DNA of 46,124 bases from positions 1 through 46,124 of IMG/VR virus record IMGVR_UViG_3300037461_000393; one strand, written 5' to 3'. A model generated the notes under the pieces. That model had not been told where the DNA came from. It was given only the letters and a program-made list of their open reading frames with translations, and made no database searches. This DNA comes from a virus. Taxonomy: Duplodnaviria > Caudoviricetes. A program made the position numbers and the translations under genes. Positions 1-46,124 of the stretch are shown piece after piece (position 1 is the stretch's first letter; each line of letters starts with the position of its first letter).

Positions 1-177
1 GGGCATATGACACGCAGCAGGAAGCCGAGGCGCGTGTCACCAAAGAGGGCGGCGAGAAGGAAGGGTGGGCGGCACTCGACACCCCGCAGCACCTGTGCCT
101 GCTGATCAACCCGGAGACGCACGAAGCCGAGGAGATCATGGTTTCCATGCCGCGCACCAAGGCCAAGATTTCGCGCC
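1..177. repeat. Terminal direct repeat, left copy (circular assembly overlap)
   Basis: 1-177 equals 45948-46124 except C50 vs T45997; 51-177 (127 bp) is exact; the repeat lies inside a gene. Confidence 0.95.
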
Positions 178-422
178 AGTGGAACTCGATGATCCGGCTG
201 GCCGGTGGTGATCGCTTCTCCCGCGCCTACACCTTCGGCACCGCCCTGGAAAAGAACGACAAGGGCGATTACTACAACCTGACCGTTGCGTTGGCCGGGT
301 TCCCCAGCAAGGATGTATACGTCAAGGCTGAGGAACTCTACAAGCGGATCGCGTCCGGTGCCCGCAAGGTGGTCATGCATACCGACGACATCGCCGGCGG
401 GGAAGTCGATCCCGAGATGTGA
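1..422 (+). CDS. 3' part of putative ssDNA-binding protein (gene starts at 45599 and spans the origin; 256 aa)
   Basis: In frame with ATG 45599 across the overlap; acidic C-terminal tail (TDDIAGGEVDPEM); lies between SNF2 and UvrD genes as in phiVC8/VP2-like phages. Confidence 0.7.
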   Translation, partial: AYDTQQEAEARVTKEGGEKEGWAALDTPQHLCLLINPETHEAEEIMVSMPRTKAKISRQWNSMIRLAGGDRFSRAYTFGTALEKNDKGDYYNLTVALAGFPSKDVYVKAEELYKRIASGARKVVMHTDDIAGGEVDPEM

Positions 423-577
423 TGAGCGGACAGCCGGCCAGATGAAGACCCCGTGGGTGATGGGGCTGGCCGGCGACACGACGCCGCGCGGATCTCGCCC
501 GCTGCCGCCGTTGTGTCTCCTCGACGCAGGCAAGTTGCCGGTCCCGCGACAAATCACCCTAACCGGCACCCCTCATT
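421..577 (+). ncRNA. Candidate structured RNA (three hairpins, possible kissing-loop pseudoknot)
   Basis: Stems 433-441/466-474, 475-483/509-517, 536-542/562-568; loop GGGTGAT 455-461 is complementary to loop ATCACCC 553-559. Confidence 0.5.
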
Positions 578-596
578 TTACTGAACGGGATAGAGA

Positions 597-755
597 ATGA
601 GCGAAGATTTGGAACCAAAAGGTCTAACCGGCTTGATCACCGGTGATGAGAAGGTCGTGTTGTTCTTCGAGAACCCGGACCTCGCAAATGCCTACGTCAA
701 CAAGCTACAGGCGTACATGAGCACATACCGGGTCGTGACCGGGGCATTGAAATGA
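597..755 (+). CDS. Small hypothetical protein (52 aa, MSEDLEPKGL...)
   Basis: Hand-translated; GGGATAGAG leader; ATGA overlap with next gene. Confidence 0.7.
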   Translation: MSEDLEPKGLTGLITGDEKVVLFFENPDLANAYVNKLQAYMSTYRVVTGALK

Positions 756-970
756 ATCACGTCTACGAGAAGCATGAGAACTGTCGCCGCGAGCACTGCT
801 CTGTCTGCGACGGCGGGTTGTCGATCTGCACGGTGTGCCGCTGCATTGAAGGGTCGTTGGCCACTGAGTGCCCCGGCTTCGATTGCTGGAGAACCCACGG
901 CGACGCCATCTACCGGGGTGAGATCGATTTCGTGGGCGGTAAGTGGGTTAAGAAGGGTGAACAGTCATGA
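752..970 (+). CDS. Small Cys-rich putative Zn-binding protein
   Basis: CSVC and CTVC motifs, EGSLATECPG; ATGA overlaps on both sides. Confidence 0.75.
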   Translation: MNHVYEKHENCRREHCSVCDGGLSICTVCRCIEGSLATECPGFDCWRTHGDAIYRGEIDFVGGKWVKKGEQS

Positions 971-1104
971 CCTATCGTAAAACGGGGATCAAAGACCTCT
1001 GGTACGGGATCATCATCGCCGCATACTTTGGCCTTCTGGGTGGAGTAGCGGTCAGCATCGTGTTGGCAATCGGTCAGTGGACCGTCGGGTTGGTGTGCAG
1101 ATGA
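967..1104 (+). CDS. Small single-pass membrane protein (45 aa)
   Basis: Hand-translated MTYRKTGIKDLWYGIIIAAYFGLLGGVAVSIVLAIG...; ATGA overlaps on both sides. Confidence 0.65.
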   Translation: MTYRKTGIKDLWYGIIIAAYFGLLGGVAVSIVLAIGQWTVGLVCR

Positions 1105-2498
1105 AAGCGGTAGCTATTTACGGTCCGCCGGGGACCGGCAAGACTCATTCGATGGTGTGGTTGTGCAGCAAACACGCGGCACACGGGCCGGTTTGGTTCC
1201 TATCCTTCACCAAGGCAGCCGCTATCGAGGCGGCCAGCAGGATCAAATCGGAGATGGTCCGCCCCTCCACGCTCCATGCGCTGGCCTTCCGTGAACTCAG
1301 CATCGCGCCGGGGTCCGTGGTCGATCGCCGCAAACTCATCACGTTCAGCAAGCAAGTCGGAATCCCGATATCCGGAGCCGATGAGAACACGATGGACGAG
1401 CAGCTTGAGGGCGACGAGTACATTTCCGCGATGTCCTACGCGAACAATACGCTGCGGGACCTGATGGAAGTGTACGACGAGCGGGGCAGACCGGGGACGA
1501 TCCCCAGATTCGAGATGTTCGTCAAGGCATATAAGGCGTGGAAGGATACCTTCGGGTACATCGACTTCGATGACATGCTGCAGTATTACGCCGAGACGGA
1601 AAACGAGATGGACCACCGGGTGGTATTCCTTGACGAGGCACAGGACTGCTCGCCCTTACAGTGGAAGGCATTTAATCGGGTAGTGCAGCGCTCGAGCCAC
1701 GTTTATATCGCCGGTGACGATGATCAGGCGATTTTTGAGTGGTCGGGTGCTGACCCCCATGGGATGCGTAAGTTCGTCGAAACGAGGGCCGGCAGGTCTG
1801 ACATACTGGCGCAGTCCTATCGGGTTCCGAAGGTGGTGCACTCCTTCGTGCACGACAACATCCTGAGCCGGATCGGGGACCGAGTGGAGAAGGTGTTCGG
1901 CCCGACGGCTAACGAGGGTGATATCGAGTTCTTCGGCTCCCCACATGAGATGGACTGGCACTCAATCCAGGGCAAGGACGTCATGGTTCTGGTGCGTGAC
2001 CGGTTCCGGGGGCTGGAGATCCAGCGGATGTTGAATGCGGACATGATTCCGTACCGCATGAACGGCGGGTCGTCGCCCTTTGACAACCGGATCGCGCATT
2101 CAATAAGGGCCATCAGGAAGGCGAATGCCGGGGAACAGGTTACGGGTAAGGAACTAGACGCACTGTCGCATGCCCTCAACAACGCGGCCATTAAGAAGGG
2201 GGACTTGAGCGATGTTCTTGGAAAGCAGTGGCAAGACGTGCTGCACCTGACCCCCGACAACATGGATTTCTACGAGGCGGCCGATCTCGACGCGCCGCTG
2301 ACAGTGACCTTGTCCACGATCCATCAGGCAAAGGGCCGGGAGGCGCAAGACGTGATCGTGAACGTCGAGCTCCCTGATCGGGTTTTGAACACACTGACGA
2401 ATGACATAGGGCAGGATGCCGAGCGGCGCGTCATGTACGTCGCCTTCACACGCACAAAGAACAGGGTGACGGTATGCGGCGAGAACCCATTAATTTGA
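1101..2498 (+). CDS. UvrD/Rep-like superfamily I DNA helicase
   Basis: Walker A GPPGTGKT, DEAQD, GDDDQAIF, QSYR, STIHQAKGRE, YVAFTR. Confidence 0.93.
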   Translation: MKAVAIYGPPGTGKTHSMVWLCSKHAAHGPVWFLSFTKAAAIEAASRIKSEMVRPSTLHALAFRELSIAPGSVVDRRKLITFSKQVGIPISGADENTMDEQLEGDEYISAMSYANNTLRDLMEVYDERGRPGTIPRFEMFVKAYKAWKDTFGYIDFDDMLQYYAETENEMDHRVVFLDEAQDCSPLQWKAFNRVVQRSSHVYIAGDDDQAIFEWSGADPHGMRKFVETRAGRSDILAQSYRVPKVVHSFVHDNILSRIGDRVEKVFGPTANEGDIEFFGSPHEMDWHSIQGKDVMVLVRDRFRGLEIQRMLNADMIPYRMNGGSSPFDNRIAHSIRAIRKANAGEQVTGKELDALSHALNNAAIKKGDLSDVLGKQWQDVLHLTPDNMDFYEAADLDAPLTVTLSTIHQAKGREAQDVIVNVELPDRVLNTLTNDIGQDAERRVMYVAFTRTKNRVTVCGENPLI

Positions 2499-4342
2499 GC
2501 CGGCTGGCTGAGTACCCGATCATCTCGGTCGACGTGGAAACGACCGGGCTGTACTGGTACAAGGATGAACTGTTCGGGGTAGCTGTCGCCGCCTTTGATG
2601 ACGACGTGATGTACAGCGGGTATTGGGACATCAGAAAGTCCCCCAAGGTCCTGCAGGTCCTCAACGAGCAGCTGCCCAAGGTCAAACGGCTGGTCAATCA
2701 CAACGTCAAGTTCGATGCCCACTTCCTGCTGAATCACGGCATCAGGACTCCGTTCGACAGGACCGAATGCACATCGGTGCGGGCCGCCCTTCTCAACGAG
2801 CACGAACCGAGTTTCAGTCTCGATTCCTTGTGCAAGGCCTATTTGAATAAGGGCAAACGAGTCGACGTATACGACAGGTTGGCGGAGTTGTTTGGCGGCA
2901 AGGCCGACAAGTCGCAGATGAAGAATCTCCATCGGGCTCCGGTCGGCGTCGTGTCGGAGTACGCGGTGCCGGACGCCGAACTTGCCATCGAATTGTGGTT
3001 GCATCAAGAAAAACACATGAGCGGGTTAGAGCAGGTGTGGAATCTTGAGCGCGAGCTGACTTCAGTGCTCATTGACATCGAGCGTAATGGTGTGCTTATC
3101 GACGAAGAAGATGTCGAGAGGAAGTTGCGCAGCATCGGACCCACCAAAGATAAGCTAGTCAAGAAGCTGCTGAAGATCGCCGGCAAGGATTTCAATGACA
3201 AGCTGTTCAATTCGCCGAAACAGATGCGCGAATTGTTCAAGGTGTGCGCCGATGAAGAGGGCCATTGGTACGCCGGCCCTGTCAAGTTAGTAATAACTGA
3301 CGCAGGTAATCCATCCATCGATGCGGATGTGTTACGATTACTGTCTGAGACGCATAACGACGAGCGGGCGGATCTTATCCTTAGGGTCAAGAAGCTTGAT
3401 AAGGCGCAGCAGTTCCTGAACAATCACATTAAAGGACATCTGCACGATGGAAGAGTTTTCCCAAACTACAACCAGACCAAGACCGAAAAGGGCACTGGCA
3501 CTGGCACTGGCCGTTTCTCAATTGATGACCCTGCTCTTCAGCAGATTCCGGCCCGCGATGTTCAAATGGCCGAGATCGTCAGGTCGGCCTTTATACCTGA
3601 AAAGGGTGAAGCGTGGTGTTGTGCGGATTGGGAGCAATTCGAATTTCGTTGGTTCGCGCACTACGTCAATGACGAGCAACTCAACGGCACGTATCTACGA
3701 AATCCCGACTCGGACTTCCACAAGACAGTAGCGGACCTGACCGGCCTGCCCCGGTCACCTAGATTCGCGGGGGACGCTAACGCCAAGCAAATCAATCTCG
3801 GCCTCGTCTTCGGGATGGGGCAGGGGAAGCTTGCCGCCGAAATGGGCTTGCCGTACGAAATACAGTACCGGCGGTTCAAGGACGGCGAGACTAAGGAAGT
3901 GTACATCGCCGGCCCCGAGGCCGAGGCGGTGTTCGAGAAGTATCATTCTTCGATCCCCGGCGTTAAGGCACTACTTGAGCAAGCTGGCTCGATAGCCAAG
4001 GCGCGCGGCTATGTGAAGACGATCATGGGCCGCCGCCTCAGGTTTCCGGGCGGCAAGTATACACACAAGGCTGGTGGGCTGGTGTTCCAAGGGACATCGG
4101 CCGACTGCAACAAAGCGAAGATGATAGAGCTTTACCACAGCGGGCACAAGCAGGGCGACTACCGCATCCTTCTGTCTGTGCACGATGAGTTTGATTTCTC
4201 GCTACCCAAGGGTAACAAGAAGGTGCCGGAGATCAAGCGAAGGTTGGAAACTTTCGATGGGAAGGAGTGCCCGATCATGTGCCGTATACCCATCCGGTCA
4301 TCAGTGAATGTCGGGCCAAATTGGTATGAGGCTAGCAAATGA
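2474..4342 (+). CDS. dpoZ: Family A DNA polymerase with 3'-5' exonuclease, DpoZ-type
   Basis: Exo motifs DVETTG, NVKFD, YAVPD; motif A ADWEQFEFR; divergent motif B AKQINLGLVFG; motif C VHDE; directly upstream of purZ. Confidence 0.88.
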   Translation: MRREPINLSRLAEYPIISVDVETTGLYWYKDELFGVAVAAFDDDVMYSGYWDIRKSPKVLQVLNEQLPKVKRLVNHNVKFDAHFLLNHGIRTPFDRTECTSVRAALLNEHEPSFSLDSLCKAYLNKGKRVDVYDRLAELFGGKADKSQMKNLHRAPVGVVSEYAVPDAELAIELWLHQEKHMSGLEQVWNLERELTSVLIDIERNGVLIDEEDVERKLRSIGPTKDKLVKKLLKIAGKDFNDKLFNSPKQMRELFKVCADEEGHWYAGPVKLVITDAGNPSIDADVLRLLSETHNDERADLILRVKKLDKAQQFLNNHIKGHLHDGRVFPNYNQTKTEKGTGTGTGRFSIDDPALQQIPARDVQMAEIVRSAFIPEKGEAWCCADWEQFEFRWFAHYVNDEQLNGTYLRNPDSDFHKTVADLTGLPRSPRFAGDANAKQINLGLVFGMGQGKLAAEMGLPYEIQYRRFKDGETKEVYIAGPEAEAVFEKYHSSIPGVKALLEQAGSIAKARGYVKTIMGRRLRFPGGKYTHKAGGLVFQGTSADCNKAKMIELYHSGHKQGDYRILLSVHDEFDFSLPKGNKKVPEIKRRLETFDGKECPIMCRIPIRSSVNVGPNWYEASK

Positions 4343-5388
4343 GGACACTACACATCATCACCGACATGCAATTCGGCAGCACCGGCAAGGGTCTGTTCGC
4401 CGGGTATATCGCCGAAATGAAGGATATCGACACCATCATCACGGCGTGGGGACCGAACGCGGGACACACTTATGTAGATTGGTCCGGCCGGAAGTTCGTG
4501 CACACGATGCTCGCAAACGGGATCGTTGGTGCGGGGGTCAGGATGGTGTTGATCGGTCCGGGGTCCGTGATCAACCCGGAGGCGCTGCGTGCCGAGATCC
4601 GTGGGGCCATTGACGTGCTCGAGAAGCATGAGATCGCGATCCTCATCCACGAGAACGCGGCGGTGGTAACCGAGGAGCATCGTGCCGCCGAGCGCGAGTA
4701 CGGCTTCAAGATCGGCAGCACGATGAAAGGTACGGCGCAGGCAATGATCCAGAAGCTGCGCCGCGACCCGGATCACCTGAACACGGCCGGCGCTATCCTG
4801 CGCAAGGACAAGTTCTTCGCGCCGATGGTCGTCGATTCGGATGTATGGATCGATTTGATCAAGAATCGCGCCCGCAATGTGTTGATCGAGGGGGCGCAGG
4901 GGTTTTCCCTTTCGATCAACCACGGCTTCTATCCGTACACCACCAGCCGGGATTGCACGACGGCACAACTGCTCGTGGACTGCGGCATCCCGATGGATTT
5001 TCTCGTGCATTCGGTGCCGACCGTTTATGGGGTGTGTCGCACCTACCCGATCCGCGTCGCGAACAGATTCGATGCCAACGGGAACCTGATCGGAACTTCC
5101 GGCCCGCATTACCGTGACCAAGTGGAAACGGATTGGGAAGCACTGGGCGTCGAACCTGAACTTACGACCGTGACCAAGCTGGTACGCCGAGTGTTTACGA
5201 TCAGCTACCATCAACTCGTCAAGGCCACGCAGATGAACGGGGTGTCGTTCATCTTCCTCAACTTCGCCAACTACGTCAGCCAATCGCAACTCGAAGACAT
5301 GACGGCCGAGATCAACCGGCAGACCGGGGCGATCGTGCGGTGGCACGGTTTCGGGCCGAAGGTCAACGACATCCGCACGGTTTTGTGA
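4339..5388 (+). CDS. purZ: PurZ, N6-succino-2-amino-2'-deoxyadenylate synthase (PurA paralogue)
   Basis: QFGSTGKG (Ser in place of the PurA GDEGKG Asp), PNAGHT, EGAQG, TTVTKLVRRV, LNFANY in place of TKLD; short 349-aa form. Confidence 0.93.
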   Translation: MRTLHIITDMQFGSTGKGLFAGYIAEMKDIDTIITAWGPNAGHTYVDWSGRKFVHTMLANGIVGAGVRMVLIGPGSVINPEALRAEIRGAIDVLEKHEIAILIHENAAVVTEEHRAAEREYGFKIGSTMKGTAQAMIQKLRRDPDHLNTAGAILRKDKFFAPMVVDSDVWIDLIKNRARNVLIEGAQGFSLSINHGFYPYTTSRDCTTAQLLVDCGIPMDFLVHSVPTVYGVCRTYPIRVANRFDANGNLIGTSGPHYRDQVETDWEALGVEPELTTVTKLVRRVFTISYHQLVKATQMNGVSFIFLNFANYVSQSQLEDMTAEINRQTGAIVRWHGFGPKVNDIRTVL

Positions 5389-5397
5389 GGGGCGGCC

Positions 5398-5670
5398 ATG
5401 GCAACAAGACAGGATGTAGTAAGGGCCATCTGCGAGGAACGTGGTTTCCAGAACAGCAAGCATGGAACCATCGAGATGGTCCCTCACACTCCGGCCGGGT
5501 GGTTGTTCCTCATCCGGCACGAATTGCAGGAGGCCGAGCATGCCCTGATCAAAGGTGGGATGGGGCGCGACGCATGGCGGCACGAACTGGTGCAGGTCGC
5601 CGCTTTGTGCATGGCCTGTCTTGAGCAGCATGGACTCGATCAACCGGACCCCATGAAACGGGAGATCTGA
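5398..5670 (+). CDS. mazZ: MazG-like (d)GTP pyrophosphohydrolase MazZ
   Basis: All-alpha NTP-PPase pattern EER..Q..KHG, HELQEA, HELVQVAAL; adjacent to purZ. Confidence 0.75.
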   Translation: MATRQDVVRAICEERGFQNSKHGTIEMVPHTPAGWLFLIRHELQEAEHALIKGGMGRDAWRHELVQVAALCMACLEQHGLDQPDPMKREI

Positions 5671-5672
5671 CT

Positions 5673-5786
5673 GTGACCAACCAAGTCGTAGTGAATTTTT
5701 TGCTTGGGCTGGGGGTTGGGGTGATGGTCGGTGTATTGATCGGCCTGATCATTATCGAAATCGTCCGGTTCTGGAGATACCGATGA
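5673..5786 (+). CDS. Small membrane protein (37 aa)
   Basis: Hand-translated MTNQVVVNFLLGLGVGVMVGVLIGLIIIEIVRFWRYR; ATGA overlap with datZ. Confidence 0.6.
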   Translation: MTNQVVVNFLLGLGVGVMVGVLIGLIIIEIVRFWRYR

Positions 5787-6388
5787 AACTGACATTGTAC
5801 GACTTTCTGCGCGCAGGGCACGTCAAGCGGTGGCACATCGTGAACACCGTTACCCAGCAGAGCATCGCTGAGCATTCGTATCTGGTAGCCATCATCGCTA
5901 TGCACATTCACCGATGGGTGCAACCGGCGGGCGACGTCGAGCCGATGGAAACCGGTATCTACGCGCTGTTCCACGACGCCCCCGAAATCAGGACTGGTGA
6001 CATCCCGACTCCAGCCAAGAGGCTGCTTCGCGAGACGGAACGACCCCCGACCACGGACTTTGGGCCGGCGGAGATGGATCTTTTCGAGCGGCTCGACTTC
6101 AACCTATTGCCGGAGTGCCCGTTCATTCCGGGGGGCGAGGCGGCCGAAATATCGATCATGTGCGTTCGCATGGCCGACGCCATCGAGGCGGCCCACTGGA
6201 TTCGTGAAAACGGGGCGGGCCGGCATGCCGAGATCGTCGCTGCTGGTTGCTGGCGTAGAGTTGAAGACTTGGTCCACCAGTTTCATACCACGCAGAAGGA
6301 TGCTGACTGGTACGGGGCCGTGAATCATGTGATGATGGCCCTTGGCATGCCGTACGTTTCCCAGGAAGAACGGATCTCGCCACCCTGA
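5783..6388 (+). CDS. datZ: HD-domain dATP triphosphohydrolase DatZ
   Basis: VKRWHIV, QSIAEHS, HDAPEIRTGDIPTP, MADAIEA; inside purZ cluster. Confidence 0.85.
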   Translation: MKLTLYDFLRAGHVKRWHIVNTVTQQSIAEHSYLVAIIAMHIHRWVQPAGDVEPMETGIYALFHDAPEIRTGDIPTPAKRLLRETERPPTTDFGPAEMDLFERLDFNLLPECPFIPGGEAAEISIMCVRMADAIEAAHWIRENGAGRHAEIVAAGCWRRVEDLVHQFHTTQKDADWYGAVNHVMMALGMPYVSQEERISPP

Positions 6389-6390
6389 CT

Positions 6391-6927
6391 ATGTACTCTC
6401 GCATCCAACTTCAGATAGTGGCCATGCTCGTAGAGAAGGGGCCGCACTCCAGCATGTCGAAGCTTGACATGCTGGCCCGGATTTCATGCGATCGACGGTC
6501 GCTAAGCTCAGCCCTTCGGATGCTGCAGCGATACAGGATTATTTACATCTGTTCGTGGCTACGGACAGAGGACAACGGGGTACGCGCATACATTCGCCCC
6601 GTTTACGCGTTGGGTCGAAGGGCGGACGCCCCGAAGCCCGCTCCCAGAAGCAAGACGTACTTCTACCACATCAAGAGGACTAAAGATGATCTCGAAAGAA
6701 TTCTTCGATTTGATGGATGCCACGTACCAGCGGCTGCTCGACCTGAGCGAAAGCAAGGGAATGGAGTACGCCGGGTCAGCCGATCGGCTGTCCAACTTCA
6801 AGCGGCTTGGGGTGGAGTTGTCCATGCCGCCGGAGAAAGTGCTGTGGGTCTACATGACGAAGCACTTGGACTCGCTTCGGACGTGGCTGCGGGAGCTGGA
6901 AGGCCCGATCCGGCGGATACCGTCTGA
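6391..6927 (+). CDS. Putative winged-helix DNA-binding protein
   Basis: Basic helix-turn-helix-like N-half (RRSLSSALRMLQRYRIIYICSW...PVYALG); C-terminal ~80 aa overlap the next gene. Confidence 0.5.
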   Translation: MYSRIQLQIVAMLVEKGPHSSMSKLDMLARISCDRRSLSSALRMLQRYRIIYICSWLRTEDNGVRAYIRPVYALGRRADAPKPAPRSKTYFYHIKRTKDDLERILRFDGCHVPAAARPERKQGNGVRRVSRSAVQLQAAWGGVVHAAGESAVGLHDEALGLASDVAAGAGRPDPADTV

Positions 6928-7252
6928 GCCGATCGAAGGGCGGATTGACGATGCCATCCTGTACCTGATCCTTTTGAAGGGGTTGATCTGTGAGCGCACA
7001 AACAGAGAAAACTTACCAGCGGCAGGTAATAACCTGCCTGAAGCAGGCGGGGTACGAAGTGCAGCCGATAGCCCACTCAAACTCCCCACACGTGCCGGAC
7101 TTGGCGGTGTCAGGAATGGGGAGGCACAGCTGGATCGAATTGAAATGGATGCGATCGACACCGATCCTGTCAAAACCCCTGTTTGGCAGCGCGTCGTACC
7201 TGACGAGGGGTCAAGAACAGTGGCTGCAGAGCCACGGAGCCAAGGGCGATAG
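6686..7252 (+). CDS. All-alpha protein, nucleotide-modification-associated (DUF1599-like)
   Basis: KGMEYAG..DRLSNF, KHLDS, RIDDAILYLILL pattern seen near phage base-modification genes; family-like part ends near aa 105. Confidence 0.6.
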   Translation: MISKEFFDLMDATYQRLLDLSESKGMEYAGSADRLSNFKRLGVELSMPPEKVLWVYMTKHLDSLRTWLRELEGPIRRIPSEPIEGRIDDAILYLILLKGLICERTNRENLPAAGNNLPEAGGVRSAADSPLKLPTRAGLGGVRNGEAQLDRIEMDAIDTDPVKTPVWQRVVPDEGSRTVAAEPRSQGR

Positions 7253-7430
7253 CTGCTGGCTGCTGGTCGGCTGCCCGTCCAGACATGTACTGCTGCCGCA
7301 CGGCCTGATACCGGCGGCACGGTCCAAACGATGGGGATGGGTGTCGGTAGCCCCCGGATCGTTAGAGAGCCCGACGATCCGGGGTCTGGTAGACCGATTT
7401 ACGCTAGTCTTGTACCGGCTTGGTCGATGA
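6990..7430 (+). CDS. PD-(D/E)XK nuclease (VRR-NUC / Holliday junction resolvase-like)
   Basis: TEKTYQ...VPDL...WIELK...LTRGQEQWL. Confidence 0.75.
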   Translation: MSAQTEKTYQRQVITCLKQAGYEVQPIAHSNSPHVPDLAVSGMGRHSWIELKWMRSTPILSKPLFGSASYLTRGQEQWLQSHGAKGDSCWLLVGCPSRHVLLPHGLIPAARSKRWGWVSVAPGSLESPTIRGLVDRFTLVLYRLGR

Positions 7431-7854
7431 TCAGGGCCTGCATCCGTGGGTCCGCATTGAAGCTGATGTGGACCCACCCCCCCGAAGCCGACATCGGGAA
7501 TTCCAGGATCAGTTGGTCATAACCGACCAGCACCTTACCCTGCTTCAAGAACTTGAAGATCTGAGTCGGCGTGCCGAACTGCGGCGCTCTGAAGTCGACC
7601 GCTTCTCCCAGGATGTGCTGCGACGTGTTCTTGCTGCCGATGGCACGATTCAAGTCGGCGCACCTGTACCAACTCGAAACCAGTATCGGGACCCCGAGCG
7701 CCACTCTTACTTCATCAAGGCGCTCCGCCGTGACCTTGATCCGGTGCAGGGTTTCTGGGTCCGGAGTGTTGTCGATCCCCAGCCGTGCCGCAGTCTCGGA
7801 AAACACCGCCTCTCCGTAGGAGAAGTACTGTGAAAGCTTGTACGACAGTTTCAC
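7399..7854 (-). CDS. Endolysin, peptidase M15A family
   Basis: SSWYRC..LN..IG, SQHILGEAVDF, WVHIS zinc-peptidase motifs; last gene of lysis cassette. Confidence 0.9.
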   Translation of the reverse strand: MKLSYKLSQYFSYGEAVFSETAARLGIDNTPDPETLHRIKVTAERLDEVRVALGVPILVSSWYRCADLNRAIGSKNTSQHILGEAVDFRAPQFGTPTQIFKFLKQGKVLVGYDQLILEFPMSASGGWVHISFNADPRMQALIIDQAGTRLA

Positions 7855-8405
7855 TGCGGATACCCCTTATAGCAGGCTAGGAATTTGGCTCGTCTTTCGT
7901 CTGCAGCGAACGAAGCTGCTCGAACCATTTCTGCACTTTCGATGACCAGATCGTGGCCTTCGATGAGTAGCTCTGTGCTGTCGGCAAGTAAAGCACCAAG
8001 TCGTCCCCGTTCGGCCTGACAGGAGGCGAGGGAATCTTTGGCGCCTCGACCGGCGGCGAAGGAATCGATGCGCTGGCGCAGGCCGCGAGCATTGGAATCA
8101 AGGCGAGCGATACGAGAATTCGCTTCCACGATTTGACGGTTGAGATCAGAGTTTTCGGCGCTGACATTTTCGAACATCCTCCTGGCTTCATCCACAGCGG
8201 TTTGCATCTTAGCTTCGCGTTCGCGGAACTCCTCGGCCTGCTTGAGTGAAGCAGCAGTGGCCTTGGCCTTGGCCTCGGCGAACTCAGCCTTAGCAGTTTC
8301 CAGTTGGACACGATAGAAATTGCTTCCGATCTTGTAGCCGACGAGCCCGCCGGCCGCCAGAAGACCGGCAACGATCACTAGCCTGACAATCATGAACGGG
8401 CTCAT
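7851..8405 (-). CDS. Rz-like inner-membrane spanin
   Basis: N-terminal TM segment, long coiled coil, C-terminal Cys residues; next to endolysin. Confidence 0.8.
   Translation of the reverse strand: MSPFMIVRLVIVAGLLAAGGLVGYKIGSNFYRVQLETAKAEFAEAKAKATAASLKQAEEFREREAKMQTAVDEARRMFENVSAENSDLNRQIVEANSRIARLDSNARGLRQRIDSFAAGRGAKDSLASCQAERGRLGALLADSTELLIEGHDLVIESAEMVRAASFAADERRAKFLACYKGYPQ
7877..8167 (-). CDS. Rz1-like outer-membrane lipoprotein spanin embedded in Rz (96 aa)
   Basis: Alternate frame: MSAPKTLISTVKSWKRILVSLALIPMLAA-C lipobox, then Pro-rich SIPSPPVEAPKIPSPP; AGGAGG 10 nt upstream of ATG 8167. Confidence 0.8.
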   Translation of the reverse strand: MSAPKTLISTVKSWKRILVSLALIPMLAACASASIPSPPVEAPKIPSPPVRPNGDDLVLYLPTAQSYSSKATIWSSKVQKWFEQLRSLQTKDEPNS

Positions 8406-8740
8406 TGTGTTGCCCTCTGTTGCGGACCGTACCTAGGCGGCGGGTACGCATTCCTTTCCAGCGTATCGATGCGTCGGTCATGCTCCGAGTCTTTGGCAGC
8501 ACGCACGGCGCTTTCGTTGCTGAGCACTCCGATCTGCGCCTTGATGGACTCCTGAGTGAGCAGGATCTGCTGAACCGCCTTGACGGTATCCTCTTGCTGC
8601 CGGTAGAACTGGCCGCCGTAGAACACGAGCAGAAGCAGCTGCATGACCAAAACGGCGACCCCAGAAATAACGCCCCAGAGCGGGACCTCGCGGACGATTT
8701 GTATATCGTTGTCACTTTCTCGGTTTCGTTGGCTTGTCAT
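8402..8740 (-). CDS. Single-TM coiled-coil protein in lysis cassette (holin/antiholin-like)
   Basis: TM VPLWGVISGVAVLVMQLLLLVFYGG followed by heptads ending DRRIDTLE. Confidence 0.6.
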   Translation of the reverse strand: MTSQRNRESDNDIQIVREVPLWGVISGVAVLVMQLLLLVFYGGQFYRQQEDTVKAVQQILLTQESIKAQIGVLSNESAVRAAKDSEHDRRIDTLERNAYPPPRYGPQQRATQ

Positions 8741-9026
8741 TCACGGTTCCCGAAGATTTAGGTGGTTGGGTCAATCTGTTCTTTTCGCGCCAAGTCTCGA
8801 CGCCCCCGATAGCAGCCAGCGTGGTGGTCCCTGCCATCAGTTGCTCCCATGGAACGATCGGGGGAGCGGGGATCAAGATCCCGGTAAAAGTGCTGATAAT
8901 GGTCGATGCCCAGAACGCCAACGGCCAGAAAACCAATTGGTAGAAATAGGCGTGAAGAATGACGTACGCGACTGACCGCTTCCAGTCCTCAGGCGTGATC
9001 CGGGCTTTGATGAATTGCCAGATCAC
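8712..9026 (-). CDS. Putative holin (3TM gene-transfer holin-like)
   Basis: WKRSVAYV..Y....WP...PAPP.VPWEQLM...LAAIGG.ETW.EK; GTG start overlaps upstream TGA. Confidence 0.65.
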   Translation of the reverse strand: MIWQFIKARITPEDWKRSVAYVILHAYFYQLVFWPLAFWASTIISTFTGILIPAPPIVPWEQLMAGTTTLAAIGGVETWREKNRLTQPPKSSGTVNDKPTKPRK

Positions 9027-9187
9027 AACGCCCACCAGAGAAGGAGCGCCGAGATCACGACCAACGCGATAACGGTTCCCCACAGACCGACCATCAGAAA
9101 CACCATCTGGGTTTCAGGCCGAAGAGTCGCGGTAAATGCCCCTGTCTTTGCCAAAGTCCAGCGAACGGCTTTTTTCAAAGTTTCCAT
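9023..9187 (-). CDS. Small membrane protein (54 aa)
   Basis: Hand-translated METLKKAVRW...MVFLMVGLWGTVIALVVISALLLWWAL; TAATG and GTGA coupling. Confidence 0.65.
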   Translation of the reverse strand: METLKKAVRWTLAKTGAFTATLRPETQMVFLMVGLWGTVIALVVISALLLWWAL

Positions 9188-9807
9188 TACATCGTCCTTT
9201 TGGTTCGGATGGAAAAGATTCGACGCCCATCCATGTTGGGATGGAACGCCGGCCGGGGGGCCAGAGGCTCGCCACGGAGTAACCTGCTCGCGTTTTCCTC
9301 CGCCCCGTCAAACATCGGCTGAACCCGGTAGCCAGTGATTATGATGAAGGGACCGTATCTGCGCTGCGTTTCCCACAGCCACGTACCATCCGGCTGTCGC
9401 AGAAGGTACTGCAACTCCTTGCCCGAGATCTTGCGCCGGAACAAAAGCTTGTGATACTGGATCTCGGGGTTCTTGAGCCACTCGGGCTTCTGCATGTACG
9501 CGAGTGCATAGCCCCCGTTGCGCCAAGCCAGCCAGTACACGTCACCGAGCCATCGGCCAAATGAAGGATGGATTCTGGACCCGATGGCATACACCTTCAT
9601 CGCCGTGGCTTCCTTGCTGGCAGTGGGGGTGGTCCCGCTGCCAAACGGGCTGACCTTGTCATCCGGGGTGAGCACCCATTCCGGGTAGTTGCCCCGGAAC
9701 GAATACGCCAGCACCGCGATTTTCAGCAAAAGCTTGATGGGCAGATGAAACCACCTGAGCAGGCGGTGCTTGAAAGGTGGTTTGTAGTAGGTGATTTCGT
9801 CGGTCAC
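9187..9807 (-). CDS. Hypothetical protein with YWLAWRN motif
   Basis: Coupled to both neighbours; W-L-x-TPD and WLAWRN pattern common next to phage tail/lysis genes. Confidence 0.65.
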   Translation of the reverse strand: MTDEITYYKPPFKHRLLRWFHLPIKLLLKIAVLAYSFRGNYPEWVLTPDDKVSPFGSGTTPTASKEATAMKVYAIGSRIHPSFGRWLGDVYWLAWRNGGYALAYMQKPEWLKNPEIQYHKLLFRRKISGKELQYLLRQPDGTWLWETQRRYGPFIIITGYRVQPMFDGAEENASRLLRGEPLAPRPAFHPNMDGRRIFSIRTKRTM

Positions 9808-10556
9808 GGCGGTGGATACCCATCAGGAAAAAAGGATACACGAGTCCAGACTTTGAATAAATTGACGCCGGAGTGCGACTGGTATGCCCGTCCACCGTAC
9901 ACACGTAATTGCGTCGCCTGATCGACCCTCACGGGCGTCGAAGTAAAACTGGTGATATATGTCGAGGCGACGCCAAGGTTGGTGCCGATTACCGTGTTGG
10001 CAGTAAAAGTGAACCGCATCAGCAGTTGCGCGTACGGAGGGCTACCGCCGGGGGCGCCCACTTCAACGGCCGCACCGTTGTCGATGGTGACGTAAGCCCT
10101 GTTGCCGTATCCGGCAGTGCCGCCCACGCTCTTGTCCCCAGTGACTTCAAAAGCGAAAACGTTATCGTCGTTCGCGTCAAGAAGTTGCCACGCAAGAGAA
10201 GTGTAGTCCTCCGCCATGTCAAATTCGTACGCGGTGCACTCGATCATCGTATTGACACCGAGCGCAAATGGCACCGTTCGATCGTAGGTGGCACTCCGTC
10301 TGTCAAAATCCAGGACACCGGATCTTGCCCACCCGTACACCAGATCTGGCGGGGCGTTGCCGTAATGCTTTATCTGCGCAGCAGTTGGGGTTTCCCCGGA
10401 CCCGAAAGGGGGGTACGGATTGTAGAAATCAAAAGTGGAATCAGCGCCGGCCCTTGAATCGATGCTGAGGCTCATCAACGCACCGTAATACGCCCACGGC
10501 TCCGGACCGCCGGCAACCCGACGATGCCACCAACCCGGCTGGCGGAGGATCGTCAT
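9804..10556 (-). CDS. Putative receptor-binding / distal tail protein
   Basis: Beta-rich, aromatic, G/T/S-rich; last of the small tail gene run; ATGA overlap. Confidence 0.55.
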   Translation of the reverse strand: MTILRQPGWWHRRVAGGPEPWAYYGALMSLSIDSRAGADSTFDFYNPYPPFGSGETPTAAQIKHYGNAPPDLVYGWARSGVLDFDRRSATYDRTVPFALGVNTMIECTAYEFDMAEDYTSLAWQLLDANDDNVFAFEVTGDKSVGGTAGYGNRAYVTIDNGAAVEVGAPGGSPPYAQLLMRFTFTANTVIGTNLGVASTYITSFTSTPVRVDQATQLRVYGGRAYQSHSGVNLFKVWTRVSFFPDGYPPP

Positions 10557-10921
10557 TCGCAGTCCCCGCAGATGAGCCACTCGTTGGTCATCTGGTTTAC
10601 CAAGATGATGTTGATAGGCGAATAGATAACCCTGGTTTTAGCCGTCGAGGCATAGCGCAGCGTGGCACCGTTCGCGGTAGTGACCGTAACTTGACTGGCA
10701 CCCCATTGCGCGATATGCACTGAGTCGCCAAGTTCGAACCCCCTGCCGATTTCGATGCTGACAGCCGTAGGGGTGTCGACCATCAGCAACTCATCCACGT
10801 TGCCGGGGTGGATGGTGATGGTCGCGGCCGTATACGGTACGAACCGGGGGCGCAGCTTCGGGAACGCCTGCCCCGGCGGCAGCAAGTTGTGGGTGAACCC
10901 ACGATGAAGACCGAAGTTCAT
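10553..10921 (-). CDS. Tail-fibre-associated beta-sandwich protein
   Basis: G..VHIAQWGASQVT...KTRVIYS...EWLICGD pattern typical of fibre C-terminal modules. Confidence 0.65.
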   Translation of the reverse strand: MNFGLHRGFTHNLLPPGQAFPKLRPRFVPYTAATITIHPGNVDELLMVDTPTAVSIEIGRGFELGDSVHIAQWGASQVTVTTANGATLRYASTAKTRVIYSPINIILVNQMTNEWLICGDCE

Positions 10922-11316
10922 CAGAAGTCCCCAGCCTGAGACACGTGCGCCGCCCAAGCGTCAGCCGTGGTGCACGCGAAGCCGATCTCAGCGAACGGCG
11001 TCAGGATGATTCCGAGATTGCTTACCCCGAACCCGGTGGGGTGGACGGTGGCGCTTGTGGTGACCGCTGCGTAGTTCCAACCGAAGATAAAGCGCCACGT
11101 GTCTTCCGGAGTCTTCCGGAAAAAGAAGGAAATCACGCCGGCATCGGTATCGCCTTGCGCCTGCCAGCCGATGGCATCAACCCTCGAGCCATTGTCACCG
11201 GCAGTGAACAACGTAGTGATGTCCCCCGTGCCATCGTAGCTCGTGTTAGCCATGTCCGGCCCGTGAACCGCGATTTCGTAGCGCGGGGAATTGCCGTATT
11301 CTGCACGCTGACCCAT
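10921..11316 (-). CDS. Virion/tail accessory protein
   Basis: ANTSYDGTG.ITTLFTAG.NGSRVD; RBS AAGGAG; lies in tail module. Confidence 0.65.
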   Translation of the reverse strand: MGQRAEYGNSPRYEIAVHGPDMANTSYDGTGDITTLFTAGDNGSRVDAIGWQAQGDTDAGVISFFFRKTPEDTWRFIFGWNYAAVTTSATVHPTGFGVSNLGIILTPFAEIGFACTTADAWAAHVSQAGDF

Positions 11317-11326
11317 GTCGTTCTCC

Positions 11327-11869
11327 TTACTTGATGCCGTATGCTTGCAACAGGAAATCCGGCACCCCCTCCGACCCGTCGGCAGGGGGATAGTTCACGA
11401 TAGCGGTGCCGGTCGAATTCCACCCGAGCAGCCAGTACGGAATCGGCTCAGGCAGGAAGTTGTCGAAATCATCGTCGTCGCCCCATCCCTCCGGCCACTG
11501 CAGCGCCCGATCAAGGCCGTCCTGCAATTGCTGGTCAATCATGATGTTGCGATCAACTTCGTCTTCAGTGGTATCGGGGAAGTAACCGCCCTGATTGCGT
11601 AAATCAGTTTCTTGGATCAACGGCAGCACGCGCCGGATGGTGATCCGGGACCCTTCCGGCGGGGCACCGAACTTGAAGGTAACGGTGCCTCCATCCGGAT
11701 TCCCGACTCCGGTGACGTCGTAGTAGGACGGCGGATAAATGGTGCTGACCCCGTTGTATCTCACGATTACACGGAGGTGCAGCAAATCGAAGACTTTGTA
11801 GGTGTAATCAAAAACGTCAAGAACCCCGTCCCCGGTGTAGTCAACGCGATGAACTGGACCGATCGTCAT
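11327..11869 (-). CDS. Tail fibre adaptor (T7 gp17 N-terminal-like domain only)
   Basis: YTGDG...FDYTYKVF...DYDVTGVG...GGTVTF..AP..G.RITIRR..P..QETDL; follows large ejection protein. Confidence 0.8.
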   Translation of the reverse strand: MTIGPVHRVDYTGDGVLDVFDYTYKVFDLLHLRVIVRYNGVSTIYPPSYYDVTGVGNPDGGTVTFKFGAPPEGSRITIRRVLPLIQETDLRNQGGYFPDTTEDEVDRNIMIDQQLQDGLDRALQWPEGWGDDDDFDNFLPEPIPYWLLGWNSTGTAIVNYPPADGSEGVPDFLLQAYGIK

Positions 11870-14800
11870 TTGGATTCCCTCGGCGGACCGAACAACAAAG
11901 CGCTGGGTGATGCATCGCCCTCACTCATGGCCACGTACCCATCAAGAGTCCGTTGCACCTGACCCGCTGGGTAGTGGAACAAGATGCCGGCAGCCTGATT
12001 CACGGTTTTCAACATTTGTGCGTCATACTGGTCTTCCTGGGCACGCTGGATGACTTTGACAGCCTCGCTGTAGAAGCGGGTTCCGGTAGGGCCGGAGTAC
12101 CCATAGAAACCTTGTACCACGCTGGAGAACTCGCGGAACCCAACCATGGAACCGAGAATGTACCCCGCTTGCTCAGCTGCAAGTTTGCCCACCAGATCAT
12201 CCTCTTCGTCTCCACGGAGCCCTTCCTTGATGAGAAACCCGAGAACCGCTGGGACTGTGTACAGAAGCAACAGGTCCACGGCAAGACGACCGATTGACAG
12301 GGGATCCTTGATTTCGGTTCGCCGAATGGATTCAGCGGTGAGGTTGTAGGTCACGTTGAAGTAGCTGTAGAAATTGGTCCACATCTTCATCAAGGGGCCG
12401 CCGCGCTGGATCTGCGCCATGTCCTTAACCTGACCGCCGCCCTGAGAGTCTAACACAGCCTGATCCGCTAACGCAATGGCTGTCGACTCCTCTGCCCCTA
12501 TGGCCATCTGCTTTTCGTACATCCCCAGCCACGTCGGCAGGTCGGCGATCGTCTGAAATTTCATGATCAGCCAGAAATATGTATCGGCAACGGCGCTCAT
12601 GCTGGTCTGGCCACGAACCGTGTTCCGGATTTCGTTAATCTCACGGTTGTATGTGTTGAACCGGTTGTGCATGAACTCCGACTTGGCATGCACCCACTTG
12701 ACGGTATTTTCCATCCGGACCGCCCCCCCGAGCAACCGGCTCACGCCCTTGAACACCCACGGAGCGCCGATCCGCACGATGGACTGCGACAGACCGAGTG
12801 GCTGCAGGAGCGCCGTCGACAGGTTCCACCCCATGGCGGCAACGCTGACCCCGTGGCGCAGCCACGTTACGCTCTTTTCAAAAGCGGTGTCAGCGGGGAT
12901 TTCGCCGGCCGCCGTATCGGTGATCGCGTCTTGGATCTGTTTGTAGACGATATCACCATAATTCTCGATAATGGCCTTCTGGATCTGCCGACTGCCGAGA
13001 ATCTTGTTCATGTCGATCAGCGTCTCATGGAACGACAGATCGTGGATCACCTGATGCACATGCTCGAAAATCACACCGAAGTCAAGGCGCACGGGCATCT
13101 TCACACCTTCGACACGCGTCTTGGTGTGGCCGCGCTTGGTGGTGGCACGCGTGTACGCGCCCCGCATGGCCATGTCGGCTGCTTCCTTGGCCCGGTCCCC
13201 GTACGCCTGCGGCGACAGGCGATCCTCGTACTTCAGTGGGAAGTAACCGCCGCGCATCTCGCCGAATTTTGTCGTGACCGGACGGGATTCGACCTTCGGC
13301 GGGGCGATGCCGTTGACCCGTTTTTCCTTCGCCTCGACCGCAGGCCAGTACGAATTGAGATGGTCCCAGACCCCCTGCACAAACTTCCAGTCTTCGGCCG
13401 TCAGGTCGTCGACGATCGCCTGTACCTGATCATCGTTCCACCCGTACCCATTCTTCAGTTTCTCGTAGTTGTCATCGGTGCCCATGTTCAGGGCAACCAG
13501 CAACCGTTCCATCTTTGAGAAGGACATCCCAACGGCTGAGATGAACGTCTTGGCATACATGCCCTGCGAGATCAGGCCAAGAGTCAACGTGGTCCCTGCG
13601 GACTTCAAAGCCTCACCGGCCGTCATGTACGGAGCAAACACCTTCTGCAGCGCTTGCCCCGCCTTGTGGATCGCCGTGGCTTCGTTATCTGATGCCTCGT
13701 TGATGGGGCGGATGATGTACTGCCAGAACGGACCGCCGTCCTTGAACCCGTCGAACTGACGCGCGTAAGAGGCCAGCTTGCGGTGAGCGGCAAAGAACGC
13801 ATCGGCGAAACGCTTGAGTTCCCCCTGCGGCAGACGAAGGCCGGTCTTCTCCGGGGTGGAGTGGGACTTGTTGGACCGGATCGACGCGTCCAGATCATCG
13901 AGAACGGCCTGCAGGTCGCGCTTGCCCTTGGACTTCAAAAGCTTGTTCTTCAGCTTCGACATATGTTCGATGTGGTGCAGGGCGTCCGAAACCCCCTGCA
14001 GCTGCTCGTACGTCATATCCTTGTATGAAGTGCGGAACGCCGCGTCAAGCAGACGTTCGTCTATATCCACTTCGACCCCGGCCCGACGCTGATTGTCGAC
14101 CCAATCGCGAAGATTGGACCGGCGATCAAGCTCGCGATTGGTAACCGGTGCGAAGCTAAAACGCTCCAGCAGAGCGTCCACTTGCTCAAGGTACTGGTCG
14201 CCGGCACGCCCGAGCCGCTGCCGTACCGTCTTGCTGGTCAAGCTGGCCGCGTATTCGACCGTCTGATCGACGAACTCACGCGCCTTGGTCGCCTCCCGAT
14301 ACAGCTCCAGATTGAACAGCTCCTGCTGCTTGAGGTACGCAGCCTCTTGGAAATTGTTCTTGGCCGCTTCGTCGACTGCCTTGGTTCCGGCCTTGCGGGC
14401 CGCGACGAGGAACTGGTGTGGAGTGATTGACCGCACGGGCATAGCCGCGATCCGGGCCTTGGCCAGCCGCTGGAAAGTCTCTAGCGGCGGAATGCCGCGA
14501 ACCGTCGCTAGCCCCTGCGTAGTCTCGGCCTGCTGGCGATTACGCTCTTCCTGAACGAAGGGGGCCACCTTGTTGCGAAGCGCCGTCAGCGCCTTCAATT
14601 CGGCGTGTAGTACCTTCGCGTGATCGGTGTTGGCGATGGCCGCACGCGCCTGCTCGTGCAGGGTTCCATCGGTCAGCGCGTCCCCGTATCGCTCTTTCAT
14701 GATCCGGTCCGTCTCCTGCTCGACCCGGTCCTTGTAGTTGCGAATCGCGAGCATGGACTTGACCAGATGATCCCCGGACTGGAAGCCAAGGATCTGCGCG

Positions 14801-17800
14801 GCGATGTTCGGGTGCGTGCCGCCCTCGCCACGGACCATATTCATCGAACGCATGGCACGGAACGTCTCTGAGTCCCGGCCGTACATCTGCCCGATCTCAT
14901 GGATGTCAAGCTTGATGCGCTGTGGCTCAGGTAGCTCATTTCCTTCCGGGTCCCGGCCGAGTCGTAGCAGGTTGTAGGCGACCACGTCCGGGCGGGCGTT
15001 GTAGTCTTCGCGAACTTCCTCGCGGACGATGCGCCGCTGCTCCTTCCACCACTGCTCCTGATAACGCTTGAACTGGAGCATCAATCGGGTCTGTAGCTCT
15101 TCGGTGGCCGTCTGATTGGCCTTAGCAACGGTTTCGCGGTAACGTTCGAATTCCTCAGGCCGCATGCCCGCCTGTTCCGCCGACATGAAGATCTGGTCCA
15201 CCTGACCCTCACGCCGTGCCGCTTCGATCTCGGCATCGGTCGCGAACATCCGGTCCATGACTTCACGGATCTCATCGTTGAGTTTCACGTCGAGGCTGGT
15301 CAGCTTCCTGTACAGGGCGAGCAGCCACGTGCGGAACCGGGCGAACGCAGTGCGCAGGCCGGCGTTCGGAGCCTTACCTTCCATGAAGTACGCTTCAATC
15401 CCACGCGCGAACTTCTCGTGATGCTCGACCTGAATCCGATCGGCCGACTCTACCCCCATCCACTTCAAAATCACACCGAGATCCTTGGCCACCGCTGGGG
15501 AGTCCTTGGCCATATTCTTCATGATCTCAAGGTACAGGTGCCCCGACTCGTGCAAAAAAGTTGACAAGTCCGCGTTCTCGAAGAGCTGAATGTCGTACTC
15601 GTAGTCGCCGTACTTCAACAGCTTGCCGCGTGTGCCCTCCTTCTGCTCGTAGCCAGTGATCTCAATCAGGTCGTCGGCAAACACGACCATGGCCGGTCCG
15701 TCCGTGCCGCCGACGTAATTCAGGCCCTTGATGCCGTTAGCCAGCAGGTAGCGACTCGCGGTTTCCTCAGGCGACATCGACGGCACACCGTTAAATGTTC
15801 CTACTTCAGCGATCTCGCGGATACGGCCCGTAAGATTGTTTTGGTCCTCCGGCGTGAGCACCGTCAGATCAATCTTGATAGGACGGTTCAGATTGATTGA
15901 ACGTTGATCACCCTCCTCGGGGTCAAGTGATCGTTCGGTGCCATGGTCAATCCCGGCATTCATCATCAACCGCACTTCGTTCCCAAAAATGTGACCGACA
16001 GTTTCTTCGTCAAGCACACGTTCGTAAATGACCTTGCTATTGGGGCCGGTGGCTTTAACCATATAGACATGTTCATCCATGGTGCCGAGCACCCCACCGT
16101 GCGCATAAATCAAATCGTTTACGTGCTTGCCGTTTAAAGCGCGCTGTGCCAGCACGATCTCGTCCGCGACACCTTTCATGGGGTCGCGCCAAGCCGACTT
16201 AAACGGCCAATTACCCGGCTCAATCTCATACGCGATGAGATCGTCTCCGTCCTTGATCGGCCTTCCTTCAAGGTTGAGCATTCGCTGCGCGATTTCGGCA
16301 GGGAACAGGTATTTCAAATCGTTGACGTCGAGACGCCCGTGCCACGCGTTGCGCTGGTCACCATCGGGCGTCGACGTCAGGATGTTCACATAAAACTTGC
16401 CGTTATCGTTTGCCTCTTCGTAATTGATGGTTTTGATGCGTTCACCCTTTAACGAATCCTCCGCTGACCGCGCCTCAAGAGAGGCCGTTGCACGGCTCAT
16501 CGAACGATAGCGCGGGTTCTTCAACTCCCGGACGATGGCCTTGTACAAGTCACGCCCGGTTTCGATATCGTGGGTAACCATCAGGTCCTGCATTTCCTTG
16601 GTCTGCAGGAGCTTCCACACCAGTTCATTCTGCTGATCGTTAGGGTACAGGGACTCCTCGATTCTCTGCTGGCGTTGAGCGCGGCGATGATTGAAGCTGC
16701 CGACCCATAACGCCATCTCACTCAAACGAGCATCAGACACGCCAATGACCCGATCCATGTCTTTGCCCCACAACAGCTTGGCGTGTACTTCAGCGCCGTC
16801 ACCCTCGAACACGTGCACGGCTTGCGGATATAGTTGCCCCCACTCAGCCATCTTGGCCTGGAATTCCTCATCGAGGTCCTTTGTGGTCTGGTTTTGTTCG
16901 ATCTTCGTCCACGCGTCAGCCATTCGCTGCTGAGCGGCGGTTACCGGCTCCCCCTTCTGGATTCGCTCAAGAACCACGATGATGTTCATGATCTTGACGT
17001 AATCCAGGTCGGTATCACCAGCCGACATCGCTTCCATCCACACATCAGACGATGCCGTATCGTACTCCTTGCGCAGACGACTCATTTCAGTCTCGCCCCA
17101 CGGCTGCTCCCAATTCGGGAGGGAAGCCTCAAGGTCGAGCATCTCGTTGTCTTCCGCGAGAACATTGACTTCATACAGGCGACCGGTGTTGATGACCTTG
17201 GGATCCGGCTGAGCCAGCACCGTTTCCAGCAACGTAACACCCTCGGTAAGAAAGTCCACCCGGTTCAAAGCTCGTTCGACTCCCGGACCCAATTTACCGG
17301 AGATTTTAGATATCTGATCTCGACTGCTAATCCCCACCAATTTCATCTCATTGGTCAAGGTCTGCTCAGCCGTGCGCAACCGATCTTTCATGCGGGACAG
17401 CTTGTCCTCCACCAGCTCGCGCCGCTCGGCGGAAGTCTTGGCGCGCGTCAAGGCGTCGAGCCACGTGTTGTCTTCCAATACAGAAGGGATCGAGTTCCCA
17501 TAACCCGCTTCCTGCAGACCACTAAGGGTGCGTTGTCCGTGCCGTTGCTTGTAGCCCGCCGCCGTCTGCTTGATCTTCGCGAAATACAAGCCCCACCCGT
17601 GCACCTGCGCGCCTTCGCCGATGCCGATCTTGCTGATGTCGAACTTCTCGAATATGTGGCCAGAGCCGTGCCACGCGGGTTGGTCGAGCGTAAGCTCGGG
17701 GAACTTGAACCCTTCCGTGGGCAGCTGGTGTGCACTGGCGCCAGTGAATGGACCGGGGGCCTGTTCCAGCTTAGTCGCTCCCGCGTTCTTGAGAAACGAC

Positions 17801-20800
17801 GCCACGCTACGGCTCGGGTCGAGAAAGACTACGTCCTTGAACCCGGCATCGGCCGCTTCCTTGGCAATCGATGCAACAACCTTGGCGGTTCCCAGCTTGG
17901 AACCAGACATGACCTCATCGTATTCGGCCTGCGTGGCGAGGTTTCTGGGCTCCGGCAAGTACACAGAAGAACGCCACTCCGGGGCATATTCCGCCAGCTT
18001 AGCGACCATGGCCCGCACCGCATCTTCACTTAAGATTGGATCGGGGGTGTAGTTGAGTCGGCGATCGACCGCATCCCTCACCCTGTCCATGAACTCACCG
18101 TATGCAGCCGGCTCGTTAACCCTATCGGGCATCGGTTCAGTCTTCGTGACTTCCGCTATTACTTGCTCGTAGATTGCGCTGCGCCTTCTGGAGTACGCAA
18201 TCCCTGCTTCTCGACGCTTTTCGGTGAATTCAGTTATCTCGGTCTTGAGTCCCTCGGGGACCACAATCATCTCATCGGGGCTGACCGCACCCCGGTAAGA
18301 CGTTACATCGAACACATAACGAACGCCGCCGAAATCGATGGTGCTCCATTCACCGACGGATATCGAAACCCTTTTGTCGTAGCCGGTCCACTGCTCGAGT
18401 TTAGCGACCGTTGATTTATTTGAATCCGGGTTGGAGATCACCCAATCACGAAGCGCGTTGAACACTTCCCCCCGATTGGCAGTGTAGCTCCACGTGCCGG
18501 GTTCCCCGGTTTCTTTATGTTTTTCCCACGGGGCGACGCCGTCATACTCGACTATCCCCCGGTCCGACAAGAACTTGGCCAGCGCCGGGTCTTCGGCCAA
18601 AACATCTTCATGATCGTCAAAAATTTCAGGAAGACCGGAACTGGTCAGGAAATCAGAAACAGCGTCGGAATTGCTGTAAAGAATGGAGGTTTCGATCCCC
18701 ACGCTGCTGGACTTGTTCACCACGGAACGCACTACTTCCCGGACAATCGCCTCCGTCGCCTGACCGGCAAGTTCTTTCACCGCGTCCTGACCGAACAGCT
18801 TCGCCACTGCGCTCGCGACCCTGCCCAACGGGGATTGCATGGCGGCGACAGAGCGCGCGGTGTTAATAAAATCCCGACGTGACATCTTCGGCCCCTTGAT
18901 CGGGGCGGCCTGTTCCCGTGGGGTAGTAGGGATGACGGCCGGCACCTGACTCTGTTCCGGCACTTGTGCACGGCGGAACGCCTCGCGCAGGAACGAGAAC
19001 TTGGTGGGTTGTTTTTCTTTCACGGGTTTGGGTTGCTGCAGCTCGGTGGCCGGTTTCTGGAACGGCTCGACCCCCTTACCAAGAATCCGAATGGCGTACT
19101 GCTTGAACAGGTCCCACCCGGTCTGCTTGGGCTGGCCCTCTTCCTGCGGCAACCGTTCAGCCATCGTGGTGAAGAAGGCGTCCATCTGCTGAGCCAGAGT
19201 CTCAGCCGTGGACCGCTCGTACCCGGCCTGCTCCAACTGCTGCGTGATGTAGGAACCAACGGTCGGAGCTTCCTGGCCTTCCTGTGCCTTGAACTCTTCC
19301 TGCATCCGCTCGATCTCGGCCTGAGCCTGCTTCTCCAGTTCCTTCGACTCACGAAGGTTCAGGCCAAGAGGGTCGAACTTGAGCTCTGCCGTGAAGAACT
19401 GATTGTGCTCCGTACCCGCAATCTTAGCCGCGTAAGCTGCGGTCGGGATCTGAAGGTCATGACCACTAACAAGCGCTTGGTCGAAAGCCTCCGGAGATCC
19501 AAAAATCTCCGCAGCGACTTCCCTAGGATCGAGGTTCTTACCTTGGAAATACTCAGCGAAAACCGTAGGTTCGACATAAACATTCTCGATTGGCCCATCA
19601 GCGGTTATCTGTGCAGCCAGTTCCTGCAGCTTTTCAGGTAACCGTTCGCGCAGCTTGGATTTTTCGGCCGTCTCGCCGAGGGACTTGAAAAACTCGGAAT
19701 TAACTTGGGCCTGTCGTGCGCGCTGGACGTCGAGGGCGAAATTGATTGATGGTCCGGGTAAACCGAGCAGCGCGAAAGTTTCGAGGGCCGACCTACCTTC
19801 ACTAACTAGTTCTTGGGCGAACTTCTCGGGCGTGATCTGTTCGATGTCCTGCCCGGATGCGACCTTACCGATTTCACCGGCCATGATAGTCACGGCCCGC
19901 TGCGCTACTTCGATGGCAGTTTCCTTGGCCAGCACCCCACCGTACCTCTTGGCCAGATCAAGGAACGCTTGCTGCACAGTTGGCTGACGCAGCGCCGCTT
20001 TCACAACTTCTCGACCGGGTGCGCCCACCAGCTTATCAAGACCAGGGATGCTCCGCATCAGGATATTGACGGCGGTAGCTTCCAGGCCGGCGTTAACTCC
20101 ACCGGCGGCAAGGGCGGCTATCTTCGCGACGGCTGGATCTAGGGGCTTACCCTCAGAATCCTTGAACGTCAGGAACTCGTCATATGCATGGCCAGCCTCT
20201 TGAACGAGGCCGAACTCCGCCGCCCCGACCGTATGGCCAGCGTAATAGCCGAGGGCAGCGGCACCCGGCACCGTGACGATCTCCTCCGGGACCAGCGCCT
20301 GCGGTCCGAGCTGGCCTGCTAACGTGGCGGACGCACCCCCGGCCACGGCACCCGTTAGACCGTACTGCGACCCGGCGTACAGCGCCCCGAGGATCTGCGG
20401 TAGCTGGCGGGCAGCGCCAGTCAGCGCACGCGCCGGAAAAGACTCGGCGGCCAGTTCACCGCCACGGTGCATATCGGCCCGGTAAGCTTCGAGCTGCTGA
20501 GTCTCTTCTGCCGTCAGCTCGCCAAACAGGCTCTTGTATCGCAAACGACCAAGCTTGACCTGCGCCCGCCCCTGCCCGAACGCGCGCTTGGGCGCGGCCA
20601 GCATCCATTGCATGACTCCGAGATTCTCAAGATCATCTTGCACCAGCGACAGGTTGTTCTCGTCAGTCAGCCACTTCTTAACGGCCGGGTCCGCGATGAT
20701 CTTGTCGAACTCGTTGATCTCACGGACCTTCTCCTGCTGCTTGACGGCATCGAACTGACGATCGACCACCGGGGCCGGAAGGCCGGTGCGCGTGGACAGT

Positions 20801-20958
20801 TGAATGATCTTTGCACTGCGGTCCGGGTCAGTGGTGCTGGCCTGTTTGGCTGACACCCCTAACCTAGCGTCCGATGCCGTCTGATTGCGCAGGATCTCGT
20901 CGTACTCGTTGCCGGCAGCCGGTTTCGACTGGATCAGGTCATCGTATTCATTTTGCAT
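11866..20958 (-). CDS. Giant internal virion/ejection polyvalent protein (3030 aa)
   Basis: Third ejection-protein position; ART-like WHGS...IG.GEGAQ.HGWGLYF; zincin STFLHESGH...HEKFARG.E.Y. Confidence 0.85.
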   Translation of the reverse strand: MQNEYDDLIQSKPAAGNEYDEILRNQTASDARLGVSAKQASTTDPDRSAKIIQLSTRTGLPAPVVDRQFDAVKQQEKVREINEFDKIIADPAVKKWLTDENNLSLVQDDLENLGVMQWMLAAPKRAFGQGRAQVKLGRLRYKSLFGELTAEETQQLEAYRADMHRGGELAAESFPARALTGAARQLPQILGALYAGSQYGLTGAVAGGASATLAGQLGPQALVPEEIVTVPGAAALGYYAGHTVGAAEFGLVQEAGHAYDEFLTFKDSEGKPLDPAVAKIAALAAGGVNAGLEATAVNILMRSIPGLDKLVGAPGREVVKAALRQPTVQQAFLDLAKRYGGVLAKETAIEVAQRAVTIMAGEIGKVASGQDIEQITPEKFAQELVSEGRSALETFALLGLPGPSINFALDVQRARQAQVNSEFFKSLGETAEKSKLRERLPEKLQELAAQITADGPIENVYVEPTVFAEYFQGKNLDPREVAAEIFGSPEAFDQALVSGHDLQIPTAAYAAKIAGTEHNQFFTAELKFDPLGLNLRESKELEKQAQAEIERMQEEFKAQEGQEAPTVGSYITQQLEQAGYERSTAETLAQQMDAFFTTMAERLPQEEGQPKQTGWDLFKQYAIRILGKGVEPFQKPATELQQPKPVKEKQPTKFSFLREAFRRAQVPEQSQVPAVIPTTPREQAAPIKGPKMSRRDFINTARSVAAMQSPLGRVASAVAKLFGQDAVKELAGQATEAIVREVVRSVVNKSSSVGIETSILYSNSDAVSDFLTSSGLPEIFDDHEDVLAEDPALAKFLSDRGIVEYDGVAPWEKHKETGEPGTWSYTANRGEVFNALRDWVISNPDSNKSTVAKLEQWTGYDKRVSISVGEWSTIDFGGVRYVFDVTSYRGAVSPDEMIVVPEGLKTEITEFTEKRREAGIAYSRRRSAIYEQVIAEVTKTEPMPDRVNEPAAYGEFMDRVRDAVDRRLNYTPDPILSEDAVRAMVAKLAEYAPEWRSSVYLPEPRNLATQAEYDEVMSGSKLGTAKVVASIAKEAADAGFKDVVFLDPSRSVASFLKNAGATKLEQAPGPFTGASAHQLPTEGFKFPELTLDQPAWHGSGHIFEKFDISKIGIGEGAQVHGWGLYFAKIKQTAAGYKQRHGQRTLSGLQEAGYGNSIPSVLEDNTWLDALTRAKTSAERRELVEDKLSRMKDRLRTAEQTLTNEMKLVGISSRDQISKISGKLGPGVERALNRVDFLTEGVTLLETVLAQPDPKVINTGRLYEVNVLAEDNEMLDLEASLPNWEQPWGETEMSRLRKEYDTASSDVWMEAMSAGDTDLDYVKIMNIIVVLERIQKGEPVTAAQQRMADAWTKIEQNQTTKDLDEEFQAKMAEWGQLYPQAVHVFEGDGAEVHAKLLWGKDMDRVIGVSDARLSEMALWVGSFNHRRAQRQQRIEESLYPNDQQNELVWKLLQTKEMQDLMVTHDIETGRDLYKAIVRELKNPRYRSMSRATASLEARSAEDSLKGERIKTINYEEANDNGKFYVNILTSTPDGDQRNAWHGRLDVNDLKYLFPAEIAQRMLNLEGRPIKDGDDLIAYEIEPGNWPFKSAWRDPMKGVADEIVLAQRALNGKHVNDLIYAHGGVLGTMDEHVYMVKATGPNSKVIYERVLDEETVGHIFGNEVRLMMNAGIDHGTERSLDPEEGDQRSINLNRPIKIDLTVLTPEDQNNLTGRIREIAEVGTFNGVPSMSPEETASRYLLANGIKGLNYVGGTDGPAMVVFADDLIEITGYEQKEGTRGKLLKYGDYEYDIQLFENADLSTFLHESGHLYLEIMKNMAKDSPAVAKDLGVILKWMGVESADRIQVEHHEKFARGIEAYFMEGKAPNAGLRTAFARFRTWLLALYRKLTSLDVKLNDEIREVMDRMFATDAEIEAARREGQVDQIFMSAEQAGMRPEEFERYRETVAKANQTATEELQTRLMLQFKRYQEQWWKEQRRIVREEVREDYNARPDVVAYNLLRLGRDPEGNELPEPQRIKLDIHEIGQMYGRDSETFRAMRSMNMVRGEGGTHPNIAAQILGFQSGDHLVKSMLAIRNYKDRVEQETDRIMKERYGDALTDGTLHEQARAAIANTDHAKVLHAELKALTALRNKVAPFVQEERNRQQAETTQGLATVRGIPPLETFQRLAKARIAAMPVRSITPHQFLVAARKAGTKAVDEAAKNNFQEAAYLKQQELFNLELYREATKAREFVDQTVEYAASLTSKTVRQRLGRAGDQYLEQVDALLERFSFAPVTNRELDRRSNLRDWVDNQRRAGVEVDIDERLLDAAFRTSYKDMTYEQLQGVSDALHHIEHMSKLKNKLLKSKGKRDLQAVLDDLDASIRSNKSHSTPEKTGLRLPQGELKRFADAFFAAHRKLASYARQFDGFKDGGPFWQYIIRPINEASDNEATAIHKAGQALQKVFAPYMTAGEALKSAGTTLTLGLISQGMYAKTFISAVGMSFSKMERLLVALNMGTDDNYEKLKNGYGWNDDQVQAIVDDLTAEDWKFVQGVWDHLNSYWPAVEAKEKRVNGIAPPKVESRPVTTKFGEMRGGYFPLKYEDRLSPQAYGDRAKEAADMAMRGAYTRATTKRGHTKTRVEGVKMPVRLDFGVIFEHVHQVIHDLSFHETLIDMNKILGSRQIQKAIIENYGDIVYKQIQDAITDTAAGEIPADTAFEKSVTWLRHGVSVAAMGWNLSTALLQPLGLSQSIVRIGAPWVFKGVSRLLGGAVRMENTVKWVHAKSEFMHNRFNTYNREINEIRNTVRGQTSMSAVADTYFWLIMKFQTIADLPTWLGMYEKQMAIGAEESTAIALADQAVLDSQGGGQVKDMAQIQRGGPLMKMWTNFYSYFNVTYNLTAESIRRTEIKDPLSIGRLAVDLLLLYTVPAVLGFLIKEGLRGDEEDDLVGKLAAEQAGYILGSMVGFREFSSVVQGFYGYSGPTGTRFYSEAVKVIQRAQEDQYDAQMLKTVNQAAGILFHYPAGQVQRTLDGYVAMSEGDASPSALLFGPPRESK

Positions 20959-22636
20959 TTCGCAGGATCCCCTGAATCCGGAGGTTGTACAGCTCGACCA
21001 CCTTCGCGTCCGTTACCGGTACGTTATTGCGCCGAAGCGCTTCTTCAATCTTACGAGCATCCGCAGAGGGGATGTCGGCGCGCTTCACCGCCAAGCGCTC
21101 ATCACCCTTGAGCTCGAACGCAAACTTCTTGTCATCCCACAGGATGCCGCTGCCCGGAACCTTAGCCTTGACCAGTAAAGAATCGACAAGTTCCTGGATC
21201 TCCACCACATTCGGCTTGCGACCGTGCGTGGACTGGAAGTTAAGAACCTGCTCGTCCACCACGCGCCGGAATTGGGCGACCTGCTTGGATTCAGTCTTCC
21301 CCTCCTTGGGGGTAGGATCGAGGCCGACGGCAGCTAACGAATCGTCGACGACCTGCTTGATCGTCCGGAATCCGTTAATCTTGTCCTCATCCTTCGCCGC
21401 ACCCTTGCGGTATGAGCCCTGCAGCGCCACCAGCTCCTTGAACTCGGTGTCATCAAGCTTGTGCCGGTATTGCATTAGATCGGTCTTGGCGAACTCACCG
21501 AGCGTAGCATCGGTGGTTCCCATCGTCTTCAGCCGGTAATAAAGCTCCCAATCTGTCTCGATGTTCTGGCCCTTTGCCAACGACTTTTGATAGCTGCGCA
21601 AAGCAGCCCGCTGGTTGTAGTTCAGTTGCGCGACGGCGGACGCTGACAGATCAGCGAAGCTAGAGCCCCGCTCAATCATGTTCAGGGCGCCCATGAACAG
21701 GTCCTCACGCTCTTCCGCTTGCCGTTGCTCGCGTCGATTAAGTTCCGCATCTATCCTGTTCTGGACCAGATCGCGCAGCTTGGGGTCCTTGATGTCCTTG
21801 ATCTTTTTAGCGAGCTGGGCCGAACTATTCTCCCCCTCTGTGGAAAGCAATTCGTCAGCGACGCGCTGCGACTCACCCCTCAAACTGGTTTCCTCGACAA
21901 GCTTGGCGGCCTTGGTCTGATCGTCGCCTTTGAGGAAAGATTTGCCCTCCTCGTAGTAAACCTTTGCGACCTTGTCGTTGTTGTCTGTGGCCGCCCGTTC
22001 GATGACATCCAGCAAGGTTTTCGAACGGGTCTGCTCAACCGCGACTCGCGTCGCCTCAGCACCGACCCCGTTCCGCTTGGCGTGTGCGATTATGGTCTGG
22101 GTCTGAATCTGCAACTCGCGCATGACGCGTTCCGGGTCCGCATAGTTATGGACCGCGTCGGACCGGGCAGTGGAAATAAGGCCCTCCGTCTCCAGTTTGT
22201 CGTATTCACGACGCTCCGCGTAGACGTGGCGCTGCACAGCGAGATCGACGTCCATCCGCACCTGCGCCACTGCCTTCGAGTACGCGAGCTTCTGGCGATC
22301 GGTAGTCAACTCGGCGGCAATGTCTCCAGCCGCCTGATCGAACTCAGGCATGACGGTGCTGGGCAGATCGAACGAGTCCTTACCCTTCTTGGCCAAGGCC
22401 CCCTCTTGGGGGTCGTACAGCATCTTGTTAGCCCGAGCCTTCAGTCGGGACGAAGCAGCAGTGAAAGCTATCTCGTCCGCCCTGTCAACTTCTTGCCTGA
22501 CGACATCGAAAGCGGCGACCGAAACCGCCGCCCCTACGCCAGCACCAAAATCGCGGGGATCGGTGCGAACATTGATAGTTCCACCCCTGATGGGCTGGAC
22601 CCGAGCCTGCCTTTCGTAGCTAGGAGCGCGCGGCAT
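20948..22636 (-). CDS. Internal virion (ejection) protein
   Basis: MPRAPSY start, helical 562 aa, T7 gp15-like position. Confidence 0.75.
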   Translation of the reverse strand: MPRAPSYERQARVQPIRGGTINVRTDPRDFGAGVGAAVSVAAFDVVRQEVDRADEIAFTAASSRLKARANKMLYDPQEGALAKKGKDSFDLPSTVMPEFDQAAGDIAAELTTDRQKLAYSKAVAQVRMDVDLAVQRHVYAERREYDKLETEGLISTARSDAVHNYADPERVMRELQIQTQTIIAHAKRNGVGAEATRVAVEQTRSKTLLDVIERAATDNNDKVAKVYYEEGKSFLKGDDQTKAAKLVEETSLRGESQRVADELLSTEGENSSAQLAKKIKDIKDPKLRDLVQNRIDAELNRREQRQAEEREDLFMGALNMIERGSSFADLSASAVAQLNYNQRAALRSYQKSLAKGQNIETDWELYYRLKTMGTTDATLGEFAKTDLMQYRHKLDDTEFKELVALQGSYRKGAAKDEDKINGFRTIKQVVDDSLAAVGLDPTPKEGKTESKQVAQFRRVVDEQVLNFQSTHGRKPNVVEIQELVDSLLVKAKVPGSGILWDDKKFAFELKGDERLAVKRADIPSADARKIEEALRRNNVPVTDAKVVELYNLRIQGILRNAK

Positions 22637-22637
22637 C

Positions 22638-23120
22638 TTAGTTACCCCACTTCTTCTTCACTGCGGCTGCGCCGCCTGAACTCCAGTACGTATATCCGCC
22701 GGTCAACAGGGTAGTGAACGCCTGATTGCGGCCCTGCGCAGCCGCCAGCGAGCCGCCAGCGCGCTGATTGAATGACTCCGTTCTGTAACCGTACGCTTCG
22801 CGGGCGGCGTTGTTGCGAATGGTCAGGGCGTCAAGTTCCCCAAGATAGGCGGTATCCTGTTGTGCAATGTCCGCCGACCCTTCATTCACATCGACACCCT
22901 GACCGGCATAGCTGGCCCGCTGAGCGCCGATAAGCTTGCGCACCTGCAAACGGAGGTTGTCCTCTTCGATCTCGCCCCGATAGACCGCGTCCTTGGCCTG
23001 GAAATCAGTGGTCTTAGCATTTACCTCCGCAATCTGCTGATTAACCTTGCCAGATTTGTAGGACGCGTACGCAGTGTATCCCGCGCCTACTACTGCAACA
23101 ACCGCCGCCGTAGCTGCCAT
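22638..23120 (-). CDS. Internal virion protein (T7 gp14-like position)
   Basis: Ala/Gly-rich hydrophobic ends, G.QRA.YA.QGVD..EGSA. Confidence 0.8.
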   Translation of the reverse strand: MAATAAVVAVVGAGYTAYASYKSGKVNQQIAEVNAKTTDFQAKDAVYRGEIEEDNLRLQVRKLIGAQRASYAGQGVDVNEGSADIAQQDTAYLGELDALTIRNNAAREAYGYRTESFNQRAGGSLAAAQGRNQAFTTLLTGGYTYWSSGGAAAVKKKWGN

Positions 23121-25588
23121 TATGTTTCTCCCACTCCAGCCAATAATGGAATCACCGCATTGATGGATGCGGGCAATGGCTCAAGTTGCTTGGTGATGAC
23201 GCGCACATCCTCATCCCACGTAGACGGAACCGACACATCGATATGGCCGGTCTTGAGGTTGGTCGGAGCCCCCATCGGCTCAGTTTCCCGGATCTTGTAC
23301 TCACGCAAAGCGGGGTCCTTCACTCCAGACCGAAGGCCGTTGGTTTTTTCCACCAGCAGACTGACATGGCTGATGAGTTTCGGCTTGGACCGAATTGACT
23401 GGCCCTGCGGGTTCTCGATCTCAAGGGTCTCCATCACCGACACGTATGGGAGCCCAATGTGCGCTTTCACGGCGGGTCGTGGAATGGTAACGGCTCCATC
23501 CTCAACGACATAATTTGGCAGGTCCACACCGTTCGAAACCACGGTACCGTCCGCAAGGATGGAAACCAACTTTCCTTCGAGATGATCCAGTCCGGCGAAC
23601 TCATCGACGGCTTTGGCCCATGTCGAGATGTCCGCGTCCAAGACCCATTCGGGTGTGTCTTTGCTGGGCTCACCGTTGACGTTGCTCGCGTCAACGAACT
23701 CCTTGATGGTGACCGTGAGGGAATCAGTGAGATTGCCATCGTCATCGTACTGATAGAACACGATGGCATTACCCACGTCGGCTTCGGTGAAATACTCGGC
23801 ACTGCACTGAACCGGGACCCAAGTCGGCATCACGTACGGGCCGCCGTCTATCCGCATCGTGATCTCCGGGTCCGTATTGATCCCGTCGTACGAGAGCCCA
23901 CTGTCGACGTAAAAGCAATCCTCGATCACTTCCTCCTCGCGGTCAACCATCAGCTCAACGTAGCGATGAGTTACCCCTTCGATCTCCCGATCAACCAGCA
24001 CGTACAGCGAGTCGTTCACGCCTTCGGGGATTGCCACAGCGTCGATGAACTCCCCGTCAGTTGAGTGCGGATGCCAGCCCCAGATTTCGTGCTCGCGTAA
24101 GTAACTCAGACCAAGCAGCCTGCCGTCGCTCATGACGACCCACATCACGGAGTACGGGTTCTGCTGAAACGTGGCGTGGAGCGCCGTTTTGTTGCGGAAC
24201 AGATGGTCGGAATAAACGGTCAAGTCCTTGCCACTGTAGCCTTCCGACTGGACCTGATACCGAAGATCCCGCACGACGGAACCGCGCGCCTGCACATACA
24301 CCACCGTGTCATCGATCACGACTGGCTCAACCGAAGCGCAACCGTTGTACGCGATTTGCTTGGCGTTGATCGCGGTGGGAGTGATCACACCATCGGCGTC
24401 ACCCTCAAGCAACCACTCCCCGCTCTGCGTAAACATTACGGGAACCCCGCCGACTTCGATGATGGAACGCACTCTGGCCACCTTCCTACCGGCCAGAGTG
24501 AACGAAATCGCGTCGTCGTCCTGCAGCGGCGTGCTGTAGGTAAAGTTATTGAACGCGCCAATCCTGCTGAACCAAACCTTTTCCGGCTCGTTGGTGGTGG
24601 AAGCGAAGACCAGACGCTGCTGCACAAATGCGACCACGGCTGGGTAATCGCCCGCAGTCGCGAACATACTGATCTCCACGGGCGGGCCGTCTGTGGAACT
24701 CGGCTTCACACCAACATCGTTGTAGGTGGTAGCAGACGCGGTGCCAAGGTAGCGATAAACGCCGTTCAGTTTCTTGTAGATGTTGTATTCGATGGCGTAG
24801 GGGTCGGCCGTCCAAGTGATCACGTTGGGCACAGCGTCGGTCGGCTCCGCACTCGTACCGGTCGCCGACGTTGAGGCAGCGGATTCCTCGTATGTGCCGG
24901 CATTGACCGACGTCACGACGTAATCGTACGCGATCGCACCCGCCGCGCCTGGGGTTACCGAAACCGAGGCCGGAGGGTCAACGTTGGGACCAAGGGTAAA
25001 AGCAGTGATGTCCCAGCGGCCTTCGTCAAGCCGCACCAGCCGGCTGGGTTGAACTTCGTTGTGAACGATGATGATGACATCGCCCGACTGTTGGTAGTTG
25101 AATTCCCTCGTCTGTTGCGCGTTGTACGGGGTGGGGTATTCGAATATGTCACCTTCGAGGGCCAGCCAGTAATCGGGGAACAGATCGGGCTGCTTGTTGC
25201 TGTTGCTCTGGATGCAGACGTAGTAGACGTCTTCGTGCACCGTAAATTCCGACCGGCTGAACGCCATCATCGACGTCCATTCATACAGAACCGGTGAATC
25301 CACGTCAATCCGCACCCATGCCCCCTGCTTCAGGATGCGAAACCTTCCATCGAAGAACACAAGGCAATAGGTCTGGTCGTCGCTGAACTGGAATGGCACA
25401 AGCCTTACGGCTCCCTCCACTTCATACAACCACCGCAGACCGGCACGATTACTGACCCCTCCGGACTTGCGAACAATGAAATTCTCGCAGCGACGGAGGC
25501 CGGACTGATACTTTGTCTGATCGGCGCGTGCGTAGAGAGACGGGGAAAGTTCCCCGGCGGCGAAATTGCGTTGAGCGATCGATGCCAT
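23120..25588 (-). CDS. Tail tubular protein B / nozzle
   Basis: QRNFAAGELSP.LYAR.D..KY, RLVPFQFS, QQRLVFA, WGWHPH, HIGLPY; start reassigned to ATG 25588. Confidence 0.88.
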   Translation of the reverse strand: MASIAQRNFAAGELSPSLYARADQTKYQSGLRRCENFIVRKSGGVSNRAGLRWLYEVEGAVRLVPFQFSDDQTYCLVFFDGRFRILKQGAWVRIDVDSPVLYEWTSMMAFSRSEFTVHEDVYYVCIQSNSNKQPDLFPDYWLALEGDIFEYPTPYNAQQTREFNYQQSGDVIIIVHNEVQPSRLVRLDEGRWDITAFTLGPNVDPPASVSVTPGAAGAIAYDYVVTSVNAGTYEESAASTSATGTSAEPTDAVPNVITWTADPYAIEYNIYKKLNGVYRYLGTASATTYNDVGVKPSSTDGPPVEISMFATAGDYPAVVAFVQQRLVFASTTNEPEKVWFSRIGAFNNFTYSTPLQDDDAISFTLAGRKVARVRSIIEVGGVPVMFTQSGEWLLEGDADGVITPTAINAKQIAYNGCASVEPVVIDDTVVYVQARGSVVRDLRYQVQSEGYSGKDLTVYSDHLFRNKTALHATFQQNPYSVMWVVMSDGRLLGLSYLREHEIWGWHPHSTDGEFIDAVAIPEGVNDSLYVLVDREIEGVTHRYVELMVDREEEVIEDCFYVDSGLSYDGINTDPEITMRIDGGPYVMPTWVPVQCSAEYFTEADVGNAIVFYQYDDDGNLTDSLTVTIKEFVDASNVNGEPSKDTPEWVLDADISTWAKAVDEFAGLDHLEGKLVSILADGTVVSNGVDLPNYVVEDGAVTIPRPAVKAHIGLPYVSVMETLEIENPQGQSIRSKPKLISHVSLLVEKTNGLRSGVKDPALREYKIRETEPMGAPTNLKTGHIDVSVPSTWDEDVRVITKQLEPLPASINAVIPLLAGVGET

Positions 25589-25589
25589 G

Positions 25590-26192
25590 TCAGGCCCTCG
25601 CCATGACCCATTCAGCATCGAGAGGAACTTGCTGCTGTTGCTCATTCGCATCCATAGCCGACGCCATGCTGATCGCACGCGCGTACATCGCGTACATCCT
25701 CGTAACGATTCCGGGGATACGAGACAACGGGGCCGCGCACCAAGCGAGATACCAAGAGAGAGCATCGATGAAAGGAACTGAGAAAAATGCGACATCGGTC
25801 ACCATCTTGGTGTAACAGATCTGCGCATTAGGGCGATCGGTGTAAAGTAACCGCCCCTGATTATCGACGCCGATCTGGAATGGAGGGGGATCCGGATTTC
25901 GTTTACCGATTTCCGGGGCGAGAATTCTGCGAACAAACACGCAGTCATAGGGGTAGCGGTAAGAATACAGCCAGTCGTCGTTGGGGTTCTCTTCAATCAA
26001 ACCTAACGTGGCGTATGCGGTGGCGAACGGCCACGGAAAGTCGGACAGCACCTTCTCGACCGCAACATCATGGTTGAGTTTCATTACCGCCGCTTCGTCG
26101 CTATTCTCATCGACGCCGACAACAAACTGCTTGACGCCGACTCGCGCTAGCGCGATGTTCCAAATCTGAACCCGAGAAGTCACCGGCATCAT
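25590..26192 (-). CDS. Tail tubular protein A / adaptor
   Basis: IWNIALARVG, FPWPFA, W.YSYRYPYDC, FIDALSWYLA. Confidence 0.85.
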   Translation of the reverse strand: MMPVTSRVQIWNIALARVGVKQFVVGVDENSDEAAVMKLNHDVAVEKVLSDFPWPFATAYATLGLIEENPNDDWLYSYRYPYDCVFVRRILAPEIGKRNPDPPPFQIGVDNQGRLLYTDRPNAQICYTKMVTDVAFFSVPFIDALSWYLAWCAAPLSRIPGIVTRMYAMYARAISMASAMDANEQQQQVPLDAEWVMARA

Positions 26193-26198
26193 TCTCTC

Positions 26199-26230
26199 CA
26201 AAAAAGAAAGCCGGGACTGGCCCGGCTTTC
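26199..26230 (-). terminator. Rho-independent terminator after capsid genes
   Basis: Minus strand GAAAGCCGGG-CCAG-TCCCGGCTTTC followed by a T run. Confidence 0.85.
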
Positions 26231-26257
26231 CATGATCACCATCTACTGATTACCAGA

Positions 26258-26479
26258 TCAACGGCGGTGCTTATGCGTCGAACTGGACCGCTGGGCCACC
26301 GAATCGGCCGGAGGTTCAGTCGGCGGTTCGGCCGGAGGTTCAGCCGGAGGCACCGGGTCGACCACCAGTGTACCCCATTTCGGGGGCTCTTTGCGGTCGA
26401 CTTCGATGACTTCACCCGGTTGAACGCGACGGACGCCGTTGAAGATCGGGACATTAACCCTGACTTTGAATTTCGGCAT
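26258..26479 (-). CDS. Small head-associated protein with PPAE repeats
   Basis: R.VQPGEVIEV motif; RBS AAAGGGGTG; follows cement gene. Confidence 0.7.
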   Translation of the reverse strand: MPKFKVRVNVPIFNGVRRVQPGEVIEVDRKEPPKWGTLVVDPVPPAEPPAEPPTEPPADSVAQRSSSTHKHRR

Positions 26480-26495
26480 CTGTCACCCCTTTCTA

Positions 26496-26939
26496 TCAGG
26501 CACTGATGGTCAGCGCGTCCGGGTAGGACCGGTAGTGCTGGACCATGCTGAGCGGCATGATCTGCGCATCGACCGTCGCCGTGTTCGCGCCGAGGGTGTA
26601 CAACGCGCGGAGGTACTGATTCTCCGCAACCGCCGGCGAATCGATCACGTTCTCGGTGAACGGCGGCAGCGGCAGAACCACCTGCTCCCCGGCGGTGAAT
26701 GCCGACAGGGTGCGGAAGGTGGCGATCGTGGTAGCCGAGCCGAAAGCGGTGTCGCTATCGACCTGCGCCGCAATCACGAGTGTGCCGCCGTTGAGAGCAA
26801 CCTTGCAGTTGACCACGAGGGCCAACGGCTCGCCGGCCGAGATTTCGCGCAGGGCCTGCAGGTTGATGTAATCTTCCGAGCCAACCGTGCCGGTGATGGC
26901 TTGGTTGCTCGAGACTTGTGTGAGAGCATCGACGTACAT
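26496..26939 (-). CDS. Capsid cement/decoration protein (BPP-1 Bbp16-like)
   Basis: MYVDAL..VS..QAIT....S...I.L, QYLRALY; immediately after MCP. Confidence 0.8.
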   Translation of the reverse strand: MYVDALTQVSSNQAITGTVGSEDYINLQALREISAGEPLALVVNCKVALNGGTLVIAAQVDSDTAFGSATTIATFRTLSAFTAGEQVVLPLPPFTENVIDSPAVAENQYLRALYTLGANTATVDAQIMPLSMVQHYRSYPDALTISA

Positions 26940-26978
26940 TTGGATTTCTCCTGAAGTTAGGTTCTCTGGGCCGCCGGA

Positions 26979-27983
26979 TTACGTAACGTCGGCTTCGTTT
27001 TCGAGCAGAGCGTCGGTGGTGCGGATCGGGATGCCCCGGAAGCTGGGAACCCACTTGCCGTCGATGACTTGGTAATCGATCGACGCTGCCTTCACGGCGT
27101 TGTAGCGCTGGATGTCGAGCATCGTCAGCACCGTGCGGTTGGCGTAGAACACCGGCCGACCCATGCCCATTGCCGGGATACGGTGTATGGCCTTGATCAT
27201 GTTCGACGTCAGGCTCAACGTCGCCGCCGTCGGGTCCGCGACAAGCACGGAAACGTCGATGTTGGCGATGCGAACCGCATAGCGCCAGTCGCGCAAAGCC
27301 ACGCCGCACTTCCATTGCCAGTGATCACGATACGCCTGCATGCGGGCACCAGTGACGCCGTTGGCGTTCTCGACGGTGACTTCCCCGAGATCCTTGTGCT
27401 GAAGACCAGCAGTCGACCCCTTCGGGTAGATGCCGTGCACGGTGTTCGGACCCCAGACGATCAGCCACATCGAAGTGCCGTCGCCCGAGTTCGCGCCGCA
27501 GTCGATGATGTTCTGAGCATTCGGGGCCGACAGAGACGAGTACCGGACGGTCAGGCCGGTGAACTCCTCCGGAGCGGAACCCGAGTTGCCATAGAACAGC
27601 GTCGACGCCATTTCTTGACTCATCGCCTCGACGAACGCGGAGGCTTCCGACAGACGGAAGGAGGCGGTGTTGCCGTTCAGCTTGGCGAGATCGACGTCGA
27701 CTTCGCTATAGGCTTCCAGCATACCGCACTGCTCGTCGACTTGAGCGGTCGTCGACTTGCTGGGCTGAACGCCGGCGTTCAGCAGACGCCACGCGACGGT
27801 GGGCAGGCCGGTGCGAACGGTGGTACGGTGGCCGGTGGGAAGGTTACCCTCCATGAAGGGCATCTCCTTCAGCACTTCGTTGCTCTGGGCGAGCATCTCC
27901 GCGATATCGGCGATCTTGCCGTCCGGATCGAGTCGCTTCGCAACATCGATCAGGGTGGGCATCGTGGTTCCGAGCTGAGCCAT
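26979..27983 (-). CDS. Major capsid protein (BPP-1/epsilon15 type)
   Basis: PTLIDVAKRLDPDG, EGNLPTGHRTTVRTGLP, DWRYAVRIANID, FRGIPIR..DALL..EA. Confidence 0.93.
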   Translation of the reverse strand: MAQLGTTMPTLIDVAKRLDPDGKIADIAEMLAQSNEVLKEMPFMEGNLPTGHRTTVRTGLPTVAWRLLNAGVQPSKSTTAQVDEQCGMLEAYSEVDVDLAKLNGNTASFRLSEASAFVEAMSQEMASTLFYGNSGSAPEEFTGLTVRYSSLSAPNAQNIIDCGANSGDGTSMWLIVWGPNTVHGIYPKGSTAGLQHKDLGEVTVENANGVTGARMQAYRDHWQWKCGVALRDWRYAVRIANIDVSVLVADPTAATLSLTSNMIKAIHRIPAMGMGRPVFYANRTVLTMLDIQRYNAVKAASIDYQVIDGKWVPSFRGIPIRTTDALLENEADVT

Positions 27984-28006
27984 TTAAGGCCTCCTTAAGT
28001 TGGTTG

Positions 28007-28639
28007 TTACTGTTGAGGTCCGTAAAACTTTTCGGCCATGTCACGGGGCTTGCCCGGTCCACCGGCCCGACCCTCGTGCATGACATCGTCGCGCATGGCC
28101 TTACCAATGCGGACCATGAAACGGACTACTTCGGGATGGCTTCCGTAGCCAGTCTCCTTCAGCGCCTTGACAAACTCGGGGGTCCCGAATTTCTGGAGCG
28201 CCTGTTGCGCGAGGTTGATGTTGGTCTTGAAATCCTGGCCCTTGTCGCCGATGATCTCGGGGTCGGCCTTGACGGCGTTCTCCCAAGTAGCCACCGACGT
28301 GGCGAGGAACTCCTGCTGGCCTTCGATGAACGAAGCCCGGTCCTGATTGCGCTTGTCCAGCAGTTTCTGCGCCGCCTCGTTGGAAAGGCCGAGCTCTTTG
28401 GCAAGAGCCGCTGTTTCCTCGACGTCCACAGCCTGAAGCACAGCATTGTCAGGCAGCTTCAACTCATACTTCTCAGGCACGGTTGAAGCGGGCTTGCCCT
28501 CGGCGGGCTTCCCTTCACCACTGTCACCCGTTTCCGGAGGCGGAGTGGATTCTGCCGGCTTTGATTCACCAGCAGGCTCAGCGGTCGGGGGTGTCGTGGG
28601 TGGTGTTTCCCCGGCCGTCAGAATTGTTTCATCAGCCAT
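28007..28639 (-). CDS. Capsid scaffolding protein
   Basis: Pro/acidic N-terminus, PEKYELKLP, GYGSHPEVVR, ends FYG; directly upstream of MCP. Confidence 0.8.
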   Translation of the reverse strand: MADETILTAGETPPTTPPTAEPAGESKPAESTPPPETGDSGEGKPAEGKPASTVPEKYELKLPDNAVLQAVDVEETAALAKELGLSNEAAQKLLDKRNQDRASFIEGQQEFLATSVATWENAVKADPEIIGDKGQDFKTNINLAQQALQKFGTPEFVKALKETGYGSHPEVVRFMVRIGKAMRDDVMHEGRAGGPGKPRDMAEKFYGPQQ

Positions 28640-28955
28640 CTGTCAGTTTCTCCAGTTCCTTCGCTTCTTGCAACATCTTGATGTACAGGTCCGGGCACGC
28701 TTCGTTGATGTCCGACCAGATGATCAGGCCGATGTTGCGCATACCCTCGTTGAAAAACGTGGTACTGTTGCCGGTAAAGCTGGACTTCTGGAACCCGGTG
28801 TGGTCGAGCAACCGCCACATGAACCGTCGACCTTCCACGGTCGACATGACCTTTATGAAATCTTCGAGTTCCTGTACTCTTTTGTTGCGGACCTTCTTCG
28901 CGGCCGTCTTAACCTGTTCCGGGTCCGCAGCGTTGGAGACAAGAGGCTTGGCCAT
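28632..28955 (-). CDS. Conserved head-module protein (Bbp19-like)
   Basis: VMST.EGRRFMWRLL...G, FFNEGMRNIGL. Confidence 0.8.
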   Translation of the reverse strand: MAKPLVSNAADPEQVKTAAKKVRNKRVQELEDFIKVMSTVEGRRFMWRLLDHTGFQKSSFTGNSTTFFNEGMRNIGLIIWSDINEACPDLYIKMLQEAKELEKLTDG

Positions 28956-28961
28956 GGCGGA

Positions 28962-30692
28962 TTATACCGCACCTGCATCAGCTGACGCAAGTCTATCCAG
29001 TACGCTGTTATTTCCCAACTGCGTCCCGGCAGCAGCCCGTCCAGCTTCCGCGAGTTTCTTGAGGCGATCCGCATTAGCGGCCTGCTGCTCCGCTTTGGCC
29101 CGCTGATCGCGAATTTCCGCCACTTCTTCGTTACTGCGGACGATATACGGGCTGGTGCCCAACATCTCAGCGTACTCGTCAAGCAGATTGTCGACATTAA
29201 CCTTGTCAAAGGCCGGCGGGTACACTTCCCCGACGCTGCGAGCAAAGGTAGCGAACCGCTCAATACCACCAGTGGCGATCAGCTTCTGGGCTTGCGCCAT
29301 GATCGACAGGTACTCGACCTTGAGCGGCAAGTCCTGCAATTCTTCCGGGGGCTCAGGGATCATCCCGACGTCCAACATGATCGAGAACGTGCGATCGATC
29401 AGCGGGTCAAGCAACTCGTCATTTAGACGCTCGAGCACCGGACCCAGCATCAGCAACTTTTCCTCGTGCCGCTCCTGAATTTCTCTGGCCGTGATCTCGC
29501 GACGGTCAGACATCGTCAGCATCAGGAAGAGATCCTCGTAGAACGCGCGGGAGATCCGCTGCTGGTGGGCCAGCACTTCCTCGGACGCGTCACGGATCGA
29601 GAACCTTACCTCGTGGGCGGGGCGGAACCCTTGCTGGCCCTCGCGTACGTCGACGTAGGTGATGTCCCCCGGAAGCAGCGTCGCCTTTTGACTGCGCAAG
29701 CTGCTTGGCCCCGTCATAGGGGGATTGACCATCTTCTCAACAGCCTGCGCCTTGCGCTTCTCCAGCGTCTGTAGAGCCTTGACGTCGCCCAAAGCGTCCA
29801 TTCCTGGAGAAGAACCATATGTATCTTCGCCAAGCACGTCCCAACGTGCACAAAGGATCGGAAACTCACCGAAGCCCCCCTCACTCAGCAGCTTGTCATG
29901 AACGCCGGCGGATTCGAAATAGCAGCTGCGGTATTTCTTGTACTTGGCGTCGAGCGCATTCGGGTCATACATGTCATTGGGCATGACGAAATGCATGACC
30001 GGAACCGGAGCCTCGAAGTTGTCCTGCATCCACAAATTTCTGACGGTGTGGCTGATGTTGCTGAAGTCGTATGTCCCGGACCGGGGGTTACGGCCCGCAA
30101 ACTTCTGGACGACTTGCCGGACCGTCATCTCCATTTCCCGGACAAACACATCCACCAAACCCCGGCCACTGACCGAGATCCCGTAGCTGCCGATAGGAAA
30201 GGTCTGGCAGCGAAGGATCTTGTCCTGATCAGGCATCACGGACATCGACATGGTGCCGAATACGCCAAGATCCCCGTATCCCACGGGCAGCGTGTTGTAC
30301 AAGTTGGACCGGGTCATCACGGTGTTCATCAAGCGCGTGACGTCGTGAAGCCACACCGCCACTGCTTTGTTCTTGGCCAGCGCCGGGTCGTACGTAGTCA
30401 GCCTGAACCACGGGCGGGCCGGCGACGTCACGCCAGCCATCATCCCGGAACGCAAGGTCCGGGCCGCGATGGTGGCTGAATTGTTGATGATCTTCTGATT
30501 GCGCTTGTCGCCCTTGTTTCTGTCGGTCAGATTGAACTGCACACGCCGGGGCAAAATGAAGTCAGCCAGCTCTCGCCAGTGCGATTCCCACGTCGAGCGT
30601 TCGTTTTCCAGCTGCGTCCAAAGCTGGAGCATCCGGTTTCGCGAGTGATAACTCGCTTTCCGGTCGCCGCTTTCCCCTTCTTCGAGGAGCAT
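28962..30692 (-). CDS. Portal (head-tail connector) protein
   Basis: LENERSTWE.HWRELAD, TSPARPWF, YG.SPGMDALGD, TAREIQERHEEKL.MLGPVLERL. Confidence 0.93.
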   Translation of the reverse strand: MLLEEGESGDRKASYHSRNRMLQLWTQLENERSTWESHWRELADFILPRRVQFNLTDRNKGDKRNQKIINNSATIAARTLRSGMMAGVTSPARPWFRLTTYDPALAKNKAVAVWLHDVTRLMNTVMTRSNLYNTLPVGYGDLGVFGTMSMSVMPDQDKILRCQTFPIGSYGISVSGRGLVDVFVREMEMTVRQVVQKFAGRNPRSGTYDFSNISHTVRNLWMQDNFEAPVPVMHFVMPNDMYDPNALDAKYKKYRSCYFESAGVHDKLLSEGGFGEFPILCARWDVLGEDTYGSSPGMDALGDVKALQTLEKRKAQAVEKMVNPPMTGPSSLRSQKATLLPGDITYVDVREGQQGFRPAHEVRFSIRDASEEVLAHQQRISRAFYEDLFLMLTMSDRREITAREIQERHEEKLLMLGPVLERLNDELLDPLIDRTFSIMLDVGMIPEPPEELQDLPLKVEYLSIMAQAQKLIATGGIERFATFARSVGEVYPPAFDKVNVDNLLDEYAEMLGTSPYIVRSNEEVAEIRDQRAKAEQQAANADRLKKLAEAGRAAAGTQLGNNSVLDRLASADAGAV

Positions 30693-30696
30693 TTAT

Positions 30697-31008
30697 TCAG
30701 CCTCCCAGCAGAGTGCTGCCCTGATACGTGGAGCCAAGGACCCCGGAGGGACCGGTCAGGATCGTCGACCCCCGGCCCATGGAGCCCTTATTCTTCTTCC
30801 GGACCCGTTCCGCCGCGTCCTTAGCCTTCGGGTTTTCGACGGGCGTCACCGGATCTTTCTCAGTGATCTGCTGTTGAAGGGCCTCGTTCTCACGATTCAA
30901 TTGGTCCATCTGTGAGGATAGTGCGTCTGCTTGCTTCTTCGACGCCCTCTTGGCTACCTGCGAGCCGATGAGTGCTCCCCCTACTGCTATGGCTGCCGAC
31001 ACTCCCAT
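30697..31008 (-). CDS. Small virion protein upstream of portal
   Basis: AGGAGG RBS; MGVSAAIAVGG start; C-terminal GRGSTILTG...TLLGG. Confidence 0.8.
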   Translation of the reverse strand: MGVSAAIAVGGALIGSQVAKRASKKQADALSSQMDQLNRENEALQQQITEKDPVTPVENPKAKDAAERVRKKNKGSMGRGSTILTGPSGVLGSTYQGSTLLGG

Positions 31009-31453
31009 GATCAAGCCTCCTTGCGTAAATTAGGTCAACGAGCCGATAGCCCATCCGCTCAAGAATCGGGCCGAAGTCATGAGCGGCTTTCACGTGGTGA
31101 TAAACCACCTGCACACCGTCATCGGCCAACGATTCGTCAGCGTACTTGATCAGCTTGATTCCCGTGAACCCCTTGCGATAGGGCTCGTCGAGGAACAGCA
31201 CATCCTGCACTGCCTGCAAGCTTTCCTTGTAATGCATGTTGTGCCGGACGAAAAACACGACATAACCGGCCAACTTACCCTCATCCCTTGCCGTAAAAAC
31301 CCGCAGGCCGCCGCACTTTTCGAGGTAGTGGTATGCGGACACATCCGGGTCAAGAACGATGTCCTGATAGTGGGCGATCTCCTTCCAATGGCGCACAAGG
31401 AGGGGCGCAGCTTCTTTCACCACGTCCAAAAATCGTTCGCGTTGAAATTGCAT
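30890..31453 (-). CDS. GNAT-family acetyltransferase
   Basis: FTARDEGKLAGY, DVLFLDEPYRKGFTG.KLI, ERMGY. Confidence 0.8.
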   Translation of the reverse strand: MQFQRERFLDVVKEAAPLLVRHWKEIAHYQDIVLDPDVSAYHYLEKCGGLRVFTARDEGKLAGYVVFFVRHNMHYKESLQAVQDVLFLDEPYRKGFTGIKLIKYADESLADDGVQVVYHHVKAAHDFGPILERMGYRLVDLIYARRLDHGSVGSHSSRGSTHRLAGSQEGVEEASRRTILTDGPIES

Positions 31454-31492
31454 ATGCCCCTCCACCTTCCCCATCAGTCGCCGATCAGAGGA

Positions 31493-32020
31493 TCAACGAG
31501 GGCCGGAGTTCGGGATCTCCCCGTGACCGATCTGTGCAACGGTCATGTGCACTTCCGGCAGGTCGCGCACGAGGCCGTTGGCGCGAACGTTCTTCAGGTA
31601 AGCCTCGGCCTTGGTGATGACGCGGTCAAGTCGGAGTTGGTCCGGCTCTTCCAATTTCGAGCCACGCGACGTCGACGGGCAGAGCCAGAGTTCGTCCCGT
31701 GCCGCCGTCATCAGCGCGCGGAAGCCGTTCAGGTAGTTGTTCTGCATCGGCGGCTGTTCGACCGGAGGCGGCAAGTCCACGCGCATCGGCGTCGTCTTCG
31801 GCAAGTCGAGGTACGGCTGCGCCTTCACGTGCGCCGAATTGGCCTTGGCTTCCCTGATGATTGCCTCCAGGCGAACGAGGTCGTCTTCGCTGACCGTGTT
31901 CGTGTTGGCGCTCTCGCACCGCTGGGTCTGGATGATGTAGTGCTGAAAGAACCCGTACAACCAGATAATGTCGAGGTTGTTGGTCCACGGCTTGGTCATA
32001 TCGATAACGGTGTCAGACAT
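31493..32020 (-). CDS. Hypothetical protein with internal two-fold repeat
   Basis: RBS AGGAG; codon usage like the capsid genes; two similar halves. Confidence 0.75.
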   Translation of the reverse strand: MSDTVIDMTKPWTNNLDIIWLYGFFQHYIIQTQRCESANTNTVSEDDLVRLEAIIREAKANSAHVKAQPYLDLPKTTPMRVDLPPPVEQPPMQNNYLNGFRALMTAARDELWLCPSTSRGSKLEEPDQLRLDRVITKAEAYLKNVRANGLVRDLPEVHMTVAQIGHGEIPNSGPR

Positions 32021-32054
32021 CTTCTAGCTCCTGTCAAGTTGGGGTCAACGAAAC

Positions 32055-32174
32055 CTACTTCTTCGCTTTCTTCGGTAAGGCCTTGCCTTTCGGCGTCTCC
32101 TTCTCGAATTTCTTTGCTACCTGCGGCAGCTTGGCATGCAGGTAACTGCGCTGGGCCTGACTTTTCATGGGCAT
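32055..32174 (-). CDS. Small basic protein (39 aa, MPMKSQAQRSYLHAKLPQVAKKFEKETPKGKALPKKAKK)
   Basis: Hand-translated; RBS AGGAG; fills the gap after terL. Confidence 0.7.
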   Translation of the reverse strand: MPMKSQAQRSYLHAKLPQVAKKFEKETPKGKALPKKAKK

Positions 32175-32185
32175 GTGAGTCACTC

Positions 32186-33664
32186 CTACGCGGCTTCCTT
32201 GAATGGGTCCCATTCGGTTAATGCCTTGCCAGACGATGGGACGTACAATCCGGCAGGGGTGATCATCGCACCATCCGGCAGGCGCACCCCGTCAGTGCCT
32301 GCGGAACTCAATTCCGGTAAAGCGAACGTGACTGCGAGCGCGTCAGCGTGATCGGGCGACTCCCCGTTCAACTTCTGCTTGATCTGCTCCTTGTCCTCGA
32401 TCTGCATCCGGTTGCCGACGAACATGTACGTCACCGCCAGCATCTGTCTCTTCAGCGCGGGGCATAAAGGGAGGACTGCGCCGTTCCTCACCCATTCCGA
32501 CATCAGAAAGTACATCTCAGCCCGCTTGTTCACGTAACGCGGGTCGATGGCCTTCGACGCGAAGTTCACCGGATGCGGAAAGATGCTGATGCCGTGCAGA
32601 TGGTCGATCGTCGAGGCACCATACCCCCCCGTGTCGTCGATCATTTCCTGCTCAGTCCGCAGCGAGGACTTGAGATGCGCTACTGCTGACGCCAGTTGGG
32701 GGCCTGTGTAGTTCCTGTACTCGTGGTACTGAAACGCCATCTTACCCTGCCGGGGGAACGCCACCGACCTGTCATCACCGAACCGCGCCACGTCGATCCC
32801 GAGTCGCTTTTGGAAGCTCAGGTACTCGGAGTCGCGCAACTTGCGCTTCATTGCTGCGTCGATGTCATCGGCTGAGAACAGGGCGTTCAGCGATGCCGGC
32901 GGAAATTCCCCGAATACGTTGACCTTCACCCATGGGTTGTCGCGCCCGTACTTCTCAATCTGTTCCCGCGCCCATTGAACCGACACTCGCGGGCTTCGCA
33001 TCGGGTCGTCGGGATCCCCGGTGATGTTCATCACCCACCATAGGTTCCTTTCGGACGTCGACGCCCGGTACAGTGGTCCTTCAAGGTGCGTCGGGTTCCC
33101 CGCCTGTACGATCTTCGTCTCGACGCCGGATGCGAGAGCCGCTTCCGCCGCCGCCATCACCGCATCGGGAATCCCCCCCGACTCGTCCAATATGAAGAGC
33201 ACATAGTCGGCATGGATACCAGCCAGCGTATCGGCCTGCTGCGTCGCGTCCCCACCCTTCGGCCACGTCCGCGCCGACATGAACCAGTTCTCCGGATTCT
33301 GCTTGTTGAATATCCGGGTCTTGGTCCAGACAAACATTTCCTTCAGCGCTGACGACCGGGCCTGCCACTTGGACATTTCCGGCCACAGGTTGTCCGACAG
33401 GTTGTCACCCGTGATGGACGTCGCCACCACCTTCGGGAACGGCCGGGTCAGCAGGAAGTTCCATGCCGCCCATGCCAGGAATGCCGTCTTGCCGGGACCC
33501 TTGCAGGCCTTCAGGGCCATCCGTTGGTTGGTCGGGAACGCCTGAAGCGCTTCCTTCTGCCACGGGTCGGGCTCGATCGTGAAGCATTCCCGTACGAAGG
33601 CCAGCGGGTCCTCGCGCCACCGACGTAGCTGCTCAGCCGCTTTCTTGGCTTTCTGGTTCCTCAC
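32186..33664 (-). CDS. terL: Terminase large subunit
   Basis: PDPWQ, ACKGPGKT, ILDESGG, AGNPT, nuclease GIDVARFGDD, SPDHADALA. Confidence 0.93.
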   Translation of the reverse strand: MRNQKAKKAAEQLRRWREDPLAFVRECFTIEPDPWQKEALQAFPTNQRMALKACKGPGKTAFLAWAAWNFLLTRPFPKVVATSITGDNLSDNLWPEMSKWQARSSALKEMFVWTKTRIFNKQNPENWFMSARTWPKGGDATQQADTLAGIHADYVLFILDESGGIPDAVMAAAEAALASGVETKIVQAGNPTHLEGPLYRASTSERNLWWVMNITGDPDDPMRSPRVSVQWAREQIEKYGRDNPWVKVNVFGEFPPASLNALFSADDIDAAMKRKLRDSEYLSFQKRLGIDVARFGDDRSVAFPRQGKMAFQYHEYRNYTGPQLASAVAHLKSSLRTEQEMIDDTGGYGASTIDHLHGISIFPHPVNFASKAIDPRYVNKRAEMYFLMSEWVRNGAVLPLCPALKRQMLAVTYMFVGNRMQIEDKEQIKQKLNGESPDHADALAVTFALPELSSAGTDGVRLPDGAMITPAGLYVPSSGKALTEWDPFKEAA

Positions 33665-34212
33665 ACATCAGCCTTCGGCTTCATTGACGCCGCTACCAGA
33701 TCCGCGAGCTGGACTGAACCGTTGACTTCCAGACGCTCCGTGAACATCCGCTGCGACCTGCCGATCATGTCGAGGGCGCGCAGCTTGTCGTGCATACGCA
33801 CCTTTTTGGTGACCCGGCCAGTTTCATCGATGGTGACGTCGAACGCCGAGACGCTCTGCGCCACCCTTGCGGGCAGGCTTTTCACCGACTGAAGGTTCCC
33901 ATCCTCGTCCACCAGATCGGCGACAGAGGCTTCGGAGACTCCGACTATCCCCGACAAAACGCGGTCCTCCAAATTCGCCTTTCTGGCTTCGACGGCAACG
34001 TTGTAGTGATCTTCACGCGCCTCGTCGCTCTTGATCCACCTGAACACCAACCCGTACGGGATATCATGTTCCTTGCAGATCTCCGCCAGAGTACGGCCCT
34101 CGGCGATTTCCTCGCAGACATGGTCCAGGAATTCAGGTTCCCGGAACAGGGCCTGGGCCTTTTCGTGCCGCGACTTGTACGTATGGGGGACCATAGTCGC
34201 GGAGCGTATCAC
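33661..34212 (-). CDS. terS: Terminase small subunit
   Basis: N-terminal HTH (EIAEGRTLAEICK), K.RMHDKLRAL.MIGR...MF; coupled to terL. Confidence 0.85.
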   Translation of the reverse strand: MIRSATMVPHTYKSRHEKAQALFREPEFLDHVCEEIAEGRTLAEICKEHDIPYGLVFRWIKSDEAREDHYNVAVEARKANLEDRVLSGIVGVSEASVADLVDEDGNLQSVKSLPARVAQSVSAFDVTIDETGRVTKKVRMHDKLRALDMIGRSQRMFTERLEVNGSVQLADLVAASMKPKADV

Positions 34213-34408
34213 AGATCGGCGCTCGTGTCAACTGAACTTTATGGGGCGATACTCGGCTCGGAGACGGTGTGCGTCGGAACGAAGATTACAAGACCCGCGC
34301 GGGGGACCCGGAGCCCCGGCCCTACCCCCCCTCTGAAGTCGGGGGACCCAACAGACTTCGTGCACGCCCCGCCGGCCGAGGTCGGGGACGCCCCCTCCGG
34401 GAGGCAGC

Positions 34409-34492
34409 AGCCGGGGTTCACGGCCTGCCGACCCGGCGCACAGACCGGGGTCGGCGACGCCGGAACCCCGAGCCGGGGTTCACGGCCTGCCG
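34409..34492. repeat. 22-bp direct repeat x2 (AGCCGGGGTTCACGGCCTGCCG)
   Basis: Exact copies at 34409-34430 and 34471-34492. Confidence 0.9.
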
Positions 34493-34635
34493 GGGGCGTC
34501 ACGAAGTCCTCGCGTGCACGCGCGAGGCTGAGGGAGGCTGGCACGAGGCTTGGCGTCGCGCGATACGCGGATACGCTCGCCGATGCGCACACGTGCACCA
34601 CACGTTACCCGCTGCCGCGTAGCGCACGTACGGAC

Positions 34636-34926
34636 CGGAACAGAACGGCCCTCGGCAGGGTCTCTCTCGACTGGGAGTGTGTGCGTCTTAGCTGTTCCGC
34701 TGCTGTTCCGGCGAACCGGCCACAAACCCCGGCCCTCGGCCCGTGTTCCGTGCGTCTCTCTCGACTGGACGGGTGCCTCGCCCTCGCCCCCGGCTTCGTG
34801 TTCCGTCTGTTCCGCTCGGAGGCCCGTGAACCGCCGGCTTTAGGCACCCTCCGATGGCCCCCCGGCCGTGAAGGTCTGTTCCGCTGTTCCGCTCGGAGGC
34901 GGCTTTCCCGGAACAGACGCGGAACG
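34636..34926. repeat. Iteron-like TGTTCCG/CGGAAC array, candidate origin or packaging site
   Basis: Seven TGTTCCG copies flanked by inverted CGGAACAG; GTCTCTCTCGACTGG x2; CTGTTCCGCTCGGAGGC x2. Confidence 0.6.
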
Positions 34927-35111
34927 GTCCGCGACCCGGTGCCTTCAGGCAGGCTTCACATACCGCAGGCGCGGGATACGCTCCGCCCCCGTGGCTACCG
35001 CTCGTCGGCCACGACCGACCGTCCATCAGCCGCAGACTTACAGCCGCCTCGACCGGTGTGCTCTGATTCGTCCTGCAGTACCGACACACAACGAACCGAG
35101 AGGATAGCGAG

Positions 35112-35441
35112 ATGGAACAGCTTCGAGTGGTCTGGAACACGGGCCGGCTGTACACAGAGCAGGGGCAGATCATCGCCGCCTCGCTGCTTGACGACGGATC
35201 AGTACGCTTCGTCGACCGGTCCCGAATGATTGACGGCGTGATCGAGCGTGCCGACCTTCGGTACGAACCGTGGGACGACGCGAAGGAAAACGAGCGAGCC
35301 CTGTGTGCTGCGGTCCTCGACGCGTACGACTTCGGCCGGTTCCGTACGTGGATCGAACGGTATCAGGACTGGAGCGAGGAGTCGCTTTACGACGCCCTGC
35401 AGGCTCTAGCGCGGGGCGAGGAAAACAAGCCGAAGCGCTGA
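35112..35441 (+). CDS. Early hypothetical protein
   Basis: GAGAGGATAGCGAG leader; WNTGRLYT..GQ.I motif. Confidence 0.75.
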   Translation: MEQLRVVWNTGRLYTEQGQIIAASLLDDGSVRFVDRSRMIDGVIERADLRYEPWDDAKENERALCAAVLDAYDFGRFRTWIERYQDWSEESLYDALQALARGEENKPKR

Positions 35442-35445
35442 CCCA

Positions 35446-35475
35446 TTGACGCAGCAGCCTTGCCCGTGCTACACT
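35446..35475 (+). promoter_or_regulatory. Sigma70-like extended -10 promoter
   Basis: TTGACG-N18-TACACT with TG-n before the -10 box. Confidence 0.7.
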
Positions 35476-35497
35476 CGCAGCCTGAGGGTAGCACCAA

Positions 35498-35538
35498 CAA
35501 GGCACCTGCCCTTGCCGCCACCGGTCGGACACCGGCAT
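35498..35538 (+). promoter_or_regulatory. Two-hairpin leader element, copy 1
   Basis: CAAGGCACCTGCCCTTG...CCGGT-CGGAC-ACCGG-CAT. Confidence 0.55.
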
Positions 35539-35560
35539 CACAGAGAACGGAGAGCTAGCC

Positions 35561-36058
35561 ATGACGAACGAAACCAACGCCACCGCCGAAGTCGTCGCCC
35601 CTGTCGTGACGGAGCCCACGAAGGCGAAGGTCGAGAAGAAAGCGGCACGTGCCGAGAAGAAGGCCGCCGCGAAGGCCAAGCCGGCCAAGGCCGCCGCGAA
35701 GAAACCGGCGAAGGTCGCCAAGAAGGCCACGAAGGCCGCCGCGAAGAAACCGGCGAAGGTCGCCAAGCCCAAGGATCCGAACGCGGTCAGCAAGTCCGTG
35801 ATCCCGCTGGAAGTAGCGAAGCAGTACCACGTCGACAAGGACCACAAGACGATCAGCGGGAATCCGTCGATCGACAACAATGACAAGGTGGCGAAGCTCC
35901 TGCGCGGTCAGCCGATCGAGAAGGTCTACTCGCTGGTCGCCAAGGAGGCCAAGTGCGCCGTGGGCGAACTGCAGAACCGGTACGGGCACCTGAACGTGGG
36001 GATGCAGCGCATGAATCTCGGCAACAAGCTGCGCGGTATCCTGAACGCGGCGGCCTGA
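35561..36058 (+). CDS. Histone H1-like (Ala/Lys/Pro-rich) protein with conserved C-terminal domain
   Basis: KAAAKKPAKVAK repeats; C-terminal LNVGMQRMNLGNKLRG. Confidence 0.85.
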   Translation: MTNETNATAEVVAPVVTEPTKAKVEKKAARAEKKAAAKAKPAKAAAKKPAKVAKKATKAAAKKPAKVAKPKDPNAVSKSVIPLEVAKQYHVDKDHKTISGNPSIDNNDKVAKLLRGQPIEKVYSLVAKEAKCAVGELQNRYGHLNVGMQRMNLGNKLRGILNAAA

Positions 36059-36108
36059 TTCACTTGCAGTAGTCTTGCACTCAGCGCCTGCCTAGTCGGG
36101 CGCTGCAG

Positions 36109-36149
36109 CAAGGCACCTGCCTTGAAGCGAACCGGGCGCAACCCGGCAT
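36109..36149 (+). promoter_or_regulatory. Two-hairpin leader element, copy 2
   Basis: CAAGGCACCTGCCTTG...CCGGG-CGCAA-CCCGG-CAT. Confidence 0.55.
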
Positions 36150-36164
36150 AGAGGATAGCGAAAA

Positions 36165-36500
36165 ATGGTCGAGAACGTACGGATCTGGACCGTGATTGGT
36201 CACAGCGCCATCGTGGGCGTACTGCCTGATCTGATCGGTTCATACTTCAATCTGTCCAGGGCCGAATCAAGGGCCGAACAGGTGCTGCGCGATCAATTCG
36301 GCCCGGACGTCCTGATCGAGTGGACGTCTCAGGATCTTCATCTCATCGACTCCACCAGCGCTGCGCCCCGCCACCACGTCATCAACACGATTCCCGGCGG
36401 TCGGAGGCTGGCGCGGGTCAGGGCCGACGAAAACGCGGTGCCGTACGCGGGAAGGGTCGAAGTGCGTGCCTCGACGCTTCACAAGGAAGCAGGCAAATGA
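36165..36500 (+). CDS. Early hypothetical protein
   Basis: GAGGATAGCG leader; ATGA overlap with next gene. Confidence 0.7.
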   Translation: MVENVRIWTVIGHSAIVGVLPDLIGSYFNLSRAESRAEQVLRDQFGPDVLIEWTSQDLHLIDSTSAAPRHHVINTIPGGRRLARVRADENAVPYAGRVEVRASTLHKEAGK

Positions 36501-36757
36501 CCGCACGTGCACCTGATGTACTCATAAATGCGGTGGACAGGCAGATCCGCATGCTCGGCTTCACGAACATGAAAGCCCGACGCGCTACGGATCTGCGCGT
36601 AACCTACCTCAAGGGCGTGCTCGACGCGTGCCTGCTGCTCGGCATCGCCACCGGCGACACCGTCTCGAAGGTGGAGTTCCTCGCAGCGATCGGTCGATCC
36701 GACGAAGCGCTGCGCCTGCTAACGAACCTGATCGTCGAAGAGGAGGGTAAGAAATGA
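36497..36757 (+). CDS. Early hypothetical protein
   Basis: MTARAPDVLI...; ATGA overlaps on both sides. Confidence 0.7.
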   Translation: MTARAPDVLINAVDRQIRMLGFTNMKARRATDLRVTYLKGVLDACLLLGIATGDTVSKVEFLAAIGRSDEALRLLTNLIVEEEGKK

Positions 36758-37101
36758 ACTGGAAACCAGCGACACCGCCGCACGTGGCAGTCGGGGTTGA
36801 AGCTGTCGTAGCCGTGGTCCGGCTGCTCGACGTACTCGACGCCCTCGATGAAGTTGAACACATCGACGCTGAGCAGATCGACAAGCCGGCGATCTGCGAG
36901 CGGATCGAGAAGCACATCAGCACCTATGCCGCCCGATTTGCCGAGATCGTCTACGACGGCGACGGCGCGTGGCTGAAAAACAAAGACTGCGAGCCCTTCA
37001 TCAGGCGCTATTCGGGGTCGCCGTATCTGCTCATCTACACGAAGTTGACGGACGGCAGCACTGAAAACATTGCCACGTTCGAAATCAGGGGGGTCGCATG
37101 A
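36754..37101 (+). CDS. Early hypothetical protein
   Basis: GGAGGG RBS; ATGA coupling. Confidence 0.7.
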   Translation: MNWKPATPPHVAVGVEAVVAVVRLLDVLDALDEVEHIDAEQIDKPAICERIEKHISTYAARFAEIVYDGDGAWLKNKDCEPFIRRYSGSPYLLIYTKLTDGSTENIATFEIRGVA

Positions 37102-37391
37102 ATGCCCATATCGTGACGCTGCAGAACGAGAACGGCGCGTGGATTTACGCGCACCCTGACGCGAAGACCGCCGACGATGCTGCCCGTGAACTGGCGACGC
37201 AGGAAGCTGATTCCATGACCCGGAACCGGGAAGGCAGCTTCTCGTGGATGAAGCGCGCGTCGTCGGACGGGTACGATTCGTACATCGTCTACGAAGACAA
37301 GGGCGAGGGTGTCGAGGGAGCGATCGACAGGGCGGAAGCTTACGTCGACGTCTACTGCGTCCCGTACGGCACGGCAATTAACGTAGGGTGA
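37098..37391 (+). CDS. Early acidic hypothetical protein
   Basis: ATGA coupling, phage-like codon usage. Confidence 0.7.
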   Translation: MNAHIVTLQNENGAWIYAHPDAKTADDAARELATQEADSMTRNREGSFSWMKRASSDGYDSYIVYEDKGEGVEGAIDRAEAYVDVYCVPYGTAINVG

Positions 37392-37394
37392 ACC

Positions 37395-37703
37395 ATGGAG
37401 TACGCCAAGACAGCGCTGTTTATCAAAGGCCTGCAGGCCCGAGGCGAAAAGGAAGTAACGCCACCAACGGTCAACGCGTGGCGCGTGTTCACTCGGAAGT
37501 ACGCGGGGCGCAGGACCGAGACGGATAGCCTGCGCCCGGTGGACAGGGGTTGCTATTCGTACTGGTTCGTGAAAAAGGGCGGCACGCAGATACGGGTGCA
37601 GGTCACGTTTAACGCCGACCGACCGATGGTGAAGTACGCCAGAAAAGTACGAGGCGACGTCATCGACCTGATCGCCGCAGAGGGCAAGCTGGCTAATAAA
37701 TAG
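37395..37703 (+). CDS. Early basic hypothetical protein
   Basis: Tandem in operon; its TAG overlaps hammerhead stem II. Confidence 0.7.
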   Translation: MEYAKTALFIKGLQARGEKEVTPPTVNAWRVFTRKYAGRRTETDSLRPVDRGCYSYWFVKKGGTQIRVQVTFNADRPMVKYARKVRGDVIDLIAAEGKLANK

Positions 37704-37766
37704 CCGATAACCCGCTTCGGCGGGTCTGCGCGGGACTGACCCTACGCGCACTGATGAGGCAGGGTC
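37703..37766 (+). ncRNA. Type II hammerhead ribozyme with pseudoknot and GAUAA core insertion
   Basis: GCC-GATA-ACCCGC-TTCG-GCGGGT-C-TGCGCG-[GGACTGACCCTA]-CGCGCA-CTGATGA-GGC-AGGGTC; loop GACCCT pairs with tail AGGGTC. Confidence 0.82.
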
Positions 37767-37784
37767 TCGATAAAGGATAGAGTG

Positions 37785-38033
37785 ATGAGAAACCCGAACT
37801 GGCAACTGATCTTGAAGGGAGCGGTAGATGCGGTGTCACTGCCCGCGCAGCTTGAAGCGATCATCGACGCGGCAGGCATGGCTGAGGTACTGTTCGTGCT
37901 GGCCGCGATCGCGAATGAGAAGGCCGAGCACTTGGCCACCAACTGGCAGGACGACGCGGCGGCCACGAAGTGGCTGAACGTCAGCACCCGGATCGAGAAC
38001 GTGGCACGCATCGCGAAGAGGGATCTACCGTGA
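37785..38033 (+). CDS. Early hypothetical protein
   Basis: AAGGATAG leader; LE.IIDAAG...VL..LAAIA.EKAEH...NWQD. Confidence 0.75.
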   Translation: MRNPNWQLILKGAVDAVSLPAQLEAIIDAAGMAEVLFVLAAIANEKAEHLATNWQDDAAATKWLNVSTRIENVARIAKRDLP

Positions 38034-38305
38034 ACATCGAGACGACGAGATTCGACACTCAGCTGCGGGTTGAAGTAAACGTACCGACCAAGGTGCTGCT
38101 GCAGCTTCTGGAGCGCAAGGTTCGTGACCAGTACACCTACCGTGGCGGGTACGACCCCACGTGGGCGTTCAGCCGCGCTGAAGCCATCAACAAGGCGATG
38201 GCCGAAATCAGGGAGTTGCTCATGTGGAGCAACCCGGTGGCGATGGACGTTTCCGGATCGCTGATGACGCCCGAGCAGCGTGAACGCTTCGAGCAGCAGC
38301 GCTAG
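38030..38305 (+). CDS. Early hypothetical protein
   Basis: GTGA overlap, GAGGG RBS. Confidence 0.65.
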   Translation: MNIETTRFDTQLRVEVNVPTKVLLQLLERKVRDQYTYRGGYDPTWAFSRAEAINKAMAEIRELLMWSNPVAMDVSGSLMTPEQRERFEQQR

Positions 38306-38315
38306 CGAATGCGAC

Positions 38316-38344
38316 TGGACAGACGGCGCGGCCTGTGCTATACT
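38316..38344 (+). promoter_or_regulatory. Sigma70-like extended -10 promoter
   Basis: TGGACA-N17-TATACT with TG-n; near-identical element at 44706. Confidence 0.75.
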
Positions 38345-38377
38345 GGCTGCGCCGTCGACCACAGAGAGGATAGCGCG

Positions 38378-39169
38378 ATGGACCTTGAGGACATGTTCGC
38401 CCAATTGAAAGCGGAGAGAGACGATGGGAAAGGCAAGGCAAAAAAAGCTGCAGCGCCAGCTAAGGGCAAGGCTGCAAATGCGAACCACGTTCGTAAGAAA
38501 AATGGCTCGAGGGCTGGTGCTGGTGCACCTGAGCGGCCTGCGCCGGATGCGCCTGATCGGCAGGAGCGGCCGGGTGTACGTGCTGCGCCAGCCCTTGTTC
38601 CAAGCGCCCCATCTGGTGAGGATCGACTAGGCGAGAAGGGTATCAGGCCCCCGCCTTTTGTTCCCAATGTCAGGACCCCCGACCAGTGGCCCAAGAAACA
38701 CGAGCCGGGCTCCCTCAAGACCGGCGATTCGGTGTGGTACGGGGAGGAGCGCTGGTGGATCGTGAACGCGCCGCCGACGTGGGAACCGACGTCGTTTGTG
38801 TGCGTCAGCGATCAGGCGCTACGTCCGAATGCCGCGATCCCGTCGGGCGTGAAGGTGCAGATGGTGCACGCCGATCTGCTGGAACTGGCACCGACGAAGC
38901 GAGGGCCACTGCTGTCGTCGGCTCAACCGACCAAGCACGCCATCGAGACTCGCGAGCGAATGAAGAAGGAAGGTCTGACCGACATCGGCGACGTGGTGGC
39001 GGAGAAGCTGCGCAACAAGACGCTCGACGAAGCGTACGCCATCGCGGCCGAATTTGTGAAGATCCCGGAGAACGAACTCCGGGCCAAGTACGTGAAGCTT
39101 AACCCCGGCCAGCAGCGCATGAATCTCGGTAACAGGATGCGTGGCTGGCTCAAGAAACACGGGAGTTGA
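38378..39169 (+). CDS. Hypothetical protein sharing its C-terminal domain with the 35561 product
   Basis: GAGAGGATAGCGCG leader; C-terminal [16 protein letters not shown]. Confidence 0.8.
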
Positions 39170-39171
39170 CA

Positions 39172-40230
39172 ATGACCGACGAGGCGAAAAAGCCTTATTT
39201 CATGTACCTGCGGCGCAAGTCTGCCGGTCAACCCGGTCCACCGGGACCTGCCGGCCCTCAAGGCCCTACCGGCGCAACGGGGGCAACCGGCGCAACGGGG
39301 GCAACCGGCGCAACGGGGGCAACCGGTCCCGCAGGCCCTCAGGGCGACCCCGGAGCCACCGGCGCAACAGGGGCGACCGGCGCTACTGGTCCTCAGGGTG
39401 ACCCTGGCGAAGGGGTTCCGACTGGTGGTACTGCAGGCCAGCTTCTGGCCAAGATCGACAGTGCGGACTACAACACCGAATGGGTCGATCCACCGGCCGG
39501 TGGCAGCGGGACATTTCATCCGGGACAGGTTGGGAATCTCGCCGGGTGGTACGTGGTCGATGACCTTGATAAGTTTTACAACGACGGCGATTCACCGAGC
39601 CATCTGCCGAATCGTTACGGGCGTATGTACTCGTTCACGGCACCCGGTGGCGCACAACCGCTATTCAAGACCAGCATTATCAACGGTCACGATGTGCTGA
39701 GGTTCAACGGAACCGGCCAATACATGACGACGCCGGAAACGGGCGTCGTATCGCCGCACTACAACAAAGACATGACGTTGATTGCGGTGGTGATCAACGA
39801 CCAGACTTCCACGCTTCAGTCTTTCATGGCGAAGGCCGAGGCTTCGAACTACGAGGTCTACTGCTACACCAAGCCGACCGTCGGGCTTTGGACTGCTGGC
39901 GGGTCCGGGGTCGCGAACGCCAATTACGGCTCAAATCCCACGGCGGGGACTGCCTACATCATGGTGTGGCGGGTCAGCAACGGCAAAGAAATAAAGTGCT
40001 GGAGGGACGGAGGGACCGGCGTGGCTTCAACCAGCTTCAGCAGCTCAACCGGGAGTTCGAACAGCAAGTGGGCGCTTGGGCAGCGTGGCGACAGCACGGT
40101 TGGCAACTACTTCGATGGCGACGTGGCTGAAATCCTGATGTACGCCAATGCGTTACTGGAGGCCGAGATCGACGAAGTGCTCGAGTACCTTTCCGATAAG
40201 TACGGGATTACCGTAACGGCGTGCACCTGA
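39172..40230 (+). CDS. Collagen-repeat plus LamG/ConA-like fibre protein
   Basis: Gly-X-Y run, [13 protein letters not shown]...YNTEWVD linker, [23 protein letters not shown]...L...YLSDKYGI. Confidence 0.8.
39271..39324. repeat. 18-bp tandem repeat x3 (GGCGCAACGGGGGCAACC) encoding GATGAT
   Basis: Visible within the collagen region. Confidence 0.85.
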
Positions 40231-40232
40231 CC

Positions 40233-40478
40233 ATGACGAAACCGAGCCCGCTGCCTTGGCGTAAAGACCAACTGAACAACATCTACGACAACGAAGGGAG
40301 GATGATTTTCAAAGCCTGCGCATTCCGAGAACTAGGGCAGGGGGTCCTGCCGGAAAACGACGTCAACGCGCAATTCGTGGTAGATGCGTCGCTCTTTGCA
40401 GCAATCATCATAGACGAGGAGAGTAGAAATGGTCGTAACTCTGAACTACACGGTGATGCAGCGCGGCATCAGTCGTGA
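40233..40478 (+). CDS. Hypothetical protein
   Basis: SPLPW...NAQFVV pattern common in small phage proteins. Confidence 0.6.
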   Translation: MTKPSPLPWRKDQLNNIYDNEGRMIFKACAFRELGQGVLPENDVNAQFVVDASLFAAIIIDEESRNGRNSELHGDAARHQS

Positions 40479-40620
40479 GGATGTGCAGCGCGACATCAAG
40501 TACCACACGGGGAACGGTGATCTGGTCGGCTTCGTGGTGCTGAGGCCGGGGCAGTTCGAAGAGAACGAGTTGCCCAACAGGCTGTTTGGTGCCACGGTTC
40601 TCACGCGAGAGTTCCTATGA
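40429..40620 (+). CDS. Hypothetical protein
   Basis: GAGGAG RBS; ATGA overlap with next gene. Confidence 0.6.
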   Translation: MVVTLNYTVMQRGISREDVQRDIKYHTGNGDLVGFVVLRPGQFEENELPNRLFGATVLTREFL

Positions 40621-41009
40621 CCGGTGCCGCAGACACTAGGCGTGCTTACGCGATGGTGATGGCCCCGTGGGAACTAGGGTATTTCACGCCGAACAAGTTC
40701 AGGACCCAGAATGAATTGCGGCGGCTGCTGGCCCGGATATGGGACGGCGAGCAACCGCGTCGACGGATACCGGGTTTGAGGTTCGACAACGTGGACCGAT
40801 CGCACTACATCCCTGAAGAGCACTGCATCGTGATCGCGCCGCACCAACAGTGCTACGACGTGCTCATCCACGAAGCGACTCATGCGATCGGGTTCCATGA
40901 CCACGGACCGAAGTTCATCAAGAAGCACATTGGACTGTTGGCGAGGTACGCCCGGTGCGACGAACTGAAGCTGCTGATGTACGCTTCCCTGCTGGGGTAC
41001 AGGCTATGA
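40617..41009 (+). CDS. Small zincin (SprT/M48-like) metallopeptidase
   Basis: VLIHEATHA...HDHGPKF. Confidence 0.75.
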   Translation: MTGAADTRRAYAMVMAPWELGYFTPNKFRTQNELRRLLARIWDGEQPRRRIPGLRFDNVDRSHYIPEEHCIVIAPHQQCYDVLIHEATHAIGFHDHGPKFIKKHIGLLARYARCDELKLLMYASLLGYRL

Positions 41010-41359
41010 CACTCACCGGGATCTACGATTTTCTGGTCCATCAATTGAGGGCCGGCAAGAAGGAACAACTTATTCGCCGGCTGTCGAGGAACGTGCGCCA
41101 CAAGGAAGACGGGTGCATCGAGTACTCCGGAGCGGTGAACAACAAGGGGTACGCCAAGATCAACTTCAGGGTCGAGGGTGTGGGACACGCACAGGTCTAC
41201 GCCCACCGCTTGTTCATGGTCCTGATGCTGAAGCGTGACATCCAGAACGGCTATGAGGTTGATCACATCTGCAACAACAGGCGCTGTGTAAAGCACCTTC
41301 GGGAAGTGCCGATCGAGGACAATAGGACTCGAGCCAACAGGCGCAGAGCGCGGCGGTAA
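41006..41359 (+). CDS. HNH endonuclease
   Basis: GCIEY.G..NNKGY, YAHR, EVDHICNNRRCV.HL...N. Confidence 0.85.
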   Translation: MTLTGIYDFLVHQLRAGKKEQLIRRLSRNVRHKEDGCIEYSGAVNNKGYAKINFRVEGVGHAQVYAHRLFMVLMLKRDIQNGYEVDHICNNRRCVKHLREVPIEDNRTRANRRRARR

Positions 41360-41361
41360 AG

Positions 41362-42930
41362 ATGGCCAAAAAACACCGCAGCGCGGAGACAATCAGCCGC
41401 GCGGAGAGGTTCCTTGCCCTGTACAGATCGAACCCCCGGTCAACAGGGCGGTTCGACCCGGATAGCGGTAAGATGCACACCGACTACGAGGAAGCCAAGG
41501 TAGCGGATGTGGCACGCCACCTTGACGGCGAATTCGGCGTCGGCTTGGTCCCCATTCTCGACGATGACACCTGCCAATGGGCGGCCATCGACATCGACAA
41601 TCACGGACAGAATGAGGACATCCCGATAGGGCCGGTGGATGAGAAGATCTCGGCCATGGGAGTGCCGCTGGTCGCCTGCAGGTCGAAGTCCGGTGGCATC
41701 CATGTCTACTACTTCCTTGAAAAACCGATACCAGCGGCCAAGGTGCGGGCTCGCCTGACCGAGTTCGCGGAGAGGATCGGCTACCCCAAGGCTGAGATCT
41801 TCCCCAAGCAGGCACGACTCGCGATGAGCGGGGGTAAGAAGCAGCTGGGGAACTGGATCAACTTGCCATACCTTGGCGGCGATGACACCGTTCGCTATGC
41901 GTACAAGAACGGGCGCAGGCTGGGGATCGATGAATTCCTGGCCCTTGCCGAGAAGAGCAGGGTGACGGCTGAGGCATTCAGCACGCAGCCACTGGTCGAC
42001 CACCCACAAGCGCCACCCTGCGTTCAGCGGATGATGGTGGAAGGGGTAGGCAAGGGTCAGCGCAATGAGGCGCTGTACAACATCGTCGTCTACCTGCGAA
42101 AGTCCGAGCCCGACAACTACTCGGACCGCGCCCGGTCACTGAACCACGTTGTGTTCGACGCCCCGCTGGGGCGGTCTGAACTGGAGCGCACGATCATCTC
42201 GGCCGGCAGGCCGGATTATCGGTATCGCTGCAATGAGGAGCCAATCAAGTCCCTGTGCGACAGGGAAACGTGCACGAAGCGCAAGTTCGGGATCACGGCT
42301 GGTGAGTACGACGAGATCGACAAGGTATCGGGCCTGCCTGAGTTCAGCAGCCTAGTGAAATACCTGACCGACCCCGTACGGTGGGAATTCAAGGTCGACG
42401 GCAAGATGGTGACGAACATCAGCACGGCGCAGTTGCTTGACTGGCGCTTTGTTCGGGAAGTGTGCGCCGAGCGACTGACCAAGGTGCTCCCGATGATCAA
42501 GCCGCAGGAGTGGGAACGCCTGCTGCAGGGGTTGATGGCCAGTGCCCGGATTGAGGAAGCGCCGGAGGATGCGTCGACAGCCGGCATCATCAGGGCCAGG
42601 ATGAAGGAGTTCGCGTCGAAGGCGCGGGACCTGCACATGAACGGCAGCGTGCCGGACCGGCAGGCGCTGCTGCGTGGGTTACCGATTACCTATGAGGCGG
42701 ACGGCGTCAAGCAGATCGCGTTCAGAGCACAAGACTTCGTCAACTATCTGAAGCGGACCAAGAGTGAGGAGCTAAAAGGCGTCAACCTGTGGTTCGCGAC
42801 TCGGGAGATGGGGCTACAGACGACCAAGCTGCGGGTGTCCACCAAGAAAACAGTGAACGTTTGGTTCCTGCCTTACGATGAAGTGATCGAGGACAGGGCG
42901 GATGACCCGGAATTCAGGAGCGAGCTGTGA
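41362..42930 (+). CDS. AEP-superfamily primase with PriCT-like domain
   Basis: AIDID, RSKSGGIH, GNWINLPY, PPC...GQRNEALY, Cys cluster YRC...C....C. Confidence 0.85.
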   Translation: MAKKHRSAETISRAERFLALYRSNPRSTGRFDPDSGKMHTDYEEAKVADVARHLDGEFGVGLVPILDDDTCQWAAIDIDNHGQNEDIPIGPVDEKISAMGVPLVACRSKSGGIHVYYFLEKPIPAAKVRARLTEFAERIGYPKAEIFPKQARLAMSGGKKQLGNWINLPYLGGDDTVRYAYKNGRRLGIDEFLALAEKSRVTAEAFSTQPLVDHPQAPPCVQRMMVEGVGKGQRNEALYNIVVYLRKSEPDNYSDRARSLNHVVFDAPLGRSELERTIISAGRPDYRYRCNEEPIKSLCDRETCTKRKFGITAGEYDEIDKVSGLPEFSSLVKYLTDPVRWEFKVDGKMVTNISTAQLLDWRFVREVCAERLTKVLPMIKPQEWERLLQGLMASARIEEAPEDASTAGIIRARMKEFASKARDLHMNGSVPDRQALLRGLPITYEADGVKQIAFRAQDFVNYLKRTKSEELKGVNLWFATREMGLQTTKLRVSTKKTVNVWFLPYDEVIEDRADDPEFRSEL

Positions 42931-44696
42931 GCAAGCAGATTAAAGTCGATTACGACGCGAAGTCAAACAGGTTCCTGTTGCGCTGCCCCGTGCACGCTAA
43001 CGATCTAGTGCGGGCGCTGCCCAACTACCGGTGGCTCGCGTCCGAGCGGGCATGGGCCGTCCCCGTCATTCGAAAGAACGCCGAGGCCATATCGGCATCT
43101 ATCGCCCCGTTCGCCGACATCAGTGCAGAGGCGCAGGACGCGATTGTTAAAGCCACGACGGTGACGATCGCTACCGGGGATTCCTGGCCCTTCTGGTACT
43201 CGTTCAAGACCGAGCCCGCTCCGTACCAGTTGACCGCCCTGCAGAAGCTATATTCACGGGAGTCCATGGCCTTGTTCATGGACATGGGCACCGGCAAGAG
43301 CAAAACCGCGATCGACATGGCAGCGGCGAAGCGAATGGAAGGGAGGATCGAGTCCCTGCTGATCGTTTGCAAGCTGAGCCTGAGGAACAATTGGGTGGAG
43401 CAGTTCGACATCCACTGCCCGATCCCGGTGTCGATCCACTTGCCAGACACTACGAAGCAGAAAGCGTTCGACAGATGGCTGCGGGAGAAGTCTGATTTCA
43501 AAGTCCTGATTGTCGGGACCGAGTCCCTGTCGGCGGGTCGTATGTTCGAGATGGCCGATCTGTTCATGAAAACGGCTAGCAAGCCGGCCATGGTGATCGA
43601 TGAATCCTCGATGATCGCTGGTGCCAAGGCCGAGCGGTCCAAGCGCTGCGTCGCCCTAGGTCGGCAGGCTGTGTTCCGCATGGCACTGACAGGGACGCCC
43701 TTGCGTGAGACACCCCTTGACGTGTACATGCAATTCGAGTATCTTGACCCGAACATAATCGGGATCGGTGACTACTACGCTTTTCGCAACCGGTACGCCG
43801 TGATGGGTGGGTACAAGGACCCTAAGACCGGCAAACCGTTGCAGGTGGTCGGATACCAGAATCTTGACGAACTGATCGAGACAATCGCGCCCTACACGTT
43901 CCAGATCACGAAGAAACAAGCCCTCCCCGAACTGCCCGACAAACGTTACCAGCGGCGCACACTGGAATTAACCAAGCGGCAAAAAGCTCTCTATGACCAG
44001 ATGAAAAAAGAAGGCGCGTACATGGTGAACGGCAAGGAACTGGTGGTCGACAACGTCCTAGGCCAGATCTTGCGTCTGCATCAGGTCTGCAGCGGGATCG
44101 CTGCCGAGCAGCACGAGACTACGAAAATCGTGAAGGGTGAAGAGCGCGTGATCCGGTCGTACACGCACGCCTTGATCGAAGAACACGGCAGCAACCCTAA
44201 GGTGCAGGAAGTGATCTCGATCCTTAAGGAAACAAGCGACCCCGTCATTGTGTGGTGCGCATACTTGCCTGAGATCAAAATGCTGATCGACGCGCTGAAG
44301 GAAGAAGGCATGGAAGATCAGGTTGTGGAGTTCCACGGCAGCGTCAGTGAGGAGGACCGGGATCTGGCTCGTCGCGCGTTCCAGGCCAAGACGAAGCGAA
44401 TTTTTATCGGTAACGCGCAGACCGGAGGTATGGGTCTGACGCTGACTGCTGCCACGACCGTCGTCTACATGTCGAACACACATAAGATGGAGGAGCGGTT
44501 GCAAAGCGAGGACCGTGCCCATCGGCGCGGGCAGACCGTTAGCCCGTTGTACATCGATTTGGTGATGGATAGGACCGTCGATCAGACTATCATCAAGTCA
44601 CTACAGGAAAAGAAAGACCTGTCCGACTTCGTACGGGCTAGGCTGGCCCATGCCACCCGTGCCGATCTTGAGAAGCTATTCAACGGCGACGCCTGA
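42927..44696 (+). CDS. SNF2-family helicase
   Basis: DMGTGKSK, IDES, LTGTP, GGMGLTLTAA, QSEDRAHRRGQ. Confidence 0.92.
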   Translation: MSKQIKVDYDAKSNRFLLRCPVHANDLVRALPNYRWLASERAWAVPVIRKNAEAISASIAPFADISAEAQDAIVKATTVTIATGDSWPFWYSFKTEPAPYQLTALQKLYSRESMALFMDMGTGKSKTAIDMAAAKRMEGRIESLLIVCKLSLRNNWVEQFDIHCPIPVSIHLPDTTKQKAFDRWLREKSDFKVLIVGTESLSAGRMFEMADLFMKTASKPAMVIDESSMIAGAKAERSKRCVALGRQAVFRMALTGTPLRETPLDVYMQFEYLDPNIIGIGDYYAFRNRYAVMGGYKDPKTGKPLQVVGYQNLDELIETIAPYTFQITKKQALPELPDKRYQRRTLELTKRQKALYDQMKKEGAYMVNGKELVVDNVLGQILRLHQVCSGIAAEQHETTKIVKGEERVIRSYTHALIEEHGSNPKVQEVISILKETSDPVIVWCAYLPEIKMLIDALKEEGMEDQVVEFHGSVSEEDRDLARRAFQAKTKRIFIGNAQTGGMGLTLTAATTVVYMSNTHKMEERLQSEDRAHRRGQTVSPLYIDLVMDRTVDQTIIKSLQEKKDLSDFVRARLAHATRADLEKLFNGDA

Positions 44697-44705
44697 GAAC
44701 GGCAC

Positions 44706-44735
44706 TGGACAGACCCCCGCCACCCGTGCTATACT
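44706..44735 (+). promoter_or_regulatory. Sigma70-like extended -10 promoter
   Basis: TGGACA-N18-TATACT with TG-n. Confidence 0.75.
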
Positions 44736-44755
44736 ACGCCTGATAGGAGATAGCG

Positions 44756-45085
44756 ATGCCTAAAGTTTGGGTTACACAAGAGACGAATCATGATTTCTTG
44801 CCGGCTGAGAAGTATGGCGAGATCCAGTTCATCACCGCCAAGGATTTCTCCTCCGTGAGGAATTCGTTGAACAACGCCGCGATGCTGGATGAGATCAGGT
44901 TCGTCGTGAACAAGATTGATGCCGACGTCGATCATCTGGTGATCGCCGGTTCACCGTACGTTGCCGCAGTCGTGTTTTACTGGCTGGGGAAACGCGGGGT
45001 ACAGACGTTGAACATGTTGCGCTGGAGCAACCGGGATCTCGTCTACGTGCCCATCACCTTAGACCTGACGGAGAAGAGAGTATGA
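44756..45085 (+). CDS. Conserved hypothetical protein
   Basis: KVWVTQE...DF.PAEKYGEI.F, D.LVIAGSP, LRW....VY.P; AGGAG RBS. Confidence 0.8.
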   Translation: MPKVWVTQETNHDFLPAEKYGEIQFITAKDFSSVRNSLNNAAMLDEIRFVVNKIDADVDHLVIAGSPYVAAVVFYWLGKRGVQTLNMLRWSNRDLVYVPITLDLTEKRV

Positions 45086-45555
45086 GCGACGAACAGACGA
45101 CCAACGGTAGTCCGACCGACGACCGCAAGCAGGAGTTCAGGAACGCCTACGCCGGTCTTTCCCTGCTGGACCTCGTTAGCAAGATGCAGGAAGTCGGCGG
45201 CTTGAAAGAACAGGCGGAGGACAAGCTGAAGAGGATCAACGCGGCATACGACGTGCTGCGGTTGGAACTGATTCCGGCGGCGATGGAGAATCAAGGCATC
45301 GAAAACTTGAAGGTCGCGGGCATCGGCCGCGTCAGCCTTACCGGTGACATGTACGTGAGTACGGTCGCTGATCGCAGACCGGAATTTTTCGAATGGTTGC
45401 GCGACCAGAACCTCGGCGACATCATTCAGGAGACGATCAACTCATCCACGCTCAAGGCATTCGTCAAGAACAGGATCCAAACCGGAGCCCCGGTTCCGGA
45501 AGATTTCGTGAGGGTCGCTCCGTTCACGCGGGCGTCAATCACGAAGGGGCGGTAA
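45082..45555 (+). CDS. Conserved replication-module protein
   Basis: Coiled coil then IP.AM...GI, FFEWLR...GDII, NSSTLKAFVK. Confidence 0.8.
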   Translation: MSDEQTTNGSPTDDRKQEFRNAYAGLSLLDLVSKMQEVGGLKEQAEDKLKRINAAYDVLRLELIPAAMENQGIENLKVAGIGRVSLTGDMYVSTVADRRPEFFEWLRDQNLGDIIQETINSSTLKAFVKNRIQTGAPVPEDFVRVAPFTRASITKGR

Positions 45556-45598
45556 GGCGGCCCTAACTGCCTTTGAACAGCAACTTAGGAGTAAGACC

Positions 45599-46124
45599 AT
45601 GGCAAGGCCACAAGCAGCAAAGCCGAAAAACGAACTCGCGATCCAGAAGAAAGCGCCGATGGTGCTGGTTCAGGATCAGGTCCCCGATTACATCCGGCAG
45701 GACTCGCAGCGCGGGTCCGAAAACGTCGGCACGGAAGACATCGTCATCCCCCGGCTGGAAGTGATTCAGGGACTGTCGCCGGCCGTCAAGCGTGGGGACC
45801 CCAAGTACATTCAGGGTGCGCAGGCCGGCATGCTGACGAACTCGGTCACCCGCCAGCTTTACGGCGACTCCGTGACCGTGGTGCCGCTGTTCTTCACCAA
45901 ACAGTGGCTCGTTTGGCGTGACCAATCGAAGGGCGGCGGGTTCGCCGGGGCATATGACACGCAGCAGGAAGCCGAGGCGCGTGTCACCAAAGAGGGTGGC
46001 GAGAAGGAAGGGTGGGCGGCACTCGACACCCCGCAGCACCTGTGCCTGCTGATCAACCCGGAGACGCACGAAGCCGAGGAGATCATGGTTTCCATGCCGC
46101 GCACCAAGGCCAAGATTTCGCGCC
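45599..46124 (+). CDS. 5' part of putative ssDNA-binding protein (continues at 178-422)
   Basis: AGGAG RBS; G.ENVGTEDIVIPRL.VIQ.LSP; open to the end of the window. Confidence 0.75.
   Translation, partial: MARPQAAKPKNELAIQKKAPMVLVQDQVPDYIRQDSQRGSENVGTEDIVIPRLEVIQGLSPAVKRGDPKYIQGAQAGMLTNSVTRQLYGDSVTVVPLFFTKQWLVWRDQSKGGGFAGAYDTQQEAEARVTKEGGEKEGWAALDTPQHLCLLINPETHEAEEIMVSMPRTKAKISR
45948..46124. repeat. Terminal direct repeat, right copy
   Basis: Matches 1-177 with one mismatch. Confidence 0.95.

Follow-up and report, generated by a model that had tools for sequence, protein, structure and literature searches.

Is an RNA with one nucleotide too many in its catalytic core a hammerhead ribozyme, and what might it do between two small phage genes? 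The question arises at 37703–37766 (plus strand) of the window analysed here, a stretch of 46,124 nt that is a complete 46-kb virus record from wetland metagenomes, related to the phiVC8/ZP6/SH-Ab 15497-like phages. A first-pass annotation had proposed a type II hammerhead ribozyme at this position, with a loop I/3′-tail pseudoknot and a non-canonical GAUAA core. Sequence read-back, shuffled controls, Rfam family RF02276 and covariation in relatives (which extends to the pseudoknot) support the assignment, and the coordinates given for every element are exact, base for base.

The element begins with the 5′ strand of stem II (GCC, 37703–37705), the first G of which is also the final base of the upstream TAG. 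The core stretch GAUAA (37706–37710) reads as G12 A13 U13a A14 A15.1, with U13a at 37708 visible as an insertion in the Rfam alignment. Stem III (37710–37725) consists of six base pairs, ACCCGC (37710–37715) with GCGGGU (37720–37725), capped by a C-UUCG-G tetraloop, and has a pairing probability of 0.90. It runs into the GUC triplet (37724–37726), in which C17 is nucleotide 37726; a cut after C37726, as annotated, is supported as a predicted position (C37726/U37727) placed by hammerhead numbering. Stem I (37727–37750), also of six base pairs (UGCGCG, 37727–37732, with CGCGCA, 37745–37750), carries a 12-nt loop and pairs with a probability of 0.92 at its base and 0.55 at its top. Read-back then gives the core CUGAUGA (37751–37757; C3 U4 G5 A6 U7 G8 A9) and, at 37758–37766, the 3′ strand of stem II (GGC, 37758–37760) followed by the tail AGGGUC (37761–37766), which forms six Watson–Crick pairs with GACCCU of loop I (37738–37743). 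The sequence thus has the type II core C3 U4 G5 A6 N7 G8 A9 and, with one inserted U, G12 A13 A14, the A15.1–U16.1 pair and H17. Loops close stems I and III and stem II is open, the layout of type II; the pseudoknot, common in this type though not universal, is present as well. CUGAUGA had been called invariant, which overstates the case, as position 7 of CUGANGA varies and is C in 4 of the 29 sequences with U13a described below.

A descriptor search that allowed an optional insertion found a single type II match in the entire 46-kb window. Dinucleotide shuffling of the window, repeated 2701 times, gave 55 loose matches, 3 medium ones and none equally strict. Descriptors for type I and type III hammerheads matched nowhere in the window, no tRNA was found in it, and second cores or further copies of the cut site were not above chance within it. 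Comparison with the Rfam hammerhead models, which the first-pass annotation had suggested as a check, recovered RF02276, aligned over its full length at 37702–37768 with the U as an insertion (25.2 bits; E 1.5e-4 when searched as a single model). This was the sole Rfam match in the window at E ≤ 1. No match in the window reaches an Rfam gathering score; that of RF02276 is 37, an operational cut-off and not a biological definition of the type II hammerhead. The same cut-off is passed by 7 of 13 U13a copies (ten loci) and missed by both GAAA copies of locus L194. Over 37402–37768, the window agrees at every position with a contig assembled from another DNA run (X2, depth 3.2), which carries the same U, so the extra nucleotide is not an assembly slip. 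Model R1, in which the window copy is included, matched at E < 1 only that copy and L136, a related phage fragment. These data confirm that the motif in the window is real; the ribozyme is probably active.

A reading of the non-canonical GAUAA core as new or surprising is not supported. It is the U13a of Perreault et al. 2011 (PMC3088659), given there as a natural variant 'inserted in the GAAA region', with the extra base likely directed away from the core. In the accessible part of that source, Fig. S6 is titled active variants, and from the PDF text layout we read the Solibacter usitatus type II construct as the GAUAA one. Other core variants are described there as slow, and 4 of 18 consensus hammerheads as inactive in vitro. 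We saw no rate constant given for U13a in the text. A string search of supplementary files gave 0 matches to GAUAA, GATAA or 13a, which says little because figures and gapped alignments break such strings. The paper also describes type II hammerheads, the loop I/tail pseudoknot and clustering between prophage genes, together with tandem phage hammerheads that cut polycistronic RNA and require the pseudoknot for speed. For later work on hammerhead core variants, we found nothing pertinent in the open-access literature. The window ribozyme is one more phage hammerhead in a class known since 2011.

To place the inserted U among its relatives, we collected U13a hammerheads from viral and metagenome sequences. 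A pattern fixing core bases only gave stem-complete examples at 5 of 15 viral loci. With further patterns that also fixed two tail bases, the yield was 11 of 43 viral loci and 21 of 30 metagenome loci, while 0 of 4 matching loci in genome contigs were well structured as a U13a hammerhead. The pattern sets overlap and reduce to 29 distinct U13a sequences including the window's own; some of the 28 further sequences may already be present in the supplementary alignments of Perreault et al. 2011. A first, loose pattern scan had returned ∼1400 stretches, of which 120 loci gave 0 well-formed U13a hammerheads and 3 canonical ones. Searching cultured phages with the ribozyme by blastn produced short matches only, most of them around the hairpin of stem III.

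We aligned 26 of the 29 sequences, omitting three near-duplicates; the register of the window row is shifted in part. In this alignment, 92.5% of cells pair and changes on both sides are seen in 15 of 20 pairs, but members had been selected for having at least 5 bp in stems I and III, which inflates the pairing percentages. The pseudoknot lies outside this filter, although some of the search patterns fixed two tail bases, and 4 of its 5 pairs show double-sided changes among the 26. The alignment score was reached by 0 of 500 shuffles, and slid registers fell far below it. Across all 29 sequences, a pseudoknot of at least 5 bp could be formed with the sequence's own tail in 83% of cases, versus 32% with swapped tails.

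How unusual is the insertion? The plain-GAAA version of the pattern matches ∼2100 stretches (an estimate from 4 of 64 parts), and 108 of 123 sampled were structured; U13a makes up ∼0.3% of the matching viral type II hammerheads. When A, C or G was allowed at position 13a, 33 loci were found with no pseudoknotted example among them and one doubtful case (L227). The insertion thus looks specific to U, with the caveat that the sample is small and some of the bias could be due to descent. One contig, L194, carries a GAUAA copy next to two near-identical GAAA copies built on the same scaffold, and the closest 3′ half to each of the 29 U13a sequences was a GAAA member in 8 cases, another U13a sequence in 16 and a tie in 5. 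Because of the L194 trio and these 8 cases, the U seems to have been gained or lost more than once. Together, the 29 natural sequences and the L194 trio offer an easy way to measure what the inserted U costs or does.

Canonical viral type II hammerheads (L249–L371) come in two forms. One has a short loop I, a 4-bp stem II and rarely a pseudoknot (45/122); the other has a long loop I, mostly a 3-bp stem II, and the pseudoknot (77/122). Five contigs from the single unbiased pattern suggest that all U13a copies belong to the long-loop, pseudoknotted subtype. One short contig, L212, has two kinds of ribozyme on its plus strand (749–805 and 1160–1228), a type-P5 twister and, ∼350 nt away, a U13a hammerhead.

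Compared with known systems, the window copy resembles RF02276 type II ribozymes in its permutation with an open stem II, its complete core and short stem II, its loop I–tail pseudoknot and its site between phage genes. It differs from typical members in scoring under 37 bits and in having U13a, and its loop I is two bases longer than in most U13a relatives. With the U13a variant, as given in the accessible part of Perreault et al. 2011, it shares the U inserted between A13 and A14, but its stems and its host element are different. It resembles the prophage hammerheads and the HHphage of haloviruses HF1 and HF2, likewise as far as that source describes them, in lying between polycistronic phage genes near a start codon; unlike these, it is present in a single copy, has ORFan neighbours and resides in a likely Z genome. 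The PK hammerhead, in the accessible part of Zhan et al. 2024 (PMC11300833), also uses a pseudoknot as tertiary contact and G12/G8 chemistry. We rejected identity with it because the pseudoknot there replaces helix II, whereas the window ribozyme keeps a covarying 3-bp stem II.

The ribozyme sits among small genes of unknown function between terminase and primase, a region we infer to be early from its position only. Five such genes overlap or abut one another at 36165–37703, and after the ribozyme come two more genes and a promoter-like site at 38316–38344. The last of the five, a 102-aa ORF (37395–37703), ends in the TAG at 37701–37703. Downstream, a Shine–Dalgarno-like AAGGA (37773–37777) begins 6 nt past the pseudoknot, within a one-mismatch copy of a 10-mer that precedes three other genes, and is followed by an 82-aa ORF at 37785–38033 (ATG at 37785, or GTG at 37782). 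The intercistronic position claimed for the ribozyme is therefore correct, with a stop upstream and a ribosome-binding site (RBS) and ATG downstream. That it fills the gap between them is right in part: it lies between stop and RBS, but overlaps the stop codon, whose G opens stem II. Searches of viral contigs and of a 5.8-billion protein set returned no relatives of either flanking gene, neither falls in a Pfam or PHROG family, and their Atlas matches are all below 0.9; a likeness of the downstream ORF to small viral hypothetical proteins is a lead only. A canonical type II hammerhead is present in the related fragment L136 (primase 54%) as well, where it lies between stop and RBS among small genes.

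Proximity to a stop codon is not peculiar to the window. In the U13a set, an ORF-closing stop lies ≤60 nt upstream of the ribozyme in 27 of 29 cases, and an RBS plus start ≤45 nt downstream in 22 of 29. A stop triplet ends ≤5 nt before G12 in 24 of 29 U13a and 91 of 122 GAAA sequences. These near-G12 stops close an ORF of at least 30 codons in 20/24 and 76/91 cases, respectively, compared with 6/32 and 25/145 for control triplets 30–60 nt upstream. We found no paper in the open-access literature on a link between hammerheads and stop codons. Such placement may simply save space, or folding may be gated by a ribosome as it terminates. The purpose of such ribozymes in bacteria and phages is termed undefined in the accessible part of PMC6765202. 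That most type II phage hammerheads start at a stop codon offers a testable handle on that purpose.

We consider it likely that the element is a type II hammerhead with the known U13a and that it makes a single predicted self-cut after C37726, which would split a polycistronic message between the five-gene block and the genes that follow. Stems III and I, both well populated in the fold (0.90 and 0.92), would form first. Stem II and the pseudoknot would then complete the structure, with the pseudoknot docking stems I and II and U13a presumably bulged out of the core and tolerated. Cleavage would follow established hammerhead chemistry, with G12 as base and the G8 2′-OH as acid (Zhan et al. 2024, PMC11300833, accessible part), and would leave a 2′,3′-cyclic phosphate and a 5′-OH, the general products described in the accessible part of PMC8782182. 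The upstream fragment would end 23 nt past its own stop codon, in the UUCG hairpin, and the downstream fragment would carry stem I and the pseudoknot at its 5′ end, which would lie 58 nt ahead of the ATG. The two gene blocks would no longer be coupled, and the downstream message would likely become more stable; in E. coli reporters, a ribozyme insulator raised mRNA about twofold on average (PMC6206723, accessible part). The ribozyme would act largely as constitutive punctuation, with nothing specific to a Z genome. The limits of the transcript are uncertain because the promoter count is near chance (2 sites versus 1.6 expected).

In silico folding was less straightforward. Nested-fold programs preferred either an extended alternative helix (−28.5 kcal/mol) or an upstream hairpin, stem II having a pairing probability of 0.0 in the latter case, but such programs cannot score a pseudoknot. 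Considered in isolation, the pseudoknot duplex is more favourable than the competing arms (−8.7 versus −7.0). The competing hairpin, predicted at 37690–37706 (plus strand; −6.6 kcal/mol, z −2.07), would hide the 5′ strand of stem II together with G12; it is not conserved.

The hairpin and the stop codon within stem II raise the alternative that upstream translation gates cleavage, in that ribosomes, as they approach and terminate, would toggle the ribozyme between blocked and active states. The excess of ORF-closing stops near G12 over controls speaks for this, and a ribosome on the stop would, given the footprint size we assume, cover G12–A15.1. However, the compactness of phage genomes could by itself account for the position of the stop, and structure dictates the A and G of TAG in this subtype (28/29 have A at −4). 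The 5′ strand of stem II is strongly paired in just 10 of 29 U13a and 26 of 122 GAAA sequences, with no common geometry, and termination is brief. We regard gating as unlikely. We likewise grant a small chance to a broader proposal. In it, the type II hammerheads of phages would be cassettes fused to a stop codon, with cleavage governed by ribosome traffic on the upstream gene; U13a would be no neutral bulge but a tuning element of the pseudoknotted subtype that is specific to uridine and has been gained repeatedly; and the window copy, with a competing hairpin over the last codons, would be translation-gated.

The window copy might instead be slow or nearly inactive, through U13a or the competing folds, and be tolerated, decaying or tuned down. 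The rarity of U13a (∼0.3%), the alternative folds predicted here and the slowness of other core variants in the accessible part of Perreault et al. 2011 are consistent with this, and the flanking genes lack relatives for a conservation test at the locus. Yet the remaining core bases, the stems and the pseudoknot are perfect, and covariation holds throughout the U13a set. Moreover, five contigs (L139, L151, L176, L181 and L202) each contain two U13a copies, with different stems in at least four of them. Taken together, these observations make a crippled ribozyme improbable, and we favour a single, largely constitutive cleavage of the message.

The first-pass annotation had further linked the ribozyme to an RNA-level control layer in a Z-genome phage. 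The phage does appear to be of this kind. A PurZ-like gene (4339–5388, plus strand) encodes a Ser14 that is identical to the aligned residue of the top solved homologues, of which one is named PurZ, and that we take to occupy the position of Asp13 in PurA. Nearby, a gene at 5783–6388 (plus strand) encodes a DatZ-like dATP triphosphohydrolase (phrog_7076, E 2e-31). Phage mRNA should hold ordinary adenine, so a link between ribozyme and Z genome is not expected. Replacement of PurA Asp13 by Ser is the rule for PurZ (PMC8515928), and with both the PurZ-type Ser and a DatZ-type dATPase near purZ, a Z genome is likely from sequence. Still, PurZ is encoded on 0 of 8 U13a contigs (4 complete), and Rfam, the descriptor and model R1 detected no hammerhead in five cultured PurZ phages (PSA28 and PMBT28, whole; phiVC8, ZP6 and SH-Ab 15497, stretches), nor was one found in L137. 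An RNA control layer peculiar to phages with a Z genome, or a single core that acts in trans on several early sites, is thus largely refuted and very improbable, despite the PurZ-like and DatZ-like proteins and two more structured RNAs in the same region, as neither cut-site nor core copies in the window are above chance.

These two further RNAs are long, irregular intergenic hairpins on the plus strand (35451–35537 and 36066–36146; z −2.6 and −3.2). They have a lower stem and an exact 12-mer in common (35498 and 36109), while their upper stems differ in sequence without loss of pairing. Downstream of each come a small CCGG hairpin and an RBS. The two look similar to RNase III-type processing sites. 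No Rfam family matched, and of 11 viral pattern matches, 0 had the full two-hairpin layout. Two sigma-70-like promoters with TG ahead of the −10 hexamer were seen at 35446–35475 and 38316–38344 (plus strand), a count not above chance. The former overlaps the first hairpin, so that a transcript able to form this hairpin would have to start further upstream.

Four early-region genes are preceded by the same ribosome-binding leader, a 10-mer found on the plus strand at 35100, 36151 and 38366, with the one-mismatch copy at 37773. In L136 (4197–5500, minus strand), an RBS-ending leader is likewise repeated before four small genes; once it forms the 3′ end of the canonical type II hammerhead, and twice it follows a promoter-like stretch. 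Two phrog_8941 paralogues (35561–36058 and 38378–39169, plus strand) have a common C-terminal domain and are also paired in L136; the first contains a Lys/Ala-rich, histone-like tract. A collagen-like repeat protein resembling tail fibres is encoded amid the early genes (39166–40230, plus strand), on the strand opposite the structural module. A GC-rich stretch of ∼870 nt (34230–35100) without a convincing gene separates the first early gene from that for the terminase small subunit; it contains an exact 22-nt direct repeat (34409 and 34471) and is a candidate genome end or origin.
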